From assembly GCA_947626845.1 (NCBI GenBank), contig CANQTW010000009.1:1850-65849 (forward strand): 64,000 bases of DNA, given 5' to 3'. How positions within the stretch are numbered: the first letter of the stretch is position 1; every line of letters begins with the position of its first letter. This stretch comes from an uncultured Oscillospiraceae bacterium. Its GTDB lineage: Bacteria > Bacillota > Clostridia > Oscillospirales > Oscillospiraceae. Below the pieces are notes generated by a model, which saw only the letters and a program-made list of their open reading frames with translations, had not been told where the DNA came from and ran no database searches. The position numbers and the translations under genes were made by a program. Positions 1 through 64,000 of the stretch are shown here, one piece after another.

Positions 1-1472
1 GGCGGCAAAAGCTCCGGCCAGTTGGCGGCTGTGTATTCGTAGGGGCCCACGGCCTGGCCGGACTGAAATTCCGGCTCCCAGATACCGGTCTCCGTGCGGA
101 TGCCCAGGAGCTTCCCCTGGTTGTCGGTGATGACGGACGCATTCCTGGCGCACAGGTCCTCCCCGCGGGCGAAGGCCACAGCCATATCCGAAACGGCGTA
201 GATAAGGTCATCCTTCCCGTACACGGGGGCGGGACCCTCCGGCTGGTCCGGTTCGGCGGCGGAGGTATCCACGGCGGTTTCAGGTGCGCCGCCGGTGGTA
301 TCTTCAGTTTCAGTCCCGCCGGTCTCCTCCTCTTTTTCGGGGGTGACGGAAGTGTAGAGCGGCGCGGGGAAATAGGCGATCTCCTCCCCCTCCGCCGGAG
401 CGGCTTCACGGACCTTGTAGCCCAGGTAGGCGATGCCCCGCTCCTCGTCGTGGCCCAGGATACCGGTGAACTCCAGGGCTCCGCCGGCGGCGTCCGTGAG
501 GGTTATGTACATGCTTCCCTTCACCGCGTCCAGGGGAACGGCCACAATGCCGGGCCACAGCACCGTGCCGTGGGCGGAACCGGCGGTTTTCAGCATAATA
601 TCCTTCGCCGTAACGGTGACAAGGCAGTTTTTGTACTTTTCGGAAAGCCGGCTCGCGGCGACGGAGTCCGGAATCTGCGCATAGAGGGCGCTTTCAAGCC
701 CCGCCTCCACCACCTTCTCGCGCTCCAGGGCGCCTGTCTCCACAAGACGCGACAGGTAGTTCTTTTCAAATCCCTTCGGCACGGCAGTGAGGAGCTTTAC
801 CATGAGCTTCGCGGTGTCACCGCGGGTGACCGTCTCAAGGCCTTGGCCCAGCTCGCCGTCTGTGAGGCCGATGCTGTCGGAAAAGGCGCAGGCCTCGCTC
901 CATACAAATTCATCCCCATAGCCCAACGCTCTGAGCATAAAGGTGACAAGCTCCCGTCCGGTCATCTGGGCCGTACCCTTGAACAAAGTTCCGGTGGCTC
1001 CCCTGGCGATGCCCTTTTGATAGGCATAGCCGACGCTCCCCTGCGCGAATTCACTTACGTCCTTAAAGGGATGGGGAAAGTCCATATCGGGGGATACGCA
1101 ATCGTAGCCGGCGGCACGGGCGATGAGGGTCACGGCCTCCTGCCTGGTGATCGCCTTGTCCAGGGCGTAATCCACCGATCCGTCGGGGTTGATCCCAACG
1201 CCGCCCATGATGCCCAGCGTATGGAGAAGCGCGGCGGCCTCCAGGGCGCTGTCCTCTCCGGAAACATCCTCGCCGGGGACAGGCGCGGGACCGGTTGTAT
1301 CCTCGTCTGAGCCCTGGGGCGGGGACACGGGCATGGCGGTGTCCTCCGGTGTCATACCGGCCTCAACGTCACGCGCCGCGTCTGCGCGCAGCTCCATACC
1401 CGTCAAAGGAGCGGCCCCAGAAAGCAAAGCCGCCACAAGTATTGCCGCCATCAAGGATGCGCATTTTTTCAT
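1..1472 (-). CDS. SLH-domain cell-surface protein (C-terminal end of the protein lies beyond the left window edge)
   Basis: Minus-strand frame is open from ATG at 1472 to position 1. It starts with a signal peptide (MKKCASLMAAILVAALLSGAAP). Two SLH-like repeats follow (LGIMGGVGINPDGSVDYALDKAITRQEAVTLIARAAGY; FKDVSEFAQGSVGYAYQKGIARG..TGRELVTFMLRALGY). It is absent from the ORF track because there is no stop codon in the window. Confidence 0.7.
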   Translation of the reverse strand, partial: MKKCASLMAAILVAALLSGAAPLTGMELRADAARDVEAGMTPEDTAMPVSPPQGSDEDTTGPAPVPGEDVSGEDSALEAAALLHTLGIMGGVGINPDGSVDYALDKAITRQEAVTLIARAAGYDCVSPDMDFPHPFKDVSEFAQGSVGYAYQKGIARGATGTLFKGTAQMTGRELVTFMLRALGYGDEFVWSEACAFSDSIGLTDGELGQGLETVTRGDTAKLMVKLLTAVPKGFEKNYLSRLVETGALEREKVVEAGLESALYAQIPDSVAASRLSEKYKNCLVTVTAKDIMLKTAGSAHGTVLWPGIVAVPLDAVKGSMYITLTDAAGGALEFTGILGHDEERGIAYLGYKVREAAPAEGEEIAYFPAPLYTSVTPEKEEETGGTETEDTTGGAPETAVDTSAAEPDQPEGPAPVYGKDDLIYAVSDMAVAFARGEDLCARNASVITDNQGKLLGIRTETGIWEPEFQSGQAVGPYEYTAANWPELLP

Positions 1473-1644
1473 TTCCAGGCCCCCGGTGTATCGTAGTAAA
1501 GTCGAAAAAAGTCGAACTGTCTGGAAATGATTATAGCACATCAGGAAAAAAGATGAAAGTCTTTTTCCAATAAAAAAACCTGTTTAAAATTCCGCCGAAA
1601 TATGTTACAATGATCATAAGCCAAGATACAGCGGAGGTGGGCCT

Positions 1645-2769
1645 ATGGAGACCGTTGAAAAAAAGAAAAGAACGCGCGCCGGAACCGTCGTTCTGGTGTC
1701 GGTCCCCATCGCGCTGGCGCTTCTCTTCCTTCTGCTCTCTCCCATACGGGGCTTTGCCAATTTCGTCACCCGCTGGTTCTCCAGGCCGGTGAAGGCGCTG
1801 ATGGGCACGGTCTTCGGCGTTATCCCCCTCTCCGTCATGGAGCTGGAATACATAGCCGTTTTCCTCTTTGTCCTCATCTGGAACATCCGCACCGTTGTGC
1901 TGGCTGTCCGCCGGGAGAACGGCCTCCGGCTGGCTCTTCGCCGCACGGGCGTCTTTCTGCTGGTCATCGCCTACCTCCTCACCTTTTTCCTCTGGTGCTT
2001 CGCCATCGACTACCGCTCCGACTCCTTCACCGAAAGAAGCGGCATGGAGGCGGGGCCGGTGGAGCTGGAGGACCTGTACGCCGTGACAAAGCTCTTTGTC
2101 AGGAACGCCGCCCTGTACGCCAAGGAGGTAACGCGGGACGACGGCCTCCATTGGGCGGAGGAGCTGGACGGATATCTTGAAAAATCCGAGTACATATACG
2201 AAAACCTGAGCAATGAATATCCTTTCCTGTCCGCGAAGTCGCGGGCGCCGAAAAAGATGTTCCTCACAAGCCGCGTCTCCTCCTGGATGGGCTTCACCGG
2301 CGTCTACTTCCCCTTCTCCGGGGAGTCCAATATCAACATCGACGCCCCCGGCGCCTTTATCCCCCAGACCATCTGCCATGAGCTGGCCCATCAAAAGGGC
2401 GTCTACGCCGAGCAGGAGGCCAATTTTGTGGGCATCCGCGCCGCCATCGCCTCCGGCGACCCGGTGTACGCCTACTCCGGTCTTCTGGCCGGCTCCGTCC
2501 ATCTGGCAAACGCCCTGGCCGCCGTGGATTCAGTCCTCTGTCAGAGCCTTATCCCGCTGATGAGCGACGAGATGCGCACCGACTGGAACGACAACCACTT
2601 CTATTGGCAGCAGTTCGAGGGCAAGGTGGAAAAGGTCAGCTCCAAGATCTACGACGGCTACCTCAAGGCCCAGGGACAGGAGCTGGGCATCCGCTCCTAC
2701 GGGGCCTGCGTGGACCTGCTGGTGGAGTATTACGCCGATATGGCCCACGCATACGAGGCGGCGGAATGA
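1645..2769 (+). CDS. DUF3810-like membrane protein with HExxH zinc-peptidase motif
   Basis: 374-aa ORF with RBS GGAGGTG upstream. N-terminal TM helices and a HELAHQKG motif, recalled as the DUF3810 family. Confidence 0.7.
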   Translation: METVEKKKRTRAGTVVLVSVPIALALLFLLLSPIRGFANFVTRWFSRPVKALMGTVFGVIPLSVMELEYIAVFLFVLIWNIRTVVLAVRRENGLRLALRRTGVFLLVIAYLLTFFLWCFAIDYRSDSFTERSGMEAGPVELEDLYAVTKLFVRNAALYAKEVTRDDGLHWAEELDGYLEKSEYIYENLSNEYPFLSAKSRAPKKMFLTSRVSSWMGFTGVYFPFSGESNINIDAPGAFIPQTICHELAHQKGVYAEQEANFVGIRAAIASGDPVYAYSGLLAGSVHLANALAAVDSVLCQSLIPLMSDEMRTDWNDNHFYWQQFEGKVEKVSSKIYDGYLKAQGQELGIRSYGACVDLLVEYYADMAHAYEAAE

Positions 2770-3410
2770 GCCGCGTCTTCCTCTCCCGCCACGCGGGAGA
2801 GCCTTTGAAGGACTATCTTGCCGGGCTTTACACGGTGGAGCATATTGAAGACGATCCCCGGTACGGCTCCGGCGTGGAGGCCCACGCCGATCTGCGGATG
2901 TGTAAAATGGGCGCCGCGGGGCCGGTGCTGTTTCAAGCCGAGCCTCCCCGCTCCCCCGCCTATCCGGACAACGCCGCCATGTGCGCCCTTGTCCTGGACG
3001 GCTTTCTCATCCACCGTCTTTACGTCACCGCCCCATCGATCTTACAATACTGCCGCCGGCGCGGCTTTCGGGAGATCAACGTCCGCCAGGGTTATACCCG
3101 CTGTTCCTGCCTTCCCGTGGATGACCGGAGCCTCATCACCTCCGACCCTGGCCTCTACGCGGCGCTGAAGGGACTCCCGTCGCTCTCCGTGCTGAAGATA
3201 CGGGAGGGCGGCGTCCTCCTGCCAGGCTTTGAAACGGGCTTTCTGGGCGGCGCGGCGGGCCGCGTGGGCGATACCGTCATCTTCAACGGCGATCTGTCCG
3301 CCCACCCGGACTGCGCCGCCATACAGGCGTTCATCGCGTCACGGGGATTAAACGTCCGGTACTTCCCGTCGTTTCCCCTTACGGACATCGGCTCCGTCAT
3401 CGAAGCGTAA
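2766..3410 (+). CDS. conserved hypothetical protein
   Basis: ATG at 2766 overlaps the stop of the upstream gene (ATGA). Coding-like composition. The longer track ORF starting at 2604 is an upstream extension inside the previous gene. Confidence 0.55.
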   Translation: MSRVFLSRHAGEPLKDYLAGLYTVEHIEDDPRYGSGVEAHADLRMCKMGAAGPVLFQAEPPRSPAYPDNAAMCALVLDGFLIHRLYVTAPSILQYCRRRGFREINVRQGYTRCSCLPVDDRSLITSDPGLYAALKGLPSLSVLKIREGGVLLPGFETGFLGGAAGRVGDTVIFNGDLSAHPDCAAIQAFIASRGLNVRYFPSFPLTDIGSVIEA

Positions 3411-3467
3411 CGCCGGATCAAACCGGCTGCGATCATAGATTCAGATTCAGGAAAGGGAGATCAAACC

Positions 3468-4397
3468 ATGAAATACGGCTACGGCGTGGACCTGGGCGGC
3501 ACCACCGTCAAAATGGGCCTTTTTGCGGAAAACGGGGAGCTTATAGACAAGTGGGAGATCGACACCGACACCACAGGCGGCGGCGTCAACATCCCCGCGG
3601 ACATCGGCAGAGCCATTCTGGCGGACATGAACAAGCACAGCTTTGACAAATCCGACTATCTGGGCCTCGGCATCGGCGTCCCCGGTCAGGTCTGGCCCGA
3701 CGGCACCGCCGACGCGGTGAACCTGGGCTGGAAGCGCCTTCCCCTTATCGGCCAGCTGGAGGAGATGACCGGCCTGCGCTGTGTAGGTGACAACGACGCC
3801 AATATGGCCGCCATGGGCGAATTTTGGCAGGGCGGCGGCAAGGGCTATAAGAGCCTTGTCCTTATCACCCTGGGCACCGGCGTGGGCGGGGGCATCATTC
3901 TGGACGGCAAATGCCTCCAGGGCGCCCACAGGGCCGGCGGCGAGATCGGTCATATCCCCGTGAATCCCGCGGAGACGCGGGTCTGCGGCTGCGGCAACCG
4001 GGGCTGTCTGGAGCAGTACGCCTCGGCTACCGGCTGTGCCCGCCTCGCCATGGACGCCCTGGCCGCCTCGGACGAGCCCTCCACCCTGCGCTCCTCCCGG
4101 AAGGTGGACGCCCGCGCCGTCTGGGACGCGGCGAAGGCCGGAGACGCTCTGGCCGTCAGCGTCGCCGGACAGTTCTGCGATGTCCTGGCACGGGGCATCG
4201 CCGCCGTCACCAATACCGTTGACCCGGAGGTGGTGGTCATCGGCGGCGGCGTCTCGCGGGCGGGCCAGCTCCTGATCGACATGACTGTCCAACGCTTCCG
4301 CCGTTACGCCTTCAATGCCTGCAAAGATACCCCCATCGTCCTGGCCGGTCTCGGCAACGACGCCGGCATGTACGGGTGCGTGGCCAAGCTTCTTTAA
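3468..4397 (+). CDS. glcK: ROK-family glucokinase
   Basis: N-terminus YGVDLGGTTVKMGLF, the ROK signature and a CGCGNRGCLEQY zinc motif. RBS GGAAAGGGAG upstream. Confidence 0.85.
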   Translation: MKYGYGVDLGGTTVKMGLFAENGELIDKWEIDTDTTGGGVNIPADIGRAILADMNKHSFDKSDYLGLGIGVPGQVWPDGTADAVNLGWKRLPLIGQLEEMTGLRCVGDNDANMAAMGEFWQGGGKGYKSLVLITLGTGVGGGIILDGKCLQGAHRAGGEIGHIPVNPAETRVCGCGNRGCLEQYASATGCARLAMDALAASDEPSTLRSSRKVDARAVWDAAKAGDALAVSVAGQFCDVLARGIAAVTNTVDPEVVVIGGGVSRAGQLLIDMTVQRFRRYAFNACKDTPIVLAGLGNDAGMYGCVAKLL

Positions 4398-4419
4398 TAC
4401 GCGGCTCCTGAAACGTCGA

Positions 4420-4445
4420 TCCCCCCGCCAGCATAGGCGGGGGGA
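4420..4445. terminator. bidirectional intrinsic terminator (glcK / DUF1273 gene)
   Basis: TCCCCCCGCC-agcata-GGCGGGGGGA followed by TATTTTA. Confidence 0.65.
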
Positions 4446-4473
4446 TATTTTATGAATTTAAGCTGATTTTTGA

Positions 4474-4992
4474 TCAATCGTCGATCATCAGCTCGATTAC
4501 CCTGACGCCGAGGCTTCTGGCGTACTGGATGGTCTGCTCTGTCCCTCCCGGCGCGCCGGTACGGGCGGCGATGAGCACCTGGGAGGAATCCACCATATAT
4601 TTGTTCCGCCTCTGCATACAGCCGGGGGTGTACTCACGGGAAATAAGCGTCACGTTGTCGCACTGGTGGAGGATATAATTGTACCGCCGCCGCTCCTCCC
4701 CGCTCCAGCCGTGAGACTGGGTCTCGCAGGGAATGGCGGCCTCCAGGGTAAGGCCCTGGTACTCGTCCCGCAGGGCCAGGACGATCTCGGCAAAATAGAG
4801 GTCGCACCCCTTGGCCATGCCGCAGATGAACCGTCTCGCACCGGCCCGGTAGACCCTCCTGACGGCGTCCTCCAGGCGCTCCTTCAGCTCCACACAGCGC
4901 CCGTCCCGCTCGTCGTCTCCCCAGGGCAGCTTCTCCGGGCGGTTACCGGTGAAGGAACAGACCTGGATATTCTCAAATGTCAGCTGATCCAC
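4474..4992 (-). CDS. SLOG / DUF1273 (YpsA-like) family protein
   Basis: GTG start at 4992 preceded by GGGAGGGAGG. Similar to the B. subtilis YpsA architecture (..FTGNRPEKL.., ..AIPCETQ.., ..GGTEQTIQYA..). Confidence 0.6.
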   Translation of the reverse strand: MDQLTFENIQVCSFTGNRPEKLPWGDDERDGRCVELKERLEDAVRRVYRAGARRFICGMAKGCDLYFAEIVLALRDEYQGLTLEAAIPCETQSHGWSGEERRRYNYILHQCDNVTLISREYTPGCMQRRNKYMVDSSQVLIAARTGAPGGTEQTIQYARSLGVRVIELMIDD

Positions 4993-5166
4993 CGTGTCCG
5001 CCTCCCTCCCGTTTATGTGGAACCGGCTCTTGAATAACGCCGCTCCGCTGAAGCATCTACAGGCCGTCCTGCCGGCCAGCGGGGGCCAAATCGCTCCCGC
5101 GGTCATTTGCTCGCCTGTATCCTACAGTATAGCATTTTGCCGCCCTTTTGTAAAGCCGGCAAGCCC

Positions 5167-5195
5167 TTGCAAAATGCCCGCCCGCGTGGTATACT
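5167..5195 (+). promoter_or_regulatory. sigma-A-type promoter of the ABC exporter gene
   Basis: TTGCAA - 17 nt - (TGg)TATACT, about 35 nt upstream of ATG 5228. Confidence 0.5.
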
Positions 5196-5227
5196 TGTCA
5201 CCGATTTTTGATCCGGGGGACGTTTCT

Positions 5228-6976
5228 ATGAAGAAGGATTTCAAAAACTGGGGTCTTTTCCGTATTTTTATCAGCTATTTCAAGCCGCACATGGGCCTTT
5301 TTGCCCTGGACATGGTCTGCGCCCTCTTTATCTCCCTGGTGGACCTCCTTTTCCCCTACGCCTCGCGCCTGTGCCTTTACGAGCTGATCCCCGGCCATCT
5401 CTACGGGGCGTTTTTCGCCGTCATCGGCATCATCGTGGCGGCCTATCTTATTCGGGCGCTTCTGCAATACGTGGTGGTCTACTGGGGCCACGCCTTCGGC
5501 ATCCTGGTGGAGGCGGACATCCGTGAGGACCTCTTTACCCATCTCCAGACGCTCCCCGTCAGCTTTTTCGACAAAAACCGCACAGGACACCTGATGAGCC
5601 AGCTGACAAGCGAGCTTTTTGATATCACTGAGCTTGCCCATCACGGGCCGGAGGACGTGTTCATCTCCACCGTCACCGTGGCAGGCGCCATCGCCATCCT
5701 TTTCACCATCCAGTGGCGGCTGGCCCTGCTGATGCTGGTGCTGATCCCCATCTTCCTGGCCGTGGCCACCCTGAACCGCAAGCGTATGCGCGACACCTCC
5801 CGCGCCGTGAAGCGTGTCACCGCCTCCATCAACGCGGATATCGAATCCAGCCTCTCCGGTATGCGCACCGCCAAGGCCTTTGCCAACGAAACGGCGGAGC
5901 ACAGCCGGTTCGACGCGGCCAATGACCGCTTCCGCGGCTCCAAGAAGGCCCAGTACAAGGCCATGGGCGTGTTCCAAAGCTCACTGGAGTTTTTCACCTC
6001 CATCATGCCCGTGGCGGTCATCGCCTACGGCGGCTATCTCATCATGAAGGGCCTGATGGACTACCGGGATCTGATCACCTTCACCCTCTACACCTCCACC
6101 TTCGTGGCCCCTATCCGCAAGCTTGCCAACCTCTCGGAGATGCTGGTCAACGGCATGGCGGGCCTCTCTCGGTTTACCGATCTCATGCGCGTGGAGCCGG
6201 AGCTCAGCGACAAGCCGGACGCCGTGGACCTTCGGGACGTGCGCGGGCGGATCGACGTAAACGACGTCTCCTTCTCCTACGAGCGGGACGAGACGCCCGT
6301 CCTCCGGCACGTGGACCTGCACGTCTCCCCCGGCGAGACCGTGGCGGTGGTGGGGCCCTCCGGCGGCGGCAAAACGACTCTCTGCTCCCTGATCCCCCGC
6401 TTTTACGACGTGACCGCCGGCTCCATCCTGGTGGACGGGACGGACGTGCGGGATGTGACCCAGAAGAGCCTGCGCCGGAACATCGGCGTGGTCCAGCAGG
6501 ACGTGTTCCTTTTCGCCGACTCCATCATGAACAACATCCGCTACGGCAGGCCCGACGCTTCGGACAGCGAGGTGGCCGAGGCGGCAAAGCGCGCGGAGAT
6601 ATACGACGACATCATGGCCATGCCGGCAGGCTTCGACACCTTCGTGGGCGAGCGGGGCGTCCTCCTCTCCGGCGGACAGAAACAGCGCATCTCCATCGCC
6701 CGCATCTTCCTGAAAAACCCGCCGGTGCTGATCCTGGACGAGGCCACCTCGGCCCTGGATTCCGTCACGGAGGCGAAGATACAGCACGCCTTCGACGAGC
6801 TCTCCCGTGGCCGCACCACCCTCATCATCGCCCACCGGCTCTCCACCGTTCGGGCCGCCGACAGGATACTGGTCATCCGGGACGGCGTCATCACCGAGCA
6901 GGGCACCCACCGGGACCTTCTGGCCCTGGGCGGCGACTACGCGAATCTCTATAATACGCAGAATCTACATATGTAG
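5228..6976 (+). CDS. ABC transporter, fused permease/ATP-binding protein (MsbA-like exporter)
   Basis: Six-TM N-terminal domain, Walker A GPSGGGKTT, signature LSGGQKQR and Walker B LILDEATSALD. The true start is MKKDFKNWG at 5228. Confidence 0.9.
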   Translation: MKKDFKNWGLFRIFISYFKPHMGLFALDMVCALFISLVDLLFPYASRLCLYELIPGHLYGAFFAVIGIIVAAYLIRALLQYVVVYWGHAFGILVEADIREDLFTHLQTLPVSFFDKNRTGHLMSQLTSELFDITELAHHGPEDVFISTVTVAGAIAILFTIQWRLALLMLVLIPIFLAVATLNRKRMRDTSRAVKRVTASINADIESSLSGMRTAKAFANETAEHSRFDAANDRFRGSKKAQYKAMGVFQSSLEFFTSIMPVAVIAYGGYLIMKGLMDYRDLITFTLYTSTFVAPIRKLANLSEMLVNGMAGLSRFTDLMRVEPELSDKPDAVDLRDVRGRIDVNDVSFSYERDETPVLRHVDLHVSPGETVAVVGPSGGGKTTLCSLIPRFYDVTAGSILVDGTDVRDVTQKSLRRNIGVVQQDVFLFADSIMNNIRYGRPDASDSEVAEAAKRAEIYDDIMAMPAGFDTFVGERGVLLSGGQKQRISIARIFLKNPPVLILDEATSALDSVTEAKIQHAFDELSRGRTTLIIAHRLSTVRAADRILVIRDGVITEQGTHRDLLALGGDYANLYNTQNLHM

Positions 6977-7005
6977 GGGGATTTGCCGAAAATTCTGGCG
7001 GGGCC

Positions 7006-8310
7006 TTATCTCTCCCTCTTTATAAAATACACCGCCAGGGCGATGAGGGCGTCCAGGATGTAGAGGGCGATGAAGGCGGCGTTGATGTAATCCACCTTCT
7101 CCTGGGCGGCCCAGACATCCTGGCGGGTATAGACGGTGATGGGCAGGGCGGAGCCGTCTTTCACGCTGTAATTCACCCGCACCACGTCACCGTTCCGGTC
7201 CTGGTACGCAAACAGCACCTTCCCGTCCTCATCCTTGATCTCCCGCCGGTAGTACTCCTCCTGTCGCCGGTCATATTCCTCCTTGGTGATCTCGTTGCCG
7301 TATACATCGACATACTGCGCGTTCCCTTCGGGGGATACGATCTCATAGACGTCGGAGGGCGGCTCCGACCCGTAGAAGGTATCGGGGACGTCCTGTTTCA
7401 TAAAGGCCCCGAAGCTCTCGTAGTCGTTAAACACCGTGCCCCTTATCCACAGCTCCGTCTGGTTCAGGGCGGCCTGGGCGATTGCCGTCATCAGCGCCAC
7501 AGCCAGCAATATCCCGACGCAGCGCCCCTTGAGCCGGTGGTTGCGGCGGTAGATTTCCCCTTCCCGCTCCTCCAGGACCACCACGCCCTTTTTCACAAGA
7601 TGGGCGTATACGAAATACCATATGACCGCGAACGCCGCCAGGAAGGCAGCCGCGGAGAGGAAGCCGTAGGTGAGCTGGCTCTTCAGCGTCAGGCCCAGAT
7701 AGGCCCCCACGGCCGCCATGGGGGCGGTGAAGCCCAGAAGGCCCGCCGTGACCGCCAGGACGTTGCGGGTAACGGCGACCACCCGGCGGCGGAAGTCCGC
7801 CTTCTCCGGGGTGTCCGGCTCCTCGTCGTCCACGGCGAAGAGGGCGCGGTTGGTGAAGATGATCTGGCAGACGGCGGCGGCGGCGAAGAACAGCAGGCCC
7901 ACGTAGAACCCCAGCGACGCCCGCAGAAAGGCGAAGTTGCAGATCAGCGCCGCGATCAGCCCCGCCCCCGCCAGGGACACGGCGATCAGGGAGCGGTTTT
8001 TAAAGGCCGCCAGGGTGGATTTCAGAAGCCGCCGGCGCTCCCGCTCCCCTTTTTCCGTGGGCTCCGGCGCCGTCTCCCCCTCCGTGCGCTCCGTCGGGGA
8101 CCGGCGCTGGCCCCGCAGCAGCTCGTCGCAGGTGACGCCAAAGACCTCCGCGATCACCGGGATCAGGCTCAGGTCCGGCGCGCCCTCGTCCCGCTCCCAG
8201 CGGCTGACGGTCTTGTCCGACACGTTGAGCCTGTCGGCCAGCTCCTTCTGGGTCATGCCGTTGGCCCGTCTCAGGGCGGCGATGAAGCCGCCGATTGTTT
8301 TTTTATCCAT
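7006..8310 (-). CDS. XRE-family helix-turn-helix regulator with transmembrane and extracytoplasmic domains
   Basis: N-terminal HTH_3 (LRRANGMTQKELADRLNVSDKTVSRWERDEGAPD) followed by several TM helices. Confidence 0.8.
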   Translation of the reverse strand: MDKKTIGGFIAALRRANGMTQKELADRLNVSDKTVSRWERDEGAPDLSLIPVIAEVFGVTCDELLRGQRRSPTERTEGETAPEPTEKGERERRRLLKSTLAAFKNRSLIAVSLAGAGLIAALICNFAFLRASLGFYVGLLFFAAAAVCQIIFTNRALFAVDDEEPDTPEKADFRRRVVAVTRNVLAVTAGLLGFTAPMAAVGAYLGLTLKSQLTYGFLSAAAFLAAFAVIWYFVYAHLVKKGVVVLEEREGEIYRRNHRLKGRCVGILLAVALMTAIAQAALNQTELWIRGTVFNDYESFGAFMKQDVPDTFYGSEPPSDVYEIVSPEGNAQYVDVYGNEITKEEYDRRQEEYYRREIKDEDGKVLFAYQDRNGDVVRVNYSVKDGSALPITVYTRQDVWAAQEKVDYINAAFIALYILDALIALAVYFIKRER

Positions 8311-8419
8311 GTGGATCTCCCCTTTCGGTTGATTTCACGGCCATTCTAATATCCCGACAGTTAGAATCACACCCAAGAGACCGTAAATCTCTCTCGGATT
8401 TTGAGAATCCATTAAAAAT

Positions 8420-8448
8420 GCGGCATTTCCATCGGATTGGAATGCCGC
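8420..8448 (-). terminator. intrinsic terminator about 165 nt downstream of the exonuclease gene
   Basis: Minus strand: GCGGCATTCCAATCCGATGGAAATGCCGC followed by ATTTTTAA. Confidence 0.6.
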
Positions 8449-8610
8449 TTATAATAATATCATTTAAAAGGCGACACCGAGCGGCGAGGATTTTTCGTGT
8501 CAGGCAAGGAAGACGCCGAAGGGAATACCCTTTGGTATTTCCAAGGCGGCTGACGAAGCATGGCGCGAAAAAGACCGGCGCGAATGTCTTTTTTTAATTA
8601 GATATTAGTA

Positions 8611-9564
8611 TTAAGTATTTTTCCCATGACCTTTGCCGTGCCGGCCCCGGCGGCGGGCGTGGGTGCCCTTGCGGCGGGAGCAGGTAAAGGTCTCACCGGC
8701 GGTGGCTTTCGCCAGGGTCCGCAGGTTCTTATCCGTGGCGGGGAGAACGTCGTTATAGGTCCAGAACTTTCCGGTGTCGTCGGCGATGAGCTTGAGCCGC
8801 CGGATCACCGTCCCGTGGTCGGGGCAGTTGACGGACCCCAGATAGGTTGCGCCGTCCCTGGTGTGCCAGCTCGCCACATGCTCCGCCCGCCGGCACTCCG
8901 GACAGACGGCCCTGCGGCAGCCCATGTTGTTCAGCGCCAGCTCGCGGGTGAGGAAAGGCCCCATCCGCACCGTCCCTTTCCGCTTGCGCAGGGGGTGGGG
9001 CTGGGCCAGCACGTCCTCCCTGGTCAGGGGGAAGGTACACTCCGCCAGCGCCTCCTCCGGCAGGAAGCCGCCGATGAGGCTGGTATACAGCGCGTCGTGG
9101 AGGGCGTTGTGAAAGACGAAGGTGTCGGGGATGCGGCAGTACTCCGCCGCCTGATAGAGCTGCGCGGTGTTCACACCCCCCAGCGCCTTGGAAAAGGCGG
9201 ACTGGATGTCGGTATATTTTTCCGGGAACACCGGCTCCAGGCCGTAATGAAGGGCGTTGCGGCAGAGGATTTTAAAATCGTCCCTCCCCCACTCGGCAAA
9301 CTCTGTCTCGCCGTCGATGAACCGCAGCCAGGAGCGGTAGACCTCCTCAAAGCCCTTCCCGCGCTCCAGGCTCTCGGCAAGCTCCGGGAGCACCCTGGCG
9401 CCGGGGGAAAGCCGCTTGTGGACACGGGGCTTTATGTAGGCGTTAAAGACCTCCCGCACGGCGCCTCCGGGCCTGTCCACCCTGACCGCGCCGATCTGCA
9501 GGATCTCGTCCAGGTTCTCCGGCTCATATAATCCGCTGTTAAATTCCAGATCGAGGACGATCAT
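8611..9564 (-). CDS. DEDDh (DnaQ-like) 3'-5' exonuclease with C-terminal Cys-rich domain and basic tail
   Basis: Exo motifs LDLE, WGRDDF and HNALHDA. C-terminal CPECRR..NCPDHG and an RRKGTHARRRGRHGKGHGK tail. ATG at 9564 with RBS GAAGGTGAG. Confidence 0.7.
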   Translation of the reverse strand: MIVLDLEFNSGLYEPENLDEILQIGAVRVDRPGGAVREVFNAYIKPRVHKRLSPGARVLPELAESLERGKGFEEVYRSWLRFIDGETEFAEWGRDDFKILCRNALHYGLEPVFPEKYTDIQSAFSKALGGVNTAQLYQAAEYCRIPDTFVFHNALHDALYTSLIGGFLPEEALAECTFPLTREDVLAQPHPLRKRKGTVRMGPFLTRELALNNMGCRRAVCPECRRAEHVASWHTRDGATYLGSVNCPDHGTVIRRLKLIADDTGKFWTYNDVLPATDKNLRTLAKATAGETFTCSRRKGTHARRRGRHGKGHGKNT

Positions 9565-9603
9565 AGTCTCACCTTCTTTGGCGTGGGATGGGGCTGTCAA
9601 GCG

Positions 9604-10770
9604 TCAACGGGCTTTTTCAATGTCCTCTTTGAAAACGACGGTCAGGTCCCGCTCGTCGATATCGGGGTCGGCGGCGATTCGGTCCGCGTGGACGCCGATA
9701 ACGTTTTCAAAGATATTGCGCACGTCACGGGCGTTGCCGAAGTTTGGCCCGCGGTTCTCGTAAAGCTCCGAAAAGAGCTTTTTGGCGTACTCCTGGGCCT
9801 CCACGGTCAGCTTATAGCTGTTCTTTTTGCACATGGACAGGAAAATCTGATAAAGCTCCTCGCCGTTGTAATCGTCAAAGACGAAATACCGGTTGAAGCG
9901 GGACTCCAAACCCGGATTGGAACTGATGAACTGCTCCATCAGCTCCTCGTACCCGGCCACGATCACCACTAAGTCCTTGCGGTTGTCCTCCATGCCCTTC
10001 AGGACCGTCTCGATGGCCTCCCGCCCGAAGTCGTTCTCACCGGTGTTGGCGGCGAGCGAGTAGGCCTCGTCGATAAAGAGCACGCCGCCGATGGCCTTTT
10101 TGATGGCCTCGTCGGTCTTGATGGCCGTCTGGCCCACAAACCCCGCCACTAATCCTGAGCGGTCCACCTCGATGAGCTGCCCCTTGGAGAGCACCCCGAT
10201 GGCGTAGTAGAGCTGGGCGATGAGCCGCGCAACCGTGGTCTTGCCCGTGCCGGGATTGCCCATGAACACCAGATGCAGGCTCATGGCCGGTGTGGGCAGG
10301 TCGTGCTCCTCCCGCAGCTTGCGCACCTTGGCCAGGTTGATAAGGCTCCGGACGTTCTTCTTGATATCCTCCAGCCCCACCAGCTCGTCAAGCTCCGCCA
10401 AAAGCTTGTCCAGGTCGGGCTTTTCCGGACTCTTCTCCGCCTCGGTCTTGGGGGCGTCCGGCCCCAGAGCCCCGCCCTTCCGCTCCATCTCCTTCAAAAG
10501 CTGATCCGCCGCCTTCTTGGCCTCGTCCATGGAGCTCTGCAACGGCTCGAAGTTGATGGGCTCCACGCCCGCCTTATCGGGAGTGGAGACCTTGGGCGCG
10601 GCGGGTTTCTTCTCCTCCGGCTTCACCGTGGAGCCGAAGCCCGTCAGGGATACCGCCAGCTCGTCCTTTAAGCGCTTGATGTCGTCCAGATAGGAGGACG
10701 CGGGACGGAGATTAAAGGCGTTGAAATCGATATTCGTGCCGTAGGTCTTGGGCTTTTTTCTGTCAGCCAT
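9604..10770 (-). CDS. AAA+ ATPase of the SpoVK/CbxX family
   Basis: Walker A GNPGTGKTT, Walker B VLFIDEAY, and a CbxX/SpoVK-type C-terminal region. A long K/E/P-rich N-terminal linker precedes the ATPase. Confidence 0.8.
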   Translation of the reverse strand: MADRKKPKTYGTNIDFNAFNLRPASSYLDDIKRLKDELAVSLTGFGSTVKPEEKKPAAPKVSTPDKAGVEPINFEPLQSSMDEAKKAADQLLKEMERKGGALGPDAPKTEAEKSPEKPDLDKLLAELDELVGLEDIKKNVRSLINLAKVRKLREEHDLPTPAMSLHLVFMGNPGTGKTTVARLIAQLYYAIGVLSKGQLIEVDRSGLVAGFVGQTAIKTDEAIKKAIGGVLFIDEAYSLAANTGENDFGREAIETVLKGMEDNRKDLVVIVAGYEELMEQFISSNPGLESRFNRYFVFDDYNGEELYQIFLSMCKKNSYKLTVEAQEYAKKLFSELYENRGPNFGNARDVRNIFENVIGVHADRIAADPDIDERDLTVVFKEDIEKAR

Positions 10771-10823
10771 GCCATCACCTCATGGGGGCGTAAAAAATAA
10801 TTAAAAATATTTCAAAATAATGC

Positions 10824-10852
10824 TTGACAAATACTTTTCTATGTGGTATAAT
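10824..10852 (+). promoter_or_regulatory. orphan near-consensus promoter A (no downstream plus-strand gene)
   Basis: TTGACA - 17 nt - TGgTATAAT with an A/T-rich UP-like tract upstream. Confidence 0.55.
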
Positions 10853-10918
10853 ACATAAAGTCCGGTAAACTGAGCCGAACTATGCGGCGTTTTTTTCCTT
10901 TGCGCGGGCGGGTAAAAA

Positions 10919-12340
<1,422 letters not shown>

Positions 12341-12351
12341 AAAGTTACCTC

Positions 12352-13107
12352 TTATTTTCTCACAACGATAAGCTGTGTGGAATGCAAATAGGATGACGTG
12401 AACGCCACCGCCTGGTTGGTGGGGTCGGCGGCGATGCGCCCGATGGCAAAGACGGTCTTGCCGCTCTCGGCCATATAGAGCAGGATATCCGGCGCCACCA
12501 CGTTAAAGACAGGCTCCAGCTCCAGCCGGTGGGCCAGCGCCCGCACCACGTCCACCTCGATGCCCGCCAGGTTCCCGTTTTCGTCGTAGAAGGCGTAGGG
12601 GTACACGTCGGCGCTGATGGCCACCGTGATCTGCTCATAGTCGTTTTCCACCGTGTACTCCCCCGTGCCGCGGCCTCTCTCCCATCTGTCAATGATGGAG
12701 GCAAGCTGGCCAGACGCCCGCAGAATGATCATGGCGTTCTCCAGATTCTCGATCATCAGGCGGTTCTCAATGGAGACGGGGATGGCGTAGTCATCGTCGG
12801 CAAAGGGTTCGTCCAGGGTGGTAAGGCCGGAACGGGCCACGTCGCCGGCGTCCTCGGAGCTTACAAGGGCGCAGTCCACAGCGCCGCTGCGCAGCTCGTT
12901 TGCCAGGGAGCGCGGGTCCTCATAGGTCCTGATCGTCGCCCTGCCAAAGGCCGTCATATACGCCTCGGAGAGGCTCCCGTCCAGGACGCCCACCACCTTT
13001 CCCGCCATATCCGCGGCGGAATGGACCTGGTTGGCGGGGCCCCGATGACAGGCGGAAAGGGAGCATATCCATAAAACCGCTAAAGCGGCGGCAAGTATCT
13101 TTCTCAT
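12352..13107 (-). CDS. lipoprotein, family-3 solute-binding protein with swapped lobe order
   Basis: Lipobox LSAC. The N-terminal half aligns to the C-terminal half of GlnH-type SBPs and vice versa. The stop lies 11 nt upstream of the asnS start. Confidence 0.75.
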
Positions 13108-13159
13108 AGTTTTCCCACATTTCCCATGTGTTGTGTCACGGTTCAAAATCCAAGTTACT

Positions 13160-13188
13160 ATTATATGTGATTTTAACAAACTCTGCAA
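13160..13188 (-). promoter_or_regulatory. promoter of the SBP-asnS operon
   Basis: Minus strand: TTGCAG - 17 nt - TATAAT. Confidence 0.5.
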
Positions 13189-13316
13189 CAGGTAAAATGA
13201 AAATATTTTTTAAAGATCGTCCGATCCCGCCTCAACTATGTACCGGCGGGCATACTCCCGCCGGAGGGCATATCCAAATACCGATAATAACGATAAAGTT
13301 CCCGCCGGAGGAGCCG

Positions 13317-15644
13317 TCACGCCCTCTCCGTTTCCTCACGCTTTTCCAGAGAACGCATCAGCGCCTCCGCCCCGCAGGCCAGCTCGTCGGCGGTCTCCCT
13401 GTTCACCGCCTCGGCCTGCACGCGCATGGCTCCGCCGTCAAAGGTTGGGGCAAAGCGGACGCGCCCGCGGCTCGTTGTGAGCGCCAGGCCTCCGGACAGC
13501 TCCGCCGCCGTCTCCGCGCTTTCCGCCCGCAGAAGCTCCATGGCCCTGGCTCTGGACAGGGACAGCTCCACCCGCCGTTCCGCCGTCTCAAAGGGCGGCA
13601 GATCGTCATAGAGGGCGGCAAGCTCCGTCTTTTCCCCGGCCATCACGGAGGCGATCAGGGCGACGCTCACCGCTCCGTCCCGAAGCCAGCGCTGTTTTTC
13701 CCAGAGCTTTTCCCATCCGTCGCTTTGGGCGGGTACAAGCGTACAGCCGTACCGGGCGGCCAGGCGCTCCGCGGCGGCGGGCAGCTCGCGGGGCGCGGCC
13801 AGAGGCGAAAGCTTCAGCCGCATGGCCGCCAGCGCCGCCGCGGCCAGACCGTGGCGGATATCCAGCTCCCTGCCCCGCTCGTCCCTGGCCTCAAAGGCAA
13901 AACCCCCTGGCAAAAGGGAGAAGGAGGCCGTGCCGGGCCTTACCTTGCCCACCGTGAAGCCAAGGCCGGCCAGAACGCACCGCAGCGTCCTGTTTTCCGC
14001 GTCCCGGCCCGTCACCGCCACGGTGACATGGGAGGGAGTCCCCACGGCCTTGCGCACCGTCTCGACGATCCCGGAGATATACGCCCTGGCGGCGCCGGAG
14101 ACGTTGGAGACGCCGCCGGTCTCCGGCGCCTGGCGGGGCCGCTCGCCGGTGATCACGGCCTCTAACTTTCGCCGTCTTTCTGTGCCGATGGCCGTCCCGG
14201 CGCCCGTGAGGAAGGTGACCGTGATCTCCTCCCCCGCCTGCCGCACGAAGGCGGCGGCGGACAGGGCGAAAAGCCCTGAAACGCCCGCAAGCTGGGCCTC
14301 GAAGCCCGCGTCCAGCCGGACGGCCTCGCCGCCGGAGGCCGTGACGCCGCACATGAGGGCGTCGGCCATGAGCCGCGCCCCGTTCCCGCCGGTGTAGGCC
14401 ACGCCCACTCTGGCGTTCTTCCCCAGCTCCGCGCCCAGGGAGAGGACCGTCTCCGGCGTCATGGACGTGCCCAGACTGCCCCGCAGGGTGCTGTCGGAGG
14501 TGAATTTCGCCGGCTCCGCAGGAGTCTCCCCTGTGATGCTTCTGGACACCCTTCGCCCCGCGGCCACATGCCTGTCCGTCCATATCCGCACGCCGGGGGC
14601 CAGTACGCAGTTGTCGCCGATGTGGGCGCCGTCCCCCACGACACATTCCCTGGCGACGCTCGCGCCCGCGCCGATCCTGGCGTCCCGGCCCACGACGGCC
14701 CCGTCCACGACACAGCCCCGGTCCACCCAGGCGCCGTTGATGACGCTGTTTTTGATCCGTGAGTCCTTGCCCACATGGGAGCCCTGGGAGAGCACGGCGT
14801 TGGGCCCCAGCTCCGCCCCCGCTTCCACGGAGCATCCCTCCCCCACGTACACCGGCGCGGTCAGCTTCACGCCGTCCAGGGGCACATTGGAAAAGACGCC
14901 GGGGCCGATCTCCGGAGCCTTCAGGTCGATGCCGATCCTGCCGGCGACAGCGTCCACACAGCACCGGCGGTACGCCTCCGGGGAGCCTATATCGCACCAG
15001 TAGCTTCTGGCCGGCGTGGCGTAAAGGCGTCGGCCCTCCCGCAAAAGCCTTGGAAACAGCTCCTTGCCGAAGTCGTAGGGCTTTCCCTCCGGGATCATTT
15101 CCACCACCTCCGGGGAGAGGATATAGATGCCGGTGTTCACCATGCCGGTGACGACCCTGTCCCAGGAGGGCTTTTCGGAAAAGGCGGTGACCCGTCCGTC
15201 AGGCTCGGCGATCACCAGACCGAAGCGGGTGGGCTCGGCGTGCTCAAAAAGGGCGATGACCGCCTCGGCCTTGCGCTTTTGATAAAACTCCAGCAGAAGG
15301 CGCAGGTCAAAGTTGCATACCGCGTCGCCGGAGAGGATCAGCGCCTCCTCGTCCCCGATGAAGTCCCGACAGGCGCGGACGCCTCCGGCGGTGCCCAACG
15401 GCTCCGATTCGACCCGGTGGGTGATGCGCACGCCGAATTTTTCCCCGTCGCCGAACCAGTCCCTGATCTGGCCCGGAAGATACCGCAGTGTAAAGCAGAT
15501 GTCCCGGACCCCGTTGGCCTTCAAAAGCTCCACCGTCCGTTCCAGCACCGGACGTCCCAACAGCTCCACCATGGGCTTGGGCCGTCCCTCTGTCAGAGGC
15601 CGCAGTCTTGTCCCCTCGCCTCCCGCCATGACGATTGCTTTCAT
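13317..15644 (-). CDS. sugar-phosphate nucleotidyltransferase fused to left-handed beta-helix and degenerate phosphohexomutase-like domains
   Basis: N-terminus MAGGEGTRLRPLT (NTP_transferase), followed by hexapeptide repeats. The C-terminal PGM/PMM-like region lacks TASHNP and DGDxDR. Confidence 0.8.
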   Translation of the reverse strand: MKAIVMAGGEGTRLRPLTEGRPKPMVELLGRPVLERTVELLKANGVRDICFTLRYLPGQIRDWFGDGEKFGVRITHRVESEPLGTAGGVRACRDFIGDEEALILSGDAVCNFDLRLLLEFYQKRKAEAVIALFEHAEPTRFGLVIAEPDGRVTAFSEKPSWDRVVTGMVNTGIYILSPEVVEMIPEGKPYDFGKELFPRLLREGRRLYATPARSYWCDIGSPEAYRRCCVDAVAGRIGIDLKAPEIGPGVFSNVPLDGVKLTAPVYVGEGCSVEAGAELGPNAVLSQGSHVGKDSRIKNSVINGAWVDRGCVVDGAVVGRDARIGAGASVARECVVGDGAHIGDNCVLAPGVRIWTDRHVAAGRRVSRSITGETPAEPAKFTSDSTLRGSLGTSMTPETVLSLGAELGKNARVGVAYTGGNGARLMADALMCGVTASGGEAVRLDAGFEAQLAGVSGLFALSAAAFVRQAGEEITVTFLTGAGTAIGTERRRKLEAVITGERPRQAPETGGVSNVSGAARAYISGIVETVRKAVGTPSHVTVAVTGRDAENRTLRCVLAGLGFTVGKVRPGTASFSLLPGGFAFEARDERGRELDIRHGLAAAALAAMRLKLSPLAAPRELPAAAERLAARYGCTLVPAQSDGWEKLWEKQRWLRDGAVSVALIASVMAGEKTELAALYDDLPPFETAERRVELSLSRARAMELLRAESAETAAELSGGLALTTSRGRVRFAPTFDGGAMRVQAEAVNRETADELACGAEALMRSLEKREETERA

Positions 15645-15728
15645 ATCTTTCTCCCCCGTTTCTTTTTTCTCTTTTCCGCAGGTTCAATTATCTTTTCCGG
15701 GGAATAAAAATAATTTGCGTTTTTAGTA

Positions 15729-15757
15729 TTGTTAATAGAAGAAAAGTTTGGTATAAT
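15729..15757 (+). promoter_or_regulatory. promoter of gdpP-rplI-dnaB
   Basis: TTGTTA - 17 nt - TGgTATAAT. Confidence 0.55.
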
Positions 15758-15800
15758 GATGTTGTATGTGCAAAAAATTCCGTAAGCGAGGGGGCGAACC

Positions 15801-17816
15801 ATGAACCGAAAGATAAAGAGCCTGTTGAGCTCCAACACCCATCTCTTTGTGGCGACGCTGGTGCTGTTTGCCATTGCCACCTTTTTCTTCGGAGAATATT
15901 CCCTGTGGCTGACCCTGGCGGAGGCGGCGGTGATTGCGATTTTGCTGGTCTACACCAGGATCAGTTCCCGTCGCAAGAGCCGTGAAATGCTGAAATACAT
16001 CGAATCCGTCACGGCCAATATCGACAACGCCAATAAAAATACCCTTCAGAATTTCCCCTTCCCCATGGTCACCTTCACCCTGGAGGAAAACGAGATCATC
16101 TACGCCAACCAGCAGTTTCTGGAGGTGGCCGGCGAGCGGGAGCGGCTTCTGGCCATCACCATCTCCTCCATCGTGCCCGGCTTTTCCGCCCGGTGGCTGA
16201 TGGAGGGCAAGAACGAGTACCCGGAGCTTGTGACCATGAACGGCAGGCGCTTTCGGGTCTTCGGGAACCTGGTCCGTGGGGCCGACGCGCCGGGGGTCAA
16301 AAATTTCATCGCCACCACCTACTGGGTGGACGAGACGGAATACGCCGAGATCACCGAGGAATTTGTCTCCTCCCGTCCGGTGTTCTGCATCATCATGCTG
16401 GATAACTACGACGAGTTCACCTCCGGCATGAGCGAGAAGGACAAGTCGCTCCTGATCTCCTCCATAGACGACAAGCTCACCGGCTGGGTCAAGGACAAGG
16501 GCGGCTACATCACCCGCTCAGACCGGGACCGGTACATCTTCATCTGTGAGGAGCGGTATCTCCAGAGCTTTGTGGACGCCAAGTTCTCCATTCTGGACTC
16601 CATCCGGGAGCTCAGCACCCCCAAGGGGATGCACCCCACCATCAGCATCGGCGTGGGCGTGGAGGGACGGCATCTGGAGGAGTCCTACCAGTACGCCGCG
16701 CTGGCGCTGGAGATGGCCCTCTCCAGGGGCGGCGACCAGGCGGTCATCAAAAACCGCTACAACTTTGAGTTTTACGGCGGCAAGACAAGCCAGGCGGAGA
16801 AGCGCACCAAGGTCAAATCCCGCGTCATGGCAAGCTCCCTCTCCGAGCTTATGCGTTCCGCCTCCATGATCTTTATCATGGGCCACAAATACGCCGATCT
16901 TGACTCCGTAGGCTCCGCCGTGGGCCTGTGCTGCGCCGCCAGGAGCCTGGGCAAGCAGGCGCGCATCGTCATCAACATGGAGACGCAGGTATCCCAGCAG
17001 CTCATCGACAGGGTCCTCCGGCAGCCGGAGTACAACAACGTGTTCATCGACCCCCAGGACGCCCTTCTGGCTATGGACGGCTCCACGCTCCTCATTATCG
17101 TGGACACCAACCGGCCCGATCAGGTGGAGTCGGAGTCCCTGCTCCAGTCCTGCAACCGGGTGGCGGTCATCGACCACCACCGCAGGGCGGCGGACTACAT
17201 CCAGAACGTGGCCCTCAGCTTCCACGAGCCCTACGCCTCCTCCGCCTCGGAGCTGGTCACGGAGCTTCTGCAATACATGGTGGAGCAGTCCGACATCCTG
17301 CGCATCGAGGCGGAATCCCTGCTGGCCGGCATCGTGCTGGACACCAAGAATTTCACCTTGCGCACCGGCGGGCGCACCTTTGACGCGGCGGCTTTCCTGC
17401 GACGGGCGGGAGCGGACACCTCGGACGTGAAGCACCTGCTCCAGTCCGATTTCGCCTCCGCCGTGGCCAAATACTCCATCGTCCAGAAGGCGAAAATCTA
17501 CAAGGCCGGCATCGCCATCGCCGTGGCCGAGAACGTCCAAAGCAAGGTCACGGCGGCCCAGGCGGCGGATGAGCTTTTGAATATCTCTGGCATCCAGGCG
17601 TCCTTTGTGCTGTTCCCCATGGATGAGAAGGTCAATATCTCCGCCAGGAGCCTGGGGGACATCAACGTACAGGTCATCGTGGAGCGTCTGGGCGGCGGCG
17701 GCAACAAGTCCACCGCGGGGGCGCAGATCCCCGGCAGGACCATGAAGGAGGTCGTGGAGGACCTGCTCACCGGCATCGACAGATACTTAGAGGACTATTC
17801 CATCGCGGCGGATTGA
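15801..17816 (+). CDS. gdpP: c-di-AMP phosphodiesterase GdpP (DHH/DHHA1, membrane anchored)
   Basis: Two N-terminal TM helices, a PAS-like region, a degenerate GGDEF domain, the DHH motif (IDHHRR) and DHHA1 (GGGGNKSTAG). It sits in the conserved position upstream of rplI-dnaB. Confidence 0.85.
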   Translation: MNRKIKSLLSSNTHLFVATLVLFAIATFFFGEYSLWLTLAEAAVIAILLVYTRISSRRKSREMLKYIESVTANIDNANKNTLQNFPFPMVTFTLEENEIIYANQQFLEVAGERERLLAITISSIVPGFSARWLMEGKNEYPELVTMNGRRFRVFGNLVRGADAPGVKNFIATTYWVDETEYAEITEEFVSSRPVFCIIMLDNYDEFTSGMSEKDKSLLISSIDDKLTGWVKDKGGYITRSDRDRYIFICEERYLQSFVDAKFSILDSIRELSTPKGMHPTISIGVGVEGRHLEESYQYAALALEMALSRGGDQAVIKNRYNFEFYGGKTSQAEKRTKVKSRVMASSLSELMRSASMIFIMGHKYADLDSVGSAVGLCCAARSLGKQARIVINMETQVSQQLIDRVLRQPEYNNVFIDPQDALLAMDGSTLLIIVDTNRPDQVESESLLQSCNRVAVIDHHRRAADYIQNVALSFHEPYASSASELVTELLQYMVEQSDILRIEAESLLAGIVLDTKNFTLRTGGRTFDAAAFLRRAGADTSDVKHLLQSDFASAVAKYSIVQKAKIYKAGIAIAVAENVQSKVTAAQAADELLNISGIQASFVLFPMDEKVNISARSLGDINVQVIVERLGGGGNKSTAGAQIPGRTMKEVVEDLLTGIDRYLEDYSIAAD

Positions 17817-17860
17817 GTTCTCCGCCGTATGTTCAAACCACAAAGAAAGGATCAGTTACT

Positions 17861-18310
17861 ATGAAAGTCATTTTACAGCAGGACGTGCGCGATCACGGCA
17901 AGAAGGGGCAGATGGTGGAGGTTTCCGACGGCTACGCCCGCAACTACCTCTTCCCCCGAAAGCTGGCCGTCCCCGCCACGGCGGACGCGGTCAACACCAT
18001 GAAGCTGAAGGAGAAGGCCCGCCTGCGCCAAATCGAGGAGGAGAAGGCAAAGGCCCTGGAGAACGCCAAAAAGCTGGAATCCCTGGTGGTGAAAATCTCC
18101 GCCAAGGCCGGCGAGGGCGGCAAGCTATTCGGCTCCGTCACCAACAAGGACATCTCCGACGCCCTGAAGCAGCAGTACGATATCGACATTGAGAAGAGCC
18201 GCATCATCATTGCCGACCCCATCAAATCCTACGGCAACTACGAGGTAAAGTGCAAGTTCGGCTATGAAATCTCCGGCACCATCCATTTACTTATTACCGA
18301 AAGCAAATAA
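17861..18310 (+). CDS. rplI: 50S ribosomal protein L9
   Basis: MKVILQQDVRDHGKKGQMVEVSDGYARNYLFPRKLA. Confidence 0.95.
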   Translation: MKVILQQDVRDHGKKGQMVEVSDGYARNYLFPRKLAVPATADAVNTMKLKEKARLRQIEEEKAKALENAKKLESLVVKISAKAGEGGKLFGSVTNKDISDALKQQYDIDIEKSRIIIADPIKSYGNYEVKCKFGYEISGTIHLLITESK

Positions 18311-18356
18311 ACCCGTGTCAGGCGTTGACGCCGCACGTTGAAAGGGGGGATCGACG

Positions 18357-19697
18357 ATGCCCGATTTGATGAGTATGCCCCAGCTGCCCCACGACAATAT
18401 TGCCGAGCAGGCGGTCATCGGCTCCATGCTCTTTGACCCGCGCTGTATCGCGGAGGTGGTGCGTATCCTCAAGGCCGAGGACTTTTACTCCGACCTCAAC
18501 AGGTCGCTCTTTGAGACGATCTACTCCATGTTCATCTACTCCAAGAAGATCGATCCCGTGACCCTGTCGGACCAGCTGAAGCAGAACGGCGCGTACTCCG
18601 ACGAGACCCGCGACTACATCTTCAATATAGTCCAGGTGACCCCCACGTCCCTGAACGTGCTCCAGTACGCCAACATCGTCCGGGACCAGGCCCTGCTGCG
18701 GCGGCTGGCCGAGGCGGGAAGCGATATCAACGCCATCGCCATGGAGGGCCAGGGCGAGGCCGACAAGATCCTGGAGCTCTCCGAGCAGAAAATTTACGAT
18801 ATCCGCCAGGGCCGTGAAAACGGCGGCCTCAAGAAGGTCTCCGAGGTGATGACTACCGTCTATTCCGCCCTGGCCGAGGCCTCCAAAAGCGGACAGAAAA
18901 TCCCCGGCCTCTCCACCGGCCTTGCCGACCTGGACAGCGCCATTATGGGCCTGAACAAATCCGACCTCATCCTGGTGGCGGCCCGACCCGGCATGGGCAA
19001 GACCAGCATCGCCCTGAACATCGCCCTGAACGTGGCCCACAACAGCCCCGTCTCCATCGCCATCTTCTCCCTGGAGATGAGCCGGGCGCAGCTGTGCCGC
19101 AATCTGCTGGCCATGGAGTCCCATGTGGATTTGAAAAAGCTCCAGACCGGACAGCTCAGCACCGGTGACTGGGAGAAGGTCGTCGCCAGCTGCGTGTCCA
19201 TCAGCGATATGAATATCCTCATCGACGAAAACCCCATGCTGACGGTGGCGGATATCTCCGCCGCCTGCAGGCGTGTGGATAACCTGGGCCTTGTCATCGT
19301 GGACTACCTTCAGTTGATGACCTCCGCCGGCGGAAAAAACAAGGCCAACGAGAACCGGCAGACCGTGGTCTCCGAGATCAGCCGTATGCTGAAGATCATG
19401 GCCAAGGACCTGAATGTGCCGGTCATCTGCGCCTCCCAGCTGTCCCGCGCCAACGAGGGGCGGCAGGACAAGCGGCCCATGCTCTCGGACCTCAGGGAGT
19501 CCGGCGCCATCGAGCAGGACGCGGACATCGTGCTGGCCCTCTACCGGGACGACTACTATAACAAGGACTCCGAACGGCCCAACCTGGCCGAGTGCATCGT
19601 CCTCAAAAACCGCCGCGGGGAGACCGGCACGGTGGAGCTGTGCTGGACGCCGGAGTATACCACCTTCTCCTCCCTGGAAAAGCGGTATGACGAATGA
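18357..19697 (+). CDS. dnaB: replicative DNA helicase
   Basis: DnaB N-terminal domain plus RecA-like core (ARPGMGKTS, IVDYLQLM). Confidence 0.95.
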   Translation: MPDLMSMPQLPHDNIAEQAVIGSMLFDPRCIAEVVRILKAEDFYSDLNRSLFETIYSMFIYSKKIDPVTLSDQLKQNGAYSDETRDYIFNIVQVTPTSLNVLQYANIVRDQALLRRLAEAGSDINAIAMEGQGEADKILELSEQKIYDIRQGRENGGLKKVSEVMTTVYSALAEASKSGQKIPGLSTGLADLDSAIMGLNKSDLILVAARPGMGKTSIALNIALNVAHNSPVSIAIFSLEMSRAQLCRNLLAMESHVDLKKLQTGQLSTGDWEKVVASCVSISDMNILIDENPMLTVADISAACRRVDNLGLVIVDYLQLMTSAGGKNKANENRQTVVSEISRMLKIMAKDLNVPVICASQLSRANEGRQDKRPMLSDLRESGAIEQDADIVLALYRDDYYNKDSERPNLAECIVLKNRRGETGTVELCWTPEYTTFSSLEKRYDE

Positions 19698-21040
19698 AGG
19701 AACGCTCTGCTTCCCTGACGCCTGACGCGCTCAGGCTGTTTTACCGGCAGTACGGTATCCCGCAGTCCGCCCCCGTCATCGCCTGTGTCTCCGGGGGCCT
19801 TGATTCCATGTGCCTTTTGGAGCTTCTGCGGAGGTTTTCGGACAGGACGGGCGCTCCTCTCAGCGCCGCCCACTTCAACCACCGCCTTCGGGGCGAGGCC
19901 TCCGACGGGGACGAGGCCTTTGTCCGAGACTGGTGCGAGGCCCGCGGCATCCCCCTGTATGTGGGCTCCGGCGACGTGGCCGAAGTGGCCAAAAGGACGG
20001 GCCGCGGCATCGAGGAGACGGCGCGGGAAATGCGCTATGACTTCTTTTTTACTCTTTCCGATCAGCTGGACGGCGCCCGCGTCGCCACCGCCCACAACGC
20101 CGATGACAACCTGGAGACGGTGCTGATGCGCCTTGTCCGGGGAACGGGCCTGCGGGGTCTGGGCGGTATCCCGCCGGTGTCCGGAAGGCTCATCCGGCCC
20201 CTGCTGGGCGTCCCCCGACGGCAGATCGAGGACTGGTGCCGAGAAAACGGCGTTCCCCACCGGGAGGACGCCACCAACGCCCTGGACGACTGCACCAGGA
20301 ACCGGCTCCGCCACGCCGTCGTCCCTGTTTTGAAGGAGCTGAATCCGGCGCTGAACGTGGGAAACATGACGGCCCTTCTCCGGCGGGACGAGGAAGTCCT
20401 GACCGGCCTTGCGGAAAGCTTCATTGAGGGTCATTCCGTCCCCGGCGGCATCGACGCCGGCGCGCTGGCCGCGCTCCCCTATCCTGTGGCGTCCCGCGCC
20501 GTGCGCATCCTCTTTGGGGAGAAGCTCTCCACGGTCCATGTGGACGCCGTGCTGAAGCTGGCCGCCTCCGGACATCCCTCCGGGAGTGCGGAGCTTCCAG
20601 GCGTCACCGTGCGGCGCAAGTACAATACGCTGACGGCGGAGCCAATGGAGGCGAAAACCTTTGAGGCGGTGGATATCCCTCTTGACAGGCCTGTTATAAT
20701 AGAGGGTATCCGTTTAAAAATCACGGCGGTCCTCACCGAAAAGGCTGAGATTTACAATTCCTTAACGAAATTTATGATAAAAAGGGATACAATCAAAAGC
20801 GGAATCGTCGCGCGGCCCCGCCGTACCGGAGACGTACTGCGTTTGCCCGGCGGGACAAAAAGCGTCAAGCGCCTGATGATTGACCGGAAGATCCCGGCGG
20901 AAACGCGGGACGCCCTGCCCGTGATCGCCTGCGGGGAGCGGGTCCTGGCGGTATACGGGCTGGGACAGAGCGTGGATTTCCTGCCGGCTGTGGGAGAGCC
21001 GGCGGTAACGATCACAATAGAAAAATGGGAGGGTCAATAA
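19694..21040 (+). CDS. tilS: tRNA(Ile)-lysidine synthase
   Basis: PP-loop SGGLDS. 4-nt overlap with the dnaB stop. Confidence 0.9.
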
Positions 21041-21041
21041 A

Positions 21042-21581
21042 ATGCTGGAAAAAGATATAGACAGGATCTTCTTCTCCGCCAATGAGCTTCAGGAGAAGGT
21101 GAAGGAGCTGGGCGCTCAGATCACCCGCGATTACGAGGGGAAAGACCCCCTGTTTGTAGGCGTTCTGAAGGGTTCGTTCGTGTTTATGGCGGACCTGATG
21201 CGGGCGGTGGACCTTTACTGCGACATCGACTTTATGGCGGTCTCCTCCTACGGCTCCGGCACGACCACCACCGGCGCCGTGAAGATCAACAAAGACCTGA
21301 CCTACAACGTGGAGGGACGCCATATCATTCTCATCGAGGATATTCTGGACTCCGGCGTCACTCTCAGCTACCTCAAGAAGTACATCGAGGCCAGGAAACC
21401 GGCCTCTGTGTCCATTTGCACGCTCCTTGACAAGCCCGCCCGCCGCAAAGCGGACATCAACGCCGACTATGTGGGCTTTGAGTGTCCCGACGCCTTCATC
21501 GTGGGCTACGGCCTTGACTACGCGGAGCGTTACCGCAATCTCCCCTACATAGGCGTACTGAAACCGGAAATCTACGCCTGA
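21042..21581 (+). CDS. hpt: hypoxanthine phosphoribosyltransferase
   Basis: PRPP-binding motif [13 protein letters not shown]. Conserved tilS-hpt-ftsH gene order. Confidence 0.9.
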
Positions 21582-21622
21582 CATATCTCATCGCGAATCC
21601 CAAAGGAAAGAAGCTGATCCAT

Positions 21623-23668
21623 CTGAACAAAAAATCACGCCGGCCCGATATAGGATTTTATATATTCATCATCATTATATTGGTGGCGGCCATCTACCTC
21701 CTCAGCTCCCCTGAGGACAAGGCCGCGGGCATTGAATACTGGCAGATGCGCGACCAGTTCCTCAAGGAGAACGTGCAGTACTTCTCCATTGAGGACGGCG
21801 TTGTCTACATGGAGCTGAAGACCCCCCTGGACGAGGTCTCCGGCAAGAGCGTCTACCACAAGCTCATGAGCATTTCCATCTTCTGGGACGACCTGGGCGA
21901 TGAGATCGCCGATCAGGAGGCCAGGGGCATCCTGAAATTCAATCTGGAGCCCGTCTATGAGACGCCCTGGTGGGTCACCATCATCCCCTACGTCATCATC
22001 ATGGTGGTGATGGTCATCGTCTGGTATGTGATGATGAACCGCATGGGCGCGGGCGGAGGCGGCGCCAACGGCGCGGGCCGGTTCGGCCACGCCAGGACGC
22101 GGCTGGCCTCTGAGGAGAAGAAAAAGGTCACCTTTGCCGATGTGGCCGGCGCTGACGAGGAGAAGGCGGAGCTGGAGGAGATCGTGGATTTCCTCAAGGA
22201 CCCCCAGAAATACACGGCTCTCGGCGCGCGCATCCCCAAGGGCGTGCTGCTGGTGGGCCCTCCGGGCACCGGTAAGACGCTGTTGGCCAAGGCCGTGGCC
22301 GGCGAGGCCAATGTCCAGTTCCTCTCCATTTCCGGCTCCGACTTTGTTGAGCTTTACGTAGGCGTGGGCGCCTCCCGTGTCCGCGACCTCTTCGATCAGG
22401 CCAAGAAGCTCTCCCCCGCCATCATCTTCATCGACGAGATCGACGCCGTGGGCCGTCAGCGCGGCTCCGGTCTTGGCGGCGGACACGACGAGCGCGAGCA
22501 GACCCTGAACCAGCTCTTAGTGGAGATGGACGGCTTCAACACCAACGAGGGCGTTATCGTCATGGCGGCCACCAACCGCGCCGACATCCTGGACTCCGCC
22601 CTGCTGCGGCCTGGACGCTTTGACCGCCAGATTTTTGTGGGCGTTCCCGACATCAAGGGGCGCGAGGCCATCCTGAAGATACACTCCCGCGGCAAGTCCC
22701 TGGGGGACGACGTAGACCTGAAGAGCATCGCCCGCGGCACGCCCGGCTTCACCGGCGCGGACCTGGAAAACGTCATGAACGAGGCCGCCCTGCTGGCCGC
22801 CCGCGGCTGCCGCCCCTTCATCACCATGGCGGACGTGGACGAGGCCATTCTGAAGGTGCAGATGGGCCCGGAGAAGAAATCCCGTAAGATGTCGGACAAG
22901 GCCAGGAAGCTCACCGCCTATCACGAATCCGGTCACGCTGTCACGGGCATGTTCTTAGAGCACACCGATCCCGTCCACTATATCACCATCGTCCCCCGCG
23001 GTCAGGCCGGCGGCTACACGCTGTTTCGCCCGGAGGAGGACCTGGAGAATTATCAGTCCCGGTCCGAGATGTTTGAGGATATCGTCATGAGCCTGGGCGG
23101 GCGCGTGGCCGAAAAGCTGTTCCTGGACGATATCTCCACAGGCGCCTCCGGCGATATCCAGTCCGCCACCAATGTGGCGCGCTCCATGGTCACCCGTTAC
23201 GGCATGAGCGACAGGCTGGGCCCCATCAGCTTTGACAGCTCCGACCACTCCATCTTCATCGGGCGGGACTTTGGCACCACAAAGTCCTACTCCGAGGAGA
23301 CGGCGGCAATGATCGACGAGGAGGTCAAGCGCATCTTCGACGAGGCCGCCAAGAAATGCGAGGAAATCCTCACGGAGCACGCTGATATCGTGAGAACAAG
23401 CGCCGAGTATCTTTTGGAGCATGAGTCCATGACGGGCGAGCAGTTTAAATACCTCATCCAGCATGGCCGCGTCCCCTCCCCCGATGAACTGGAGACAAAG
23501 GACGAGCAGCCTGAGGAGCCAGCTATCATGCAGGAAATTCGCGCCCAGGCCCTGGAGGACGCCCGCCGGGTGGAGATGGAGGAGAAAAACCTCACCCAGC
23601 AGGAGGCGTGGCAGAACCCCTTCGAGGACGAAGGCCGTGGCGATGACAGCCAGAAGAAGGATCAGTGA
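21623..23668 (+). CDS. ftsH: ATP-dependent zinc metalloprotease FtsH
   Basis: Walker [12 protein letters not shown] region and zinc motif HESGHA. The start is uncertain: no in-frame ATG covers the first TM helix. CTG at 21623 gives (M)[14 protein letters not shown]; the track uses TTG at 21680. Confidence 0.85.
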
Positions 23669-23694
23669 TCCCCTGCCCTATAAACGCATAAGTA

Positions 23695-23724
23695 ATACCG
23701 GACTTCCCGCGGGAAGTCCGGTAT
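23695..23724. terminator. bidirectional terminator (ftsH / decarboxylase gene)
   Basis: Perfect 30-nt palindrome ATACCGGACTTCCCGCGGGAAGTCCGGTAT. Confidence 0.65.
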
Positions 23725-23757
23725 ATTTATGTCCTTTATAAGAAATAAATTAATTTT

Positions 23758-24996
23758 TCAGAAAATCATGGTGGCAAAGTAGTCATCGGGGGTCTCGGCG
23801 CGGCGGATGAGCTCGGTGGAGCCGTCCTCACGGAGCAGTACCTCGGCGGAACGGAGCTTGCCGTTGTAGTTGTAGCCCATGGCGTGGCCGTGGGCGCCGG
23901 TGTCGTGGATGACCAGGAGATCGCCGGTGTCGATTTCAGGCAGCTCCCGGTCAATGGCGAACTTGTCGTTATTTTCGCACAGGCTCCCCACCACGTCGTA
24001 CAGGTGGTCGTGGGGGGCGTCCTCCTTGCCCAGGACGGTGATGTGGTGGTACGCGCCGTACATGGCGGGGCGCATCAGGTTGCAGGCACAGGCATCCACA
24101 CCGATATACTCCTTGTAGATGTGCTTCTCATGGATGGCGCGGGTGAGCAGGCACCCGTAGGGGCCCAGCATGTAACGGCCAAGCTCGGTGAAAATCTTCA
24201 CATCGCCCAGCCCCGCGGGAACGAGAATCTCATTGTACGCCTCACGGACGCCGTTGGCGATGACCTCGATGTTGGGGGCGATCTGGTCGGGATAGTAAGG
24301 GATACCGATGCCGCCGGAGAGGTTCACAAATTCGATATGGGCGCCGGTGGCCTGGTGGAGCTCCACGGCCAGCTGGAAGAGCTGGCGGGCCATCATGGGG
24401 TAATACTCGTTGAAGGTGGCGTTGGAGACAAGGAAGGCGTGGATGCCGAAATTCCTGGCGCCCAGGGCCAGCAGGTCCCGGTAGGCGCTCTTCATCTGGC
24501 CCCTGGTCATGCCGTATTTGGCGTCGCGGGGGTTGTCCATGATCTGATTGGCCACGGAGAACACACCGCCGGGGTTGAACCGGCAGCAGACGGTCTCCGG
24601 GATGCCGCAGATGTCATTGAGGAACTTGACGTGGGTGTAGTCATCCAAGTTTATGTACGCCCCCAGCTCACGGGCCTTTTTCATATCGGCCACGGGCGTC
24701 TCGTTGGAGGAGAACATGATGTCATGACCGGAAAAACCGCATCTTTCGCTCATCATAAGCTCGGTGAGAGACGAGCAGTCAACGCCGCAGCCCTCCTCCT
24801 TGAGGATCTTCAGGATCTTCGGTGTGGGCGTCGCCTTAACGGCAAAATACTCCTTATAGCCGGGATTCCAGGAGAACGCGCGGTTGAGACGGCGGGCGTT
24901 TTCACGAATGCCCTTTTCATCGTAGATGTGAATGGGCGTACCGTATTCCGCGGCGATCTCTTCAAACTTTTCCTTTGTGGCGAAAGGGGTCTTCAT
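23758..24996 (-). CDS. type III PLP-dependent decarboxylase (diaminopimelate decarboxylase family)
   Basis: Orn/DAP/Arg decarboxylase fold features (YFAVKATP, SGGIGIPY, CENNDKF). Confidence 0.75.
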   Translation of the reverse strand: MKTPFATKEKFEEIAAEYGTPIHIYDEKGIRENARRLNRAFSWNPGYKEYFAVKATPTPKILKILKEEGCGVDCSSLTELMMSERCGFSGHDIMFSSNETPVADMKKARELGAYINLDDYTHVKFLNDICGIPETVCCRFNPGGVFSVANQIMDNPRDAKYGMTRGQMKSAYRDLLALGARNFGIHAFLVSNATFNEYYPMMARQLFQLAVELHQATGAHIEFVNLSGGIGIPYYPDQIAPNIEVIANGVREAYNEILVPAGLGDVKIFTELGRYMLGPYGCLLTRAIHEKHIYKEYIGVDACACNLMRPAMYGAYHHITVLGKEDAPHDHLYDVVGSLCENNDKFAIDRELPEIDTGDLLVIHDTGAHGHAMGYNYNGKLRSAEVLLREDGSTELIRRAETPDDYFATMIF

Positions 24997-25153
24997 TGAT
25001 TTATCCCTCCAAAGTGAGAATACATCTTAAATTGTATACCTTTTCAGCCCGTATTTCAACCGTTTGGGAAAAATAAAAATACACCTATTTTTCACGGATC
25101 ATCAGGGCTTTTTTATCTTTTTCGACAAAAATCAATACATTGTGACGATTTGC

Positions 25154-25183
25154 TTGACACGGGCGCGGGTACGGTGATATATT
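25154..25183 (+). promoter_or_regulatory. promoter of the nucleobase permease gene
   Basis: TTGACA - 18 nt - TATATT. Confidence 0.5.
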
Positions 25184-25243
25184 TTCAGCAGTGTAATTCC
25201 AATTCTTATCATATCATTGTATATTTTGAGGAGGAAAAACAGC

Positions 25244-26566
25244 ATGAATCTTACTTACAACATCAAGGACAAGCCCGGCTTTGCCAAGACGCTGGTCTTT
25301 GCCCTCCAGCAGCTGCTGGCGATCATGGCGGCCACCATCGCGGTGCCCGGCATCGTGGGCAACGGCATGAGCCAGACCGCCGCCCTGTTCGGCGCTGGCG
25401 TGGGAACCATCGTCTACCTCTGCTTCACCCGCTTCAAAAGCCCCGTCTTCCTGGGAAGCTCCTTCGCCTTCATCGGCTCCATGAACGCCGCCTTTGCCGG
25501 CGCCGTCTCCGTGGAGATCGGCTACGCGGGCCTCATCGTGGGCGCCCTGATCGCCGGCCTTGTGTATGTGGTCATCGCCCTCATTATCAAGGGCGTGGGC
25601 GTCCGGTGGATCGACAAGCTGATGCCCCCCGTCATCATCGGGCCCACCGTGGCCATCATCGGACTGAGCCTGGCCGGCAACGCCGTGGGCGACCTTCTGG
25701 GCACCTCCGGAGCCGTGCAGAACGGCGCGTCCACCTATGTGTGCCTCCTCTGCGGCCTTGTGACCCTGGCCGTCACCATGGTCTGTTCCGTCTACGGCAA
25801 GAAGATGGTGAAGATGATCCCCTTCATCATCGGCATTCTGGCCGGCTATCTGGTGGCCCTCTGCTTCACCCTCATTGGCCGCGCCAGCAATAACGCCGCC
25901 CTGCAGATCATCGATTTTGGCAAATTCGACTCCATGACCTGGGTGCCCGATTTCACCTTCCTCAAGGCCGCCAAGGGCCTCAAGGGCATCAACGGGACGT
26001 ATCTGGCCACTCTGGCCGTGGCCTACGCGCCTGTGGCTTTTGTGGTCTTTGCCGAGCACATCGCCGACCACAAGAACCTCTCCTCCATCATCGGCACCGA
26101 CCTCTTAAAAGACCCTGGCCTGGCCAACACCCTCCTGGGCGACGGCGTGGGCTCCATCGCCGGTGCCATCTTTGGCGGCTGCCCCAACACCACCTACGGT
26201 GAGAGCGTGGGCTGTGTGGCCATCTCCGGCAACGCCTCCGTCATCACCATCGTCTACACCGCCATCCTGGCCATTGTCATCAGCTTCTTCGGCCCCTTCG
26301 CCACCTTCCTGGCCACCATCCCCAGCTGTGTCATGGGCGGCGTCTGCATCGCCCTCTACGGCTTCATCGCCGTCTCCGGCCTCAAGATGATCCAGCATGT
26401 GGACCTGGGCGACAACCACAACCTCTTCGTGGTGTCCGTGATCCTCATCGCCGGCGTGGGCGGCATGGCCGTCTCCTTCGGCAAGGTCACCATCACCGAG
26501 GTCGCCTGCGCCCTTATCCTGGGTATCCTCACCAACCTGCTCCTCTCCAAAAAAGAGGCCAAATAA
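25244..26566 (+). CDS. NCS2-family nucleobase (uracil/xanthine) permease
   Basis: Polytopic membrane protein with NCS2-like motifs. ATG at 25244 follows RBS GAGGAGG. Confidence 0.85.
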   Translation: MNLTYNIKDKPGFAKTLVFALQQLLAIMAATIAVPGIVGNGMSQTAALFGAGVGTIVYLCFTRFKSPVFLGSSFAFIGSMNAAFAGAVSVEIGYAGLIVGALIAGLVYVVIALIIKGVGVRWIDKLMPPVIIGPTVAIIGLSLAGNAVGDLLGTSGAVQNGASTYVCLLCGLVTLAVTMVCSVYGKKMVKMIPFIIGILAGYLVALCFTLIGRASNNAALQIIDFGKFDSMTWVPDFTFLKAAKGLKGINGTYLATLAVAYAPVAFVVFAEHIADHKNLSSIIGTDLLKDPGLANTLLGDGVGSIAGAIFGGCPNTTYGESVGCVAISGNASVITIVYTAILAIVISFFGPFATFLATIPSCVMGGVCIALYGFIAVSGLKMIQHVDLGDNHNLFVVSVILIAGVGGMAVSFGKVTITEVACALILGILTNLLLSKKEAK

Positions 26567-26600
26567 GCAAAAAGATTCCCTGCAAGATACATAATAACAC

Positions 26601-26628
26601 AACCCCCGCCGGATTTCCGACGGGGGTT
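26601..26628. terminator. bidirectional terminator (permease gene / aph)
   Basis: AACCCCCG-ccggatttccga-CGGGGGTT followed by TCCTTT. Confidence 0.55.
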
Positions 26629-26636
26629 TCCTTTGG

Positions 26637-27419
26637 TCAAAACAGCTCGTCCAGCAGCGCGTAATACCGCAGCTTCTCCCGGTCCGGGGAAAAGCCCATG
26701 ACGTCAAACAGTGCCCCGACGTCAAAGCCGGGACAGGCGTGGCCGTGATGGCCGTCCAGGTTGTCTTGAAGGCTCCGGCGGGCGATGGAGTAATCCCGGT
26801 ACGGGTCGCCCAGGCCCGCGCCGCCCAGGTCGAGAAAGCCGGAAATCCTGCCATTTTCCGTAAAGAGATTGGGCAGGCACATATCCCCGTGGGTAAAGCG
26901 CGTTTCCTCCTTCGGGCGGTTATCCTCCAGCCACATCAGCAGATGCTCCGGGTCTCGGAAGCCGCCGGGGCCGAAGGTGGCGGGGTCGGTGTTCTCCACG
27001 TCCACCTCTCCCCTCTCCACATGCTGGCGGGCGACGGCAAGCTCGGTGTCCAGGTCCGCCCGAAAGGGGCACCCGTCGACGTCCACCGCTCTGACCGTTT
27101 CCAGCGCCTCGGCCAGAAGTCCGGTCACACGAAAAGGATCGGTCAGAACAGCTTTGTCGCACAGCATCTTTCCGGGAAGACGGGTCATCAGCAGATATTG
27201 AACGCCGTTTTCCCGTTCACAGGCCAGAAGCTCCGGCACAGGGAGCTTCCCGCGAAGCCACTCCATGATCCCGGCCTCCCGGCGGGCGGCGAAGTCATCC
27301 CGTGATATTTTCAGGACTGAATCCGGGTAGAGCATTATGGAGGCGCCGGACATCCCGATCCTGTCGGTCTCAAAGGGCATCGTGCCCACAATTTTCTGTA
27401 TGTTTTCCGGCAGTTTCAA
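26637..27419 (-). CDS. aminoglycoside 3'-O-phosphotransferase-like kinase, APH(3') family
   Basis: Colinear with APH(3')-IIIa: EWLRGKLPVPELL, catalytic FTHGDMCLPNLF, GFLDLGGAG, and the C-terminal YYALLDELF. TTG start overlaps the recG stop (TTGA). Confidence 0.85.
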   Translation of the reverse strand: MKLPENIQKIVGTMPFETDRIGMSGASIMLYPDSVLKISRDDFAARREAGIMEWLRGKLPVPELLACERENGVQYLLMTRLPGKMLCDKAVLTDPFRVTGLLAEALETVRAVDVDGCPFRADLDTELAVARQHVERGEVDVENTDPATFGPGGFRDPEHLLMWLEDNRPKEETRFTHGDMCLPNLFTENGRISGFLDLGGAGLGDPYRDYSIARRSLQDNLDGHHGHACPGFDVGALFDVMGFSPDREKLRYYALLDELF

Positions 27420-29473
27420 TTCAGCGTCCCCCTGTTCTTCTCCAGCATCCTGGTGACGCTCTCCCGCAGAGGGGCGTTCTCCGGCTTTGCCAGCTCTGGG
27501 TCGTCCTCCAGCACCTCTCTGGCGGCGTTCTGGGCCGTTTTCAGCATATCGAGGTCGGTGGCGAAGCTGGCGATGTTCATATCGGGAAGTCCGCTCTGGC
27601 GGGAACCGAAGAAATCGCCGGGGCCTCGGATCGCCAGGTCCTCCTCGGCGATCTTAAAGCCGTCGTTTGTTTTGCAGAAGGCCCGAAGCCGCTCCGCCGC
27701 GGCCTCTCCCCCGCCGGCGCGGATCAGCACACAGGTGGATTTATATTGTCCGCGGCCCACACGCCCCCGAAGCTGGTGGAGCTGGGACAGGCCGAAGCGG
27801 TCCGCGTTCTCCACCACCATCAGCGTGGCGTTGGGCACATCCACGCCCACCTCGATGACCGTGGTGGCTACAAGGATGTCGATGTTCCCCGCGGCAAAGG
27901 CCTCCATGACCTCATTTTTCTCCTTTGGCTTCAGCTTCCCGTGGACCAGGGCCACCCGCAGGTCCGGGAACACCTTCTCGGAGAGTTCTTTGGCGTACTC
28001 CTTGACGGATTTGAGCCCGTCCGGGTTCTCCTCCGACTCCTCCACCGCGGGGCAGACGATGAACACCTGCCGCCCCTCGGAGACATGCTTTCGGACGAAA
28101 TTATAAAGCCGCTGGCGCTTATCCTCCCCCACAAGGAAGGTATCGACAGTCTGCCGTCCGGGGGGAAGCTCGTCGATGACGGACACGTCCAGGTCCCCAT
28201 AGACGATGAGCGCCAGGGTGCGCGGGATGGGCGTGGCGGACATGACCAGCACATGGGGCGCGTCGCCCTTGTCCGAGAGGGCCGCCCTCTGCTGAACGCC
28301 GAAGCGGTGCTGCTCGTCGGCAATGATAAGGCCCAGGTCATGAAATTCCACGCTTTCCGAGATCAGGGCGTGGGTGCCAATGACAAGCTGTGTCTCGCCG
28401 GACCTCAGCCTCCCCTGCTCCTCCCGCTTCTGCTTGGCGGCAAGACCGCCTGTGAGAAGGCCCACGCGGACGCCCAGGGGCTCCAACAGCTTTGTGAGAG
28501 TAGAATAGTGCTGCTCCGCCAAAATCTCCGTAGGGGCCATAAAAGCCGCCTGACGGCCATCCATGACCACGGCGTAGGCCGCGGCGGCGGCCACAACCGT
28601 CTTGCCGGAGCCAACGTCCCCCTGGACCAGCCGCGACATGGGCCGCTCGCCGCTAAGATCGCGCAGGATATCGTCTACGGCGCGTTTCTGCGCACCTGTC
28701 AGCTCATAGGGCAGCGCGTTATAGAAGGGCGTCATATCCGGCACACGCACGCGCTTGCCGGACTTTTCCTGCTGACGGGAGCGCATGAAGGCCAGGGTAC
28801 AGCTTAATATGAAAAATTCCTCAAAGATCAGCCGGCGGCGGGCCAGCTCCAGACTCTCGATGTCCCTGGGGAAATGGATATTCTCATAGGAAAACCGCGT
28901 CTGCGCCAGTTGATACCGCTCCCGTATGCTCTCAGGCAGCTGTTCGGGAAGCTCCCCGCCGCACTTTTCCAGTCCCTGCCGGACGGCGTTGGCAAAGACC
29001 CGCTGGGACAGGCCGGCGGTCATCCGGTAGACAGGCACGATACGGCGGGTAAAGGCGGGGGGCAGGCTCTCCCGCTCCATCACCGGGTTTTGCATCTCCG
29101 GCGCGCCGATCCTGCCGCCTACACGGCCATAGAAAATATAGCTCTCGCCGGGGATCAGGTTCTTCCCCACGTAGCTCTGGTTGAAAAAGGTGACGGTCAT
29201 CCTGGCCGTCTCGTCCACCACCACGCATTTGGTGATGTCCAGACCCCGACGCACCCGACTGAGCTTGGCGGGCGCGGCCACCGTGGCGCTGACACAGCAC
29301 ATCTCCCCGAACTGAAGCTCCGCTATGGTCTTTACCGCCGTCCTGTCGTCATAGGCCCTGGGAAAGGCCATGACCAGGTCGCGCAGGGTCTCCACGCCCA
29401 GCTTGGCGAAGGCCTTGGCCCGCTGTTCCCCCACGCCCTTGATGAATTGGACCGGCGTATCAAGCTTTTCCAT
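27416..29473 (-). CDS. recG: ATP-dependent DNA helicase RecG
   Basis: Wedge domain plus SF2 helicase motifs (GDVGSGKT, DEQHRFG, QLHQLRGRVGRG). True start is MEKLDTPVQF at 29473. Confidence 0.9.
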   Translation of the reverse strand: MEKLDTPVQFIKGVGEQRAKAFAKLGVETLRDLVMAFPRAYDDRTAVKTIAELQFGEMCCVSATVAAPAKLSRVRRGLDITKCVVVDETARMTVTFFNQSYVGKNLIPGESYIFYGRVGGRIGAPEMQNPVMERESLPPAFTRRIVPVYRMTAGLSQRVFANAVRQGLEKCGGELPEQLPESIRERYQLAQTRFSYENIHFPRDIESLELARRRLIFEEFFILSCTLAFMRSRQQEKSGKRVRVPDMTPFYNALPYELTGAQKRAVDDILRDLSGERPMSRLVQGDVGSGKTVVAAAAAYAVVMDGRQAAFMAPTEILAEQHYSTLTKLLEPLGVRVGLLTGGLAAKQKREEQGRLRSGETQLVIGTHALISESVEFHDLGLIIADEQHRFGVQQRAALSDKGDAPHVLVMSATPIPRTLALIVYGDLDVSVIDELPPGRQTVDTFLVGEDKRQRLYNFVRKHVSEGRQVFIVCPAVEESEENPDGLKSVKEYAKELSEKVFPDLRVALVHGKLKPKEKNEVMEAFAAGNIDILVATTVIEVGVDVPNATLMVVENADRFGLSQLHQLRGRVGRGQYKSTCVLIRAGGGEAAAERLRAFCKTNDGFKIAEEDLAIRGPGDFFGSRQSGLPDMNIASFATDLDMLKTAQNAAREVLEDDPELAKPENAPLRESVTRMLEKNRGTLN

Positions 29474-29638
29474 ACCGTGCCTCCTTCCTCGTCGCCGCGA
29501 ACACGCGCCAGCCGCCCGTGCCGCCAGCGGCGCGGACAACTTTCCCTGTTGCTCCTGCTCTCCCCAGGCGACAAAGCCGCGCGGGGGCCTCAAGCTGACA
29601 GTATTGTATCACATCCTGACCCAAAAGAAAAGTTTTCC

Positions 29639-29667
29639 TTGCCAATTTGGCAAAGAAATGATAGAAT
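29639..29667 (+). promoter_or_regulatory. promoter with palindromic operator TTGCCAATTTGGCAA over the -35 box
   Basis: TTGCCA - 17 nt - TGaTAGAAT. The 7-1-7 palindrome spans 29639-29653. Confidence 0.5.
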
Positions 29668-29699
29668 ACCATGTTAAAAGACTACTTTGGAGGCATTTC

Positions 29700-30557
29700 A
29701 TGCTTGAGGTTTTGCTGGACGCGGCTTTGGACACCTTAAAGCTGCTCCCCTTTCTCTTTCTGACCTACCTTGTCCTGGAGTTCATCGAGGAAAAGGCCGA
29801 ACAGGGTTCCCTGAAGCTTGTGCGCCAGTCCGGCGTCCTGGGGCCCATCCTCGGCTCCCTTCTGGGGATCGTCCCCCAATGCGGCTTTTCCGCCTCGGCC
29901 TCCAATCTTTTCGCCCAGCGGCTCATCTCCGCCGGCACGCTGATCGCGGTGTTTCTGTCCACCTCGGACGAGATGCTCCCTATCCTCATCTCCTCGGCTG
30001 TCTCTCCCGTGACGATCCTGAAGATTTTAGGCGTCAAGGCCCTGGCGGGGATGGCGGCGGGGCTTTTGGCGGACAGACTCTTCCACCTCTGCCGGCATGA
30101 GGGCGAGAGGATCGACCTCCACGAGCTGTGCGAGGAGGAGAACTGCGGCTGTGAGGAGCACGGGATTTTCCTCTCCGCCCTCCTGCACACCCTGCAGATC
30201 GCGGGCTTCGTGCTGGCTGTGAATCTGCTTCTGGGGATCGTCCTCCACTTTGTTGGGGAGGACACTCTCTCAAATCTGATCCTGAACAGGCCCGTCATCG
30301 GCCCGATCATCGCGGGACTTGTGGGCCTCATCCCCAACTGCGCCGCCTCAATAGTCATCACCGAGCTGTACCTTCAGGACGCCATGACCGCCGGCAGTAT
30401 GATGGCGGGGCTTCTGGCCGCCTCCGGCGTGGGGATGCTGGTGCTGTTCAGGATCAACCGTCGGGCCATGAAAGACAATGTGAAGCTCCTGCTTTACACC
30501 TTCTTTTCCGCCGTCCTCATGGGCATCGTCCTGGACCTCCTGGGCGCGGCGTTCTGA
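29700..30557 (+). CDS. putative 10-TM metal exporter (ArsP_2 / putative manganese transporter family)
   Basis: Polytopic protein with GIVPQCGFSASASNL and STSDEMLPILI motifs, recalled from PF11449. RBS TTTGGAGG upstream. Confidence 0.55.
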   Translation: MLEVLLDAALDTLKLLPFLFLTYLVLEFIEEKAEQGSLKLVRQSGVLGPILGSLLGIVPQCGFSASASNLFAQRLISAGTLIAVFLSTSDEMLPILISSAVSPVTILKILGVKALAGMAAGLLADRLFHLCRHEGERIDLHELCEEENCGCEEHGIFLSALLHTLQIAGFVLAVNLLLGIVLHFVGEDTLSNLILNRPVIGPIIAGLVGLIPNCAASIVITELYLQDAMTAGSMMAGLLAASGVGMLVLFRINRRAMKDNVKLLLYTFFSAVLMGIVLDLLGAAF

Positions 30558-30644
30558 ACAGTACCGGAGAAAAAGCTTTAAACCGCCCCCTGAACAAACG
30601 ATCCCCCTCCGCAATGAGGGGGATCAGTTATGTTCGCTGACAAA

Positions 30645-31268
30645 TTATCTCACAAAATTGGTGTTGATCTTCTGCTGTCTCTCCGGCGGATTAATACCGG
30701 CGGCGCGGCCCGCCTCGATGCACTTTAAAAGCCAGGCCATATTCTCGCCCAGAATACGCATGGTCTGAAGCCCCTCCAAATCCTCGGCCACCTGGTCGGG
30801 GGTGTTGCCGTGGACCATGGGCCAATACTGGCTGGTGGGGATGGGCATACCGGTGATGTAGAAGTATTTCTGCAGCTGGTCCAGGGCCGCCGTGGTGCCG
30901 CCCCGTCGGGCGGAGACGACGCCCGCACCGGGCTTGGAGCGAAGCTTACTTCCGGCGGAGTAAAATACCCTGTCCATAAAGCTGGTCATCGCGCCGCTCA
31001 TAGCCGCGTAGTGGACGGGCGAGCCGAAGATAAAGCCGTCGTATTGATCGCATATCTCGGTAAATTCCGTGACCTTATCGCCGCCAAAGACGCACTTTCC
31101 CGCCTTCCGGCAGCCGCCGCAGCCCCGGCATCCGGCGATGGGACCATTGCCCAGCCAGAAGAAATCGGTATCGACGCCGCAGTCGTTGAGCGCCTTGGCA
31201 ACCTCGGCCAGGGCGGTGTATGTACAGCCCTTCTCATGAGGACTTCCGTTTACAAGCAAAACTTTCAT
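30645..31268 (-). CDS. flavodoxin-like FMN reductase / iron-sulfur flavoprotein
   Basis: MKVLLVNGSPHEKGCT and a CRGCGGCRKAGKC cluster. Confidence 0.75.
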   Translation of the reverse strand: MKVLLVNGSPHEKGCTYTALAEVAKALNDCGVDTDFFWLGNGPIAGCRGCGGCRKAGKCVFGGDKVTEFTEICDQYDGFIFGSPVHYAAMSGAMTSFMDRVFYSAGSKLRSKPGAGVVSARRGGTTAALDQLQKYFYITGMPIPTSQYWPMVHGNTPDQVAEDLEGLQTMRILGENMAWLLKCIEAGRAAGINPPERQQKINTNFVR

Positions 31269-31299
31269 GTTATCACCTCAGATAAATTGACGGTTATAA

Positions 31300-32427
31300 T
31301 TATGTATTGGTCTCAAAGACCGCGGCCACGTCCTTAAGGGAGCTGACCACCTCCAGGTGCTGGGGACAGGCCCCCTCGCACTGGCGGCAGCCCACGCAAT
31401 CGGACGCCTTGGCGTGCGTCTTGATGAACTCCTGATATTTCTCCTTTGCCGGGTCAGACCAGCTTCTCAGCAGCTTCGCCTTCATGTGGGCGTTGTAAAG
31501 GGAGAAGATTTCGGGGATCTCTATCCCCATGGGGCACCCCTCCACGCAGTAGCGGCAGGCGGTGCAGGGCACGGCGGTGTAGTTGTTGATGATGTCGGCG
31601 CATTTGAAGAGCATGGCCCGCTCATCCTCCGTCAGAGGCTTGAAGTCGGCCATATAGCCGGTGTTGTCCTGAAGCTGGGCCACATTGCTCATGCCGGACA
31701 GCACCACATGCACCTCCGGGAGACTGGCGGCAAAGCGCACGGCCCAGGACGCCAGGGAGGCGCTGGGATCGGCGGTCTTCAAAAGCCGCTCCGCCTCCGC
31801 CGGGAGCTGCGCCAGGGCGCCGCCCTTTACCGGCTCCATGACGATGACCTTCTTGCCGTGCTTTACAGCCGTCTCATAGCACAGGCGCGACTGTACGCGC
31901 TCGGAATCCCAGTCCAGATAGTTGAGCTGCAGCTGGACAAACTCCACCTCCGGGTGGGCGGACAAAATCTTATCCAGCACATCGGCCTTGTCGTGGAAGG
32001 AGAAGCCGATATGGCGTATCCTCCCCTCCTCCAGGAGCTTCCGCTGGAAGCCGAAGCAGTCCAGCCGCTCCACGGTATCCAGCACCCTGCTGTTCATATT
32101 ATGCAGGAGGTAATAGTCAAAATACTTAACGCCGCATTTTTTGAGCTGTTCCTCAAAAATACGCTCCTGCTCCCCCTCCTCCTTCAGCATCATTGTGGGG
32201 AGCTTGGTGGTCAGGGTAAAGGCGTCCCTGGGGTGGCGCTTGACCAGCGCCTCGCGGACAGCGATCTCACTCTGATGGTCGTGATACATCCAGGCGGTGT
32301 CAAAATAGGTGAAGCCCCGCTCCAGAAACATATCCACCATCTGGCACATCTGATCCATGTCGATGCTCTTCTGGTCCTTGGGGTCCAGCGTGGGCAGACG
32401 CATCAAACCAAATCCCAATTTCTTCAT
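31300..32427 (-). CDS. aldo/keto reductase with C-terminal 4Fe-4S ferredoxin domain
   Basis: AKR N-terminus (GFGLMRLP..FDTAWMY). C-terminal CTACRYCVEGCP and CVGCRQCEGACP. Confidence 0.85.
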   Translation of the reverse strand: MKKLGFGLMRLPTLDPKDQKSIDMDQMCQMVDMFLERGFTYFDTAWMYHDHQSEIAVREALVKRHPRDAFTLTTKLPTMMLKEEGEQERIFEEQLKKCGVKYFDYYLLHNMNSRVLDTVERLDCFGFQRKLLEEGRIRHIGFSFHDKADVLDKILSAHPEVEFVQLQLNYLDWDSERVQSRLCYETAVKHGKKVIVMEPVKGGALAQLPAEAERLLKTADPSASLASWAVRFAASLPEVHVVLSGMSNVAQLQDNTGYMADFKPLTEDERAMLFKCADIINNYTAVPCTACRYCVEGCPMGIEIPEIFSLYNAHMKAKLLRSWSDPAKEKYQEFIKTHAKASDCVGCRQCEGACPQHLEVVSSLKDVAAVFETNT

Positions 32428-32549
32428 AAGTCAACCTCCTCATGTTTTTTTAAATTCTATTATAGTTAATTTGAGGAATAAAAGCAAGCGCAACAGTCCA
32501 TAAACGCAAAAAACGCAATAATTTTGTGAAGATTTTTGAAAATTTCCAC

Positions 32550-32578
32550 TTACATTCGGGAAAAATCTATGATATAAT
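32550..32578 (+). promoter_or_regulatory. promoter of the carD-like gene
   Basis: TTACAT - 17 nt - TGaTATAAT. Confidence 0.5.
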
Positions 32579-32635
32579 CATATTATCAGGAAAGTGAGAC
32601 ATTTATTGCGGATGGAAATGCGGGAGCGTGCGATT

Positions 32636-33163
32636 ATGTTTGACATGGGGGCATATATCATATACGGAGGCGAGGGGGTCTGCGTGGTGGAGGACATCGG
32701 TTGTCCCAACGTGTCCGGCGCCAACAAGGACAGGCTCTACTATACCCTGTCCCCTCTTTACCGTACAGGCAAGGTGTTCGCTCCGGTGGACACCCCGGTT
32801 TTCATGCGTCCGGTCATCTCCCGTGAGGAGGCCATCGACCTTATCCGCGCCATCCCCGGCGTCAACGGGGAGCTTTATGAGAGCATGAATCTGCGTTTCC
32901 TCACCGAGCACTACCAAAAGGCCCTTTCGCGGTATGAATGTATCGGCCTTGTGAAGCTCATCAAGGACGTGGTGGAAAAGCGCCGCTACGCCGCCGAGCA
33001 CGGGAAAAAGCTGGGCCAGATCGACGAGCGATTCATGAAGCGGGCCGAGGATATGCTTTACGGGGAGCTGGCCGTGGCGTTGGACATTGACCGCGGCGAG
33101 GTGGACGGCTATGTCAAAAACGCCCTGGCCACCATCGAAGCCGGCGGGGAATTCAACGGGTAA
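32636..33163 (+). CDS. CarD-family transcriptional regulator
   Basis: CarD_CdnL_TRCF-like N-terminus (YIIYGGEGVCVVEDI). Size is typical of clostridial CarD paralogues. Confidence 0.7.
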   Translation: MFDMGAYIIYGGEGVCVVEDIGCPNVSGANKDRLYYTLSPLYRTGKVFAPVDTPVFMRPVISREEAIDLIRAIPGVNGELYESMNLRFLTEHYQKALSRYECIGLVKLIKDVVEKRRYAAEHGKKLGQIDERFMKRAEDMLYGELAVALDIDRGEVDGYVKNALATIEAGGEFNG

Positions 33164-33185
33164 CCGAACCTTCAGGCAATGACGC

Positions 33186-33484
33186 AGGGGCCGCCTCTCC
33201 GGGGCGGCCCCTATAAGGTTGTACAATGCTGTTGTAGGGGCCGATGACCACATCGGCCCGCCGCTCCGCGGCGAATGATTGAATCGGAAGGGGAACCCTG
33301 ACGGTTCCCCTTCCAATCCCTTCTCTCCGAATTTCCGAAAATCCATTAAAAAATCGCGGGCAGGCGGCCTCTACAATTTTTTAACTTTCTGGAATGGTCG
33401 GAGGGAAGGGGTCTGTGAGGGGGAACCGTCAGGGTTCCCCCTCACGTTTAAATGAACCACCGCCGCGCTTTGGCGCGGCGGTGG
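33186..33484. repeat. field of five GC-rich hairpins between the carD-like gene and the tRNA operon
   Basis: Hairpins at 33186-33212, 33234-33259 (GTAGGGGCCGATGACCACATCGGCCC), 33286-33314, 33415-33445 and 33457-33484. Hairpins 3 and 4 share the stem GGGGAACC/GGTTCCCC, and their loops (CTGAC, GTCAG) are reverse complements of each other. Confidence 0.75.
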
Positions 33485-33512
33485 CGGGCTTGCGGAGCAA
33501 GTCCGTTCGCCT

Positions 33513-33559
33513 CCAGAAAAGACAATCCCCGTCCACAGGACGGGGATTGTCTTTTCTGG
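33513..33559 (-). terminator. terminator of the tRNA operon
   Basis: 22-bp perfect inverted repeat CCAGAAAAGACAATCCCCGTCC-aca-GGACGGGGATTGTCTTTTCTGG. One arm overlaps the CCA end of tRNA-Cys. Confidence 0.6.
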
Positions 33560-33631
33560 AGGCGACACCCAGACTTGAACTGGGGAATCAGGGTTTTGCA
33601 GACCCTTGCCTTACCACTTGGCTATGTCGCC
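33557..33631 (-). tRNA. tRNA-Cys (GCA), CCA encoded
   Basis: Reverse complement GGCGACATAGCCAAGTGGTAAGGCAAGGGTCTGCAAAACCCTGATTCCCCAGTTCAAGTCTGGGTGTCGCCTCCA folds as a cloverleaf with anticodon GCA. Confidence 0.9.
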
Positions 33632-33707
33632 ATACAGTACAGTATATGCGGCGATACGCATAAATGTTACTGATATGAGATTGGGGGCGTTGACGCCCCC
33701 AATCTTT

Positions 33708-33783
33708 TGGAGCGGCCTACGAGGCTCGAACTCGCTACCTCCACCTTGGCAAGGTGGCGCTCTACCAGATGAGCTAAGGCCGC
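33708..33783 (-). tRNA. tRNA-Gly (GCC), CCA encoded
   Basis: Reverse complement GCGGCCTTAGCTCATCTGGTAGAGCGCCACCTTGCCAAGGTGGAGGTAGCGAGTTCGAGCCTCGTAGGCCGCTCCA. Confidence 0.9.
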
Positions 33784-33786
33784 GGA

Positions 33787-33862
<76 letters not shown>

Positions 33863-33867
33863 ATAAA

Positions 33868-33944
<77 letters not shown>

Positions 33945-33952
33945 ACATAACG

Positions 33953-34029
33953 TGGTGGGAGTAACAGGGCTCGAACCTGTGACCTCCTGCTTGTAAGGCA
34001 GGCGCTCTAACCAGCTGAGCTATACTCCC
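33953..34029 (-). tRNA. tRNA-Val (TAC), CCA encoded
   Basis: Reverse complement GGGAGTATAGCTCAGCTGGTTAGAGCGCCTGCCTTACAAGCAGGAGGTCACAGGTTCGAGCCCTGTTACTCCCACCA. Confidence 0.9.
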
Positions 34030-34068
34030 CTGTCACTCGTCCCTGCCGCCTTATCAGCGGCAAGAGCT

Positions 34069-34098
34069 ATTATACTAAAGAGAGGCGGTATTTGTCAA
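34069..34098 (-). promoter_or_regulatory. promoter of the tRNA operon
   Basis: Minus strand: A/T-rich tract, then TTGACA - 18 nt - TATAAT, about 40 nt upstream of tRNA-Val. Confidence 0.6.
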
Positions 34099-34200
34099 CA
34101 ACTTTTTTTAAAAATTTTCATTTTATCTTTATGGCTTTTCGTGTATAAATTCTTCCTCTCATTGACAGAATAAGCTTATCCTGCTATGGAGGTTATGAAC

Positions 34201-35160
34201 ATGAAAAAAATACACATTTTTGTTATTCTCGCGCTTACAGCCGCGCTGTGCGCCGGCGCCGTCCCGGCCTTTGCCCTCTTCTATCCCGCGGATGTGCAGC
34301 TCAACTCCGCGCCCGTAGCCGAAAATCTGGCGCTGGAGACCTACCGTCAGGTCAGCGTCTCCGGCGCCTTCAAGGCGCTTGACCCGGAGGGCGATCCGGT
34401 GACCTTCTCGGTGGTCCGTCAGCCCAAAAAGGGCGAGGTTGAGGTCACGGACGGAGACTTTGTCTACACCCCCGCCCAGGGCAAAAAGGGCAAGGACACC
34501 TTCACCTACACGGCGATGGATGACAAGGGCAACGTGTCCAACGAGGCTGTCGTCACCATTGAGATCAAAAAGCAGAAGACCGCGGTCACTTATTCCGACA
34601 TGACAGGCTCCGGAGACGCCTACGCCGCTGTCCTTTTGGCGGAGAAGGGCGTATTTGTGGGTCAGCAGATCGGCGGAAAATATGTGTTTGATCCGGAGGA
34701 GCCCGTCACCAGAGGTGAATTTCTTGTCATGTGCATGTCCCTCTCCGGCGTGGAGATCCTGGATGTGGCCAGGACGGGCTTTTTCGACGATAACGAGATC
34801 CCCGTCTGGCAGAAGCCCTACCTCACAACGGCTCTGACAAACGATGTGGTCAGGGGAAGCGCTCTCTCCGACGGCAGGATCGTATTCTCCCCCAACGACC
34901 CCGTCACCTTTGCCGAGGCCACCGTCATGGTGAACAACGCCCTGGGCATCACCGACGTGGCCCTTGAGGAGGAGCCGGCGGAGCCGGCCTGGGCGGTCCA
35001 GGCCAGCGCGAACCTGACCTCCTGCGGGATCTTCGACACCGTGTCCGACGGCGTCTCGGCCTCACATCTCACAAGGGCGGACGCGGCCAGGATGCTGGAG
35101 GGCGCCATCCGCGTCCTGGAGGAGCGGGAGGATGACTCCCTCCTGGGCTGGTTGAAATAA
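34201..35160 (+). CDS. secreted cadherin/Ig-like plus SLH-domain cell-wall protein
   Basis: Signal peptide MKKIHIFVILALTAALCAGA. Cadherin-like repeat (DPEGDPVTFSVV..GKDTFTYTAMDDKGN), then SLH-like repeats. GGAGG lies 8 nt upstream of ATG 34201. Confidence 0.75.
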   Translation: MKKIHIFVILALTAALCAGAVPAFALFYPADVQLNSAPVAENLALETYRQVSVSGAFKALDPEGDPVTFSVVRQPKKGEVEVTDGDFVYTPAQGKKGKDTFTYTAMDDKGNVSNEAVVTIEIKKQKTAVTYSDMTGSGDAYAAVLLAEKGVFVGQQIGGKYVFDPEEPVTRGEFLVMCMSLSGVEILDVARTGFFDDNEIPVWQKPYLTTALTNDVVRGSALSDGRIVFSPNDPVTFAEATVMVNNALGITDVALEEEPAEPAWAVQASANLTSCGIFDTVSDGVSASHLTRADAARMLEGAIRVLEEREDDSLLGWLK

Positions 35161-35171
35161 CGTCAATATCC

Positions 35172-35199
35172 AAAACCGCCGGGATTGATCGGCGGTTTT
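35172..35199. terminator. bidirectional terminator (SLH protein gene / ogt)
   Basis: AAAACCGCCG-ggattgat-CGGCGGTTTT. Confidence 0.65.
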
Positions 35200-35202
35200 T
35201 CG

Positions 35203-35673
35203 TTAACCGCGATGCTCCGCTTCCAGCGCCAGGAGGCGCTTTTTCACCTCCAGGCCTCCGCCAAAGCCCGTGAGCGCGCCATTCGCGCCCACGACCCGAT
35301 GGCAGGGCAGGAGAATGACCACAGGATTATTGTGACAGGCCATCCCCACGGCGCGGGCCGCGCCAGGTCTGCCGATGAGGCGGGCAAGCTCGCCGTAGGA
35401 GCGTGTCTCCCCGTAGGGGATATCCGCCAGCGCCTCCCACACCAGGCGCTGGAACGGCGTGCCCGCATAGCGGATCGGTACGTCAAAGCGCTTGCGCCCG
35501 CCGGAGAAATACTCCGCCAGCTCCCCTCTGACCCTCTCCCAGAGGGCCAGCGCCGCGGGATCGGGACTTTCGCTCGCCTCTCCCCCGCCGAAATCAAGGC
35601 CGGTCACAGCGCCGTCCTCGATCACGCAGGTAAGCGCGATGCCGGAAAAATTTTCGGTAAATGTGTATTTCAT
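35203..35673 (-). CDS. ogt: methylated-DNA--protein-cysteine methyltransferase
   Basis: Active site LLPCHRVV plus the YGELA helix. Confidence 0.85.
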   Translation of the reverse strand: MKYTFTENFSGIALTCVIEDGAVTGLDFGGGEASESPDPAALALWERVRGELAEYFSGGRKRFDVPIRYAGTPFQRLVWEALADIPYGETRSYGELARLIGRPGAARAVGMACHNNPVVILLPCHRVVGANGALTGFGGGLEVKKRLLALEAEHRG

Positions 35674-35747
35674 AGCTGCCACCGTAAATCAATAATATTT
35701 CATCCTGTTTCCGCAAAGAATAGGGAAAAAAGATAAGGGGCGATCAC

Positions 35748-37049
35748 ATGGAGAGCATATGGACACGGGACATAAAGCCCGCGGTATTTCCAAAGCTGAT
35801 GAACGATATAACCGCTGACACCCTGATCGTGGGCGGCGGCATGGCGGGGGTCCTCTGCGCCCATGAGCTGAGCCTGGCCGGAGTGGACTGCGTGCTTTTG
35901 GAGGCGGACCGGATAGGGCGGGGCATCACCTCCGGCACCACGGCGGTGATCTCCGCCCAGCACAGCGTCCTGTACGGCGATCTCATCCGCCGGTTCGGGC
36001 GTGAGGCCGCGAAGGCCTACCTGGAGGCGAATCTCCTGGCGGTAAAGCGTCTTTCGGAGGTGGCCTGGGGCGTGGACTGCGACTTTGAAATGCGCCCTTC
36101 GGTGCTCTACTCCAGGACGCAGGAGGCCAAAATGCGCCGTGAGGCCGCCGCGGTCAAGGATCTGGGCTTCAACGCCCGCTTCACCTTGGAGCTCCCTTTG
36201 GGGATTCAGTGCGCCGGAGCGGTGGTCTTCCCGGATATGGCCCAGTTCCACCCGCTGAAGCTTTTAAACGCCCTGGCGGAGAAGCTGAGGATCTACGAAA
36301 AATCCGCTGTCCTGAAAATAAAAGACGGCACCGCCAGCACGGAATCGGGAAGCGTTACGGCCAAGAACATCATCATCGCCTCCCACTTCCCCTTTATCGA
36401 CAGGCGCGGGCTGTACTTCATGAAGCTCCGGCAAAAGCGGGAGAGCGTCATGGCGGTGGAAAACGCGCCGAAGCTGGACTGTACGCTTTCGGAGGACGCG
36501 GAAAAGGGGTTCTTTTTCAGGACGTATCAGGACAAGCTGATCGTCGGCTGCGGCTGTCACGACCCAGGGCACGAGGAGGAGGACTACGCGCGGATCAGGC
36601 TCTTTCTCAAGGAGCACGTCCCGGAGGCGCGGGAGGCCTGCCGCTGGGTCAATCAGGACTGCTTCACCCTGGACGAGGTGCCTTATATTGGCCGCTACTC
36701 CCCCGCCACGCCCCATCTGTTCGTGGCTGCGGGCTTCAACGCCTGGGGGATGACCTCGTCCATGGCTGCGGCGATGCTGCTCCGTGACGCCATCCTGGGG
36801 CGGGAGAACAAATACGCCGGCGTGTTCGATCCCGCCAGAGCCATGCCCGCCGGCCCTCTTTTGGAAAATACGGCCCACAGCGCCGCGTCCATCCTCCTGC
36901 CCACGCTCCCCCGCTGTACCCACATGGGCTGCGCCCTCAAGCACAACGACACCGAGCACACCTGGGACTGTCCCTGCCACGGCTCCCGCTTTGCCGAGGA
37001 CGGCACGGTGATCACCGGTCCGGCGGTGAAGAAGGCCAGCATAAATTGA
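35748..37049 (+). CDS. FAD-dependent oxidoreductase with C-terminal Rieske 2Fe-2S domain
   Basis: Dinucleotide fold VGGGMAGV. Rieske motifs CTHMGC and CPCHGSRF. Confidence 0.8.
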   Translation: MESIWTRDIKPAVFPKLMNDITADTLIVGGGMAGVLCAHELSLAGVDCVLLEADRIGRGITSGTTAVISAQHSVLYGDLIRRFGREAAKAYLEANLLAVKRLSEVAWGVDCDFEMRPSVLYSRTQEAKMRREAAAVKDLGFNARFTLELPLGIQCAGAVVFPDMAQFHPLKLLNALAEKLRIYEKSAVLKIKDGTASTESGSVTAKNIIIASHFPFIDRRGLYFMKLRQKRESVMAVENAPKLDCTLSEDAEKGFFFRTYQDKLIVGCGCHDPGHEEEDYARIRLFLKEHVPEAREACRWVNQDCFTLDEVPYIGRYSPATPHLFVAAGFNAWGMTSSMAAAMLLRDAILGRENKYAGVFDPARAMPAGPLLENTAHSAASILLPTLPRCTHMGCALKHNDTEHTWDCPCHGSRFAEDGTVITGPAVKKASIN

Positions 37050-37070
37050 CCGCCCCGCCGCAAACGAAAA

Positions 37071-37110
37071 CGCGCCGGACAGCAACAGCCTGTTCGGCGC
37101 GGTCATTTTA
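37071..37110. terminator. bidirectional terminator (Rieske oxidoreductase gene / esterase gene)
   Basis: 12-bp stem CGCGCCGGACAG / CTGTTCGGCGCG with T-rich tracts on both strands. Confidence 0.55.
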
Positions 37111-37125
37111 TCGCCGGAGCAGCGC

Positions 37126-37866
37126 TCAAAGCTCCAGCTTGCCCATGAAGTACGGCAGCTGCTTCTGCCACCAGCACCAGTCGTGGTTCACGTCAAAGCC
37201 CCAGTAGTCAAACCAGGCGGGGATGGCCTTTTCCCGGCAGACGGCGTCCAGCGCGCGGGTCCCGGCCAAAAGCTCGTCCTCCCAGGCACCCTGACCCACG
37301 CAGAAGATGAGCTGGCTCTGGCGATAAAGCTCCATATACGGGTGGTCGAAGGGCATGTTGGGCAGGAAATAGACCGGGGAGTTGTCATAGATGAGGTCAT
37401 CCATGTAGCCCGGAATGAAGTCGTTGGCGTTGTAGGTGCCGCTGAGGGCCACTACGGTGTCGAAAAGGTCCGGGCGGCGGAAGAAGAAAATACCGGAGTG
37501 GACGGCCCCCATGGAGCAGCCTGTCAGCATCCCCTTGCCGTGGACATCCCCCAGCTCCCGCGCCCTGGGATACAGCTCCAGGGTAATATAGCGGAACCAC
37601 TTCTCCTGCATCTCGATGCGGTGGCGGGGATCGTCGTTTTTGGCCGACCAGCTCTCGCCGTCGATACCGTCGGCGCAGACCAGCATGATCCTCCCCTCCT
37701 CGATCCAGGGCCTCATGCACTCCACCATGCCAAAATTCTCAAAGTCCCAGAAGCGCCCGTTCTGAGGCGGGAACGCGAAACAGACCTTGCCTCGGTTCCC
37801 ATAGACCTTGAACTCCATGTCTCGGTCCAGCTCTCGGCTCCACTCTTTAAAATAACGAACTTCCAT
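37126..37866 (-). CDS. esterase-family (alpha/beta hydrolase, putative esterase PF00756-like) protein
   Basis: 246-aa ORF with a GCSMGA nucleophile elbow. Confidence 0.65.
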   Translation of the reverse strand: MEVRYFKEWSRELDRDMEFKVYGNRGKVCFAFPPQNGRFWDFENFGMVECMRPWIEEGRIMLVCADGIDGESWSAKNDDPRHRIEMQEKWFRYITLELYPRARELGDVHGKGMLTGCSMGAVHSGIFFFRRPDLFDTVVALSGTYNANDFIPGYMDDLIYDNSPVYFLPNMPFDHPYMELYRQSQLIFCVGQGAWEDELLAGTRALDAVCREKAIPAWFDYWGFDVNHDWCWWQKQLPYFMGKLEL

Positions 37867-37883
37867 GATCTTCTCCCTGTCGC

Positions 37884-39083
37884 TTATTTGCTCTTTTTCT
37901 TCGCGGTCACGAATTTAATAAATTCATTGGCGGCCTTCCTGTCGGCGGCGTGGGCGATGAAGGTCTCGTTGCCCATCTGATCCTCCCAGATGGCGGGAAG
38001 CCGCTCGTACTTGACGATATTATCCCCGTACTTCTCAAAAATCTCCTCGTTCGTATGTACATAATCGTACATATCCCGCCTGTCGGCGGTGACGCAGAAG
38101 TGGTCCTCGCCGCTCTCCGGGAGCCGCCGCTCGTCGTAGGCCACCATCTCCGCCCAAATCTCGTAGACATCCGTGGAGTGGGCGAAATTCATCATATCCG
38201 GTGTATAGCTGCCGGCGGGGCGCATGTTGACCTCCAGGCCCACAAAGTCCCCCACCTTGCCAAGGCCCTCCTTGGCCACCTTCAGCTTAAAGAACTCCAG
38301 GTGGATAAAGCGGCTGCGGGCCCCGAAGGACTTGGCCGTGGCCCGGCCCAGCTTGCGCAGCTTCTCCGGCATACCGGCCTCCACATAGTAGGCCAGGTCC
38401 AGCTTGTCGTTGACGATATCCATAATAGAGGGCGGCCAGGCGGTCATGGACTCGAAAAGCGGCTCGCATTTGGAGTTTGTGATGGCGTCGTAGGAATAGA
38501 TGTCGCCGGTGATGAACTCCTCCATCACATACTGGACGGCGGGGAGATGATTGAAAAAGTCCTCAAAATCGGCGTCATTTTCAAGCTTATAGGTGGCCTC
38601 CGCCCCCACGCCGTTGTCGGGCTTGACGATGACGGGATACCCCACAAGCTTTATAAACTCCGCCGCGGCCTTCTTCGTGGTTATTTTATGGCACCTGGCC
38701 GTGGGGACGCCGGCCTTCTTGTAATACTCCTTCATCCCCCACTTGGACTTGAAGCACGCCACCTCCTGGGTGTTCACGCCGGTGGTCACGTTGAAGTCCG
38801 TGCGCAGGCGGGCGTCCTGCTCCAGCCAGTACTCGTTGTTGGACTCGATCCAGTCGATCTTGCCGTATTTAAAGGCGAAGAAAGCCACGGCCCGGTACAT
38901 CTGGCCGTAATCCTCCATGTTGTCCACCCGGTAGTACTCCGTCAACGCCCCCTTGAGGCCGTCGGACAGGCTCTCATAGGCGCTGTCGCCGATGCCCAGC
39001 ACATTGACGCCGTTCCGCTTCAGCCTGTCGCAGAAGCTCCAGTAGATGGGCGGGAATTGGGGGGAGATAAAAATGAAATTCAT
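37884..39083 (-). CDS. ATP-grasp domain protein
   Basis: Pre-ATP-grasp plus ATP-grasp organisation (VIVKPDNGVGA, EEFITGDIYSYD). ATG at 39083 with RBS AGGTGA. Confidence 0.7.
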   Translation of the reverse strand: MNFIFISPQFPPIYWSFCDRLKRNGVNVLGIGDSAYESLSDGLKGALTEYYRVDNMEDYGQMYRAVAFFAFKYGKIDWIESNNEYWLEQDARLRTDFNVTTGVNTQEVACFKSKWGMKEYYKKAGVPTARCHKITTKKAAAEFIKLVGYPVIVKPDNGVGAEATYKLENDADFEDFFNHLPAVQYVMEEFITGDIYSYDAITNSKCEPLFESMTAWPPSIMDIVNDKLDLAYYVEAGMPEKLRKLGRATAKSFGARSRFIHLEFFKLKVAKEGLGKVGDFVGLEVNMRPAGSYTPDMMNFAHSTDVYEIWAEMVAYDERRLPESGEDHFCVTADRRDMYDYVHTNEEIFEKYGDNIVKYERLPAIWEDQMGNETFIAHAADRKAANEFIKFVTAKKKSK

Positions 39084-39162
39084 ATGTAACATCACCTTAC
39101 GCAAAAGTAGTTGTATTTAATACCGCAATGTATTATATCCCCATTCTTCCCACCTGTCAATG

Positions 39163-40587
39163 TCAAACGCTCATTATTTTGGCTCTCCGTGTTCCGGCGT
39201 CCCCCTCCGAAAGCTCCCGGTAGGTGCGCCTGATAAGAAACGCCGCCACCAGGAACGTCAGGGCGTCGGCCAGGGGCATGGAGATCAGCACCCCGTCCAG
39301 GCCCCAGAAAAGCGGCAGGAGCAGGGCGAAGCCCACGCCAAAGACGATCTCACGGATCAGGGACAGGACGGTGGAGGCCAGCGCCTTGCCCAACGCCTGT
39401 AAAAAGATAAAGCAGGCCTTGTTGACGCAGGCAAAGACGATCATGCACAGATACACCCTGAAGGCCCGAAGGGCAAAGGATGTGTAATATACGCTCTCGT
39501 TGGCCGCGCCGAAAAGGGCGATCAGCCGTCCGGGAAACACCTCCACGATGATCAGCGCCGCCAGGCCCACCGCCGCTTCCGCCGTGAGCAGGCGGGTAAA
39601 CAGCTCCCGCACTCTCCCTTTCTCTCCGGCGCCCATGTTGTACCCCGCCACGGGGATGCACCCGGCGGAAAGGCCCACCACGACGGAGATGACGATCTGG
39701 AAGAACTTCATGACGATCCCCACCACCGCCATGGGGATCTGCGCGTACTGCTCCTGCCCGAAGATGGGGTCGAGCGCGCCGTATTTGCGGATCATGTTGT
39801 TGATGGCCGCCATAGCCGCCACCAGGGAGATCTGGGAGAGGAAGCTGGTGACGCCCAGCGTCAGGGTCTTAAGGCAAATCTGCCCGTCCAGGCGGTAATC
39901 CCCTCTTTGGGGCTTCACCAGCTTCATGTGGAAAAGATACCATACGGACAGCGCCGCCGTGACAGCCTGTCCGGCCACCGTCGCCACAGCCGCGCCCATC
40001 ATCCCCCAGCGGAGGACGAAGATAAACACCGGGTCCAGGACGATATTCAGCGCCGCTCCCGCCAGGGTGGACACCATGGCGAAGCGCGGCGACCCGTCGG
40101 CACGGATGATGGGGTTCATGGCCTGGCCGAACATGTAAAAGGGCACCCCCAGCGCGATCCAGAAAAAGTATTCTCTGGCGCAGTCAAAGGTCTCTCGGTT
40201 GACGGTGCCGCCGAACATGGTGATGATAGGCGTCTGAAAGCCCAGATAAACGGCCCCCAGCGCCACGCCGGCCATCAGCACCATCACCACGGCGTTTCCC
40301 ACGCTCCGGCGGGCGGGACCGGCCTCCTCCCGTCCCAAGCTCAGGCTCACAAAGGCGCAGCACCCGTCCCCGATCATCACCGCCACGGCCAGGGCGATGA
40401 CCGTCAGCGGGAACACCACCGTGTTGGCGGCGTTGCCGTAGGAGCCGAGATAGGCGGCGTTGGCAATGAAGATTTGATCCACAATGTTGTACAGCGCGCC
40501 CATCAGGAGCGATATGACGCAGGGCACCGCGTATTTTCCCATCAGCTTCCCCACGCTCTCCGTGCGCAGAAATTCGTTGTTTTCCAT
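39163..40587 (-). CDS. MATE-family efflux transporter
   Basis: 12-TM protein with a MatE N-terminus (AVPCVISLLMGALYNIVDQIFI). ATG at 40587. Confidence 0.9.
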   Translation of the reverse strand: MENNEFLRTESVGKLMGKYAVPCVISLLMGALYNIVDQIFIANAAYLGSYGNAANTVVFPLTVIALAVAVMIGDGCCAFVSLSLGREEAGPARRSVGNAVVMVLMAGVALGAVYLGFQTPIITMFGGTVNRETFDCAREYFFWIALGVPFYMFGQAMNPIIRADGSPRFAMVSTLAGAALNIVLDPVFIFVLRWGMMGAAVATVAGQAVTAALSVWYLFHMKLVKPQRGDYRLDGQICLKTLTLGVTSFLSQISLVAAMAAINNMIRKYGALDPIFGQEQYAQIPMAVVGIVMKFFQIVISVVVGLSAGCIPVAGYNMGAGEKGRVRELFTRLLTAEAAVGLAALIIVEVFPGRLIALFGAANESVYYTSFALRAFRVYLCMIVFACVNKACFIFLQALGKALASTVLSLIREIVFGVGFALLLPLFWGLDGVLISMPLADALTFLVAAFLIRRTYRELSEGDAGTRRAKIMSV

Positions 40588-40627
40588 CAAAACCATTCTT
40601 TCCTCATTACGTCGATCCCCGACGCGC

Positions 40628-40732
40628 AAAAAGCGTGTGGCACGACGCTGGATTTACGCCGTCGGGCCACACGCTTTCATATAAAAACGCGCGGCACCCA
40701 ACCGGATTTACGCATTGAGTGCCACACGTTGT
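40628..40732 (-). ncRNA. structured 5' leader: two tandem terminator-like hairpins sharing the loop GCGUAAAUCC
   Basis: H1 (40688-40728) and H2 (40632-40675) each have about 15 bp of stem, an 11-12 nt loop and a U5 tract. They lie between the promoter and the MATE start codon. Confidence 0.55.
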
Positions 40733-40738
40733 ATTTTT

Positions 40739-40767
40739 ATTATAGCCTCATTTGAAAAAGCCGTCAA
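40739..40767 (-). promoter_or_regulatory. promoter of the MATE gene leader
   Basis: Minus strand: TTGACG - 17 nt - TATAAT. Confidence 0.55.
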
Positions 40768-40800
40768 AGGTGATTTTGAACAAAAATCACGGGGAAGCGC

Positions 40801-42945
<2,145 letters not shown>

Positions 42946-42984
42946 GTTGAATTACCTCCATATGAATAAAAAATGAACGGTATC

Positions 42985-43013
42985 ATTATACCGCCCCCAC
43001 CGCCATGATGCAA
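42985..43013 (-). promoter_or_regulatory. promoter of hppA
   Basis: Minus strand: TTGCAT - 17 nt - TATAAT with an A-rich UP tract. Confidence 0.55.
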
Positions 43014-43061
43014 GAATTTTTTTATTTTTCCTCATTTCTCCGCGCCCAATCGCGGCGAAAT

Positions 43062-43460
43062 GTAGGGGCCGCCGTCCACGGCGGCCCACTGTGGAAAGCC
43101 AGCAGGGAAGCATCCCGTAGGAATGGGGCCCCCGCCGAACATTAGTTCGGTGGGGAGAGGAGGAGCCAAGCCCGCGCCTGAGCCCTGGCGTTTACGCCGG
43201 GGCGAGGTTAAGCGGCTTGAGCGACGACGAGTAGGGGCCGATGACCACATCGGCCCACACGCCGCACTGTCGTATTCCCGTTTCCTCAAATTTCCGGGAA
43301 TTTAATTTCAACGCCGTAGGGGCCGCCTCTCCAGGCGGCCCGTCCCTCGAATTCCCGATAATCTTTCCTAAAACGCTGTACGGGCCGCCGCCCACGGCGG
43401 CCCACCGAATTTCCGAAAATCTTCCCTCATAACCGTACGGGCCGAACACCCGTCCGGCCC
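43062..43460 (+). repeat. array of five same-orientation GTA(G/C)GGGCCG-loop-CGGCCC hairpin repeats
   Basis: Units at 43062-43087, 43231-43256, 43316-43341, 43378-43403 and 43435-43460. The last three are spaced 57-62 nt apart. The first two of these intervals, and a related tract 27 nt upstream of unit 3, carry a GAATT(T/C)CCGA(A/T)AATCTT-like spacer. Confidence 0.8.
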
Positions 43461-43470
43461 GTTCCCGTAC

Positions 43471-44520
43471 CTACTCTGACAAATCCCCTATGTTGAGGGT
43501 CTCACTGGTCAGCCTGTGCGTGCTGTCGAAGTTCACCACAAACTCGACATGATGCAAATCCAGCCCCTCCACGTACTCACGCCCAAAGACAACCGCGTTT
43601 TCCGCCGTTGTCACTTCCTTGGTGGCCAAGAGCTGGGTGTACTCGGACATCTCCGTACCGGTGGGAGTGGCGAACATCTGCACCGACTCAGGCTCACGGC
43701 CACTCCAGCTGACACGGATCGAGCCGATGCTCCCCGCGTCGTACCATCCGGCGTCAGCGGCCATTTCGTTTCCGTCCCGATCCAGCACCTGTATGTCGAT
43801 ATCCCCAATGGAGTAAATGTCCTCTCTGGGCCTTGGTTCCGCGTCGGGGTTGTTGACAAAGCCGTCCTTCTCCCCTATCCGGTAATCATCAAAGACCGCG
43901 AAAAAGGAGCCGTCATCCCGAAGCTCCACCGTCACCGCCTTGACCGCCTTCGCGCCGCCTGCCATGGTGATCTCCATGACGATGATATCGCTCCGCTCCT
44001 CCGCCGGTATCTCCCTGACGGCGTTGTATTGGCCCGATCTCAGGGCGCTTATGATGTTGGCCGGGTTCCAGTCTATGACCAGGAAGCTGTACTCGCTCTC
44101 CCGTTCCCCGTAGGGTACGGTGAAGTTCTGGGCAAAGCCGAACTCGTCCCGCTGTTCTGTCAGATCCACAAAGTTGATGAGCTGGTTCTTCACGGAGAAC
44201 CGTACCTTTTCTATGTTCTCCCCGGTGAGGTAGAACATCAGCGGGTGGCCGGTAAGCTCCCCGTCGTCGCTGATGGTCCCCGTGGTGAAGCTCTGTCCGG
44301 CCTCCGTCAGCTCCGTATCCGTTCCGGCGGCGTAGGCGTAAACCGCGGCCCCCTTGGGCGTCAGGAGCAGCCACGCCCCGCCCGCCAACAGCGCCAGGGC
44401 AAGCGCCGCCGCCACGGAGCGCCATATAACGCTCCTCCTCTTTGTCCGCGCCTTGTACCCCGCCTCTATATGCCTGTCGGCGATGCCGCCCACCGCATCA
44501 GATAGCATCTCTCTGTTCAA
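43471..44520 (-). CDS. single-pass membrane protein cotranslated with an ECF sigma factor (putative anti-sigma/sensor)
   Basis: ATGA overlap with the upstream sigma gene. N-terminal LSDAVGGIADRHIEAG motif, then a TM helix and an extracytoplasmic domain. Confidence 0.55.
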   Translation of the reverse strand: MNREMLSDAVGGIADRHIEAGYKARTKRRSVIWRSVAAALALALLAGGAWLLLTPKGAAVYAYAAGTDTELTEAGQSFTTGTISDDGELTGHPLMFYLTGENIEKVRFSVKNQLINFVDLTEQRDEFGFAQNFTVPYGERESEYSFLVIDWNPANIISALRSGQYNAVREIPAEERSDIIVMEITMAGGAKAVKAVTVELRDDGSFFAVFDDYRIGEKDGFVNNPDAEPRPREDIYSIGDIDIQVLDRDGNEMAADAGWYDAGSIGSIRVSWSGREPESVQMFATPTGTEMSEYTQLLATKEVTTAENAVVFGREYVEGLDLHHVEFVVNFDSTHRLTSETLNIGDLSE

Positions 44521-45071
44521 AGCTCTATTCCCTCCCTGATAAGATAATTTTTCAGTCTGTTCCTGATCCGGTGGAGGCGCACATAGAGGCTGTTGGGCGT
44601 GGTGTGCATCTGTCCGGCCAGATCCTCCACTTTATCCGCGTACCAGTACCGCCGGACGAACAGCACCCTGTCATCAGTGGACAGATCATCCAGAAAGGCA
44701 TCCAGCAGTCGGGTCAGCTCCCGCGCCTCCAGCTGCTCCTCCGGCGTACCGGCCCCGGCCAGGCACTCCTCCAGCTCGTCCAGGACCAGGTCATATCCGC
44801 CGCGCTTTTGCGCCGCGTTGCGGTGGTAGCGCTTTACCGCCAAATTCCGCGCCACCCTGTACACATACGCCCGCAGCGGCTCCGGTCTCCTGGGCGGGAC
44901 GGCGTTCCACACCCCAAGATACGTGTCGTTGACGCACTCTTCAGCGTCGCGCACGTCGCTGAGGATGTTGCCGGCGATCTTCCGGCACCCCGCGCCGTAC
45001 TTTCCCGCAAGCTCCGCAATCGCCCGTTCCGAACGGGCAAACAGCAGCTCTATGATCCCGGCATCCTCCAC
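44517..45071 (-). CDS. ECF-type sigma-70 family RNA polymerase sigma factor
   Basis: Region 2 (DAEECVNDTYLGVW..RNLAVKRYH) and region 4 (LFVRRYWYADKVEDLAGQ..RLHRIRNRL). Confidence 0.85.
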   Translation of the reverse strand: MEDAGIIELLFARSERAIAELAGKYGAGCRKIAGNILSDVRDAEECVNDTYLGVWNAVPPRRPEPLRAYVYRVARNLAVKRYHRNAAQKRGGYDLVLDELEECLAGAGTPEEQLEARELTRLLDAFLDDLSTDDRVLFVRRYWYADKVEDLAGQMHTTPNSLYVRLHRIRNRLKNYLIREGIEL

Positions 45072-45163
45072 GGCTCCTCCCCCTTTCTCTGTTTTTCGAG
45101 AACGTCCTCACTCTATAACTCCCCTTTCGCGCGAAAATCTTACACCTCCGCGCGAAAAAAATC

Positions 45164-45313
45164 GGGCCGCCAAGAGAGGCGGCCCCTGTATCGAATTTCC
45201 GAAATGTTTCGTACAACGCATCTGTAGGGGTCGCCCTCCTGGGCGACCCGTCCATCGATAATTGACCGCCCGGAGGTTCACCGGGACGGGTGGCCGGGGA
45301 CGGCCACCCCTAC
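45164..45313. repeat. three more copies of the same hairpin repeat upstream of the first sigma gene
   Basis: 45164-45190 (inverted orientation), 45224-45249 (forward, GTAGGGGTCGCCCTCCTGGGCGACCC), and 45288-45313 (inverted, overlapping the DUF4358 gene stop codon). Confidence 0.7.
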
Positions 45314-45768
45314 TTCAACCCCTTGACGGCCTCCGGCAGCCGCTTCGGGTTTCCCACCGCCAACAGCACCGTACTGCCCACCCGGTCAATGACAGCCGCC
45401 TCCAGATCGGGTATAGCGCCGGGGGCGTAGAGCCTGCAATTCTCTATCTGGCTCTCCACCCGCCTCCGGCAGGCCTCCTCGGCGGCCCTGGCCGCGTCCT
45501 CGTCCGCCAGGATCAGAACGGTGACCTCGTCGGCGCTGACGGCGGTATCCATGGCCTGAAAGCTCACGTAATCCTTCAGGGACGCCGCGTCGAGGCCGTA
45601 CACCATGGTCACAAAGGCCCCCTCCACTCTCTGCATCTCCCCGTTGAAGGCGCCGGCGTCCACCAGCGCCTGGGCGTCCGCCGTGGTATAGGGCCTCGCC
45701 TCCGTCCCGCAGGCGGCAAGCAGAAGCCCCAGCAGCAGCGCGGCCAATATCGTTTTAAAAGCTTTCAT
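45310..45768 (-). CDS. DUF4358-family lipoprotein
   Basis: Lipobox LLAAC. Start overlaps the upstream stop (ATGA). Family assignment by recall. Confidence 0.6.
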   Translation of the reverse strand: MKAFKTILAALLLGLLLAACGTEARPYTTADAQALVDAGAFNGEMQRVEGAFVTMVYGLDAASLKDYVSFQAMDTAVSADEVTVLILADEDAARAAEEACRRRVESQIENCRLYAPGAIPDLEAAVIDRVGSTVLLAVGNPKRLPEAVKGLK

Positions 45769-46877
45769 TCCTCTGTCCCCTTTTCGTCCGCCCCGCGAAG
45801 CGCGAAGTATGTCTCCCTGTCCATCACGTGACAGCGCAGGTAATCGGCCCATTTTCCATAGCCCCGGACGGTGAAGTGTACCCCGTCGGCGGTAAGCTCC
45901 GCCGGGAGCTGTCCGTCCTCCCCCCGGTAGAGGCTGGCGGTGTCCAGAAGCACCACCCGTTTTTCCTTGGCCACCCGGACGATGGCCCGGTTGAAGGCCT
46001 CTACGTTTTCGTTGTTGATATAGGCGGAAAGCTCTTTCTCCCGCACCTTGACGTCGTTCACCGGCATCAGGGTCTGAAGATACACCACCGCCTCCGGCTG
46101 GATCTTTTGTATCCTGTCCACCAGGGCCGCCAGCGTCGTCTCATAGGAGGCGCTGGAATACCCCAGCTCGTTGATCCCCAGCATCAGATACACCGCCCCG
46201 TATTGCTTTCGGGCCAGAGCCTCCGTCAGGGTGTATTTCTCCCCGTTGACCTCCACCACCCGGTACTTGGCGCTGTCGGCGTGAAAGACCGACATCCCCC
46301 GGTTCCAGAGGAAATCCCCGTGGGTAAGGCCGCTGTACAGCATCAGCCCCTCGGTCCGCGAGTCCCCTAAAAAGACGGCGTTGTCAAAGTAAGTATCCTC
46401 AACGGTTCCGCCCTGCTCCAGGGCCGTGCCAAAGACGTAGCTCTCCGCCGCCGTGACGTCGATAGGCTCCACCTGCACCGGCTTTGCGGTTTCCGGCGGC
46501 GCCGTCTCCTCGCCTGTGTCCGGCGGCGCGGTATCGGGCGCCGCGGTATCCTCGGACGTGTCCGTCGTTGCCGTATCCGCAGACGTGTCAGAGGTATCGG
46601 GGGCGTCCGCCGTTTTGGCGGTGTCCGCTGTGTCAACGGTGTCGGCGGTGTCCTCCGTCGCCGTGTCCCCGGCTTTTTCAAGGCCGCTGTCGCTCCCCGT
46701 ATAGGTTCCCGACGGCCCTCCGCCGTCCTGGTCCGCCCTGGCCTCCATAAGCGCCAGCCCCCCGTAGGTCGCCAGCGCCCCGCAGACCGCCGCCAGCGTG
46801 ACCGTGGCGCACACGATCATCGCCCGCGCCCGCACAGCCCGCTTTTTCTTCTCCTCTTCTCTCATTTCCCTGCCCAT
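45765..46877 (-). CDS. membrane-anchored SGNH/GDSL hydrolase with Asp/Thr-rich repeat linker
   Basis: TM anchor, DT-rich low-complexity linker (aa 70-130), FLGDSRTEG block I, and a GxND-like block. Confidence 0.75.
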   Translation of the reverse strand: MGREMREEEKKKRAVRARAMIVCATVTLAAVCGALATYGGLALMEARADQDGGGPSGTYTGSDSGLEKAGDTATEDTADTVDTADTAKTADAPDTSDTSADTATTDTSEDTAAPDTAPPDTGEETAPPETAKPVQVEPIDVTAAESYVFGTALEQGGTVEDTYFDNAVFLGDSRTEGLMLYSGLTHGDFLWNRGMSVFHADSAKYRVVEVNGEKYTLTEALARKQYGAVYLMLGINELGYSSASYETTLAALVDRIQKIQPEAVVYLQTLMPVNDVKVREKELSAYINNENVEAFNRAIVRVAKEKRVVLLDTASLYRGEDGQLPAELTADGVHFTVRGYGKWADYLRCHVMDRETYFALRGADEKGTEE

Positions 46878-46935
46878 ACAGCCCTCCGGATCAATATCCT
46901 CAACCGCGCGAAACGGCTCGTTTTCTGTTGCCTGT

Positions 46936-46949
46936 TTATGTTAACATAA
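46936..46949. promoter_or_regulatory. perfect 14-bp palindrome TTATGTTAACATAA (candidate operator)
   Basis: It overlaps a candidate minus-strand -10 (TTGTAA - 17 nt - TAACAT) upstream of the SGNH hydrolase operon. The 10-mer TTATGTTAAC recurs at 47028-47037. Confidence 0.4.
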
Positions 46950-47287
46950 CGTTTTTCGGTTTACAATAACAAAGCGAATACAAAATTATGACAAATTGGA
47001 AACACGCCGAACCGCGCCGGCCAATAGTTATGTTAACCAAAATTTTTCAATTATTCCTCCGCCTGAAAAAACCTCCGCTCCATCCCCCGCGCCCCTTTTT
47101 AAGATACCCCCCGCCGGAATCGAAACGGACAGCATTTTGTATCTCTTTCGCATCACCCGGAGATTTTTCTAAAAGGACATGCCCCAAAAACCGGCAGCCG
47201 GATTGACAACGTTTCCAGGATATGCTATCCTTTTTTCACGCTCCGGCGGAAAAAAGCTCGAATCGCGGATAGAAGGAGGAATACACC

Positions 47288-47938
47288 TTGAAAAGAACCT
47301 ATGGCGCCCTGCCTGACTCCATGAGGGATATAGAGCTGTACGGATTCCATTGGATGGAATTTGTGGTGCAGATACCGTCCCCGCTCTATATCATTACCAC
47401 CTATAAAAGTAACGGCCTGACAAATGCCTGTATGCAGTCCTGGACCACCTTCACAGGCGGAAAAAACGGGTTCTATGCCATCGTCTCCTCTGTCAGCAAA
47501 TACGGCCACCTGTACAAGACGCTCCACGAGCGGAAGGACGCCGTCATCAACTTCATGTCCGCCGATCTCTACGACAGGTGTATGGCCACCATACGGCACA
47601 ACCGGTTTGACGAGGACGAGATCGCGGCAGCGGGGTTGACCGCCGCGAAGGCCGATCTGGTAGACGCGCCTATGATCGAGGAATGTTTCATCAATCTTGA
47701 ATGTCAGCTCAAATGGGAAAAGGAGATCGCCGAGGGGGACGATTCTGTTTTAATGTGCCTTGAGATCGTCAACGTCCATATGGACGAACGCCACCTTGAC
47801 GAAAACGACCTGGGTCGAACAGGAAAAACAGGGCTTCTCTATAACATCCACCACCCCATCGACCCTGAGCGGTTCAGCGGCACGGCGCACGATTACGTGG
47901 GCGTTGTGGAGAAAATTCGCGACTACGCGGAGTATTGA
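47288..47938 (+). CDS. flavin reductase-like FMN-binding protein
   Basis: TTG start preceded by AAGGAGGA. Flavin_Reduct-like core. Confidence 0.7.
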   Translation: MKRTYGALPDSMRDIELYGFHWMEFVVQIPSPLYIITTYKSNGLTNACMQSWTTFTGGKNGFYAIVSSVSKYGHLYKTLHERKDAVINFMSADLYDRCMATIRHNRFDEDEIAAAGLTAAKADLVDAPMIEECFINLECQLKWEKEIAEGDDSVLMCLEIVNVHMDERHLDENDLGRTGKTGLLYNIHHPIDPERFSGTAHDYVGVVEKIRDYAEY

Positions 47939-47983
47939 CGCCGGTAAACCAGGAAAGATACTTCCCTATTTTCTTAAAAAGCG

Positions 47984-48021
47984 AGCCGTAAGAAGGCGGA
48001 ATGTCCGGCCTTTTTACGGCT
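47984..48021 (+). terminator. terminator after the flavin reductase gene
   Basis: Nested stems AGCCGTAA..TTACGGCT and AAGGCGGA..TCCGGCCTT, with a TTTTT tract. Confidence 0.5.
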
Positions 48022-48067
48022 CTTTGGATTTATACAAAAATTAAATTAAAAATACTTAAAATAATAC

Positions 48068-48096
48068 TTGACATATGCTTTATCTTGTGCTATAAT
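48068..48096 (+). promoter_or_regulatory. orphan near-consensus promoter B (no downstream plus-strand gene)
   Basis: TTGACA - 17 nt - TGcTATAAT with an A/T-rich UP tract. 31/39 positions are identical to promoter A. Confidence 0.55.
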
Positions 48097-48220
48097 GCGA
48101 TTGTAACCGAATAGAGGGCAAAAGAGCTTCGGCGGAAAAGGGTTTTTCCGGCGGTGTAATAAGTATACCCTGAAGCAGAATGTCAAGCGCACTCAAGGCG
48201 GCGTTTTACCCACGCAAAAA

Positions 48221-48565
48221 TCAGGTGACGCCGATCTCCTTGATGTTGAACTCCCTCCCCTGGACAAGGTAGGTATTGCCGGAGCCGCAGTGGGGGCAGA
48301 TTTTGGCGTATTTCACCGTCTCGTAGTCCTCCCCGCAGTCCTCACAGTGGGTGACGGCGGGGATCTCCTCGATGATAAGCTCCGCCCCGTCCATGATAGG
48401 CTCCTTTTTCACCGCCCATTTCCAGCAGTCCCGCAAGAGGTCGTGGACCACGCCGGTGACCTCGCCGATCTCCAGCGTGACGGTCTGTACGCGCTCCGCG
48501 CGGTTCTCCTCCGCCACTTTTTTCACATCGCGGATAACGTAGAACACAACGCCCAGCTCGTGCAT
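48221..48565 (-). CDS. hypA: nickel metallochaperone HypA
   Basis: MHELGV N-terminus (MHE nickel site) and a zinc site CEDCG..CPHCG. The ATG overlaps the upstream stop codon (TAATG). Confidence 0.85.
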   Translation of the reverse strand: MHELGVVFYVIRDVKKVAEENRAERVQTVTLEIGEVTGVVHDLLRDCWKWAVKKEPIMDGAELIIEEIPAVTHCEDCGEDYETVKYAKICPHCGSGNTYLVQGREFNIKEIGVT

Positions 48566-51384
48566 TATTTCGTGACCTTCCTGACGGCGATTTTGGCGGC
48601 CCGCTTGGCGGCGTAAGGCAGGATGTATTTGAACTTCTCCTCGGCCTTCACCATATGGGTGCATTCGGGCCTGTCCCTGTGGAGGTGGATGGCGTCAAAG
48701 CCGCACCTGGTCGTGCAGACGCCGCAGCCGATACACTTGTTGGGGTCCACCACCGCGGCCCCACAGCCCAGGCACCGGGCGGTCTCGATGCGGACCTGCT
48801 CCTCGGTGAGGGTGACGGAGGCGTCCCGGAAGGGGGACTTGCTCCTGTCCACGCCCTCCCGCTGGCGGGAGGAGTTGTCATAGCTCTCCACGGAGATATT
48901 GTCCTTGTCAAGCTCGATGAACTCCCACCTGTTGCGGCCAATGGTCATGTTGGCGTTGTGGACATAGCGGTGCAGGGACTCGGCGGCCCAGTGGCCCTGG
49001 GCAATGGCGTCGATGGCGAACTTGGGGCCGGTATACACGTCGCCGCCCACAAAGATATCGGGCTGAGCGGTCTGGAAGGTCAGGCTGTCCGCCTCCGGAT
49101 ACCCCCCGCGGCCCAGCTTGACGGCGGTATCCTTCAGCATGTCGCCCCACTGGACGCACTGGCCGATGGCGAAGATGACCCTGTCGCACTTGACGGTGAT
49201 TGTTTCGTTCTCGTCGTACTTGGGGGCGAATTTTCCCTTGCCCTCGTAGACGTCCACGCACTTTTTGAAGACGATGCCGGTGACCTTGCCGTCCTCGGTG
49301 AGGATTTCCCTGGGGCCCCAGCCGTTGTGGATGGAGACGCCGTCATCCAGGGCCTCCTGGGCCTCCTCGTTGGAGCAGGGCATCTCCTTTGGCCCCTCCA
49401 GGCAGTACATAGCCACGGATTTGGCCCCTGAACGGGCGCTGACGCGGGCCGCGTCCACGGCCACGTTGCCGCCGCCCACCACCACGACGGACCCCTTGAA
49501 GGGCTTATCGCCGCAGTTGGCCTCCCGCAGATAGTCAATGGCGGTGACGCACCCCTCGGCCCCCTGTCCGGGCACGCCGGGGAGCCTGCCGCCGGAACAG
49601 CCAATGGCGATATAGAAAGCCTTGTAGCCCTGCTCCCGCAGCTGCGGGATGGTCACGTCTTTTCCCACCTCGACGCCGGTCCTGATCTCCACGCCCAGCT
49701 CGCGGATGACGTCGATCTCGGCTTTGACCAGGTCCTTCTCCAGCTTGTAGGAGGGGATGCCGTACTGGAGCATACCGCCGGGAAGCTGTTCCTTCTCAAA
49801 CACCGTGGGCTTGTAGCCGGTGACGGCCAGATAGTAGGCCGCCGAAAGCCCCGCGGGGCCGGCGCCGATAATGGCGATCTTGTCCTCAAAATGATCCATA
49901 TGGATGCTGGCGGGGATGACCACTTCGGGCACGTATCTGGTCTCGGCCTTCAAATCCTGCTCGGCGATGAAGCGCTTCACCGCGTCAATGGCCACGGGGT
50001 CGTCCACGGTGCCGCGGGTGCAGGCGTCCTCGCACCGGCGGTTGCACACATGCCCGCACACAGCCGGGAAGGGGTTCTGGCGCTTGATGAGCTCCAGGGC
50101 CTCCCGGTACTTGCCCTGGGCGGCCTTTTTGAGGTAGCCCTGGACGGCGATATGGGCCGGACAGGCAGTCTTGCAGGGGGCGGTGCCGGTCTCGTGGCAG
50201 TTGATCCTGTTGTGGTCCCGATACTCCGGGTCCCACTTGTCCGGTCCCCACTTTGTCTCGTCGGGCAGCTCATGACGGGGATATTCGATCTCCCTGCCCT
50301 CTTTGTCGCAGAGCTTCTGGCCCAGCTTCAACGCGCCGGCGGGGCATTTCTCCACGCATCTTCCGCAGGCCACGCAGTTTTCCTTCTCCACGTGGGCCAC
50401 ATAGGCCGAGCGGGACAGGTTGGGGGTGTTAAAAAGCTGGGACGTCCGCAGGGCGTTGCAGATTTGGACGTTGCAGTTGCAGATGGCGAAAATCTTGTTC
50501 TCACCGTCGATGTTGGTGACCTGGTGGACGAAGCCGTTGTCCTCGGCCCGTTTCAGGATGGCCATGGCCTCGTCATAGGTGATGTCCCGGCCCTTGCCGG
50601 TCTCCCGACAGTAGTCGGCGAAGTCCCCCAGGCCGATGCACCAGCCGTACTGGTCATCGGCACAACCGTCCCCCAGGACCTTCCGAGAGGCACGGCAGGA
50701 GCACTGCCCCACGCCGATATGGCCCTCGTATTTCTTGAGCCAGTAAGAGATATGCTCCAGGTCCACGGACTGGTTCTCCATGTCGATGGCCTTCTCCACC
50801 GGGATCACGTGCATACCGATGCCGCCGCCTCCCGGAGGCACCATCTGGGTGATCCCCGCCAGGGGTATGTAGGTCATGCGCTCAAAGAAGGAGGCCACGT
50901 CCGGGTGATCCCGCAGGCGCGGGTTGTCATAGTGCTTCCCGTCGGCGGTCTTTTCCTCCATGTTGAGGAGCTCGGCGATGCCGGGGACGAAGATGGGCAG
51001 CATGTACCGGCGCTCAGAGGGCGGCGCGGTGCGTCCGTCGTGGTCGTAGTGGTCGCCGTAATCGTACTCCAAAAGGCCCACGTAGGCCATTTCCTCTAAG
51101 AGCTTTTCAAAGTCTCCCCGCTTGTCCTCCGTGACGGCGCAGAGCTTCACCAGCTCGTCCACGGTGTAGTGCTCCCGCAGCTTCATCTTCAGGGCCACGT
51201 CGGCCATCTCGTCGGTGATCAGCTCCGCAAGGCCCCAGTATTCCGGGTCCTCCACCTTCACGCCGCCTATCTTGTGGGCGGCCACGTCGGTGATCTTTTT
51301 CCCCAGCTTGACGATCTTCTCGCGGGCGGGCTTTTCCCCCTTGTGGTTGGCCGGCCAGTTTTCGTATACGCTTGTCATATCCAC
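48565..51384 (-). CDS. large Fe-S flavoprotein: Cys-rich N-terminal module, 4Fe-4S ferredoxin, GltD-like FAD/NAD(P) oxidoreductase, C-terminal 2x[4Fe-4S]
   Basis: Motifs QCSCRASRKV..ICNCNVQICN, CVACGRCVEKCP, CGHVCNRRCEDAC, IIGAGPAGL, VVVGGGNVA and CLGCG..CIGCGVCTTRC. GTG at 51384 follows GGAGG by 8 nt; ATG at 51378 is the alternative start. Confidence 0.8.
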   Translation of the reverse strand: MDMTSVYENWPANHKGEKPAREKIVKLGKKITDVAAHKIGGVKVEDPEYWGLAELITDEMADVALKMKLREHYTVDELVKLCAVTEDKRGDFEKLLEEMAYVGLLEYDYGDHYDHDGRTAPPSERRYMLPIFVPGIAELLNMEEKTADGKHYDNPRLRDHPDVASFFERMTYIPLAGITQMVPPGGGGIGMHVIPVEKAIDMENQSVDLEHISYWLKKYEGHIGVGQCSCRASRKVLGDGCADDQYGWCIGLGDFADYCRETGKGRDITYDEAMAILKRAEDNGFVHQVTNIDGENKIFAICNCNVQICNALRTSQLFNTPNLSRSAYVAHVEKENCVACGRCVEKCPAGALKLGQKLCDKEGREIEYPRHELPDETKWGPDKWDPEYRDHNRINCHETGTAPCKTACPAHIAVQGYLKKAAQGKYREALELIKRQNPFPAVCGHVCNRRCEDACTRGTVDDPVAIDAVKRFIAEQDLKAETRYVPEVVIPASIHMDHFEDKIAIIGAGPAGLSAAYYLAVTGYKPTVFEKEQLPGGMLQYGIPSYKLEKDLVKAEIDVIRELGVEIRTGVEVGKDVTIPQLREQGYKAFYIAIGCSGGRLPGVPGQGAEGCVTAIDYLREANCGDKPFKGSVVVVGGGNVAVDAARVSARSGAKSVAMYCLEGPKEMPCSNEEAQEALDDGVSIHNGWGPREILTEDGKVTGIVFKKCVDVYEGKGKFAPKYDENETITVKCDRVIFAIGQCVQWGDMLKDTAVKLGRGGYPEADSLTFQTAQPDIFVGGDVYTGPKFAIDAIAQGHWAAESLHRYVHNANMTIGRNRWEFIELDKDNISVESYDNSSRQREGVDRSKSPFRDASVTLTEEQVRIETARCLGCGAAVVDPNKCIGCGVCTTRCGFDAIHLHRDRPECTHMVKAEEKFKYILPYAAKRAAKIAVRKVTK

Positions 51385-51398
51385 GGCTTTTTCCTCCC

Positions 51399-52067
51399 TT
51401 ATTCTTTCCAAAGCTTTACCTGCTCCCGGAGCCATCCGGCCCACTCGTCCACGCCCTCTCCCGTTTTGGCGCAGACGGGGATGATCTTGGCCTCCGGATT
51501 GCGCGCCAGGATGTTTTTCCGGCACTTGTCCATATCAAAATCAAAATACGGCAGTACGTCCACCTTGTTGATGAGCACCACGTCGCAGACGGAGAACATC
51601 AGCGGGTACTTGAGCGGCTTGTCATCCCCCTCCGGCACCGAGAGGATCATGGCGTTTTTGCTGGCGCCGGTGTCAAATTCCGCGGGACACACTAAGTTCC
51701 CCACGTTCTCCAGGATCGCCAGGTCCAGGTCGCCGGTCTCCAGGCCCTCCAGGCCCTGGGCCGTCATATCCGCGTCCAGGTGGCACATGCCGCCGGTGTG
51801 GAGCTGGATGGCCCTGGCGCCGGTCTTAGCGATGCGCTCCGCGTCCACATCCGAGTCGATGTCCGCCTCCATGACGCCGATCTTCAGCTCCCCGCCCAGG
51901 CGCTCAATGGTCCTGGTGAGCAGCGTGGTCTTCCCCGCCCCCGGCGAGGACATGAGATTTAAGAGAAACAGCTTTTTCTCCCGGAGACGCCGCCGCAGCG
52001 CCTCCGCCCGCCGGTCATTGCCGGCAAAGACGTTCTGTTTGACCTCCAGGATACGAAAGTCCCCCAT
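51399..52067 (-). CDS. hypB: nickel-inserting GTPase HypB
   Basis: P-loop SSPGAGKTT and ENVGNLVCP. ATG at 52067 fits the predicted promoter and RBS GGGGGTG better than the ATG at 52088. Confidence 0.85.
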   Translation of the reverse strand: MGDFRILEVKQNVFAGNDRRAEALRRRLREKKLFLLNLMSSPGAGKTTLLTRTIERLGGELKIGVMEADIDSDVDAERIAKTGARAIQLHTGGMCHLDADMTAQGLEGLETGDLDLAILENVGNLVCPAEFDTGASKNAMILSVPEGDDKPLKYPLMFSVCDVVLINKVDVLPYFDFDMDKCRKNILARNPEAKIIPVCAKTGEGVDEWAGWLREQVKLWKE

Positions 52068-52100
52068 AGGAACACCCCCAAACGACATTTTCTGTATCCC

Positions 52101-52129
52101 AGTATACCGGCTTTTGTGGATTTTGTCAA
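52101..52129 (-). promoter_or_regulatory. promoter of the hypB operon
   Basis: Minus strand: TTGACA - 17 nt - TATACT. Confidence 0.5.
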
Positions 52130-52158
52130 ACATATCTCCGAAAAAATCAAAAATATTC

Positions 52159-52187
52159 TTGAATCCGCACAATTAATGTGATAAAAT
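52159..52187 (+). promoter_or_regulatory. promoter of the nitroreductase gene
   Basis: TTGAAT - 17 nt - TGaTAAAAT. Confidence 0.45.
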
Positions 52188-52215
52188 TTGTTTTCTGAGG
52201 AAAGGAGCTGTTGGT

Positions 52216-52968
52216 ATGACAGAATTTGAAGCGCTGGAAAAAAGGATCTCCGTGCGGGCCTATGAGAAAAGGCCCTTGGCGCCTGAGACCGCGGCGGAGC
52301 TTCAGGCGGCGGTGGACGAGTGCAACGCCGCGGCGGGACTCCACTTTCAGCTGATCGATCAAAACGCCGCCAAAAAGCCGGCGGTGAAGCTCGCCCCCGG
52401 CATGTTCTCCGGGGAGGTCTACACCTGCGCCCTGCTGGTGGGGCCGGAGGGCGCGCTGGGCGGCGAGATGGTGGGCTATTTCAGCGAAAAACTGATCTTG
52501 AAGGCCGTGGCGCTGGGACTGGGCACCTGCTGGGTGGCGGGGACCTTTGACCGCAAGTCCGTGACGCCGGAGCTGGGAGAGGGCGAAAAGCTCTGGGGCG
52601 TCGTGCCTATCGGGTACGCCGCGGAGAAGGTCCCCCTCCTCCAGCGCACCATCCGTTCCCGTATTCGGGCAAAGGACCGGAAAACGGAGGACTTTGTGGA
52701 GTCGGATTACCCCTACGCCTCCCTCCCCGCGTGGGTGCGGGCCGGCGCGGAGGCGGTGAAGGCCGGCCCCTCGGCGGTGAACCAGCAGCCGGTGAACATC
52801 GTCTACAAGGGGGGCCTTGTCACCACGCGCCTGTGGAAGGAGAAGAAAAACGAGATGATGTACAACGACCTGGGCATCGCGAAATATCAGTTCCAGGTGG
52901 GCGCGGAAAACGCCGGTGTGCGCGGCTTTTGGAATTTTGGCGAGGACGGGGAATTTATCGCGGAATGA
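52216..52968 (+). CDS. nitroreductase-family protein
   Basis: N-terminus RISVRAY..; nitroreductase-like fold by recall. Confidence 0.75.
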   Translation: MTEFEALEKRISVRAYEKRPLAPETAAELQAAVDECNAAAGLHFQLIDQNAAKKPAVKLAPGMFSGEVYTCALLVGPEGALGGEMVGYFSEKLILKAVALGLGTCWVAGTFDRKSVTPELGEGEKLWGVVPIGYAAEKVPLLQRTIRSRIRAKDRKTEDFVESDYPYASLPAWVRAGAEAVKAGPSAVNQQPVNIVYKGGLVTTRLWKEKKNEMMYNDLGIAKYQFQVGAENAGVRGFWNFGEDGEFIAE

Positions 52969-53131
52969 ACGGGGATTTCGACTGACCGGCTCCGCCTGTT
53001 GAAAGGATAATTCTGGTAATTCCCGCTTCTCTTGTCGTCATTTGTCGAACGGTTTTTCTGGAAATTTGTAATGTATTGTGCCATAATAGGGACAATCCAT
53101 TTAATGGTATTTTCAGGGAGGCGGTTTATCC

Positions 53132-53416
53132 ATGTCAGCGCGTTTTACAAAGCTATGTGAAAGCCGGATCGGTTCCGTGAAGATCACCTATTCTTTAGCG
53201 GAATGTGAAGTGGATACCGGCGAGGGCGTTTTCCACCGCTACGGCGCGGCCATTGAGACGGGCCAGGGCGAACGGGCGGCGTACCCGGACATTTTCGGGG
53301 AGCGGGAAGCCGCGGAGGCCTTTGTCCGAGAGCTGGCCCGCGGCCTTGTGACGCCCGCGACGCTTTTCGATATCGTCAGCGACAGGCTGTACGCTATGGA
53401 GGAGGATCGCGCGTAA
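53132..53416 (+). CDS. small hypothetical protein (94 aa)
   Basis: ORF with RBS AGGGAGG. No motif recognised. Confidence 0.45.
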   Translation: MSARFTKLCESRIGSVKITYSLAECEVDTGEGVFHRYGAAIETGQGERAAYPDIFGEREAAEAFVRELARGLVTPATLFDIVSDRLYAMEEDRA

Positions 53417-53572
53417 AACAGCGGGCCGCCGTTTAATACGCGGCGGAGCCGCAACCGTTTTGCGGTGGACAATGTGGGAATTCGATGGACAGGTGCGTTG
53501 TACGAAATGCGATGGAAAAAGCGTGTTCCGCAACGACGCCGGCGGCCCATTGGTGAACGCCCTTTGCGGCTT

Positions 53573-54907
53573 TCATTCTCCTTTCCCGCCGAGCTTTATG
53601 GCGACGGTGGTCATAAGCTCCGGGGTGGGGTCGCTGTGTACCGATATGAACACGATCCTGCCGCCGTAGAGGAGCAGCCAGTCGTTCAGCGGCTCCCCCT
53701 GCCAATCTCTTTGGAACGCCCTGTCGGCGCTCCAGGGGGCGGAATCCGCCTCCAGATAATGCTCTCCGTCCACTGTGCCGTCCTCCTCCAAATCCCGCAG
53801 TACGAGATTGCGGAGGGGATCGACCAGGAACGGGAGCTTTACCTCATAGAGGGTATATTCGAGGCTGTCGCCGGGGACCTTAAATTGCGTAACGGACAGG
53901 CAGGTGAGAATCGGGCTTCCGTCCCGCCGGATGGACTCCTGGTAGTCGGTTCCCTCATAGAGGTCCGTGAAGGTCAGGGGCAAATTCTCCGGGTCCTCCC
54001 GCAGAAGGTCATCGGAAAAATATCCCAGGGCGACGGTCAGCGTCCCCATCACCATCACCACGGAGAGCACGATGGCAGTCCCGAAGGTGGCCAGCATGGT
54101 GGCGGTTCTGGAGGCATGGCGGCGCATCATGAGCTTTCGGACCTTCCAGGATATGAAAATGGCCGCGGCCATCAGCACCAGCATCAGCGCCACCACAAGT
54201 CCGTACAGCCTTCCCCCGTAGAGGAACGAGGAGTACAGCGAGCAGATCAGCAGAGCCAGGGTCAGTATCAGCATCAGGGCGTTGAAGTGCCGGTGGCCCG
54301 CCGAGGGAATCAGCGTCCCCGTCTCCCGCGCCGCCCTCCTGGCGCGGCAGAGCCAGAGGAAGTAGGCCGCCAGCTCCACGGCGGCGTACAGCAGCACCAG
54401 GAGGTTTGCCGCCAGGCTGAAAAAACCGCTCCCGTCGGCCAGAAACGTCAGGGGGAACGCGATGGGGTTCAGATGCCGGTTGGCCATGATCTCCAGAACC
54501 CCGATGCCCAGGATCAGCCAGAACAGCGGCAGGTACATCCGCTTGGCCGCCCGGTGGATGGTCTCCACCTCCAGCGCCGGGTCCGTCTCGATGGGGATTG
54601 GGTCAGGCCGCTCGTTGTAGAACACCTGCATCTGGGCGTTGGTGGCGGCCAGGCGCCAGCCGGTGCGCTGGCAGAAGTCGATAAATTCCCTCTGCTCCTC
54701 CCCCGGCTCCGGGTCGAAGGCCGAGGCACGGGCGAAATAGGAGACGGCGAAGGCGCGCTCCTTCGGCTCCACGCGCCGGTAGACCCAGGTAAAGGGGGCC
54801 GTCCCCTCCACCAGCCAGCCGCGCCGGGCCATTTTGGTAAAATGCCGCGTGTAGGCGTCGTAGTCGTAAAGGGAATAGGGCAAAAAATCGCGCTTTTTGT
54901 CTTTCAT
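53573..54907 (-). CDS. DUF2812-family membrane protein
   Basis: Start MKDKKRDFLPYSLYDYDAYTRHF overlaps the padR stop (ATGA). This is the typical PadR-DUF2812 pair. Several TM helices. Confidence 0.7.
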   Translation of the reverse strand: MKDKKRDFLPYSLYDYDAYTRHFTKMARRGWLVEGTAPFTWVYRRVEPKERAFAVSYFARASAFDPEPGEEQREFIDFCQRTGWRLAATNAQMQVFYNERPDPIPIETDPALEVETIHRAAKRMYLPLFWLILGIGVLEIMANRHLNPIAFPLTFLADGSGFFSLAANLLVLLYAAVELAAYFLWLCRARRAARETGTLIPSAGHRHFNALMLILTLALLICSLYSSFLYGGRLYGLVVALMLVLMAAAIFISWKVRKLMMRRHASRTATMLATFGTAIVLSVVMVMGTLTVALGYFSDDLLREDPENLPLTFTDLYEGTDYQESIRRDGSPILTCLSVTQFKVPGDSLEYTLYEVKLPFLVDPLRNLVLRDLEEDGTVDGEHYLEADSAPWSADRAFQRDWQGEPLNDWLLLYGGRIVFISVHSDPTPELMTTVAIKLGGKGE

Positions 54908-55203
54908 GGTTGATCCTCCTCTCCGAAAATGCGTCGGTAGTCCTCCGCCTGGGCCTGGATACGCCGGTATTCCCGCGCCAGCGCCTCCCGGCCGGCCTCC
55001 GTCAGGATATAGCTGCGGCGGCGGCCCTCTACCCTGGTCTCCCGTATCCAGCCCACCGCGCAAAACTGCTCTAAGAGCGTATAGAGCGTCCCGGAGCCCA
55101 CGTTGACGGCCCCGCCGGTCATCTCCGGCACACGGTCCAGGATATCCATCCCGCAGCACTCGGACTTCAGGCACAGAAGCGTATAGAACATCTGCTCGGT
55201 CAT
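54904..55203 (-). CDS. PadR-family transcriptional regulator
   Basis: Winged HTH (YTLLCL..GMDI...GTLYTLLEQF...GWI). Confidence 0.85.
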   Translation of the reverse strand: MTEQMFYTLLCLKSECCGMDILDRVPEMTGGAVNVGSGTLYTLLEQFCAVGWIRETRVEGRRRSYILTEAGREALAREYRRIQAQAEDYRRIFGEEDQP

Positions 55204-55245
55204 AGTCTGGAATTTCGCTCTCGGCACGGACTCGTCTCCCCTATT

Positions 55246-55299
55246 CTCGATATTCGAGTTTCTATGGTGTATTATAATCTCGATTATCGAGATTGTCAA
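55246..55299 (-). promoter_or_regulatory. padR promoter with palindromic operators
   Basis: Minus strand: TTGACA - ATCTCGATAATCGAGAT - TATAAT. A second related site, CTCGAATATCGAG, lies downstream. Confidence 0.65.
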
Positions 55300-55359
55300 G
55301 AGAAAAAAGCGGGAAACCGTGAAAAAGTTTCCCGCTGTGTTTTGTATGGCCGCTCCGGG

Positions 55360-57372
55360 TCAGCCGGCGATTTTTTGGGCGCGGCGGATGAGGTAAGCGG
55401 ACAGCGCCGGCATGATGACGGCGGCGCCCCATACGGGGAGCACGCCGAATACGCCAAGGAGCGCGGTCAGCGCCTGGATCGCCAGGCTCACCAGGAAGCC
55501 GGAGGTGATGTTCTGCCGCACGAGCCTGGCGTCACGCAAAAAGCGCGGCAGGGGCGTCAAAAGCCCGTCGGAGAGGATGATATCGGGGTAGTTGGCGGTG
55601 GAGTCGTCCCCCACCCCTAAGGTGACGCTGATGTTGGCCAGCTCCAGCAGCTCCCGCTCGTTTCCGGCGCGGGTGACGAAGGCGGCCCTGTCGTTTTGGT
55701 CCTGGGTGTTCTGGATGTACTGGAGCCGCTCTATCTTGTCGGCGGGCCGGCAGTCGGAGTAGACCTCGGAGATGTCCAGCCTTCGGCCCACGTTGGTGGA
55801 GGCCAGGGCGTTGTCGCCGGTCATGAGGGCGATGTTGTCCACGCCCGCCTTGCGCAGATCGCGGGCGATGTTGGCGGCGTCGGGCCTGAGATCGTCGGCA
55901 AAGTCGATCCGGCCCACGCAGACCTTGTCCACGCAGACGAAAACGCACGTTCCGCCGGGGACGAAGAGGTTCCCCCTGACGCCAAGCTTCTCCATGAAGT
56001 CGATGTTGCCGACGCCCACAATGGTGCCGTCGTCCAGGCGCACCAGGCTCCCGTAGCCCAGCTCCACGCGCTGGCGCTCGATGCGGGATTTCTCCGGCAC
56101 GATCCCCGACTCGCGGCGGATCACACGGTTCAGGGGGTGCTCGGAATAGGCCCCCGCCTGGACCGCCAGATAGAGGAGCTGGCTCTCGCTGATCCTGACG
56201 GGGTCCAGGTTGGTGATCCTGTACGCGCCGTCGGTGAGGGTGCCGGCCTTGTTGAAGATGACGCTGGTGACGTCGGCGCAGGCGCTGACCGTCCCAAGGC
56301 CGGAAATCCAGGCGCCGGAAGAATAAGCCCGCTCCACGGCGCTGGCATAGGCCAAAATGACCGCAAGCTCGCCGCCGCAGGCGCAGGCGGCGACGATCAC
56401 GGCGGCGCGGGCCAGCCATTTGGAGAAGAGGGCGCTGTTGATAAGGCCGGGGATCAGCGCGCACAGCACCGCCAGCACAAGGGCGGCCACCAGCACAAGC
56501 AGGCGGGCGCCGCGGAGGTCCATGGCGGCCTTGATCCGGCCATTCTCAAGCTCGTCCACACAGGCGGAAAGACGTCTCTCACGACTGGGGTCGATGCCGT
56601 CCAGGCGGGCATAGAGCCGGTCCATCACGTTCTCCAGCGCCCGGTGGGCCAGACGGTCCGTGACGGCGTAGAGGGCGTTGAAGATGACGGCGCACAGCGC
56701 CGCGGCCACAAGCTCATGGGCCGCCGCCGTCAACAGCACCGCCAGGAGCATGACCATGGCGGGACCGTGGCGGGAGCTGTCCCGCAGGCGGATCACCGTC
56801 CAGACAAGCAGGGGGACGCACCCCACCGCCAGTCCGGCCAGCACAAAGACGCTCCAGGCCGGGTCGGGGATGTCCGGCACCACGGCGACCCCCACCAGGG
56901 CGGCGGAGATCAGCGAGGTCAGCAGGACGAGGATGACCTTGCCGGTAAAAAGGCCGCTCCGGCGCGGCTCCTCCCCCTCCGTTTCGGACGCTTCGTCACC
57001 GGGTTCGGGGCTCTCGCCATCGCCGCGGGGCGGTTCCTCCTCCCCCGCCGGCTGTTCCTCCTCTGTCGGTTGTTCCTCCCCTGCCGGCTCCTCGCCGGCG
57101 GATTCCTCCTGGTCGGAGAAAGCAAAGGTGAAGTCCGGCTTGGCCGGCTCCTCCGCGCCTTCCTCCGCTCCCTCCGTGGCATCGTCTCCGGCGGGGCCGG
57201 CGGGTTCCGGCTCTTTGGTCCTGAGCGCCGCCGGCGCTTCAGGCGCGGCGGGCTCCGCCTCCATAGGGGCGGACGGGCCGTTCTGGTCATGGTATTCCTT
57301 CAGGATATCGTCCACGGTGAGACGGGAGGCCTCCGCCTCCTCCGGGATTCTGTCAAGCTCGTTCTCTTTCAC
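55360..57372 (-). CDS. degenerate P1B-type ATPase homologue (catalytic Asp replaced, no actuator domain, acidic N-terminal region)
   Basis: Colinear with heavy-metal ATPases (SEHPL, MTGDN, TM helices). However DKTGT reads NKAGT, GDGINDAPAL reads TRAGNERELL, and no TGES domain is present. GTG at 57372 follows AGGTGG. Confidence 0.7.
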   Translation of the reverse strand: MKENELDRIPEEAEASRLTVDDILKEYHDQNGPSAPMEAEPAAPEAPAALRTKEPEPAGPAGDDATEGAEEGAEEPAKPDFTFAFSDQEESAGEEPAGEEQPTEEEQPAGEEEPPRGDGESPEPGDEASETEGEEPRRSGLFTGKVILVLLTSLISAALVGVAVVPDIPDPAWSVFVLAGLAVGCVPLLVWTVIRLRDSSRHGPAMVMLLAVLLTAAAHELVAAALCAVIFNALYAVTDRLAHRALENVMDRLYARLDGIDPSRERRLSACVDELENGRIKAAMDLRGARLLVLVAALVLAVLCALIPGLINSALFSKWLARAAVIVAACACGGELAVILAYASAVERAYSSGAWISGLGTVSACADVTSVIFNKAGTLTDGAYRITNLDPVRISESQLLYLAVQAGAYSEHPLNRVIRRESGIVPEKSRIERQRVELGYGSLVRLDDGTIVGVGNIDFMEKLGVRGNLFVPGGTCVFVCVDKVCVGRIDFADDLRPDAANIARDLRKAGVDNIALMTGDNALASTNVGRRLDISEVYSDCRPADKIERLQYIQNTQDQNDRAAFVTRAGNERELLELANISVTLGVGDDSTANYPDIILSDGLLTPLPRFLRDARLVRQNITSGFLVSLAIQALTALLGVFGVLPVWGAAVIMPALSAYLIRRAQKIAG

Positions 57373-57449
57373 ACGCTCACCACCTGCGAAAAAATGAAGC
57401 GGGCGACCGGCCCCCGAAGAAGGGGTCACGGCCGCCGCGGGATCGCTTT

Positions 57450-58418
57450 TTACGCCTTGCCGGCACAGCCAAGGACGTCGATGAGCTTATGGGTCACGAT
57501 GGCCTTGATGTTGGCGCGGGCGGGGGTCAGATACTGGCGCGGGTCGAAATGATCCGGATGATCCGCGAAATACTTGCGGATGGAGCCGGTCATAGCCAGG
57601 CGAAGATCGGAGTCGATGTTGATCTTGCACACGGAGAGGGTGGCGGCTTTTCTGAGCTGTTCCTCCGGGATGCCCACGGCGTCGGGCATCCTGCCGCCGT
57701 TTTCGTTGATCATCTTCACAAACTCCTGGGGCACGCTGGAGGAGCCGTGGAGCACGATGGGGAATCCGGGCAGGCGGCGGGAGACCTCCTCAAGGATGTC
57801 GAACCGCAGCGGAGGGGGCACAAGGACGCCCTGCTCGTTGCGGGTGCACTGGGCGGCGGTGAATTTGTAAGCGCCGTGGCTGGTGCCGATGGCGATGGCA
57901 AGGGAGTCGCAACCGGTCTTCTGGACGAACTCCTCCACCTCCTCCGGGCGGGTGTAGCTGGAGTCCTCGGCGGAGACGTTGACCTCGTCCTCCACGCCGG
58001 CCAGGGAGCCAAGCTCGGCCTCCACCACAACGCCGTGGTCATGGGCGTACTCCACCACCTTGCGGGTGATCTCGATATTCTCCTTGAAGGGCTTGGAGCT
58101 GGCGTCGATCATGACGGAGGTGAAGCCGCCGTCGATGCAGGATTTGCAGGTCTCGAAGTCGGGGCCGTGGTCAAGGTGCAGGGCGATGGGAATCTCCGGA
58201 CACTCGATGACGGCGGCCTCCACCAGCTTCACAAGGTAGGTGTGGTTGGCGTAGGCGCGGGCGCCCTTGCTGACCTGAAGGATCAGGGGCGCGTGCTGTT
58301 CACGGGCGGCCTCGGTGATGCCCTGAACGATCTCCATGTTGTTCACGTTGAAGGCGCCTACGGCGTAACCGCCGTCATAGGCCTTTTTGAACATCTCGGT
58401 GGTGGTAACTAAAGGCAT
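57450..58418 (-). CDS. fba: class II fructose-1,6-bisphosphate aldolase
   Basis: MPLVTTTEMFKKAYDGGYAVGAFNVNN.., LHLDHG and HGSS motifs. Confidence 0.9.
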   Translation of the reverse strand: MPLVTTTEMFKKAYDGGYAVGAFNVNNMEIVQGITEAAREQHAPLILQVSKGARAYANHTYLVKLVEAAVIECPEIPIALHLDHGPDFETCKSCIDGGFTSVMIDASSKPFKENIEITRKVVEYAHDHGVVVEAELGSLAGVEDEVNVSAEDSSYTRPEEVEEFVQKTGCDSLAIAIGTSHGAYKFTAAQCTRNEQGVLVPPPLRFDILEEVSRRLPGFPIVLHGSSSVPQEFVKMINENGGRMPDAVGIPEEQLRKAATLSVCKINIDSDLRLAMTGSIRKYFADHPDHFDPRQYLTPARANIKAIVTHKLIDVLGCAGKA

Positions 58419-58461
58419 AATGATCACTCCTATGTAGAGAATTTGGGTCTACAACAGGTCT

Positions 58462-58489
58462 ATTATACCATATCGCGCCGTCAATTCAA
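58462..58489 (-). promoter_or_regulatory. promoter of fba
   Basis: Minus strand: TTGAAT - 16 nt - TGgTATAAT. Confidence 0.5.
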
Positions 58490-58500
58490 GACTAAAAATC

Positions 58501-58542
58501 AAAAAATGACCGGCCCGCCGTGAATTTGCGCGGCGAGCCGGT
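58501..58542 (-). terminator. terminator after the second sigma / membrane-protein operon
   Basis: Minus strand: ACCGGCTCGCCG-cgcaaattca-CGGCGGGCCGGT followed by CATTTTTT. Confidence 0.65.
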
Positions 58543-58551
58543 ATGGATGCC

Positions 58552-60084
58552 TCAATCGGCCTTCGCTTTGACCTCCAGGAAATATATCTCCCCGGTGAGA
58601 TCGACGGTTTTAATACCATTTTTCAGGTCAAAGCCGAAATTCTGGCGGATGATCTCGATTTTTCCCCGATCCTCTAAGGTGGCGGATTGGTTGGTGAAAG
58701 CCAGATTCGAGCCCAGGCGGGTGGCCAGCTCGTACTCCGCCCCGCCGACGCTCCCGCGGGCGTGGAAGGGGTCGCTGCTGCCCGTCTTGTGAAGCTCCGC
58801 CGTCAGGGTGACGGACGCCCCCGCCGGAACGGTGATCTCCGCCTCCAGCCACATCACCCGATCCACGCTTGCCACCTCGGAAAACCATAGGTCTCCGCCG
58901 CGATACCGCTCCTTCGGCTCCCGCGCCAGGGGCCCGTCGGTGACGAGCCACAGCTTGAATTGGCCGTAGACCGTCTCGAAGTCCGGCCGGCCGTCCTGTC
59001 CGTCATAGCTCCCGTACTGCTCCAGCGCCAGGGCGCGCAGATATTCCTCCAGGTCCACCTCACGTCTTGTGATCGTGGCTCCCGCCTCCATGGGCTGGGC
59101 CTCTTTCTCGGCCACGGCGGTGAAGCCCTCTATTTTTACTTCCCCCACGTCCTCCCCCACGACAAGGAGCGTCCTGTGTCCGTCGTCCTTGTAAGAACCG
59201 CTCGTCTCGCCGGGGATGCCGTATAGGAGGCACATCCATCCCTCATCGCCGTCCAGGCTCCAGCCGGAAAAGCCGCCGGTGTACAAAAGCCTTGTTTTGG
59301 CGTAGTCCAGGGGGAAGGTGATGTGGAGGACAGGCCGCGGCGCCTCCTGCCCCTCCGTTAGGGTATACCAGGGGTCCGTCAGGTCGTAGACCCAGGCCGT
59401 GACGCCGGTGAAATCGGGATAAGGGCTTTCGGCGGCGGCAAAGTAGCTCCCGTCGGCCAGCAGGTCCCGGTAATCCTCCCAGAAATCGGGGTAGTTCATG
59501 TTGACGCTGCCGCCCAGCTCGTCCCCGCCGATACTCCCCTTCCAGGCCCCCTCGTAGCCGCCGGCGTAATATCCGGCCAGGAGGGTCGTTTCCAGCTCCA
59601 CGCCGTCCAGGGTCAGGACGGGCCGGCGGCGGCTCACCTCATAGAACCGCCCGATGAAGGGGTAGAGCGCCCGCACGGTCCGATCCTCGCCGGAGGTGTT
59701 TTGCAGGGTATAGCTGTCCCGTATCAGCAGCTCCGTGCCGTCCATGTCCCAGCCGGCGAAGTCCAGGGTGACGGACCGCTCCGCGCTGATGTCCTCCTGA
59801 TCGTCCCGAAGGGTCAGGGGCAGGACCGGCCCCTCGTAAAGAAGGAAGCTCCGGGGTTCGTCCCCCTTGCCGCCCACGTTTGATTCGCCGGATTGGCCGC
59901 CGATGGGAAGGAAGTAGAAAGCGCCCACGCCGATCACCGCCACCGCGGCGCAGGCGGCCAGGGTCTTGACCAGCCGGCGGGGCCAGCGGCGGCGCCTTCT
60001 CGCCCGATCCTCCGCCGCCTCCAGGATCAGTTCTTCCTCCAGGCCGCCCAGGGCGGCCAGTAAATACGCGCATCTTTCACTCAT
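58552..60084 (-). CDS. single-pass membrane protein cotranslated with an ECF sigma factor (putative anti-sigma/sensor)
   Basis: ATGA overlap with the sigma gene. N-terminal LLAALGGLEEELILEAA motif, a TM helix and a large extracytoplasmic domain. Confidence 0.55.
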   Translation of the reverse strand: MSERCAYLLAALGGLEEELILEAAEDRARRRRRWPRRLVKTLAACAAVAVIGVGAFYFLPIGGQSGESNVGGKGDEPRSFLLYEGPVLPLTLRDDQEDISAERSVTLDFAGWDMDGTELLIRDSYTLQNTSGEDRTVRALYPFIGRFYEVSRRRPVLTLDGVELETTLLAGYYAGGYEGAWKGSIGGDELGGSVNMNYPDFWEDYRDLLADGSYFAAAESPYPDFTGVTAWVYDLTDPWYTLTEGQEAPRPVLHITFPLDYAKTRLLYTGGFSGWSLDGDEGWMCLLYGIPGETSGSYKDDGHRTLLVVGEDVGEVKIEGFTAVAEKEAQPMEAGATITRREVDLEEYLRALALEQYGSYDGQDGRPDFETVYGQFKLWLVTDGPLAREPKERYRGGDLWFSEVASVDRVMWLEAEITVPAGASVTLTAELHKTGSSDPFHARGSVGGAEYELATRLGSNLAFTNQSATLEDRGKIEIIRQNFGFDLKNGIKTVDLTGEIYFLEVKAKAD

Positions 60085-60638
60085 AAGACGATCCCCTCCT
60101 TTTCCAGGGCGCGCCGGAGGCCGCCGCGCAGGCGGTTCAGCTTCTGAGCCAGCCGGTTGGCGGGGACGCCGCGGCTTTGGGCGATCTCCTTCACCGTGTC
60201 CCCGAACCAGTAGCGGCGGAGGAACAGCGCCCTGTCATCTTTGGACAGGGTCTTCAGCCACCTGTCCACCGCCTGGGCCGTCTGCCGCTCCCCGGACACC
60301 TCCTCGGCGCTGGGGGCCAGGGGCAGGCAGGCCTCCAGCTCCGGCGTCAGGGCCGTCAGCTCCCCCGCGCGAAAAGCGGCGGTATTCCCGCGCCAGCGAT
60401 CCACCGTCAGGTTGCGGGTGATCTTCAGCATATACGCCTTCAGGGACAGGGGCCGCTGGGGCGGGATGGACTCCCACAGGCGCAGCAGTACGTCGGAGAC
60501 GCACTCCTCCGCGTCCTGGTCGCTCCCCAGAAGCCTCCGGGCCAGCTCCCGACAAAGGCCGCCGTATTTCTCCGAAACCGCCGTCAGGGCGGACTCGTCC
60601 CTGGCCCAGAACAGCTCCACAAGCTTGGTATCCTCCAC
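60081..60638 (-). CDS. ECF-type sigma-70 family RNA polymerase sigma factor (paralogue of 44517-45071)
   Basis: Same motif layout as the other sigma: MED..ELF.AR.E.A......KYG..C, DAEECVSDVLLRLW, LFLRRYWFGDTVKEIA. Confidence 0.85.
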   Translation of the reverse strand: MEDTKLVELFWARDESALTAVSEKYGGLCRELARRLLGSDQDAEECVSDVLLRLWESIPPQRPLSLKAYMLKITRNLTVDRWRGNTAAFRAGELTALTPELEACLPLAPSAEEVSGERQTAQAVDRWLKTLSKDDRALFLRRYWFGDTVKEIAQSRGVPANRLAQKLNRLRGGLRRALEKEGIVL

Positions 60639-60728
60639 GCGCGCACCTCCTCAACTCGATTTGATCTGTAAAAAGGCCCTTTCACCCTGTAAGACGTATT
60701 CTGCCCGGTCCGTATTATGGGTACGGGC

Positions 60729-60766
60729 AAAAAAATTCCTCCCGTGAGGATTTTTCACACGGGAGG
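60729..60766 (-). terminator. terminator of the aminotransferase gene
   Basis: Minus strand: CCTCCCGTG-tgaaaaatcct-CACGGGAGG followed by AATTTTTTT. Confidence 0.65.
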
Positions 60767-60774
60767 AGCTGGGA

Positions 60775-61980
60775 TCAGTTGTTGGCGGCGGGCTCGTTAT
60801 GGAGGAACTTCTCCAGGCGGTCAAGGCCCTTTTTGATGTTCTCCAGGCTGGTGGCGTAGCTCCAGCGGATGTGGTCGGTGGAGCCGAAGGCCGCGCCGGG
60901 GACGGTGGCCACCAGGCCGTGCTTCAATAGGGCCTGGGCGAAGTCGGAAGAGTCGTTGATCTTCTCCCCGCACAGGGTCATGCCGAAGGTGCGGCTGACG
61001 TTCATGAAGATGTAGAAGGCGCCGTCGGGGGGCAGGCAGCTGACCAGGTCCATGGCCTCCACCCGCTTGACGAAATATTCCCGACGCCTGGCAAACTCGG
61101 CGTGCATCTTCTCCACGCACTCCTGGCTGCCCTCGTAGGCGGCGATGGAGGCGTACTGGGCGACGTTGCTGGCGTTGCCGGTGGAGTGGCTGAGATAGGT
61201 GTCCATCAGCTTGATGATCTCGGCGGGGCCGGCGGCGAAGCCGATGCGCCAGCCGGTCATGGCGTAGGTCTTGGAGACGCCGTTGACGATGACCGTGCGC
61301 TTATAGAGCTCCGGGTCGATGGCGGCGGCGGAGACGAATTTGCCGTTGTAGACAAGGGTGGCGTAAATCTCGTCATCGATGAGGTAGAGGTCGTTGTCCA
61401 CGATGACCCTGGAAAGCGCTCTCAGCTCCTCCTCGGAATAGAGCATACCGGTGGGGTTGGAGGGGTTGGTGAGGATGACGGCCTTGGTCTTCTCCGTGAC
61501 GGCCTCCTGAAGCTGACGGGGACTGATCTTGAAGCGGGTGGACTCGTCGGTCTTGAGGATGACGGGGACGGCGCCGCACATGCGAATGGCCTCCTCGTAG
61601 GTGACCCAGTAGGGCGCGGGCAGGATCACCTCGTCGCCGGGGTTCAGCATCACGCGCATGGCGATGTAGAGCACATGCTTGGCGCCGGAGGTGACACAGA
61701 TGTTTTTATTCTCGTACTTCACGCCGAAAGTCTTATCCAGATAGCCGCAGATGGCCTTCTTCAGCGGGGCCACGCCGGAGGAGGAGGTATAGTAGGATTT
61801 GTTGCCCTCAATGGCGGCGATGCCCGCGGCCTTGATGTGGTCGGGGGTATAAAAATCGGTCTCGCCGGCTCCGAAGCTGACCACGTCCACGCCCTGGGCC
61901 TTCAGCTCCTGGCTGAGAGCGTTGATGGCCAGCGTGGCGGAGGGTTTGATGGCGGAGGCGGCGGTTGATAAGCTTTTCAT
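60775..61980 (-). CDS. PLP-dependent aminotransferase, class I (aspartate aminotransferase-like)
   Basis: The SKTYAMTGWR lysine motif and NPSNPTG. Confidence 0.85.
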   Translation of the reverse strand: MKSLSTAASAIKPSATLAINALSQELKAQGVDVVSFGAGETDFYTPDHIKAAGIAAIEGNKSYYTSSSGVAPLKKAICGYLDKTFGVKYENKNICVTSGAKHVLYIAMRVMLNPGDEVILPAPYWVTYEEAIRMCGAVPVILKTDESTRFKISPRQLQEAVTEKTKAVILTNPSNPTGMLYSEEELRALSRVIVDNDLYLIDDEIYATLVYNGKFVSAAAIDPELYKRTVIVNGVSKTYAMTGWRIGFAAGPAEIIKLMDTYLSHSTGNASNVAQYASIAAYEGSQECVEKMHAEFARRREYFVKRVEAMDLVSCLPPDGAFYIFMNVSRTFGMTLCGEKINDSSDFAQALLKHGLVATVPGAAFGSTDHIRWSYATSLENIKKGLDRLEKFLHNEPAANN

Positions 61981-62017
61981 GGTGTGTTTCCCCTGTCTTA
62001 TTATTGATTTTGTAGCC

Positions 62018-62046
62018 ATTATATGCGCAATCCTGCATTTTGGCAA
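62018..62046 (-). promoter_or_regulatory. promoter of the aminotransferase gene
   Basis: Minus strand: TTGCCA - 17 nt - TATAAT. Confidence 0.5.
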
Positions 62047-62299
62047 GTGAGAAAAGGCATTTTCATATGAATATGAATTTTTACGCGGATGTCACTTTCA
62101 TAATTTGTGCATTTTAACACCTCTTTTTGGGGCTGTGCCGCTTTTCGGACGAGGGGCGGGGCAAAACCGCCGATTTTTAATCATTTTGTTGTTAATTGTA
62201 ACCATTTGTTTGTTGTAAGATAGGCCGGAACGGATTACAATATAGGTGGTGGATCATGATCCGTTTTCAGTCCCTGAACGTTTGAAGGGAGGGAGTCAG

Positions 62300-62938
62300 G
62301 TGAAAAAAGCTTCTGTGGCGATCTACGCCGTGGCCGGCCTGCTGGCCGGTGTCCTGCTGACGCTTTTCACACTCTATACCCTGATCCCGTCGCTGACGCA
62401 TGAGAAAACAGACGCGGCGCAGGACGCCGCCGCGGTGTCCAACGCGGAGCTGACCGAGGCCGCCCTGGAGACGGCGGAGAATTTGAAAAACGGCGATTTC
62501 AAGGCGCTGGCCGAAACCGTACACCCCGATTACGGCGTCGTCTTCTCCCCGTTCGCCACGGTCAATCTCGCCTCCAACCTCTCCTTTACCGCGCGGCAGG
62601 TGGAGAACTTTGAGGGCAGTTCCGCCAAGCTCATCTGGGGCGTTAGGCCCGACAGCGGCGAGCCGATCAGCATGACCGTGGGGGAATATCTGGCCAACTA
62701 CGTGACGAACAAGGACTACACCTGCGCCCCTGTGGTAACGGTAAACTATACTCTGCGGGTGGGCAACGCCCGTGAAAACGTCACCGATATCTTCCCCGGC
62801 GCTTCCTTCGTGGACCTGTGCTATCCGGGCACGGAGGGGGCGGACTACGCCGACTGGTCCATCCTGCGGCTGGTATTTGAGCCCTACGGGGATGAGCTTC
62901 GTCTGGCGGCGGTGATCCATTCCGAGGCGACGGTTTGA
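62300..62938 (+). CDS. hypothetical membrane-anchored protein
   Basis: GTG start after GGGAGGGAG. N-terminal TM helix. Confidence 0.5.
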   Translation: MKKASVAIYAVAGLLAGVLLTLFTLYTLIPSLTHEKTDAAQDAAAVSNAELTEAALETAENLKNGDFKALAETVHPDYGVVFSPFATVNLASNLSFTARQVENFEGSSAKLIWGVRPDSGEPISMTVGEYLANYVTNKDYTCAPVVTVNYTLRVGNARENVTDIFPGASFVDLCYPGTEGADYADWSILRLVFEPYGDELRLAAVIHSEATV

Positions 62939-63122
62939 CTTCAAAAAGAAAAGATTGAAAAGGAGGCGCGCGTTGCCGCGTCTTCTTTTTTTACAAAGGC
63001 TGACAGATCCGGAACATTCTGGGCGGCGTATCAAACGGGCTGTGGGCGCAAATAATAGACTCGCATTTGAATTTACGGTCTTGGCTGACTGATCAGCAAA
63101 GAGCCAAATGAGGAGGAAGAAC

Positions 63123-63548
63123 ATGAAAAAAGCGATATATATTGTTCTGGCGCTGGTCTTCGCGCTCTCTCTGGCTTCCTGCGGCGCGTCCGACGCGGAC
63201 AGGAGCGACAACACCAAGGACGGCGTTATCGGCGACGGACTTGACGATCTGGGCAAGGGCATCGGCGACGCCATGGATGACGTGGGCAACGGCATCCGCG
63301 ACGGCGTGGACGATATCACCGGAAACAACAACGCCAACGGCAACGGGACAGGAAACGGCTCCGTGGGCAACGGCACCACGGGCGGCAACGCCAACGGCAA
63401 CGGCAGCTACAGCTCCGGCAGCAGCGGCACCACCGGCATCGGCGGCGGTATGACCAACGGCGGCAGCACCGGAGCCACTTCCGACGGCGCCGGCAACGGG
63501 GCCTCCGGCTACGGCACCGGAAGCGGGAGCATGACCGGCGGACGGTAA
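63123..63548 (+). CDS. small lipoprotein with Asp-rich repeats and Gly/Asn-rich disordered tail
   Basis: Lipobox LASC, RBS GAGGAGG, and a terminator immediately downstream. Confidence 0.55.
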   Translation: MKKAIYIVLALVFALSLASCGASDADRSDNTKDGVIGDGLDDLGKGIGDAMDDVGNGIRDGVDDITGNNNANGNGTGNGSVGNGTTGGNANGNGSYSSGSSGTTGIGGGMTNGGSTGATSDGAGNGASGYGTGSGSMTGGR

Positions 63549-63553
63549 ACATT

Positions 63554-63583
63554 TCGGAAAAAGCCCTGACGGGCTTTTTCCGA
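63554..63583 (+). terminator. terminator of the Gly/Asn-rich lipoprotein gene
   Basis: TCGGAAAAAGCCC-tgac-GGGCTTTTTCCGA. Confidence 0.65.
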
Positions 63584-63597
63584 CAAGGGGAACGTGC

Positions 63598-63641
63598 GGG
63601 TAATTTTCTCTGAATTTTGCGAAATTCAGAGAAAATTACCC
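63598..63641. repeat. perfect 20-bp inverted repeat with 4-nt spacer
   Basis: GGGTAATTTTCTCTGAATTT-tgcg-AAATTCAGAGAAAATTACCC. Confidence 0.85.
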
Positions 63642-63757
63642 TGCTGTCGCCCTGCGCGCGCTGCAAAGCGGCACACTTGGGCAACAAAAGGAATTTTTTC
63701 CGACGCGCATGTCGCCGGAAAAAATATCGAATTTGAGCTTTTTGACAAATTGAAAGT

Positions 63758-63786
63758 CAGGAACAAGATTTGTTCCTGGCTTTTTT
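63758..63786 (+). terminator. orphan intrinsic terminator (no annotated upstream gene)
   Basis: CAGGAACAA-gat-TTGTTCCTG followed by GCTTTTTT. Confidence 0.5.
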
Positions 63787-63809
63787 CGGGATAAGGATTC
63801 GCTCGGAGG

Positions 63810-63838
63810 TTGACAGCTGGGGGAAAGTGAAATATACT
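63810..63838 (+). promoter_or_regulatory. promoter of folD
   Basis: TTGACA - 17 nt - TATACT, 27 nt upstream of the ATG. Confidence 0.55.
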
Positions 63839-63864
63839 GAGGAAAACGGACGGAGGGCATCTGC

Positions 63865-64000
63865 ATGGCGGAACTTCTGAAGGGCGCGCCGGTGGCGGCG
63901 GCGCTGAACGAGAAAACAAAGGCCGGAGCGGCCAGGCTTCGGGAAACAGGCGTCATCCCCACCCTGGCGCTGGTGCGCGTGGGAGAAAACGACGCGGATA
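63865..64000 (+). CDS. folD: bifunctional methylenetetrahydrofolate dehydrogenase/cyclohydrolase (only the N-terminal 45 aa lie in the window)
   Basis: MAELLKGAPVAAALNEKTKAGAARLRETGVIPTLALVRVGENDA. Confidence 0.8.
   Translation, partial: MAELLKGAPVAAALNEKTKAGAARLRETGVIPTLALVRVGENDAD

Follow-up and report, generated by a model that had tools for sequence, protein, structure and literature searches.

The leader of a MatE-family efflux transporter gene carries two tandem terminator hairpins, designated H1 and H2. Both are copies of one leader-RNA motif, which is widespread in Clostridia of gut and rumen and has no counterpart in Rfam 15. Structure, conservation, strand, position and gene association of the motif, like its absence from Rfam, are matters of observation; conditional antitermination is the reading that best fits this anatomy, an inference for which there is no direct regulatory evidence. 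The term "window" refers to the whole 64-kb stretch of DNA that was analyzed.

Promoter, tandem hairpins and flanking genes of the MATE leader

According to the promoter scan, the minus strand downstream of hppA contains a promoter of the form TTGACG-17-TATAAT (40767-40739), as a preceding sequence-only reading of the window had stated; it matches the consensus in 11 of 12 positions and has a 17-nt spacer (see Table 1). Transcription is predicted to start near A40732, a position that is inferred and not mapped, and the H1 terminator hairpin would begin at approximately +3 of the transcript (about 3 nt past the predicted start), the -10 box ending 10 nt before the CGUGU of the hairpin. The element adjoining the -35 box possibly serves as UP-like element or binds a transcription factor, functions that are merely inferred from its letters.

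The same reading had described two tandem terminator-like hairpins with a common loop and U tracts, and both were recovered by RNA folding and exact core matches: the stems of H1 and H2 comprise approximately 15-17 bp (core stem of H2, 40674-40633) and are followed by UUUUU, which meets the criterion for intrinsic (Rho-independent) terminators. The 161-nt leader folds with -67.1 kcal/mol (z = -4.49), and none of 200 shuffled sequences folded equally well. The 10-mer GCGTAAATCC occurs exactly twice in the window (40713-40704 and 40659-40650), each time in one of the two hairpin loops. H1 and H2 form a direct repeat with 54-nt spacing and 74% identity over 31 nt; their inner stems (UCAAU/GUUGG in H1 versus CGAC(G)/CGUCG in H2) differ in sequence yet pair in both hairpins, in agreement with the initial description. 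For the small third hairpin no counterpart was seen in the other leaders examined. The free position of the Shine-Dalgarno sequence argues for transcriptional and not translational control. Two in-frame ATG codons are present at the start of the MatE gene, 40596 and 40587, the latter of which, the start originally assigned, is favored by the N-termini of the orthologues (MENNEFL...; the MATE orthologues are 76-90% identical to the window gene). NCBIfam MATE models matched the gene as well, every one of them below its curated cut-off.

Table 1. Features of the MATE leader and its flanking genes, listed in the direction of transcription.
Feature	Position	Strand	Sequence, basis or remark
hppA, H+-pyrophosphatase, upstream gene	40801..42945	(-)	PF03030, E = 1.2e-187
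T5-GTT-CA4 element with imperfect palindrome GTGATTTTTGTTCAAAATCAC	40770..40790	(-)	adjoins -35 box; read from sequence
-35 hexamer TTGACG	40762..40767	(-)	promoter scan
-10 hexamer TATAAT	40739..40744	(-)	promoter scan
H1, type A motif copy	40686..40730	(-)	AACGUGUGGCACUCAAU-[GCGUAAAUCCG]-GUUGGGUGCCGCGCGUU; RNA fold
H1 loop core GCGUAAAUCC	40704..40713	(-)	exact match
H1 U tract UUUUU	40683..40687	(-)	read from sequence
H2, type B motif copy	40629..40678	(-)	(GAAA)GCGUGUGGCCCGACG-[GCGUAAAUCCAG]-CGUCGUGCCACACGC(UUUU); RNA fold
H2 loop core GCGUAAAUCC	40650..40659	(-)	exact match
H2 U tract UUUUU	40628..40632	(-)	read from sequence
Small third hairpin GCGUCG-GGGAU-CGACGU	40609..40625	(-)	between H2 and ribosome-binding site; RNA fold
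Shine-Dalgarno GAGGA	40601..40605	(-)	sequestered by neither hairpin
MatE-family efflux transporter gene	39163..40587	(-)	PF01554, E = 4.7e-26

Distribution of the motif and its downstream genes

In all nine protein-anchored orthologous MATE loci the motif is located directly upstream of the transporter gene, with two copies in five of them; hairpin, loop and U tract are kept in each of the nine, and across the family the stems covary, so that both the conservation of hairpins and loop in orthologous leaders and the selected RNA structure postulated from the window were borne out. The argument against a chance origin relies chiefly on this conservation between species. A pattern scan with one genome per species revealed the motif in at least 110 Clostridia species genomes. 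Approximately 112 of the 120 matches listed are true hairpins, and the groups represented among the matches listed are the Lachnospiraceae, Oscillospiraceae, Ruminococcaceae, Christensenellales, Erysipelotrichaceae and Peptococcaceae. Cultured carriers of the motif include Anaerofilum hominis BX8, Hominiventricola filiformis, Pilosibacter fragilis and Hominicoprocola fusiformis. As the scan fixed CGTGTRGC and the core, the conservation of those columns of alignment A1 is partly built in; only two sets of copies are unbiased, those of the protein-anchored loci and the second copies that the covariance model detected.

The loci of other genomes contain one to three copies (two at about half of the loci, a single hairpin at many), always in sense orientation to a narrow set of downstream genes; the motif is also found before some few genes other than MATE, namely those for p79 (a 79-aa orphan), CarD-like, DUF2798-like and Cytidylate_kin2 proteins and rubrerythrin. 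Among the matches listed, 109 of 119 copies have a same-strand ORF start within 450 nt, and no core was present on the antisense strand in 106 of 116 loci. Type A copies open the transcript at its 5' end, and type B copies are found just before the gene; copies of types B and C lack a promoter of their own and are located between cistrons or behind a type A copy. The tandem of the window is no local duplication; it represents the type A plus type B arrangement that is conserved in a large family.

These data bear on the explanation that the hairpins have no regulatory role and are ordinary constitutive terminators, H1 ending the hppA transcript, or a REP-like repeat whose loops resemble each other by recent duplication. 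Downstream of hppA, H1 is the first structure that resembles a terminator (the terminator scan detected none between the hppA stop and H1, and missed H1 and H2 themselves because their loops are longer than its 3-8 nt limit), and H1 and H2 are direct repeats. However, the promoter sits between hppA and H1, the upstream gene varies between loci while the downstream gene remains constant, the core is strand-specific, and it is kept in the at least 110 species genomes despite diverged stems. A dispersed repeat, which the sequence-only reading had itself raised as a possible refutation, is countered by the confinement of the motif to leaders and intercistronic gaps of the narrow gene set; a REP/BOX-like element was likewise rejected, with only two copies in the 64 kb, both in this leader (the copy number in the whole genome was not counted). 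Constitutive terminators or a dispersed repeat are in consequence already contradicted by the comparative data and must be regarded as extremely unlikely.

Motif and MATE operons are partly located on mobile cassettes beside recombinases and a rifampin ADP-ribosyltransferase gene, where the motif keeps its place despite different flanking genes, and a few MAGs labelled outside the Firmicutes also carry it. Viral contigs yielded 12 pattern matches. Five of them are true copies, which precede MATE, p79 and an unknown gene, and the other seven are one repeated chance match within coding sequence.

Structure, covariation and terminator form of the motif

The stem of the motif has the base RCGUGURGC/GCYRCACGY and an inner part that varies in sequence but is always paired; it is closed by a loop of 8-12 nt with the conserved core GCGUAAAUCC(R)G and followed by a U tract. 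The loop core is the most conserved part (GCGTAAATCC in 127 of 179 cores among the matches listed). In the alignment of 117 copies among the matches listed, the outer helix is 96.6% paired, with compensatory exchanges at pair 3-52 (AU 59, GC 35, GU 17) and pair 9-46 (GC 60, AU 44), and the observed covariation score was reached by none of 500 shuffles. The native inner stems have a mean stability of -12.7 kcal/mol versus -8.0 kcal/mol for permuted arms; their arms are co-adapted, with none of 300 permutations as stable. Covariance model R1 assigned 59.3 bits to H1 (E = 3.8e-14) and 58.0 bits to H2 (E = 9.6e-14) on the sense strand, H2 scoring 27.3 bits in antisense; across the family, sense copies reached 40-72 bits and the same hairpins read in antisense 15-34 bits. 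At least six U within the 10 nt after the stem were found in 111 of 117 copies among the matches listed. The last copy ends approximately 20-60 nt before the start codon, which leaves no room for a further promoter, and the Shine-Dalgarno sequence is free.

The -10 box is 8-10 nt apart from the type A hairpin in 68 of 94 cases among the matches listed, with 10 nt as the modal distance (42 of 94), and the element that adjoins the -35 box in the window recurs, as TTTTTGTGCAAAA-N3-4-CCTTTGACA, upstream of approximately 45% of the type A copies in other species. This arrangement, a near-consensus promoter with an UP-like T/A element directly before a complete terminator hairpin whose loop offers a conserved single strand of 10 nt, would also be expected if the type A unit (strong promoter, hairpin of about 50 nt and terminator) were mainly the gene of an abundant small RNA acting in trans through its loop, as antisense seed or protein decoy, with downstream expression by leak-through. 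Such a function appears improbable: the type B and C copies are promoterless, the great majority of the copies precede a same-strand ORF of the narrow gene set (see above), and no complementary target was seen in the window.

Similarly improbable is the interpretation of the copies as DNA operators for a roadblock repressor of an efflux regulon, acting at and after the transcription start with the RNA hairpin being incidental. In its favor, the outer arms are palindromic as DNA (CGTGTGGC...GCCACACG), another conserved element is present just upstream of the -35 box, and the core is conserved whatever its RNA pairing context. Yet G-U pairs occur on the sense strand only, and the opposite strand would have A-C mismatches in place of the U-G wobbles at pair 8-47 (79 of 117 copies among the matches listed) and pair 6-49 (26 of 117); the two conserved blocks are separated by a spacer of 4 to 10 nt, and the distance between the arms is more variable still; a U tract always follows the stem; many copies are situated between genes, 100-350 nt from any promoter; and the clustering of 848 ORFs from motif loci revealed no transcription-factor gene as conserved neighbor.

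The core itself is not confined to one structural context: among the matches listed, 141 of 179 cores lie in the loop, 30 in the 5' strand of the terminator stem and eight are partly paired, and the upstream YGNGYNGC is kept in 175 of 179 even where it has no pairing partner, as is the case for the CGUGURGC of the type C copies. The 30 copies with the core in the 5' stem strand suggest that a trans-acting factor reads the sequence itself; recognition probably involves the 5' arm and the core as sequence and not only the shared loop of the initial proposal.

No alternative antiterminator structure was found, and type A copies have nothing upstream to pair with; neither a junction nor an internal loop nor a covarying pseudoknot was detected in the motif RNA. 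The search for alternative conserved helices yielded only candidates of 3-4 bp, all of them in invariant columns. GCGU of the loop is able to pair with the 3' ACGY beside the U tract as a possible competing helix, which is without covariation support because these columns are invariant. Two further candidates were rejected, namely a switch between copy A and type C in long Oscillospiraceae leaders, for which complementarity exists but is not kept in locus L104, and a leader peptide, for which the loop could be read as NUG-CGU-AAA in three of four examples; H2 has CGG instead, a Shine-Dalgarno sequence is lacking, and the site lies inside a stem.

Comparison with known regulatory RNAs

The initial reading had recognized no named riboswitch class, and in agreement with this neither the window nor 24 related loci gave a credible match in Rfam 15. 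The whole window returned only tRNAs at the gathering score, and the leader at E <= 10 only spurious matches (miRNA and snoRNA models and the Brucella sRNA CI27, the latter with 23.7 bits versus 59.8 needed); there was no match at the motif sites of 18 related loci and none at E <= 1 in six loci with 11 copies. No description of the motif was found in the literature searched, and it is not mentioned in the ncRNA surveys of 26 and 50 genomes. The Transposase-resistance motif of the 2010 set, which is not in Rfam, was discarded as its alignment rows are long, unrelated palindromes.

The closest published analogue is the guanidine-IV riboswitch (mepA motif), a class that the sequence-only reading had left out of consideration; judged by sequence and loop pairing, the motif is not a member of it. 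Guanidine-IV RNAs occupy the leader of MATE (mepA-like) efflux genes in Firmicutes and consist of two hairpins joined by a linker that varies, the second, 3' one being an intrinsic terminator with an unusually conserved loop; they are proposed to act as ON switch via antitermination, and their variant Gd4v, whose ligand is unknown, is enriched in gut metagenomes (PMC7736828, PMC9788692, bioRxiv 10.1101/2020.10.21.349134). The motif resembles them in its MATE leader position, in hairpins with a conserved terminator loop and in the proposed ON logic by antitermination. In contrast, the two guanidine-IV loops differ and are complementary to each other (P2/kissing loop), whereas the motif loops are identical (GCGUAAAUCC) and neither complementary nor self-complementary; moreover, the motif is often single-copy and already the first of its hairpins is a terminator. 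The validated guanidine-IV sequence of C. botulinum (...GUUGCCACCGGGUAGC... / ...UUUAGGUCUUAGUAGG...), one member compared by eye, contains neither GCGUAAAUCC nor the CGUGURGC block, and the test for the guanidine-IV gene associations (sugE/Gdx, MATE and PnuC) found MATE downstream and no sugE, PnuC or transaminase among the approximately 110 downstream genes listed. Identity with guanidine-IV or Gd4v was rejected on the basis of the papers and the comparison with validated sequence.

The HMP-PP riboswitch (thiS motif) is a single terminator hairpin with a loop conserved far beyond the needs of termination; it occurs solely before genes of a particular set, turns these ON and has a second, comparatively supported consensus fold that breaks the terminator base (PMC6478431). 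The motif likewise is a terminator that has a conserved loop and precedes a defined group of genes; it differs in sequence, in its association with efflux instead of thiamin genes (none of the latter were found near the motif loci) and in the lack of a supported competing fold. Further terminator-embedded classes have been predicted, also as ON switches, and terminator stems are usually ignored when candidates of motif searches are ranked (bioRxiv 10.1101/2020.10.21.349134).

With these precedents the motif may be an orphan riboswitch with a terminator-embedded aptamer that is turned ON by a small molecule, a possibility that is regarded as unlikely though far from negligible. The ligand, e.g. 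a cationic xenobiotic exported by MATE, would bind the nascent loop and upper stem, and the stabilized fold could not complete the terminator base, with the result that the gene is ON and tandem copies sharpen the response. An abnormally conserved terminator loop was the diagnostic clue for both HMP-PP and guanidine-IV (PMC6478431; bioRxiv 10.1101/2020.10.21.349134). The association with transporters and several non-homologous genes points in the same direction, as does the occurrence on mobile cassettes and in the few MAGs labelled outside the Firmicutes, where no host factor may be needed; the GCGU/ACGY pairing would offer a competing helix. However, the RNA is merely a hairpin with a loop of 8-12 nt in which neither a junction nor an internal loop nor a covarying pseudoknot was detected, the varying context of the core (loop, partly paired, fully in the stem) is hard to fit to one aptamer fold, no hairpin aptamer is possible in type C copies that lack the partner of CGUGURGC, and the competing helix cannot be supported by covariation. 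It is similarly doubtful, although conceivable, that the motif constitutes a new riboswitch class whose sensor is wholly the promoter-proximal terminator hairpin, with the aptamer in the loop and no separate expression platform. If true, it would sense a gut xenobiotic or drug and activate a partly mobile MATE cassette across hundreds of species of gut Clostridia.

Protein-dependent attenuation offers a further comparison. In PyrR attenuation of the Bacillus pyr operon, a repeated protein-binding hairpin, each coupled to a terminator, is present in the leader and between cistrons, and the regulator is encoded by the first gene of the operon; the order copy A - p79 - copy B - MATE represents an analogous layout. 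PyrR binds an anti-antiterminator and promotes termination, whereas in the motif neither antiterminator nor anti-antiterminator was found and binding would have to block the terminator directly. No PyrR homologue was found, and no Rfam model, including the PyrR binding site, matched at the motif sites. Guanidine-II (mini-ykkC) RNAs likewise lie ahead of efflux genes, as a pair of small, similar hairpins that share a conserved loop and are connected by a variable linker; their ACGR tetraloops dimerize and control is translational, while the motif has loops of 8-12 nt without ACGR tetraloop, long terminator stems and single copies. In ANTAR dual-hairpin leaders, both hairpins carry hexaloops whose first nucleotide is A and whose fourth is G, and the second hairpin overlaps a terminator; the motif differs from them by its loops of 8-12 nt and by each of its hairpins being itself a terminator.

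Proposed antitermination mechanism and candidate factors

The reading that is preferred here, with about an even chance of being correct, regards the tandem attenuators as conditional terminators that are relieved by a trans-acting factor, most likely an RNA-binding protein. By default, transcription from the strong promoter would halt at H1, giving an RNA of approximately 50 nt, or at H2, and MATE would be expressed only upon read-through of both terminators. The factor is envisaged to grip the nascent 5' arm and core before the 3' arm is made, so that the terminator could not close; it would most likely be an RNA-binding protein reporting a toxic compound and less likely a small ligand, and two serial copies would ensure a very low basal expression and a steep response. 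Conditional termination, the antitermination effect and the protein nature of the factor are all inferred, and the trigger is unproven. A protein is plausible because the RNA is a simple hairpin without junction or pseudoknot, because copies occur both in leaders and between cistrons, and because the operons carry conserved orphan genes (p79 and Cytidylate_kin2). The spread on mobile cassettes and the presence in MAGs labelled outside the Firmicutes count against a protein, being easier to explain for a protein-free riboswitch.

If factor-dependent antitermination holds true, a single switch at the RNA level would govern a MATE efflux operon in many of the dominant Clostridia of gut and rumen, and finding its trigger would reveal the compound that is defended against and how gut efflux is induced. 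It would be the third sensor hidden inside a terminator, after HMP-PP and guanidine-IV, and an unusually minimal case with the hairpin starting at approximately +3 of the transcript and no antiterminator; it would also open three orphan families to functional study, namely p79, the Cytidylate_kin2 proteins linked to the motif and the CarD-like paralogues.

The conserved orphan genes p79 and Cytidylate_kin2 could encode the factor, an activity that is only inferred, and a new antitermination system with p79 as an RNA-binding regulator of a hitherto unknown type is conceivable. No RNA-binding domain was identified in any operon partner. The p79 protein matched nothing in Pfam, NCBIfam or the PDB sequences; its AlphaFold model has a beta-alpha-beta-beta fold (pLDDT 77), for which Foldseek retrieved nothing below E = 0.04 from the PDB and only a weak dodecin-like topology, and its net charge, counted from the sequence, is near zero. 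Neither p79 nor a Cytidylate_kin2 protein is encoded beside the MATE gene of the window, so that the gene of the factor would have to lie elsewhere in this genome. In loci that carry p79, it is always the first gene after copy A: the eight loci fetched by protein and scanned with the model all contained one copy approximately 25 nt upstream of p79, and in seven of them another copy separates p79 from MATE; in the eighth, L129, p79 is not followed by MATE. The Cytidylate_kin2 protein follows MATE in 19 loci among the matches listed.

Organization of the MATE gene leader

The tandem hairpins in the leader of the MATE (MatE) gene are a real element, belonging to an RNA family that is large, conserved, formed on the sense strand and associated with a narrow set of genes; in form they are two intrinsic terminators in series, set between the strong promoter and the efflux gene. 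The sequence-only reading had described the leader accurately: promoter, both hairpins (H1 and H2), common loop, U tracts and the MatE gene were all present, all on the minus strand (see table). H1 starts with CGUGUGGC, 10 nt past the −10 box, and is followed by H2 after a gap of 7 nt; the units repeat directly with a spacing of 54 nt, both loops contain the 10-mer GCGUAAAUCC, and no third exact copy of it occurs in the 64-kb window. The folding energy of the leader (−67.1 kcal/mol, z = −4.49) was equalled by none of 200 shuffles. An alternative in-frame MatE start is located at 40596.

Features of the MATE gene leader and its flanking genes (window positions)
Feature	Position	Strand	Details
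H+-pyrophosphatase gene (hppA)	40801-42945	minus	PF03030, E = 1.2e-187
Near-consensus promoter TTGACG-17-TATAAT	40767-40739	minus	3' of H+-pyrophosphatase gene
H1 hairpin	40730-40686	minus	terminal UUUUU at 40687-40683
H2 hairpin	40678-40629 (core stem 40674-40633)	minus	terminal UUUUU at 40632-40628
Small hairpin	40625-40609	minus	downstream of H2
Shine-Dalgarno GAGGA	40605-40601	minus	between small hairpin and MatE gene
MatE gene	start ATG 40587, stop at 39163	minus	PF01554, E = 4.7e-26

Conservation and distribution of the motif

Close homologues of the window MATE protein number in the thousands. In all nine MATE loci fetched via the protein, without any DNA pattern (L001, L002, L003, L149, L150, L151 to L154), a hairpin with the same loop core (the conserved loop sequence) and a U tract was positioned directly 5' of the MATE start, with two motif copies in five of them; the gene upstream of the motif varied (hppA, VWA, DctP, PIN, a CarD-like gene and others). 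The conservation of hairpin and loop that the sequence-only reading had proposed to look for in orthologous leaders is thereby established. The element is not a dispersed repeat, the alternative considered there.

A pattern scan of one genome per species (CGTGTRGC-N4-10-GCGTAAANCC-N5-12-GCYRC) yielded at least 120 matches. Among the matches listed, six from Proteobacteria, Acidobacteria or Sphingobacterium, without hairpin and U tract, were evident chance matches; all others were complete hairpins with U tracts. The carriers among them comprised Lachnospiraceae, Oscillospiraceae, Ruminococcaceae, Christensenellales, Erysipelotrichaceae, Peptococcaceae and unclassified Clostridia, nearly all from gut or rumen samples, and included cultured species, e.g. 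Anaerofilum hominis, Hominiventricola filiformis, Pilosibacter fragilis and Hominicoprocola fusiformis. The motif was also present in three MAGs labelled Bacteroides, Bacteroidaceae or Ornithospirochaeta, for which binning error and horizontal transfer could not be distinguished.

Two main flavours were recognized: type A, the copy at the transcript 5' end (...ACUGCGUAAAUCCRGUUG...), and type B, without fixed promoter distance and usually placed just before the MATE start (AAGCGUGURGCC...GGCGUAAAUCCAGC...). Since the −10 box ended 8-10 nt before type A in 68 of 94 cases (mode 10 nt, the distance also present in the window), the type A hairpin begins at about +3 of the predicted transcript. H1 is of type A and H2 of type B; with this tandem the window follows the usual layout of the family, and no recent duplication at this locus is implied. 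Within 400 nt on either side of the pattern-matched copies (116 loci), one core was counted in 54 loci, two in 61 and three in one; the antisense control gave no core in 106 loci. Copy spacings fell into two clusters, one of 54-110 nt for direct tandems and one of about 320-340 nt for copies separated by a small gene, and at least six U within 10 nt past the stem were found in 111/117 copies. The last copy typically ended about 20-60 nt ahead of the start codon, leaving the Shine-Dalgarno sequence free; transcription of the downstream gene must therefore pass the terminator(s).

H1 was retained in the closest relative of the window (L001/L088), which has 90% protein identity and shares the hppA synteny. 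Its second hairpin (L001 1802-1849, equal to L088) kept the outer stem AGCGCGCGGCC/GGCCGCGCGCU but has an unrelated loop and lacks the core and U tract; judged by this loss, copy B seems dispensable or in decay there. Immediately upstream of and overlapping the −35 box, a conserved element TTTTTGTGCAAAA-N3-4-CCTTTGACA was present in about 45% of the type-A loci, across various species and whichever gene followed (e.g. L002, L063, L064, L072, L102; window 40770-40790, minus strand, where an imperfect palindrome, GTGATTTTTGTTCAAAATCAC, includes it). A role as UP element is conceivable, as is one as a transcription-factor site common to the regulon.

Covariation of the stems

For 117 distinct copies from the matches listed, aligned by MAFFT without structure fitting, the outer helix was 96.6% paired. 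Its pairs changed in concert (3-52: A-U 59, G-C 35, G-U 17; 9-46: G-C 60, A-U 44; 8-47: U-G wobble 79, U-A 38), its covariation score was reached by none of 500 shuffles, and pairing dropped to 23-47% in every slid register. The inner stems were too variable for alignment (71 distinct 5' and 92 distinct 3' spacers); their arms are nonetheless co-adapted, the mean energy being −12.7 kcal/mol for native stems versus −8.0 kcal/mol with 3' spacers permuted among sequences, and none of 300 permutations being as stable. The selected, covarying stems inferred from H1 and H2 alone are hence borne out across the family. Under a covariance model of the motif, sense copies reached 40-72 bits, against 15-34 bits when these hairpins were read in antisense. 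The invariance of the CGTGTRGC, core and GCYRC columns is partly imposed, because the search pattern fixed these blocks; real variation was seen in model-found second copies and protein-anchored loci (CGAGU, CGCGU, UGUGU, with pairing mostly retained; variant cores GCAUAAAUCC, GCGUAAGUCC, GCGUAAUUCC).

Downstream genes and the p79 cassette

About 80% of the copies among the matches listed lie ahead of one MATE orthogroup. Other downstream genes encoded a second MatE subfamily, a CarD_TRCF_RID protein of about 170 aa, Cytidylate_kin2 proteins, rubrerythrin, a 167-aa membrane protein (one relative matching DUF2798) and p79, a 79-aa orphan protein. Clustering of all ORFs of the loci revealed no conserved neighbouring transcription factor; it identified Cytidylate_kin2, directly 3' of MATE in 19 loci, as conserved operon partner. 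The window also contains a CarD-like ORF and an adjoining cluster of five tRNA genes (32639-33127, plus strand, and 33560-34029, minus strand); this ORF shares 27% identity (tblastn) with the CarD-like protein linked to the motif and has no motif copy upstream.

p79 (MKRIKAACICQTLHF...; loci L124-L129, L133-L134, also L012, L021, L042, L052, L063, L089, L105, L144) has 3,677 homologue clusters, those listed being 72-99% identical and all unnamed, and no match in Pfam, NCBIfam or PDB. Its invariant residues include C8, C10 and H14; the predicted fold is beta-alpha-beta-beta (pLDDT 77), without significant structural neighbours and with only weak, non-significant dodecin-like matches. p79 is always the first gene following a type-A copy. 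In the eight p79 loci that were obtained through the protein and searched with the covariance model, a copy ended about 25 nt 5' of p79 in all, and a second copy lay between p79 and MATE in seven, the exception (L129) having no MATE gene following p79. In PyrR attenuation, copies are present in the leader and between cistrons, and the operon layout of the motif resembles it. One identical p79 sequence (P0236; L124-L128) was found on hundreds of contigs with differing flanks, so [A]-p79-[B]-MATE-Cytidylate_kin2 is also mobile as a cassette. These flanks contained serine recombinases and NLPC_P60/CD1107-like conjugative-element genes, in L127 also an Arr-ms rifampin ADP-ribosyltransferase; as far as sequence context can tell, this indicates a mobile resistance-type cassette carrying both RNA copies.

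Proposed recognition of the motif and comparison with known leaders

In many Oscillospiraceae and Ruminococcaceae, copy A of long leaders is followed by a second element, type C (AAUCGUGURGC-AGAAAU-GCGUAAGUCC-loop-GGACUURCGC-AUUUCU-U tract), in which the core is located not in a loop but in the terminator stem, as its 5' strand. The upstream CGUGURGC has nothing to pair with in this type, although the two blocks are retained together with their spacing. The order copy A, GCGGAAAUGGG, variable insert, AAAAGUUCAUAA, type C terminator is highly conserved in these families (about 25 loci, e.g. L009, L011, L023, L024, L026, L037, L048, L082, L096). The copy A spacer GUUUCU is complementary to the type C spacer AGAAAU, which hints at a possible long-range alternative pairing; L104, where complementarity is not retained, speaks against it. 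Among 179 cores, 141 were in a loop, 30 in a 5' stem strand and 8 partly paired, and the upstream YGNGYNGC block was retained with 175. This conservation whatever the pairing state points to putative recognition of core and upstream block as sequence, not as fold. The recogniser would be a trans-acting factor on the nascent strand, its binding mutually exclusive with terminator closure in all three types.

Rfam 15 contains no family for this element, in agreement with the earlier failure to assign it to a named riboswitch class. The closest published analogues are the guanidine-IV (mepA) riboswitch and its Gd4v variant, MATE-associated ON switches with two hairpins and a conserved-loop terminator (PMC7736828, PMC9788692, bioRxiv 10.1101/2020.10.21.349134). 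However, the loop-loop complementarity defining these is absent and the one validated guanidine-IV sequence compared is unrelated, so membership was rejected. The terminator-with-conserved-loop logic is likewise common to the HMP-PP riboswitch (PMC6478431), which has a supported competing fold; none was found for this motif. Guanidine-II, the ANTAR leader and the Transposase-resistance motif were each excluded as identity of the element.

The element is very probably a cis-acting attenuator. Because the sequence is conserved irrespective of pairing, protein-mediated antitermination was ranked, by inference from the anatomy, above a folded-aptamer riboswitch, and no RNA-binding domain that would support it was found; with the trigger itself left open, an attenuator that depends on a protein or on an unspecified trans factor has about an even chance of being correct. 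A small-ligand riboswitch, the precedent of which lies in the analogues named, is possible but unlikely, and all other readings together are slightly less probable still. A literature text search found no description of the element sequence or its gene association, an unnamed entry in large computational catalogues remaining possible; the family appears new, its kind being a variant of terminator-embedded regulatory leaders.

Further loci

Past the MATE gene of the window, no site resembling a terminator was detected. From 3 nt past its stop codon, a 12/12 sigma-70-type promoter TTGACA-17-TATAAT is present (39132-39160, minus strand), downstream of which follow an ATP-grasp ORF (37884-39104) and then an esterase ORF (37126-37866). 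On three IMG/VR contigs classed as viral (L137, L140, L141), a type-A copy lies ahead of an unidentified gene (MADKYGIRIIHDSGPVGW...), which may be a further regulon member.

Follow-up and report, generated by a model that had tools for sequence, protein, structure and literature searches.

A consensus promoter behind a hyp operon belongs to a repeated promoter cassette family in gut Oscillospiraceae and is predicted to fire antisense to the operon's 3' end

Excludons and noncontiguous operons have reportedly been found in Listeria and Staphylococcus. In Clostridium acetobutylicum, a convergent promoter downstream of the ubiG-mccBA operon gives rise to antisense RNAs that reduce the operon's expression through transcriptional interference, acting in cis (Andre et al. 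2008, PMC2566862). Antisense promoters placed synthetically at the 3' ends of genes cause repression that scales with promoter strength via polymerase collisions (Brophy & Voigt 2016, PMC4731013), and promoter reuse, with putative mobile promoters, has been reported by Nijveen, Matus-Garcia & van Passel (2012, PMC3575422). Here we analyze a promoter, referred to as promoter B, in a 64,000-nucleotide stretch of DNA (the window) from an uncultured Oscillospiraceae bacterium. The host genome (G000) is a 91%-complete MAG of 2.58 Mb in 68 contigs; among public sequences it is closest to rabbit-gut Oscillospiraceae and a Faecousia MAG. The downstream promoter of ubiG-mccBA is the nearest characterised case. 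The reading that we favour, with our confidence about evenly divided for and against, is that promoter B is a functional sigma-A promoter from a reused cassette family, which drives non-coding transcription against the 3' end of the hyp operon, with an effect in cis. The features of the locus are listed in Table 1.

On the plus strand, positions 48068-48096 read TTGACA, a 17-nt spacer and TGcTATAAT, as a preliminary description of this DNA had it, and match the consensus at 12 of 12 positions plus the TG. Within the window, TTGACA-N14-TGNTATAAT, a pattern that includes the TG, is found at two positions, 48068 and 10824, and not once in 100 dinucleotide-preserving shuffles. Similarly, AATRCTTGACAWATRCTT, the pattern of the F2 signature (Table 1), has two matches in the window, with none expected. 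A/T makes up 92.5% of the 40 nt upstream of promoter B, against a genome-wide G+C content of 59%, which agrees with the UP-like tract described earlier. The locus combines -35 and -10 elements with a 17-nt spacer, within the 17 ± 1 nt expected, with a TG and an A/T-rich upstream tract, the features by which sigma-70/sigma-A promoters with an UP element and extended -10 are recognised. No coding ORF was found on the plus strand after promoter B, the nearest plus-strand coding gene in that direction being distant, and the earlier view that no gene follows it holds. These elements support promoter B as a genuine, strong orphan promoter of the sigma-A type that is aimed at the 3' end of hypA, and we infer that it fires.

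Table 1. Positions of the features of the promoter B locus and of the second cassette in the window
Feature	Position	Strand	Remarks
G+C-rich hairpin, A-run on one side, T-run on the other	47981..48025		-28 kcal/mol; 5 A before, 5 T after
A/T-rich UP-like tract	48026..48067	+	A-tracts ~10-11 bp apart; fits F2 consensus; 89% identity, 4 species
F2 signature AATACTT-GACA-TATGCTT	48063..48080	+	two 7-nt direct repeats flanking/overlapping the -35
-35 hexamer TTGACA	48068..48073	+	invariant in 4 orthologous loci
Extended -10 TGcTATAAT	48088..48096	+	TATAAT invariant in 4 orthologous loci; TG in 3/4
Predicted transcription start, G48103 or A48105	48103..48105	+	from the usual 6-8 nt spacing after the -10
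Predicted non-coding leader GUAACCGAA...GGCAAAA...hairpin...UAAGUAUACCCUG	48104..48171	+	80% identity, 4 species; other strand is part of the hypA 3' UTR
Hairpin CGGAAAA-GGGU-UUUUCCG	48133..48150	+	sole helix kept in relatives (three orthologous loci and one paralog)
46-nt insert	48172..48217		missing from three sister species; in all 7 strain contigs of this species
hypA	48221..48565	-	Pfam HypA; closes the operon hypB / Fe-S flavoprotein / hypA; proposed antisense target
Second F2 cassette of the window	10814..10852	+	asnS on one side (convergent), AAA+ ATPase gene on the other (divergent)

Promoter B lies downstream of the hyp operon and convergent to it, 125 nt from the hypA stop codon (48221). 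Pfam matches on the operon and its neighbours comprise HypA, cobW (hypB), Fer4/Pyr_redox on the Fe-S flavoprotein of 939 aa, and Flavin_Reduct on a plus-strand flavin-reductase gene (47288-47938) that is convergent to the operon. The G+C-rich hairpin between this gene and promoter B is preceded by an A-run and followed by a T-run, so that termination is possible in both directions. We infer that it is a bidirectional terminator at which the hyp operon transcript ends and which also serves the flavin-reductase gene. Among four species the hairpin is 83% identical, while the 36 nt on its left are only 38% identical. Homology to the three sister species in which this arrangement is shared (G001, G013 and G020) starts at ~47976, covers hairpin, promoter and leader, and continues into hypA. 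Three independent assemblies of the same species break at ~47975, and the coincidence of this break with the edge of homology indicates that the hairpin is part of the hyp transcription unit. Note that the neighbouring gene in G001 is apparently a different one (261 aa vs 216 aa). Promoter B is thus placed within the ~245-nt 3' UTR of the hyp operon, on the opposite strand, between stop codon and terminator, and hairpin, cassette and leader accompany hypA as one block, both between species and between strains. Two strain contigs vary in detail: on L141 no Flavin_Reduct gene was called beside the block, yet the 3' end of the gene is present in the alignment, and L143 carries the -35 variant TTGACG.

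In the host genome, 328 sites lie within one mismatch of TTGACA-16/18-TATAAT. Among the sites with an A/T-rich upstream tract there are two families of near-identical cassettes, F1 with 20 copies (consensus ...TGTTcACAAAAAaTTAATTATTTTTATtATATTTTTAC-TTGACA-AAtaa..TGTGg-TATAaT-cCaAa) and F2 with 35 copies (consensus taAAAAAtaatT.AAAAtattT.AAAAtAaTgC-TTGACA-AATgcTT..TgTG.-TATAAT-aCg). F2 includes promoter B as well as the promoter at 10824. The identity of 31/39 positions between promoter B and 10814-10852, pointed out in the preliminary description, was reproduced by a hand count. The two are nevertheless no special pair, as both belong to the 35-copy family, which stands alongside a 20-copy sister. 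The sequences transcribed behind the cassettes are mostly unrelated, with a few small paralog groups, and Rfam searches on forty cassette loci returned only chance matches driven by terminators. We considered whether the cassettes represent a general design of strong stable-RNA promoters and rejected this idea: among the consensus promoters within 400 nt upstream of tRNA genes none was F1 or F2, so the cassettes are not simply the local form of a strong promoter. F1 copies often carry an inverted repeat of variable sequence around the -10 (e.g. AATCGCCTCT..19 nt..AGAGGCGATT and ATACG..CGTAT), with examples in G000 at C7:19297, C24:17847, C22:4760 and C1:172596. Such a repeat is suggestive of a hairpin or operator that spans the -10.

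The cassettes have a marked preference in orientation. Of the 55 F1 and F2 cassettes, 48 (87%) face the stop codon of a convergent gene, with a median of 34 nt separating it from the -10 box. Among the 222 other consensus promoters located outside genes, the number is 40 (Fisher p = 5e-22, odds ratio 31); tested against 50:50, the cassettes give a binomial p of 1e-8. With 48 of 55 facing convergent 3' ends, the cassettes do not have the position expected of promoters upstream of, and in sense with, the genes that they serve. The gene calls for this count came from a crude codon-usage caller (2263 genes, 85% coding) and were checked for ten genes and for the window. All ten facing genes tested had Pfam matches above curated cut-offs in the stated orientation, among them members of the HAD, SDR, uridine kinase, transaldolase, AraC, DapB, RsgA and Rce1-like families. 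A strong hairpin is present 20-60 nt beyond the UP tract at about 30 cassette loci. Thus, the usual layout is the one seen at hypA, with stop codon, antisense cassette and hairpin in that order.

The genus is without detectable Rho, judging from profile searches of its genomes. The RNA-binding domain of Rho (PF07497) was found in none of the 38 genus genomes and was detected in the control genomes, and the full-length Rho model TIGR00767 reached only 34 bits in G000, compared to a cut-off of 509. In such a background, untranslated antisense RNA from promoter B would not be shortened by Rho, and would extend to an intrinsic terminator or to oncoming polymerases.

A family of this kind could also consist of spreading or reused cassettes that have no role specific to their loci and are tolerated at these sites because antisense orientation behind a gene does least harm. 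We consider this unlikely as an account of promoter B. Near-identical cassettes at unrelated genes, followed by mostly unrelated transcribed parts, are in keeping with such spreading. The patchy, lineage-restricted range fits as well: of 24 genus genomes searched, about 10 had cassette matches, only 4 other species among the 185,579 of the reference set contain the exact F2 23-mer, and presence or absence at a given locus varies among relatives. Moreover, reuse of promoters is an already described phenomenon (PMC3575422). Against these points, the F1 copies, which are near-identical over ~80 bp with sharp borders from ~-38 to +42 relative to the -35, have neither terminal inverted repeats nor target-site duplications detectable by eye in the flanks of the 20 copies, and no F1 copy was found in viral contigs. 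An origin of F1 from a transposon or MITE was rejected because inverted ends and flanking direct repeats were not seen by eye. In addition, tolerance alone would hardly produce the 48:7 bias in orientation in a genome without Rho, where antisense transcripts would not be shortened.

The distribution of the cassettes at individual loci bears further on this point. Behind hypA, the cassette occurs in G000, G013, G001 and G020 but not in the close relatives G051, G050 and G052, whose HypA proteins are 82-88% identical and which have a plain hairpin or another gene there instead. Since these three genomes keep hypA without the cassette, the cassette is dispensable for hyp function. The invariant hexamers at the hypA locus are, taken alone, weak evidence for selection because the four species are closely related (their third codon positions are 87% identical). 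The second cassette in the window, at asnS, is found in five species (G000, G020, G016, G024 and G005), with no more than 72-74% identity between the genes on either side. All five retain TATAAT and the TG, and 4-6 of the 6 positions of the -35 (TTGACA, TTGACT or TTGATT), whereas spacer and UP sequence vary, as does the distance from the asnS stop codon (about 12-70 nt). Retention of the -10, the TG and most of the -35 amid drifting surroundings indicates selection on promoter function at asnS, and argues against a copy that is simply tolerated. At another locus (query 2104-2552; G001 and G013), the cassette remained with the convergent gene after a rearrangement. The gap between asnS and the AAA+ ATPase gene (10771-10928 in the window) ranges from 13 nt in G051 and 16 nt in G052, both without a cassette, to 251 nt in G013; in G001, G013 and G010 it is occupied by G+C-rich hairpin repeats instead of a cassette.

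We also weighed a role at the level of the DNA or of its reverse side, be it as a protein site formed by the 7+4+7 direct-repeat box, as a roadblock at which RNA polymerase would stop transcribing the facing gene, or as a divergent promoter for the gene on the UP side, and consider it very unlikely. The box itself, AATRCTT-GACA-WATRCTT (18 nt), is specific to F2: F2 cassettes account for 27 of its 28 genome matches, and the consensus of 76 ordinary promoters lacks it. The layout of its 7-nt direct repeats, 11 bp apart across the -35, is reminiscent of OmpR/PhoB-type regulator sites. However, the box is also present in a few unrelated low-GC phage promoters, a finding that is uninformative on phage origin, so it may simply be a favoured -35 context; the hexamers that are conserved are, moreover, the forward ones. 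For a roadblock it can be said that many facing genes have no terminator before the cassette, because the median gap is 34 nt. A divergent promoter would make sense at about 10 loci, where the ribosome-binding site of the next gene abuts the UP tract and leaves no room for another promoter. The reverse strand, however, lacks a consistent -10/-35 pair, with TTTTNA at the expected place, and at hypA the UP side holds a terminator and no gene. As a general explanation a reverse-strand promoter was rejected, because neither the F1 and F2 consensus nor the five asnS orthologs have a consistent -10 suitably spaced from the quasi-palindromic TTGTCA.

Next to cis-antisense transcription, the preliminary description had proposed an unannotated small RNA. 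Taken as a stand-alone gene, this would yield a discrete, structured RNA of ~70-120 nt that acts in trans on distant targets, a reading that we find decidedly unlikely. Such an RNA should have an end, and six other cassettes are predicted to drive short RNAs with a hairpin plus U-run; at promoter B, in contrast, no hairpin plus U-run was found within 260 nt, and no plus-strand terminator before about 49180. The leader is not confined to one locus. An HMM built from the four orthologs only found a full-length paralog (G000:C21:5502-5589, E = 1.9e-4) that is immediately preceded by a bidirectional hairpin and another F2 cassette and reads antisense to a HAD hydrolase gene; the paralog has an ortholog in G020. 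These copies favour a small RNA. However, a covariance model of the leader retrieved from the 38 genus genomes its training loci, the ortholog in G020 and nothing else, that is, only six family members. Rfam searches of 47900-48400 at E <= 10, a check proposed for the downstream segment, gave no real match and only spurious terminator-like matches outside the leader; for the whole window at gathering thresholds they gave five tRNAs and nothing else. Likewise, neither Rfam nor the terminator search found a ligand- or signal-responsive leader (riboswitch or attenuator) at promoter B.

Concerning structure, the helices named in the preliminary description are all present in the minimum free energy fold of the window sequence, but only CGGAAAA/UUUUCCG is kept in relatives. 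Retention of this hairpin speaks for a small RNA, as do three G-U pairs that favour the plus strand; its core (48131-48156) is 90% identical, and the stem in the paralog reads CGGGA/UCCCG. The outer helix GCUUC/GAAGC, on the other hand, is not a conserved structure, as its GAAGC arm (48172-48176) sits in the species-specific 46-nt insert that is missing from relatives. The fold of the window sequence was no better than that of shuffles (MFE z = -0.26). For the shorter G001 version z was -2.6 (plus strand) and -2.3 (minus strand), values so similar that the fold does not select a strand. RNAalifold on five sequences (the four orthologs and the paralog) returned an unfavourable covariation term of +1.5 kcal/mol, with outer pairs broken in one or two of the five. 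The complementarity between the GGG of the loop and the downstream CCC, a candidate pseudoknot, is kept in three of the four orthologs, a small set of sequences.

Sequence conservation gave a similar picture. Mean pairwise identity among the four species was 80% for the leader, 89% for the UP tract, 63% for the spacer and 100% for both hexamers. The 87% measured at hypA third codon positions exceeds the value for the leader, which is thus without excess conservation; the transcribed part of the 120-nt segment, for which a conservation comparison had been suggested, does not rise above synonymous sites. With no terminator, no Rfam match and unfavourable covariation, a discrete structured small RNA does not emerge from the analysis, and of the two roles proposed earlier the evidence favours cis-antisense transcription of the hyp operon. 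Two short ORFs near promoter B were rejected as genes: a 30-aa ATG ORF (48180-48272), which starts in the insert and has no ribosome-binding site, and a 37-aa ORF given by gene callers over the promoter, which overlaps the terminator and the -35 and is spurious. The sequence GCGGCGTTTT...AAAAATCAG is common to the 46-nt insert and the region behind asnS (10880-10928).

We therefore return to promoter B as a cis-acting antisense promoter, for which the following course of events is proposed. Promoter B would initiate a non-coding RNA near 48103, with a leader of ~70 nt that forms one stable hairpin. Without an intrinsic terminator or Rho, this RNA would read antisense into hypA. Expression of the hyp operon would be dampened or truncated by head-on polymerases and by pairing of this RNA with the hyp mRNA at its 3' end, and strong hyp transcription would occlude promoter B in return. 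Note that this mechanism may not fit every member of the family, as the six other cassettes that are directly followed by a hairpin plus U-run would not reach far into the facing gene. The predicted paralogous RNAs of these six cassettes, ~55 nt in length (GUAAAGGC..GGGAGAGGAAAAUCUUCGGGGUC..GUUGCCUUUUU), amount essentially to one long hairpin plus U-run from the predicted transcription start. Their loci in G000 are C25:25439, C14:43855, C11:61025, C10:71610, C1:33791 and C5:53871; five face convergent genes, one is leader-like before a 466-aa gene, and none has an Rfam match.

More tentatively, and with rather more doubt than confidence on our part, the family as a whole may reflect a single process. 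A subclade of this Rho-less genus may have spread two families of optimal promoters, in backward orientation, into ~50 unrelated 3' UTRs, where they would act as a genome-wide antisense brake or insulator, perhaps co-regulated via the 18-bp -35 box and perhaps replacing factor-dependent termination. If the cassettes fire as predicted, they would represent a natural, family-scale use of 3'-end antisense promoters, a design so far known from single loci and from synthetic biology, in an organism that is unusual in not relying on Rho to limit antisense RNA. They would also provide a testable example of promoters being copied and employed with no transposon involved. Annotators of these gut Oscillospiraceae should take orphan consensus promoters as a repeated element and not each as a small-RNA gene.

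In comparison with known systems, the hyp locus would share with excludons and noncontiguous operons the principle that antisense transcription over neighbouring genes couples or opposes their expression. Those are individual loci in which the antisense RNA is an mRNA, whereas here a non-coding transcript is predicted to start from the promoter of a repeated cassette. The 'terminator plus antisense promoter' parts of synthetic biology (PMC4731013) likewise place a promoter, constitutive in these parts, at the 3' end of a gene so that it fires against the gene. Unlike these constructs, which were engineered in E. coli, the natural locus has the order stop codon, promoter, terminator, and its effect on hyp is a predicted one. 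The ubiG-mccBA operon (PMC2566862) also has, in Clostridia, a promoter behind the operon that points back at it and a structured non-coding leader. It differs in having an S-box riboswitch and a regulated terminator at a single locus, neither of which is detectable here, where ~55 near-identical cassettes exist. Finally, as in the groups of reused promoters (PMC3575422), highly similar promoters are found at non-homologous genes in one genome and its close relatives, with no recognisable transposon. In contrast to those groups, which were defined upstream of genes and in sense, 87% of the present copies lie behind genes, in antisense orientation.

Follow-up and report, generated by a model that had tools for sequence, protein, structure and literature searches.

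A predicted pseudo-P1B-ATPase under purifying selection downstream of fba in one uncultured gut Oscillospiraceae genus

A gene on the minus strand of the 64,000-nucleotide stretch of Oscillospiraceae DNA analysed here (the window) encodes a homologue of heavy-metal P1B-type ATPases that lacks the phosphorylated Asp, the TGES-bearing A domain, the CPx/Lys/Asp ion site and the GDGxNDxP hinge of functional P1B pumps. This dead pump has a single origin, in the ancestor of an uncultured genus of gut Oscillospiraceae. It combines homology to an enzyme family with loss of essential residues and purifying selection, and is on these grounds a pseudoenzyme whose loss of activity is predicted. Our preferred reading, which we hold at about even probability, is that it descends from a Zn/Cd-type (P1B-2-like) ATPase, has lost both catalysis and transport, and is maintained by selection as a membrane-anchored binding or regulatory module.

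55360..57372, minus strand: gene of the pseudo-P1B-ATPase, 670 aa and a stop codon, with GGTGGTGA ahead of the GTG start

The open frame at 55360-57372 runs unbroken over 670 codons plus the stop, in agreement with the intact frame of 671 codons reported in the initial annotation. A longer GTG-started ORF extends to 57429, and the start chosen earlier, at 57372, is retained because all homologues begin at the matching position (M-K/E-E/D...).

Membership of the P1B lineage is evident from significant sequence similarity, an eight-helix MA-MB-M1..M6 membrane domain and P and N domains placed after M4. The protein matches TIGR01525 with an E-value of 4.6e-52 over residues 294-658, far below the cut-off, and ZntA (4umv) with an E-value of 1.4e-27. 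The AF2 model reaches a pLDDT of about 88-93 over the transmembrane and P/N parts, and its best Foldseek matches are ZntA and CopA (4umw, E 1.6e-21; 7r0g, TM-score 0.62). Additionally, the P/N domains align with those of CopA at a TM-score of 0.82, so the P/N fold, for which the initial annotation had proposed an AlphaFold check, is retained. The earlier description of a P1B-colinear protein with transmembrane helices thus agrees with the AF2, Foldseek, TIGR01525 and ZntA comparisons alike. A Pfam search of the full protein returned only a sub-threshold match to DotU (E 0.14), and the family therefore escapes the Pfam P-type models. No PADLOC model matched at E 0.01 or better, and a role as an anti-phage defence protein was rejected on this basis. 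Other degenerate P1B-like proteins were also found by metagenome search.

56605..56952, minus strand: helices MA, MB, M1 and M2, residues 141-256 (AF2 helices 144-164, 172-197, 204-217 and 221-256)
56533..56604, minus strand: short helix in the A-domain slot, residues 257-280; A domain deleted, R267 invariant
56317..56532, minus strand: helices M3 and M4, residues 281-352 (AF2 model)
56368..56385, minus strand: CACGGE in M4, residues 330-335, replacing the CPC metal-binding motif
55555..56316, minus strand: P and N domains, residues 353-606, the slowest-evolving part (dN/dS 0.13-0.2)
56251..56253, minus strand: Asn374 (AAC) at the phosphorylated-Asp position, NKAGT, from the ZntA/CopA alignment
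56131..56145, minus strand: SEHPL, S410-L414, the N-domain HP motif; S410 and H412 invariant, Gly407 replacing the adenine-contacting Glu
55810..55821, minus strand: TGDN, T518-N521, invariant in the family
55645..55674, minus strand: TRAGNERELL, residues 567-576, replacing GDGINDAPAL; the Mg-ligand Asp is Arg568
55363..55554, minus strand: helices M5 and M6, residues 607-670; M5 Lys replaced by Gln, M6 Asp by Met

Motif losses were read from alignments to ZntA (4umv), CopA and TIGR01525 and across 32 members of the family. These comparisons reproduce the changes first noted in the window, namely DKTGT to NKAGT, with the Asn codon AAC at 56251-56253, GDGINDAPAL to TRAGNERELL, and replacement of CPC (by CAC within CACGGE), together with retention of SEHPL and TGDN. 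In neither the profile nor the structure-guided alignments does an Asp fall at the phosphorylation site. Asn occupies it in 24 of the 32 members; Ser is found in 4, and Ala, Thr and Asp once each. Similarly, the replacement of the Mg-ligand Asp is not conserved and can be Arg, Ser, Glu, His or Ala. The A-domain slot holds about 24-35 residues, compared with about 117, including TGES, in the canonical sister pump, and no family member matches the A-domain model PF00122; the initial annotation was therefore right that the domain is missing, whereas the string that it quoted in its place has 35 residues rather than about 45. Moreover, three losses go beyond those it listed: the M5 Lys, the M6 Asp and the N-domain Glu before the HP His. 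In terms of HAD motifs, the Asp of motif I has become Asn and the first Asp of motif IV has become Arg, while motifs II (T518) and III (K546) are present.

A still-active ATPase or phosphatase, using an alternative nucleophile or mechanism, would be compatible with the conservation of K375, T378, TGDN and K546 and with the one member (L040) that has Asp at the site. However, the site varies among N, S, A, T and D and so offers no conserved nucleophile, and both the Mg-ligand Asp and the A domain, which does the dephosphorylation, are absent everywhere. L040 itself has Arg in place of the Thr two residues past the Asp and has lost the hinge too. We regard residual catalysis as highly improbable.

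The window protein retains S-x-HP, GxG, TGDN and the P-domain Lys, and S410, H412, G439 and G441 (S-x-HP and GxG) of the N domain are invariant. In contrast, the Glu five residues before the HP His, which is Glu or Asp in the earlier branches, is an invariant Gly in the crown clade of about 20 species that includes the window (Gly407). From work on ATP7B E1064A, loss of this Glu should reportedly weaken nucleotide binding. A confident claim of ATP binding was set aside in view of the Gly that stands at the position of the adenine-contacting Glu in the crown clade. SERCA mutants of the D351N type, which carry the same Asp-to-Asn change at the same catalytic position, are said to fold and bind nucleotide and to form no phosphoenzyme; they are laboratory point mutants of a complete pump, whereas the dead pump is a natural lineage that also lacks the A domain, the Mg ligand, the ion site and the adenine Glu. 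A HAD-type domain without its nucleophile Asp occurs elsewhere as well: the FCP1-like domain of Tim50 is a HAD-fold pseudo-phosphatase kept as a binding module. Tim50-type proteins belong to unrelated lineages, lie outside the P-type pump architecture and have no N domain.

The N-terminal 140 residues of the protein are predicted to be disordered (pLDDT below 50) and carry 45 Asp and Glu against 10 Lys and Arg. The acidic, repeat-bearing N-terminal tract described earlier is thus present, and its repeat is an 18-bp tandem unit in 2.9 copies. Across the family, the acidic tail varies from 80 to 165 residues in length, and its net charge lies between -9 and -36 in nearly all members. The first 30 residues evolve under constraint (dN/dS 0.10-0.24), and their conservation is limited to the crown clade.

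57283..57372, minus strand: N-terminal tip, residues 1-30, MKExxxD..PE....TVDDILKEY, with a short predicted helix at 20-30
56953..57282, minus strand: acidic Pro-rich cytoplasmic tail, residues 31-140, disordered, near-neutral in sequence, with conserved net negative charge
57038-57089: 18-bp tandem repeat, 2.9 copies, inside the acidic tail

The conserved partner of the gene is fba, which lies upstream, although this linkage could be plain synteny among related genomes. A hairpin and U-run directly follow fba; in nearly every locus the distance from them to the RBS is below 30 nt, and the stretch from fba to the gene has no promoter-like site. In contrast, the link to a downstream padR-DUF2812 operon suggested by the initial annotation was rejected: the two are separate transcription units, with a terminator and a consensus promoter in between, and padR is absent downstream in several homologous loci (L001, L005 and L007).

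57450..58427, minus strand: fba, encoding a class II fructose-bisphosphate aldolase and conserved without exception as the upstream neighbour
57390..57436, minus strand: hairpin and U-run between fba and the gene, ending about 17 nt before the start codon and leaving no promoter room
58462..58489, minus strand: promoter-like site upstream of fba, TTGAAT-16-TG-TATAAT, the likely transcript source for the gene
55308..55336, minus strand: terminator-like hairpin (11 pairs) and U-run just past the stop codon
55271..55299, minus strand: consensus sigma-70 promoter TTGACA-17-TATAAT of the padR-DUF2812 unit

Two canonical P1B pumps are encoded elsewhere in the genome, on contig 13 (an 838-aa open frame with metal-binding domains) and contig 35 (a 635-aa open frame). 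By analogy with pseudokinases and kinases, the dead paralogue might modulate one of them, and the preserved fold of its membrane domain is consistent with such a role. However, the gene has no genomic linkage to either canonical pump, and no P1B pump is known to require a heteromeric partner; we consider a regulatory partnership very unlikely.

In the phylogeny, all members form one clade (SH-aLRT 100), and the split that joins them with P0026/L045 against all other pumps has a support of 99. The sister is a canonical, ArsR-regulated Zn/Cd-type pump just downstream of fba, with the gene order fba - arsR - pump - integrase at L045, and the nearest sequence relative is the ArsR-linked pump P0026/P0127. 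The family and P0026 also have clade-specific motifs in common (CVGRIDL, MTGDNAL and EIYSDCxPxDK). Because the canonical sister also sits immediately downstream of fba, the dead pump probably originated in place, downstream of fba. The best canonical matches in other genera (G071, G116, G127 and G037) showed no fba in the flanks retrieved.

Compared with ZntA (4umv/4umw), CadA (7qbz) and P0026/P0127, the dead pump shares the eight-helix P1B topology, the P and N folds, S-x-HP, GxG, TGDN and the P-domain Lys, and with the P0026-type pump it additionally has the position downstream of fba in common. In contrast to P1B-2 pumps, it has no A domain or TGES, Asn in place of the phosphorylated Asp, and no GDGxND; its crown clade also lacks CPC, the M5 Lys and the M6 Asp and has Gly for the Glu before the HP His. 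Unlike the P0026-type pump, it has no ArsR partner and carries a new acidic N-terminal tail.

The losses fall in order along the tree. The A domain and the GDGxND hinge are missing from every member, and the nucleophile Asp from nearly all of them. In the early clade, CPC (L034) or CPI is still present, together with the M5 Lys, the M6 Asp and the Glu before the HP His. The CPC/Lys/Asp site and the adenine Glu are lost only in the crown clade, which has CxxxGE, R/Q and M at the three positions of the site and gained the 30-residue N-terminal tip. The decay was stepwise, as the early branches still keep CPC, Lys and Asp. These early members, with a metal site and without nucleophile, hinge and A domain, suggest a further alternative, in which the membrane domain would bind or conduct Zn/Cd-type ions, as a passive metal pathway or transceptor, and report to the head, possibly serving the Zn-dependent class II aldolase next door. 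The ArsR-regulated, Zn/Cd-type ancestor and the invariant fba linkage are consistent with it, and class II Fba is a divalent-metal enzyme. However, the crown clade has lost CPC, Lys and Asp and presents no obvious soft-metal ligand set in M4-M6, a P1B fold that lacks the A domain is not known to conduct ions, and a metal-handling role is in our estimation rather improbable.

Intact copies are present in 34 of the 38 genomes of the window's genus and in all 24 of its high-quality ones; the family is absent from the 133 other genera sampled in the bacterial family and from 177 other genera sampled in the order. The four genomes with no family match (G201, G205, G211 and G212) were considered as carriers of the ancestral fba-arsR-pump state, which was rejected: their best P0026-like matches proved to be ordinary canonical pumps, and the flanks retrieved contained no fba ORF. 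The absence probably reflects incompleteness, since these genomes are 76-87% complete.

Among the 34 copies of the genus, 33 are free of stop codons and one (G208) has an in-frame TGA. The dN/dS is 0.13-0.3 in the folded transmembrane and P/N parts and 0.6-1.4 in the tail. Stop-free copies and constrained folded domains bear out the earlier judgement that this is not a decaying pseudogene; neither frameshifts and stops nor neutral evolution, the marks of pseudogenes, characterise the gene. Nevertheless, the protein could be a relic bound for loss, whose function went with the A domain and which decays slowly, its constraint reflecting avoidance of toxic misfolding or too little time. In line with this, the dN/dS is 0.2-0.45, a high value for a bacterial gene and roughly ten times that of the neighbouring fba (0.02-0.07), genomes with Fba proteins 96-99% identical can share as little as 39% identity in the dead pump, residual motifs are lost progressively, and one copy carries the TGA. 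In contrast, 33 of the 34 species copies have kept an intact ORF in a genus whose fba dS reaches 0.5-1.9, every folded domain has a dN/dS well below 1 (0.04 in one early-clade pair), and over 60 alignment columns show no variation among 24 sequences. Furthermore, tail charge is conserved despite near-neutral sequence evolution, and the crown clade gained a conserved N-terminal motif. We judge slow loss to be a fairly remote prospect.

Returning to the preferred reading of a maintained binding or regulatory module, the dead pump would be unable to run the E1/E2 phosphoenzyme cycle and would act as a non-pumping, membrane-anchored protein. The P/N head may keep a residual pocket for phosphate- or nucleotide-type ligands or a docking surface, since it still carries the Lys, TGDN, HP and GxG elements. 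The acidic cytoplasmic tail and the conserved tip might recruit or sequester a partner. As the gene has no promoter of its own, the protein would be made at a low level by read-through of the fba terminator. Against the module reading count the invariant Gly of the crown clade, the unconserved replacement of the Mg-ligand Asp, the high dN/dS relative to fba, the chance that the fba linkage is plain synteny, and the copy with an in-frame TGA. The initial annotation had suggested that the protein may act as a sensor, a channel-like protein or a scaffold. Transporter-derived sensors, also called transceptors or trigger transporters, such as UhpC, Snf3/Rgt2 and Ssy1 have lost transport and kept both the fold and the substrate site, and signalling or recruitment is ascribed to their added cytoplasmic tail. 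The dead pump is similar to them in its retained transporter fold and added cytoplasmic tail. In contrast, they are secondary carriers with a substrate site, whereas the window's clade is P-type-derived and has lost its metal ligands.

P-type ATPases are among the best-understood molecular machines, and the catalytic Asp, the A domain and the hinge are regarded as universal features of them. The full-text literature searched held no description of dead or pseudo P-type ATPases or of pumps without an A domain, and for uncharacterised P-type families it gave only general surveys. A bolder proposal, which we put forward as unlikely, is that this is the first natural "dead" P-type ATPase family, in which a Zn/Cd pump became a membrane receptor or regulator stepwise, with the A domain, nucleophile and hinge lost first and the ion site and adenine contact later; the acidic tail and docking motif would act on a cytoplasmic partner, expression would be tied to the glycolytic fba, and such conversion would recur among P-type ATPases. 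If this stepwise-receptor reading were true, the family and the other degenerate P1B-like proteins from the metagenome search would together make conversion of pumps to pseudoenzymes a recurrent and so far unrecognised process in these ATPases.

The reach of the finding is narrow, as it concerns one uncultured gut genus. For annotation, the gain is that such genes are liable to be labelled heavy-metal translocating ATPase or HAD hydrolase. For the family itself, the lineage amounts to a natural dissection that reveals which parts of the fold are still under selection after catalysis and transport are gone, and the order of losses is preserved in it, since the metal site persists in the early branches. 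Should a function come to light, the concepts of the pseudoenzyme and the transceptor would extend to primary pumps.

The gene at 55360–57372 (minus strand) encodes a protein, hereafter the dead pump, through 670 open codons. A longer, alternative GTG-started frame extends to 57429. The start at 57372 taken in the initial annotation is right because every homologue starts there (MKE/MKD/MEE...) and GGTGGTGA lies just before it. A Pfam search of the protein gave no significant match, and NCBIfam TIGR01525 (heavy-metal P-type ATPase) matches residues 294–658 (E 4.6e-52) at 178 bits versus a cut-off of 346. The closest solved structures by alignment are ZntA (4umv, E 1.4e-27) and CopA. Small corrections aside, alignments with these two pumps uphold the motif losses first described: DKTGT reads NKAGT, with the AAC codon read directly at 56253–56251; GDGINDAPAL reads TRAGNERELL; and the CPC-type motif is replaced by CAC, inside CACGGE. 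TGDN and SEHPL are both intact, as had also been stated.

To describe the fold, we built an AlphaFold2 model from 24 family sequences, the family being the homologues without an actuator (A) domain. The mean pLDDT is 77, with values of ~88–93 for residues 141–670 and below 50 for residues 1–140, except for a weak helix at 20–30. Eight membrane helices follow the P1B order (MA, MB, M1, M2, M3, M4, cytoplasmic head, M5, M6). The A domain, rightly reported as missing, is replaced by one short helix (262–277). The top Foldseek matches in the PDB are ZntA, CopA, CadA, and ATP7B, with E values down to 1.6e-21. The whole-chain TM-score is at best 0.62, against E1-state CopA (7r0g), and the P/N domains of CopA match those of the dead pump at 0.81–0.83. 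Based on these matches and the modeled helices, the pump architecture persists without the actuator.

Across the family, the A domain and the GDGxND hinge, including its Mg-ligand Asp, are missing in every member. Among 32 members, the phosphorylation site is Asn in 24, Ser in four, and Ala, Thr, or Asp in one each. The lone Asp (locus L040) is accompanied by an Arg two residues downstream and a missing hinge, and residual catalysis by the dead pump is extremely improbable. Every member retains TGDN, the P-domain Lys (PxDK), the Ser and His of the HP motif, and GxG, and the Lys and Thr of the DKTGT block are mostly retained. Surviving in the early-branching clade (L032, L034, L038, L039, and L040) are CPC or CPI in M4, Lys in M5, Asp in M6, and the Glu that contacts adenine, located five residues ahead of the HP His. 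In the crown clade (~20 species, including that of the window), CxxxGE stands for CPC, Arg or Gln for the M5 Lys, Met for the M6 Asp, and an invariant Gly for the adenine-contacting Glu. The losses are graded along the tree. The known ion ligands are absent in the window's clade; a passive metal pathway or metal transceptor is unlikely overall and more plausible for the early clade. Every member has an N-terminal acidic tail (~45–165 residues), and the conserved N-terminal tip (…TVDDILKEY) occurs in the crown clade alone. Canonical phosphorylation, dephosphorylation, or Mg binding would not be possible at the catalytic site, and we regard the dead-pump reading as very probably correct. The protein belongs to the P1B ATPases by descent and fold but fails four features that define functional ones; the annotation "heavy-metal translocating ATPase" is therefore inappropriate.

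The family is narrowly distributed. A word-indexed search returned 24 clusters (42–98% identity, >90% coverage), and PF00122, the A-domain family, is absent from all 24. Beyond them the scores fall sharply: next comes the canonical pump P0026 (37% identity, 67% coverage), followed by ordinary P1B pumps. Among 1.84 billion representatives, a profile search detected just ~25 clusters of the A-domain-less type. All 20 loci returned from species-representative genomes are from uncultured Oscillospiraceae MAGs with "Lapin" sample names, which suggest rabbit gut. Whole-genome searches placed the dead pump in 34 of the 38 genomes from the window's genus, among them all 24 of high quality, and in none of 133 other genera sampled within Oscillospiraceae or 177 other genera within Oscillospirales. 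The remaining four genomes of the genus are 76–87% complete and have only ordinary pumps, with no fba (class II fructose-bisphosphate aldolase) ORF in the fetched flanks of these pumps.

A maximum-likelihood analysis of 85 sequences recovers the family as a single clade (SH-aLRT 100), and the split uniting it with P0026 and its near-identical relative at L045 against all other pumps has a support of 99. P0026 lacks the acidic tail and is a complete pump (TGES, CPC, DKTGT, GDGIND, M5 Lys, M6 Asp), a motif set matching the Zn/Cd-type signature. At L045 the gene order is fba, arsR (HTH_5), pump, integrase; directly after fba (L045:923-1415) lie a promoter (TTGACA-17-TAAACT) and a palindrome, AGCAACAGTTGAACAAGTGTTCAACTGTTGCT, resembling an ArsR/SmtB-type operator, followed by arsR and the pump. 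Because the dead pump and this nearest live relative share their position relative to fba, an origin in situ is most likely, with a metal-regulated efflux operon as the source and its repressor since lost.

Wherever a locus includes enough sequence upstream (~35 loci), the gene directly preceding the dead pump on the same strand is fba, regardless of the other flanks. In nearly every locus, a strong hairpin and U-run after fba end ~10–30 nt from the dead-pump RBS. The promoter scan showed no promoter-like site on that strand between the two genes or inside fba. The nearby signals are as follows.

Predicted transcription signals around the dead-pump gene
58489–58462, minus strand: fba promoter (promoter scan)
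55336–55308, minus strand: terminator downstream of the dead-pump gene
55299–55271, minus strand: perfect consensus sigma-70 promoter (TTGACA-17-TATAAT) before padR

Read-through at the fba terminator would account for expression of the dead-pump gene and would keep it at a low, fixed ratio to the very highly expressed fba. The downstream terminator and consensus promoter make padR-DUF2812 a separate unit. Upstream of fba, an ECF-type sigma factor gene (60081–60638, minus strand) overlaps by 4 bases the gene of a 510-residue protein (58552–60084) that has no Pfam match and may be its anti-sigma factor or partner; the pair is not conserved there in all related loci. A CobW/HypB/UreG-family GTPase gene (metallochaperone type, ENVGNLVCP motif; 51399–52172) lies ~3 kb downstream of the dead pump, beyond nitroreductase, DUF6514, and DUF2812 genes, and the homologous locus L008 likewise has a cobW-family gene nearby.

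Selection differs along the protein.

dN/dS by region (Nei–Gojobori, pairs with unsaturated dS only)
P/N domains: 0.17–0.20
Helices MA to M4: 0.11–0.24
M5–M6: 0.13–0.31
N-terminal tip: 0.10–0.24
Acidic tail: 0.47–1.46

The overall value is 0.04 in one early-clade pair, and the adjacent fba (window 57450–58427; loci L001–L044) gives 0.02–0.07. Among crown-clade genomes, class II Fba is 96–99% identical in amino acids versus 39–87% for the dead pump, and the protein rate differs ~10- to 50-fold within this gene pair. From these comparisons, the dead-pump gene is fast-evolving yet clearly under constraint. Selection maintains the fold, most strongly in the P/N head, and a slowly decaying relic is improbable; one family copy (L043:3913-4287, G208:C111) has a single in-frame TGA (…SATRL*REVGITEIYADC…), with the frame open again beyond it, a state that either a sequencing error or recent inactivation could explain. 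In nearly all members the tail's net charge stays between −9 and −36, though its sequence drifts. An 18-bp tandem repeat (57038–57089; 2.9 copies, 79% matches) encodes the tail's PAGEE-type repeats. P0002, 98% identical to the window protein, has seven extra residues in this tract; tail length therefore changes via repeat slippage.

We tentatively propose that the dead pump serves as a membrane-anchored module for binding or regulation and does not pump. Its P/N head would provide either a docking surface or a remnant pocket of the phosphate or nucleotide type (Lys, TGDN, HP, GxG), and the acidic tail and conserved tip would recruit or sequester a partner. With Glu changed to Gly in the putative nucleotide pocket, the crown-clade proteins are less likely to be simple ATP sensors. 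Two live P1B pumps are present in the window's genome, and a role as their partner is very unlikely.

Other P1B-2-like proteins with degenerate motifs are P0148–P0160, from the profile search, and L047, all with the A domain except P0159, which keeps DKTGT. The phosphorylation-site Asp is replaced by Ser in P0149 and P0154, Gly in P0157, and Asn in P0160. L047 (G116:C1:583500-593000; ORF at locus 3485–5512), from a different genus of Oscillospiraceae, adjoins a yebC-like gene and shows CPC to GTV and TGES to TGDA. Degenerate pumps may recur. Within the full-text literature searched, we found no described dead P-type ATPase family. The dead pump, narrow in range, is relevant to work on pumps and on pseudoenzymes.
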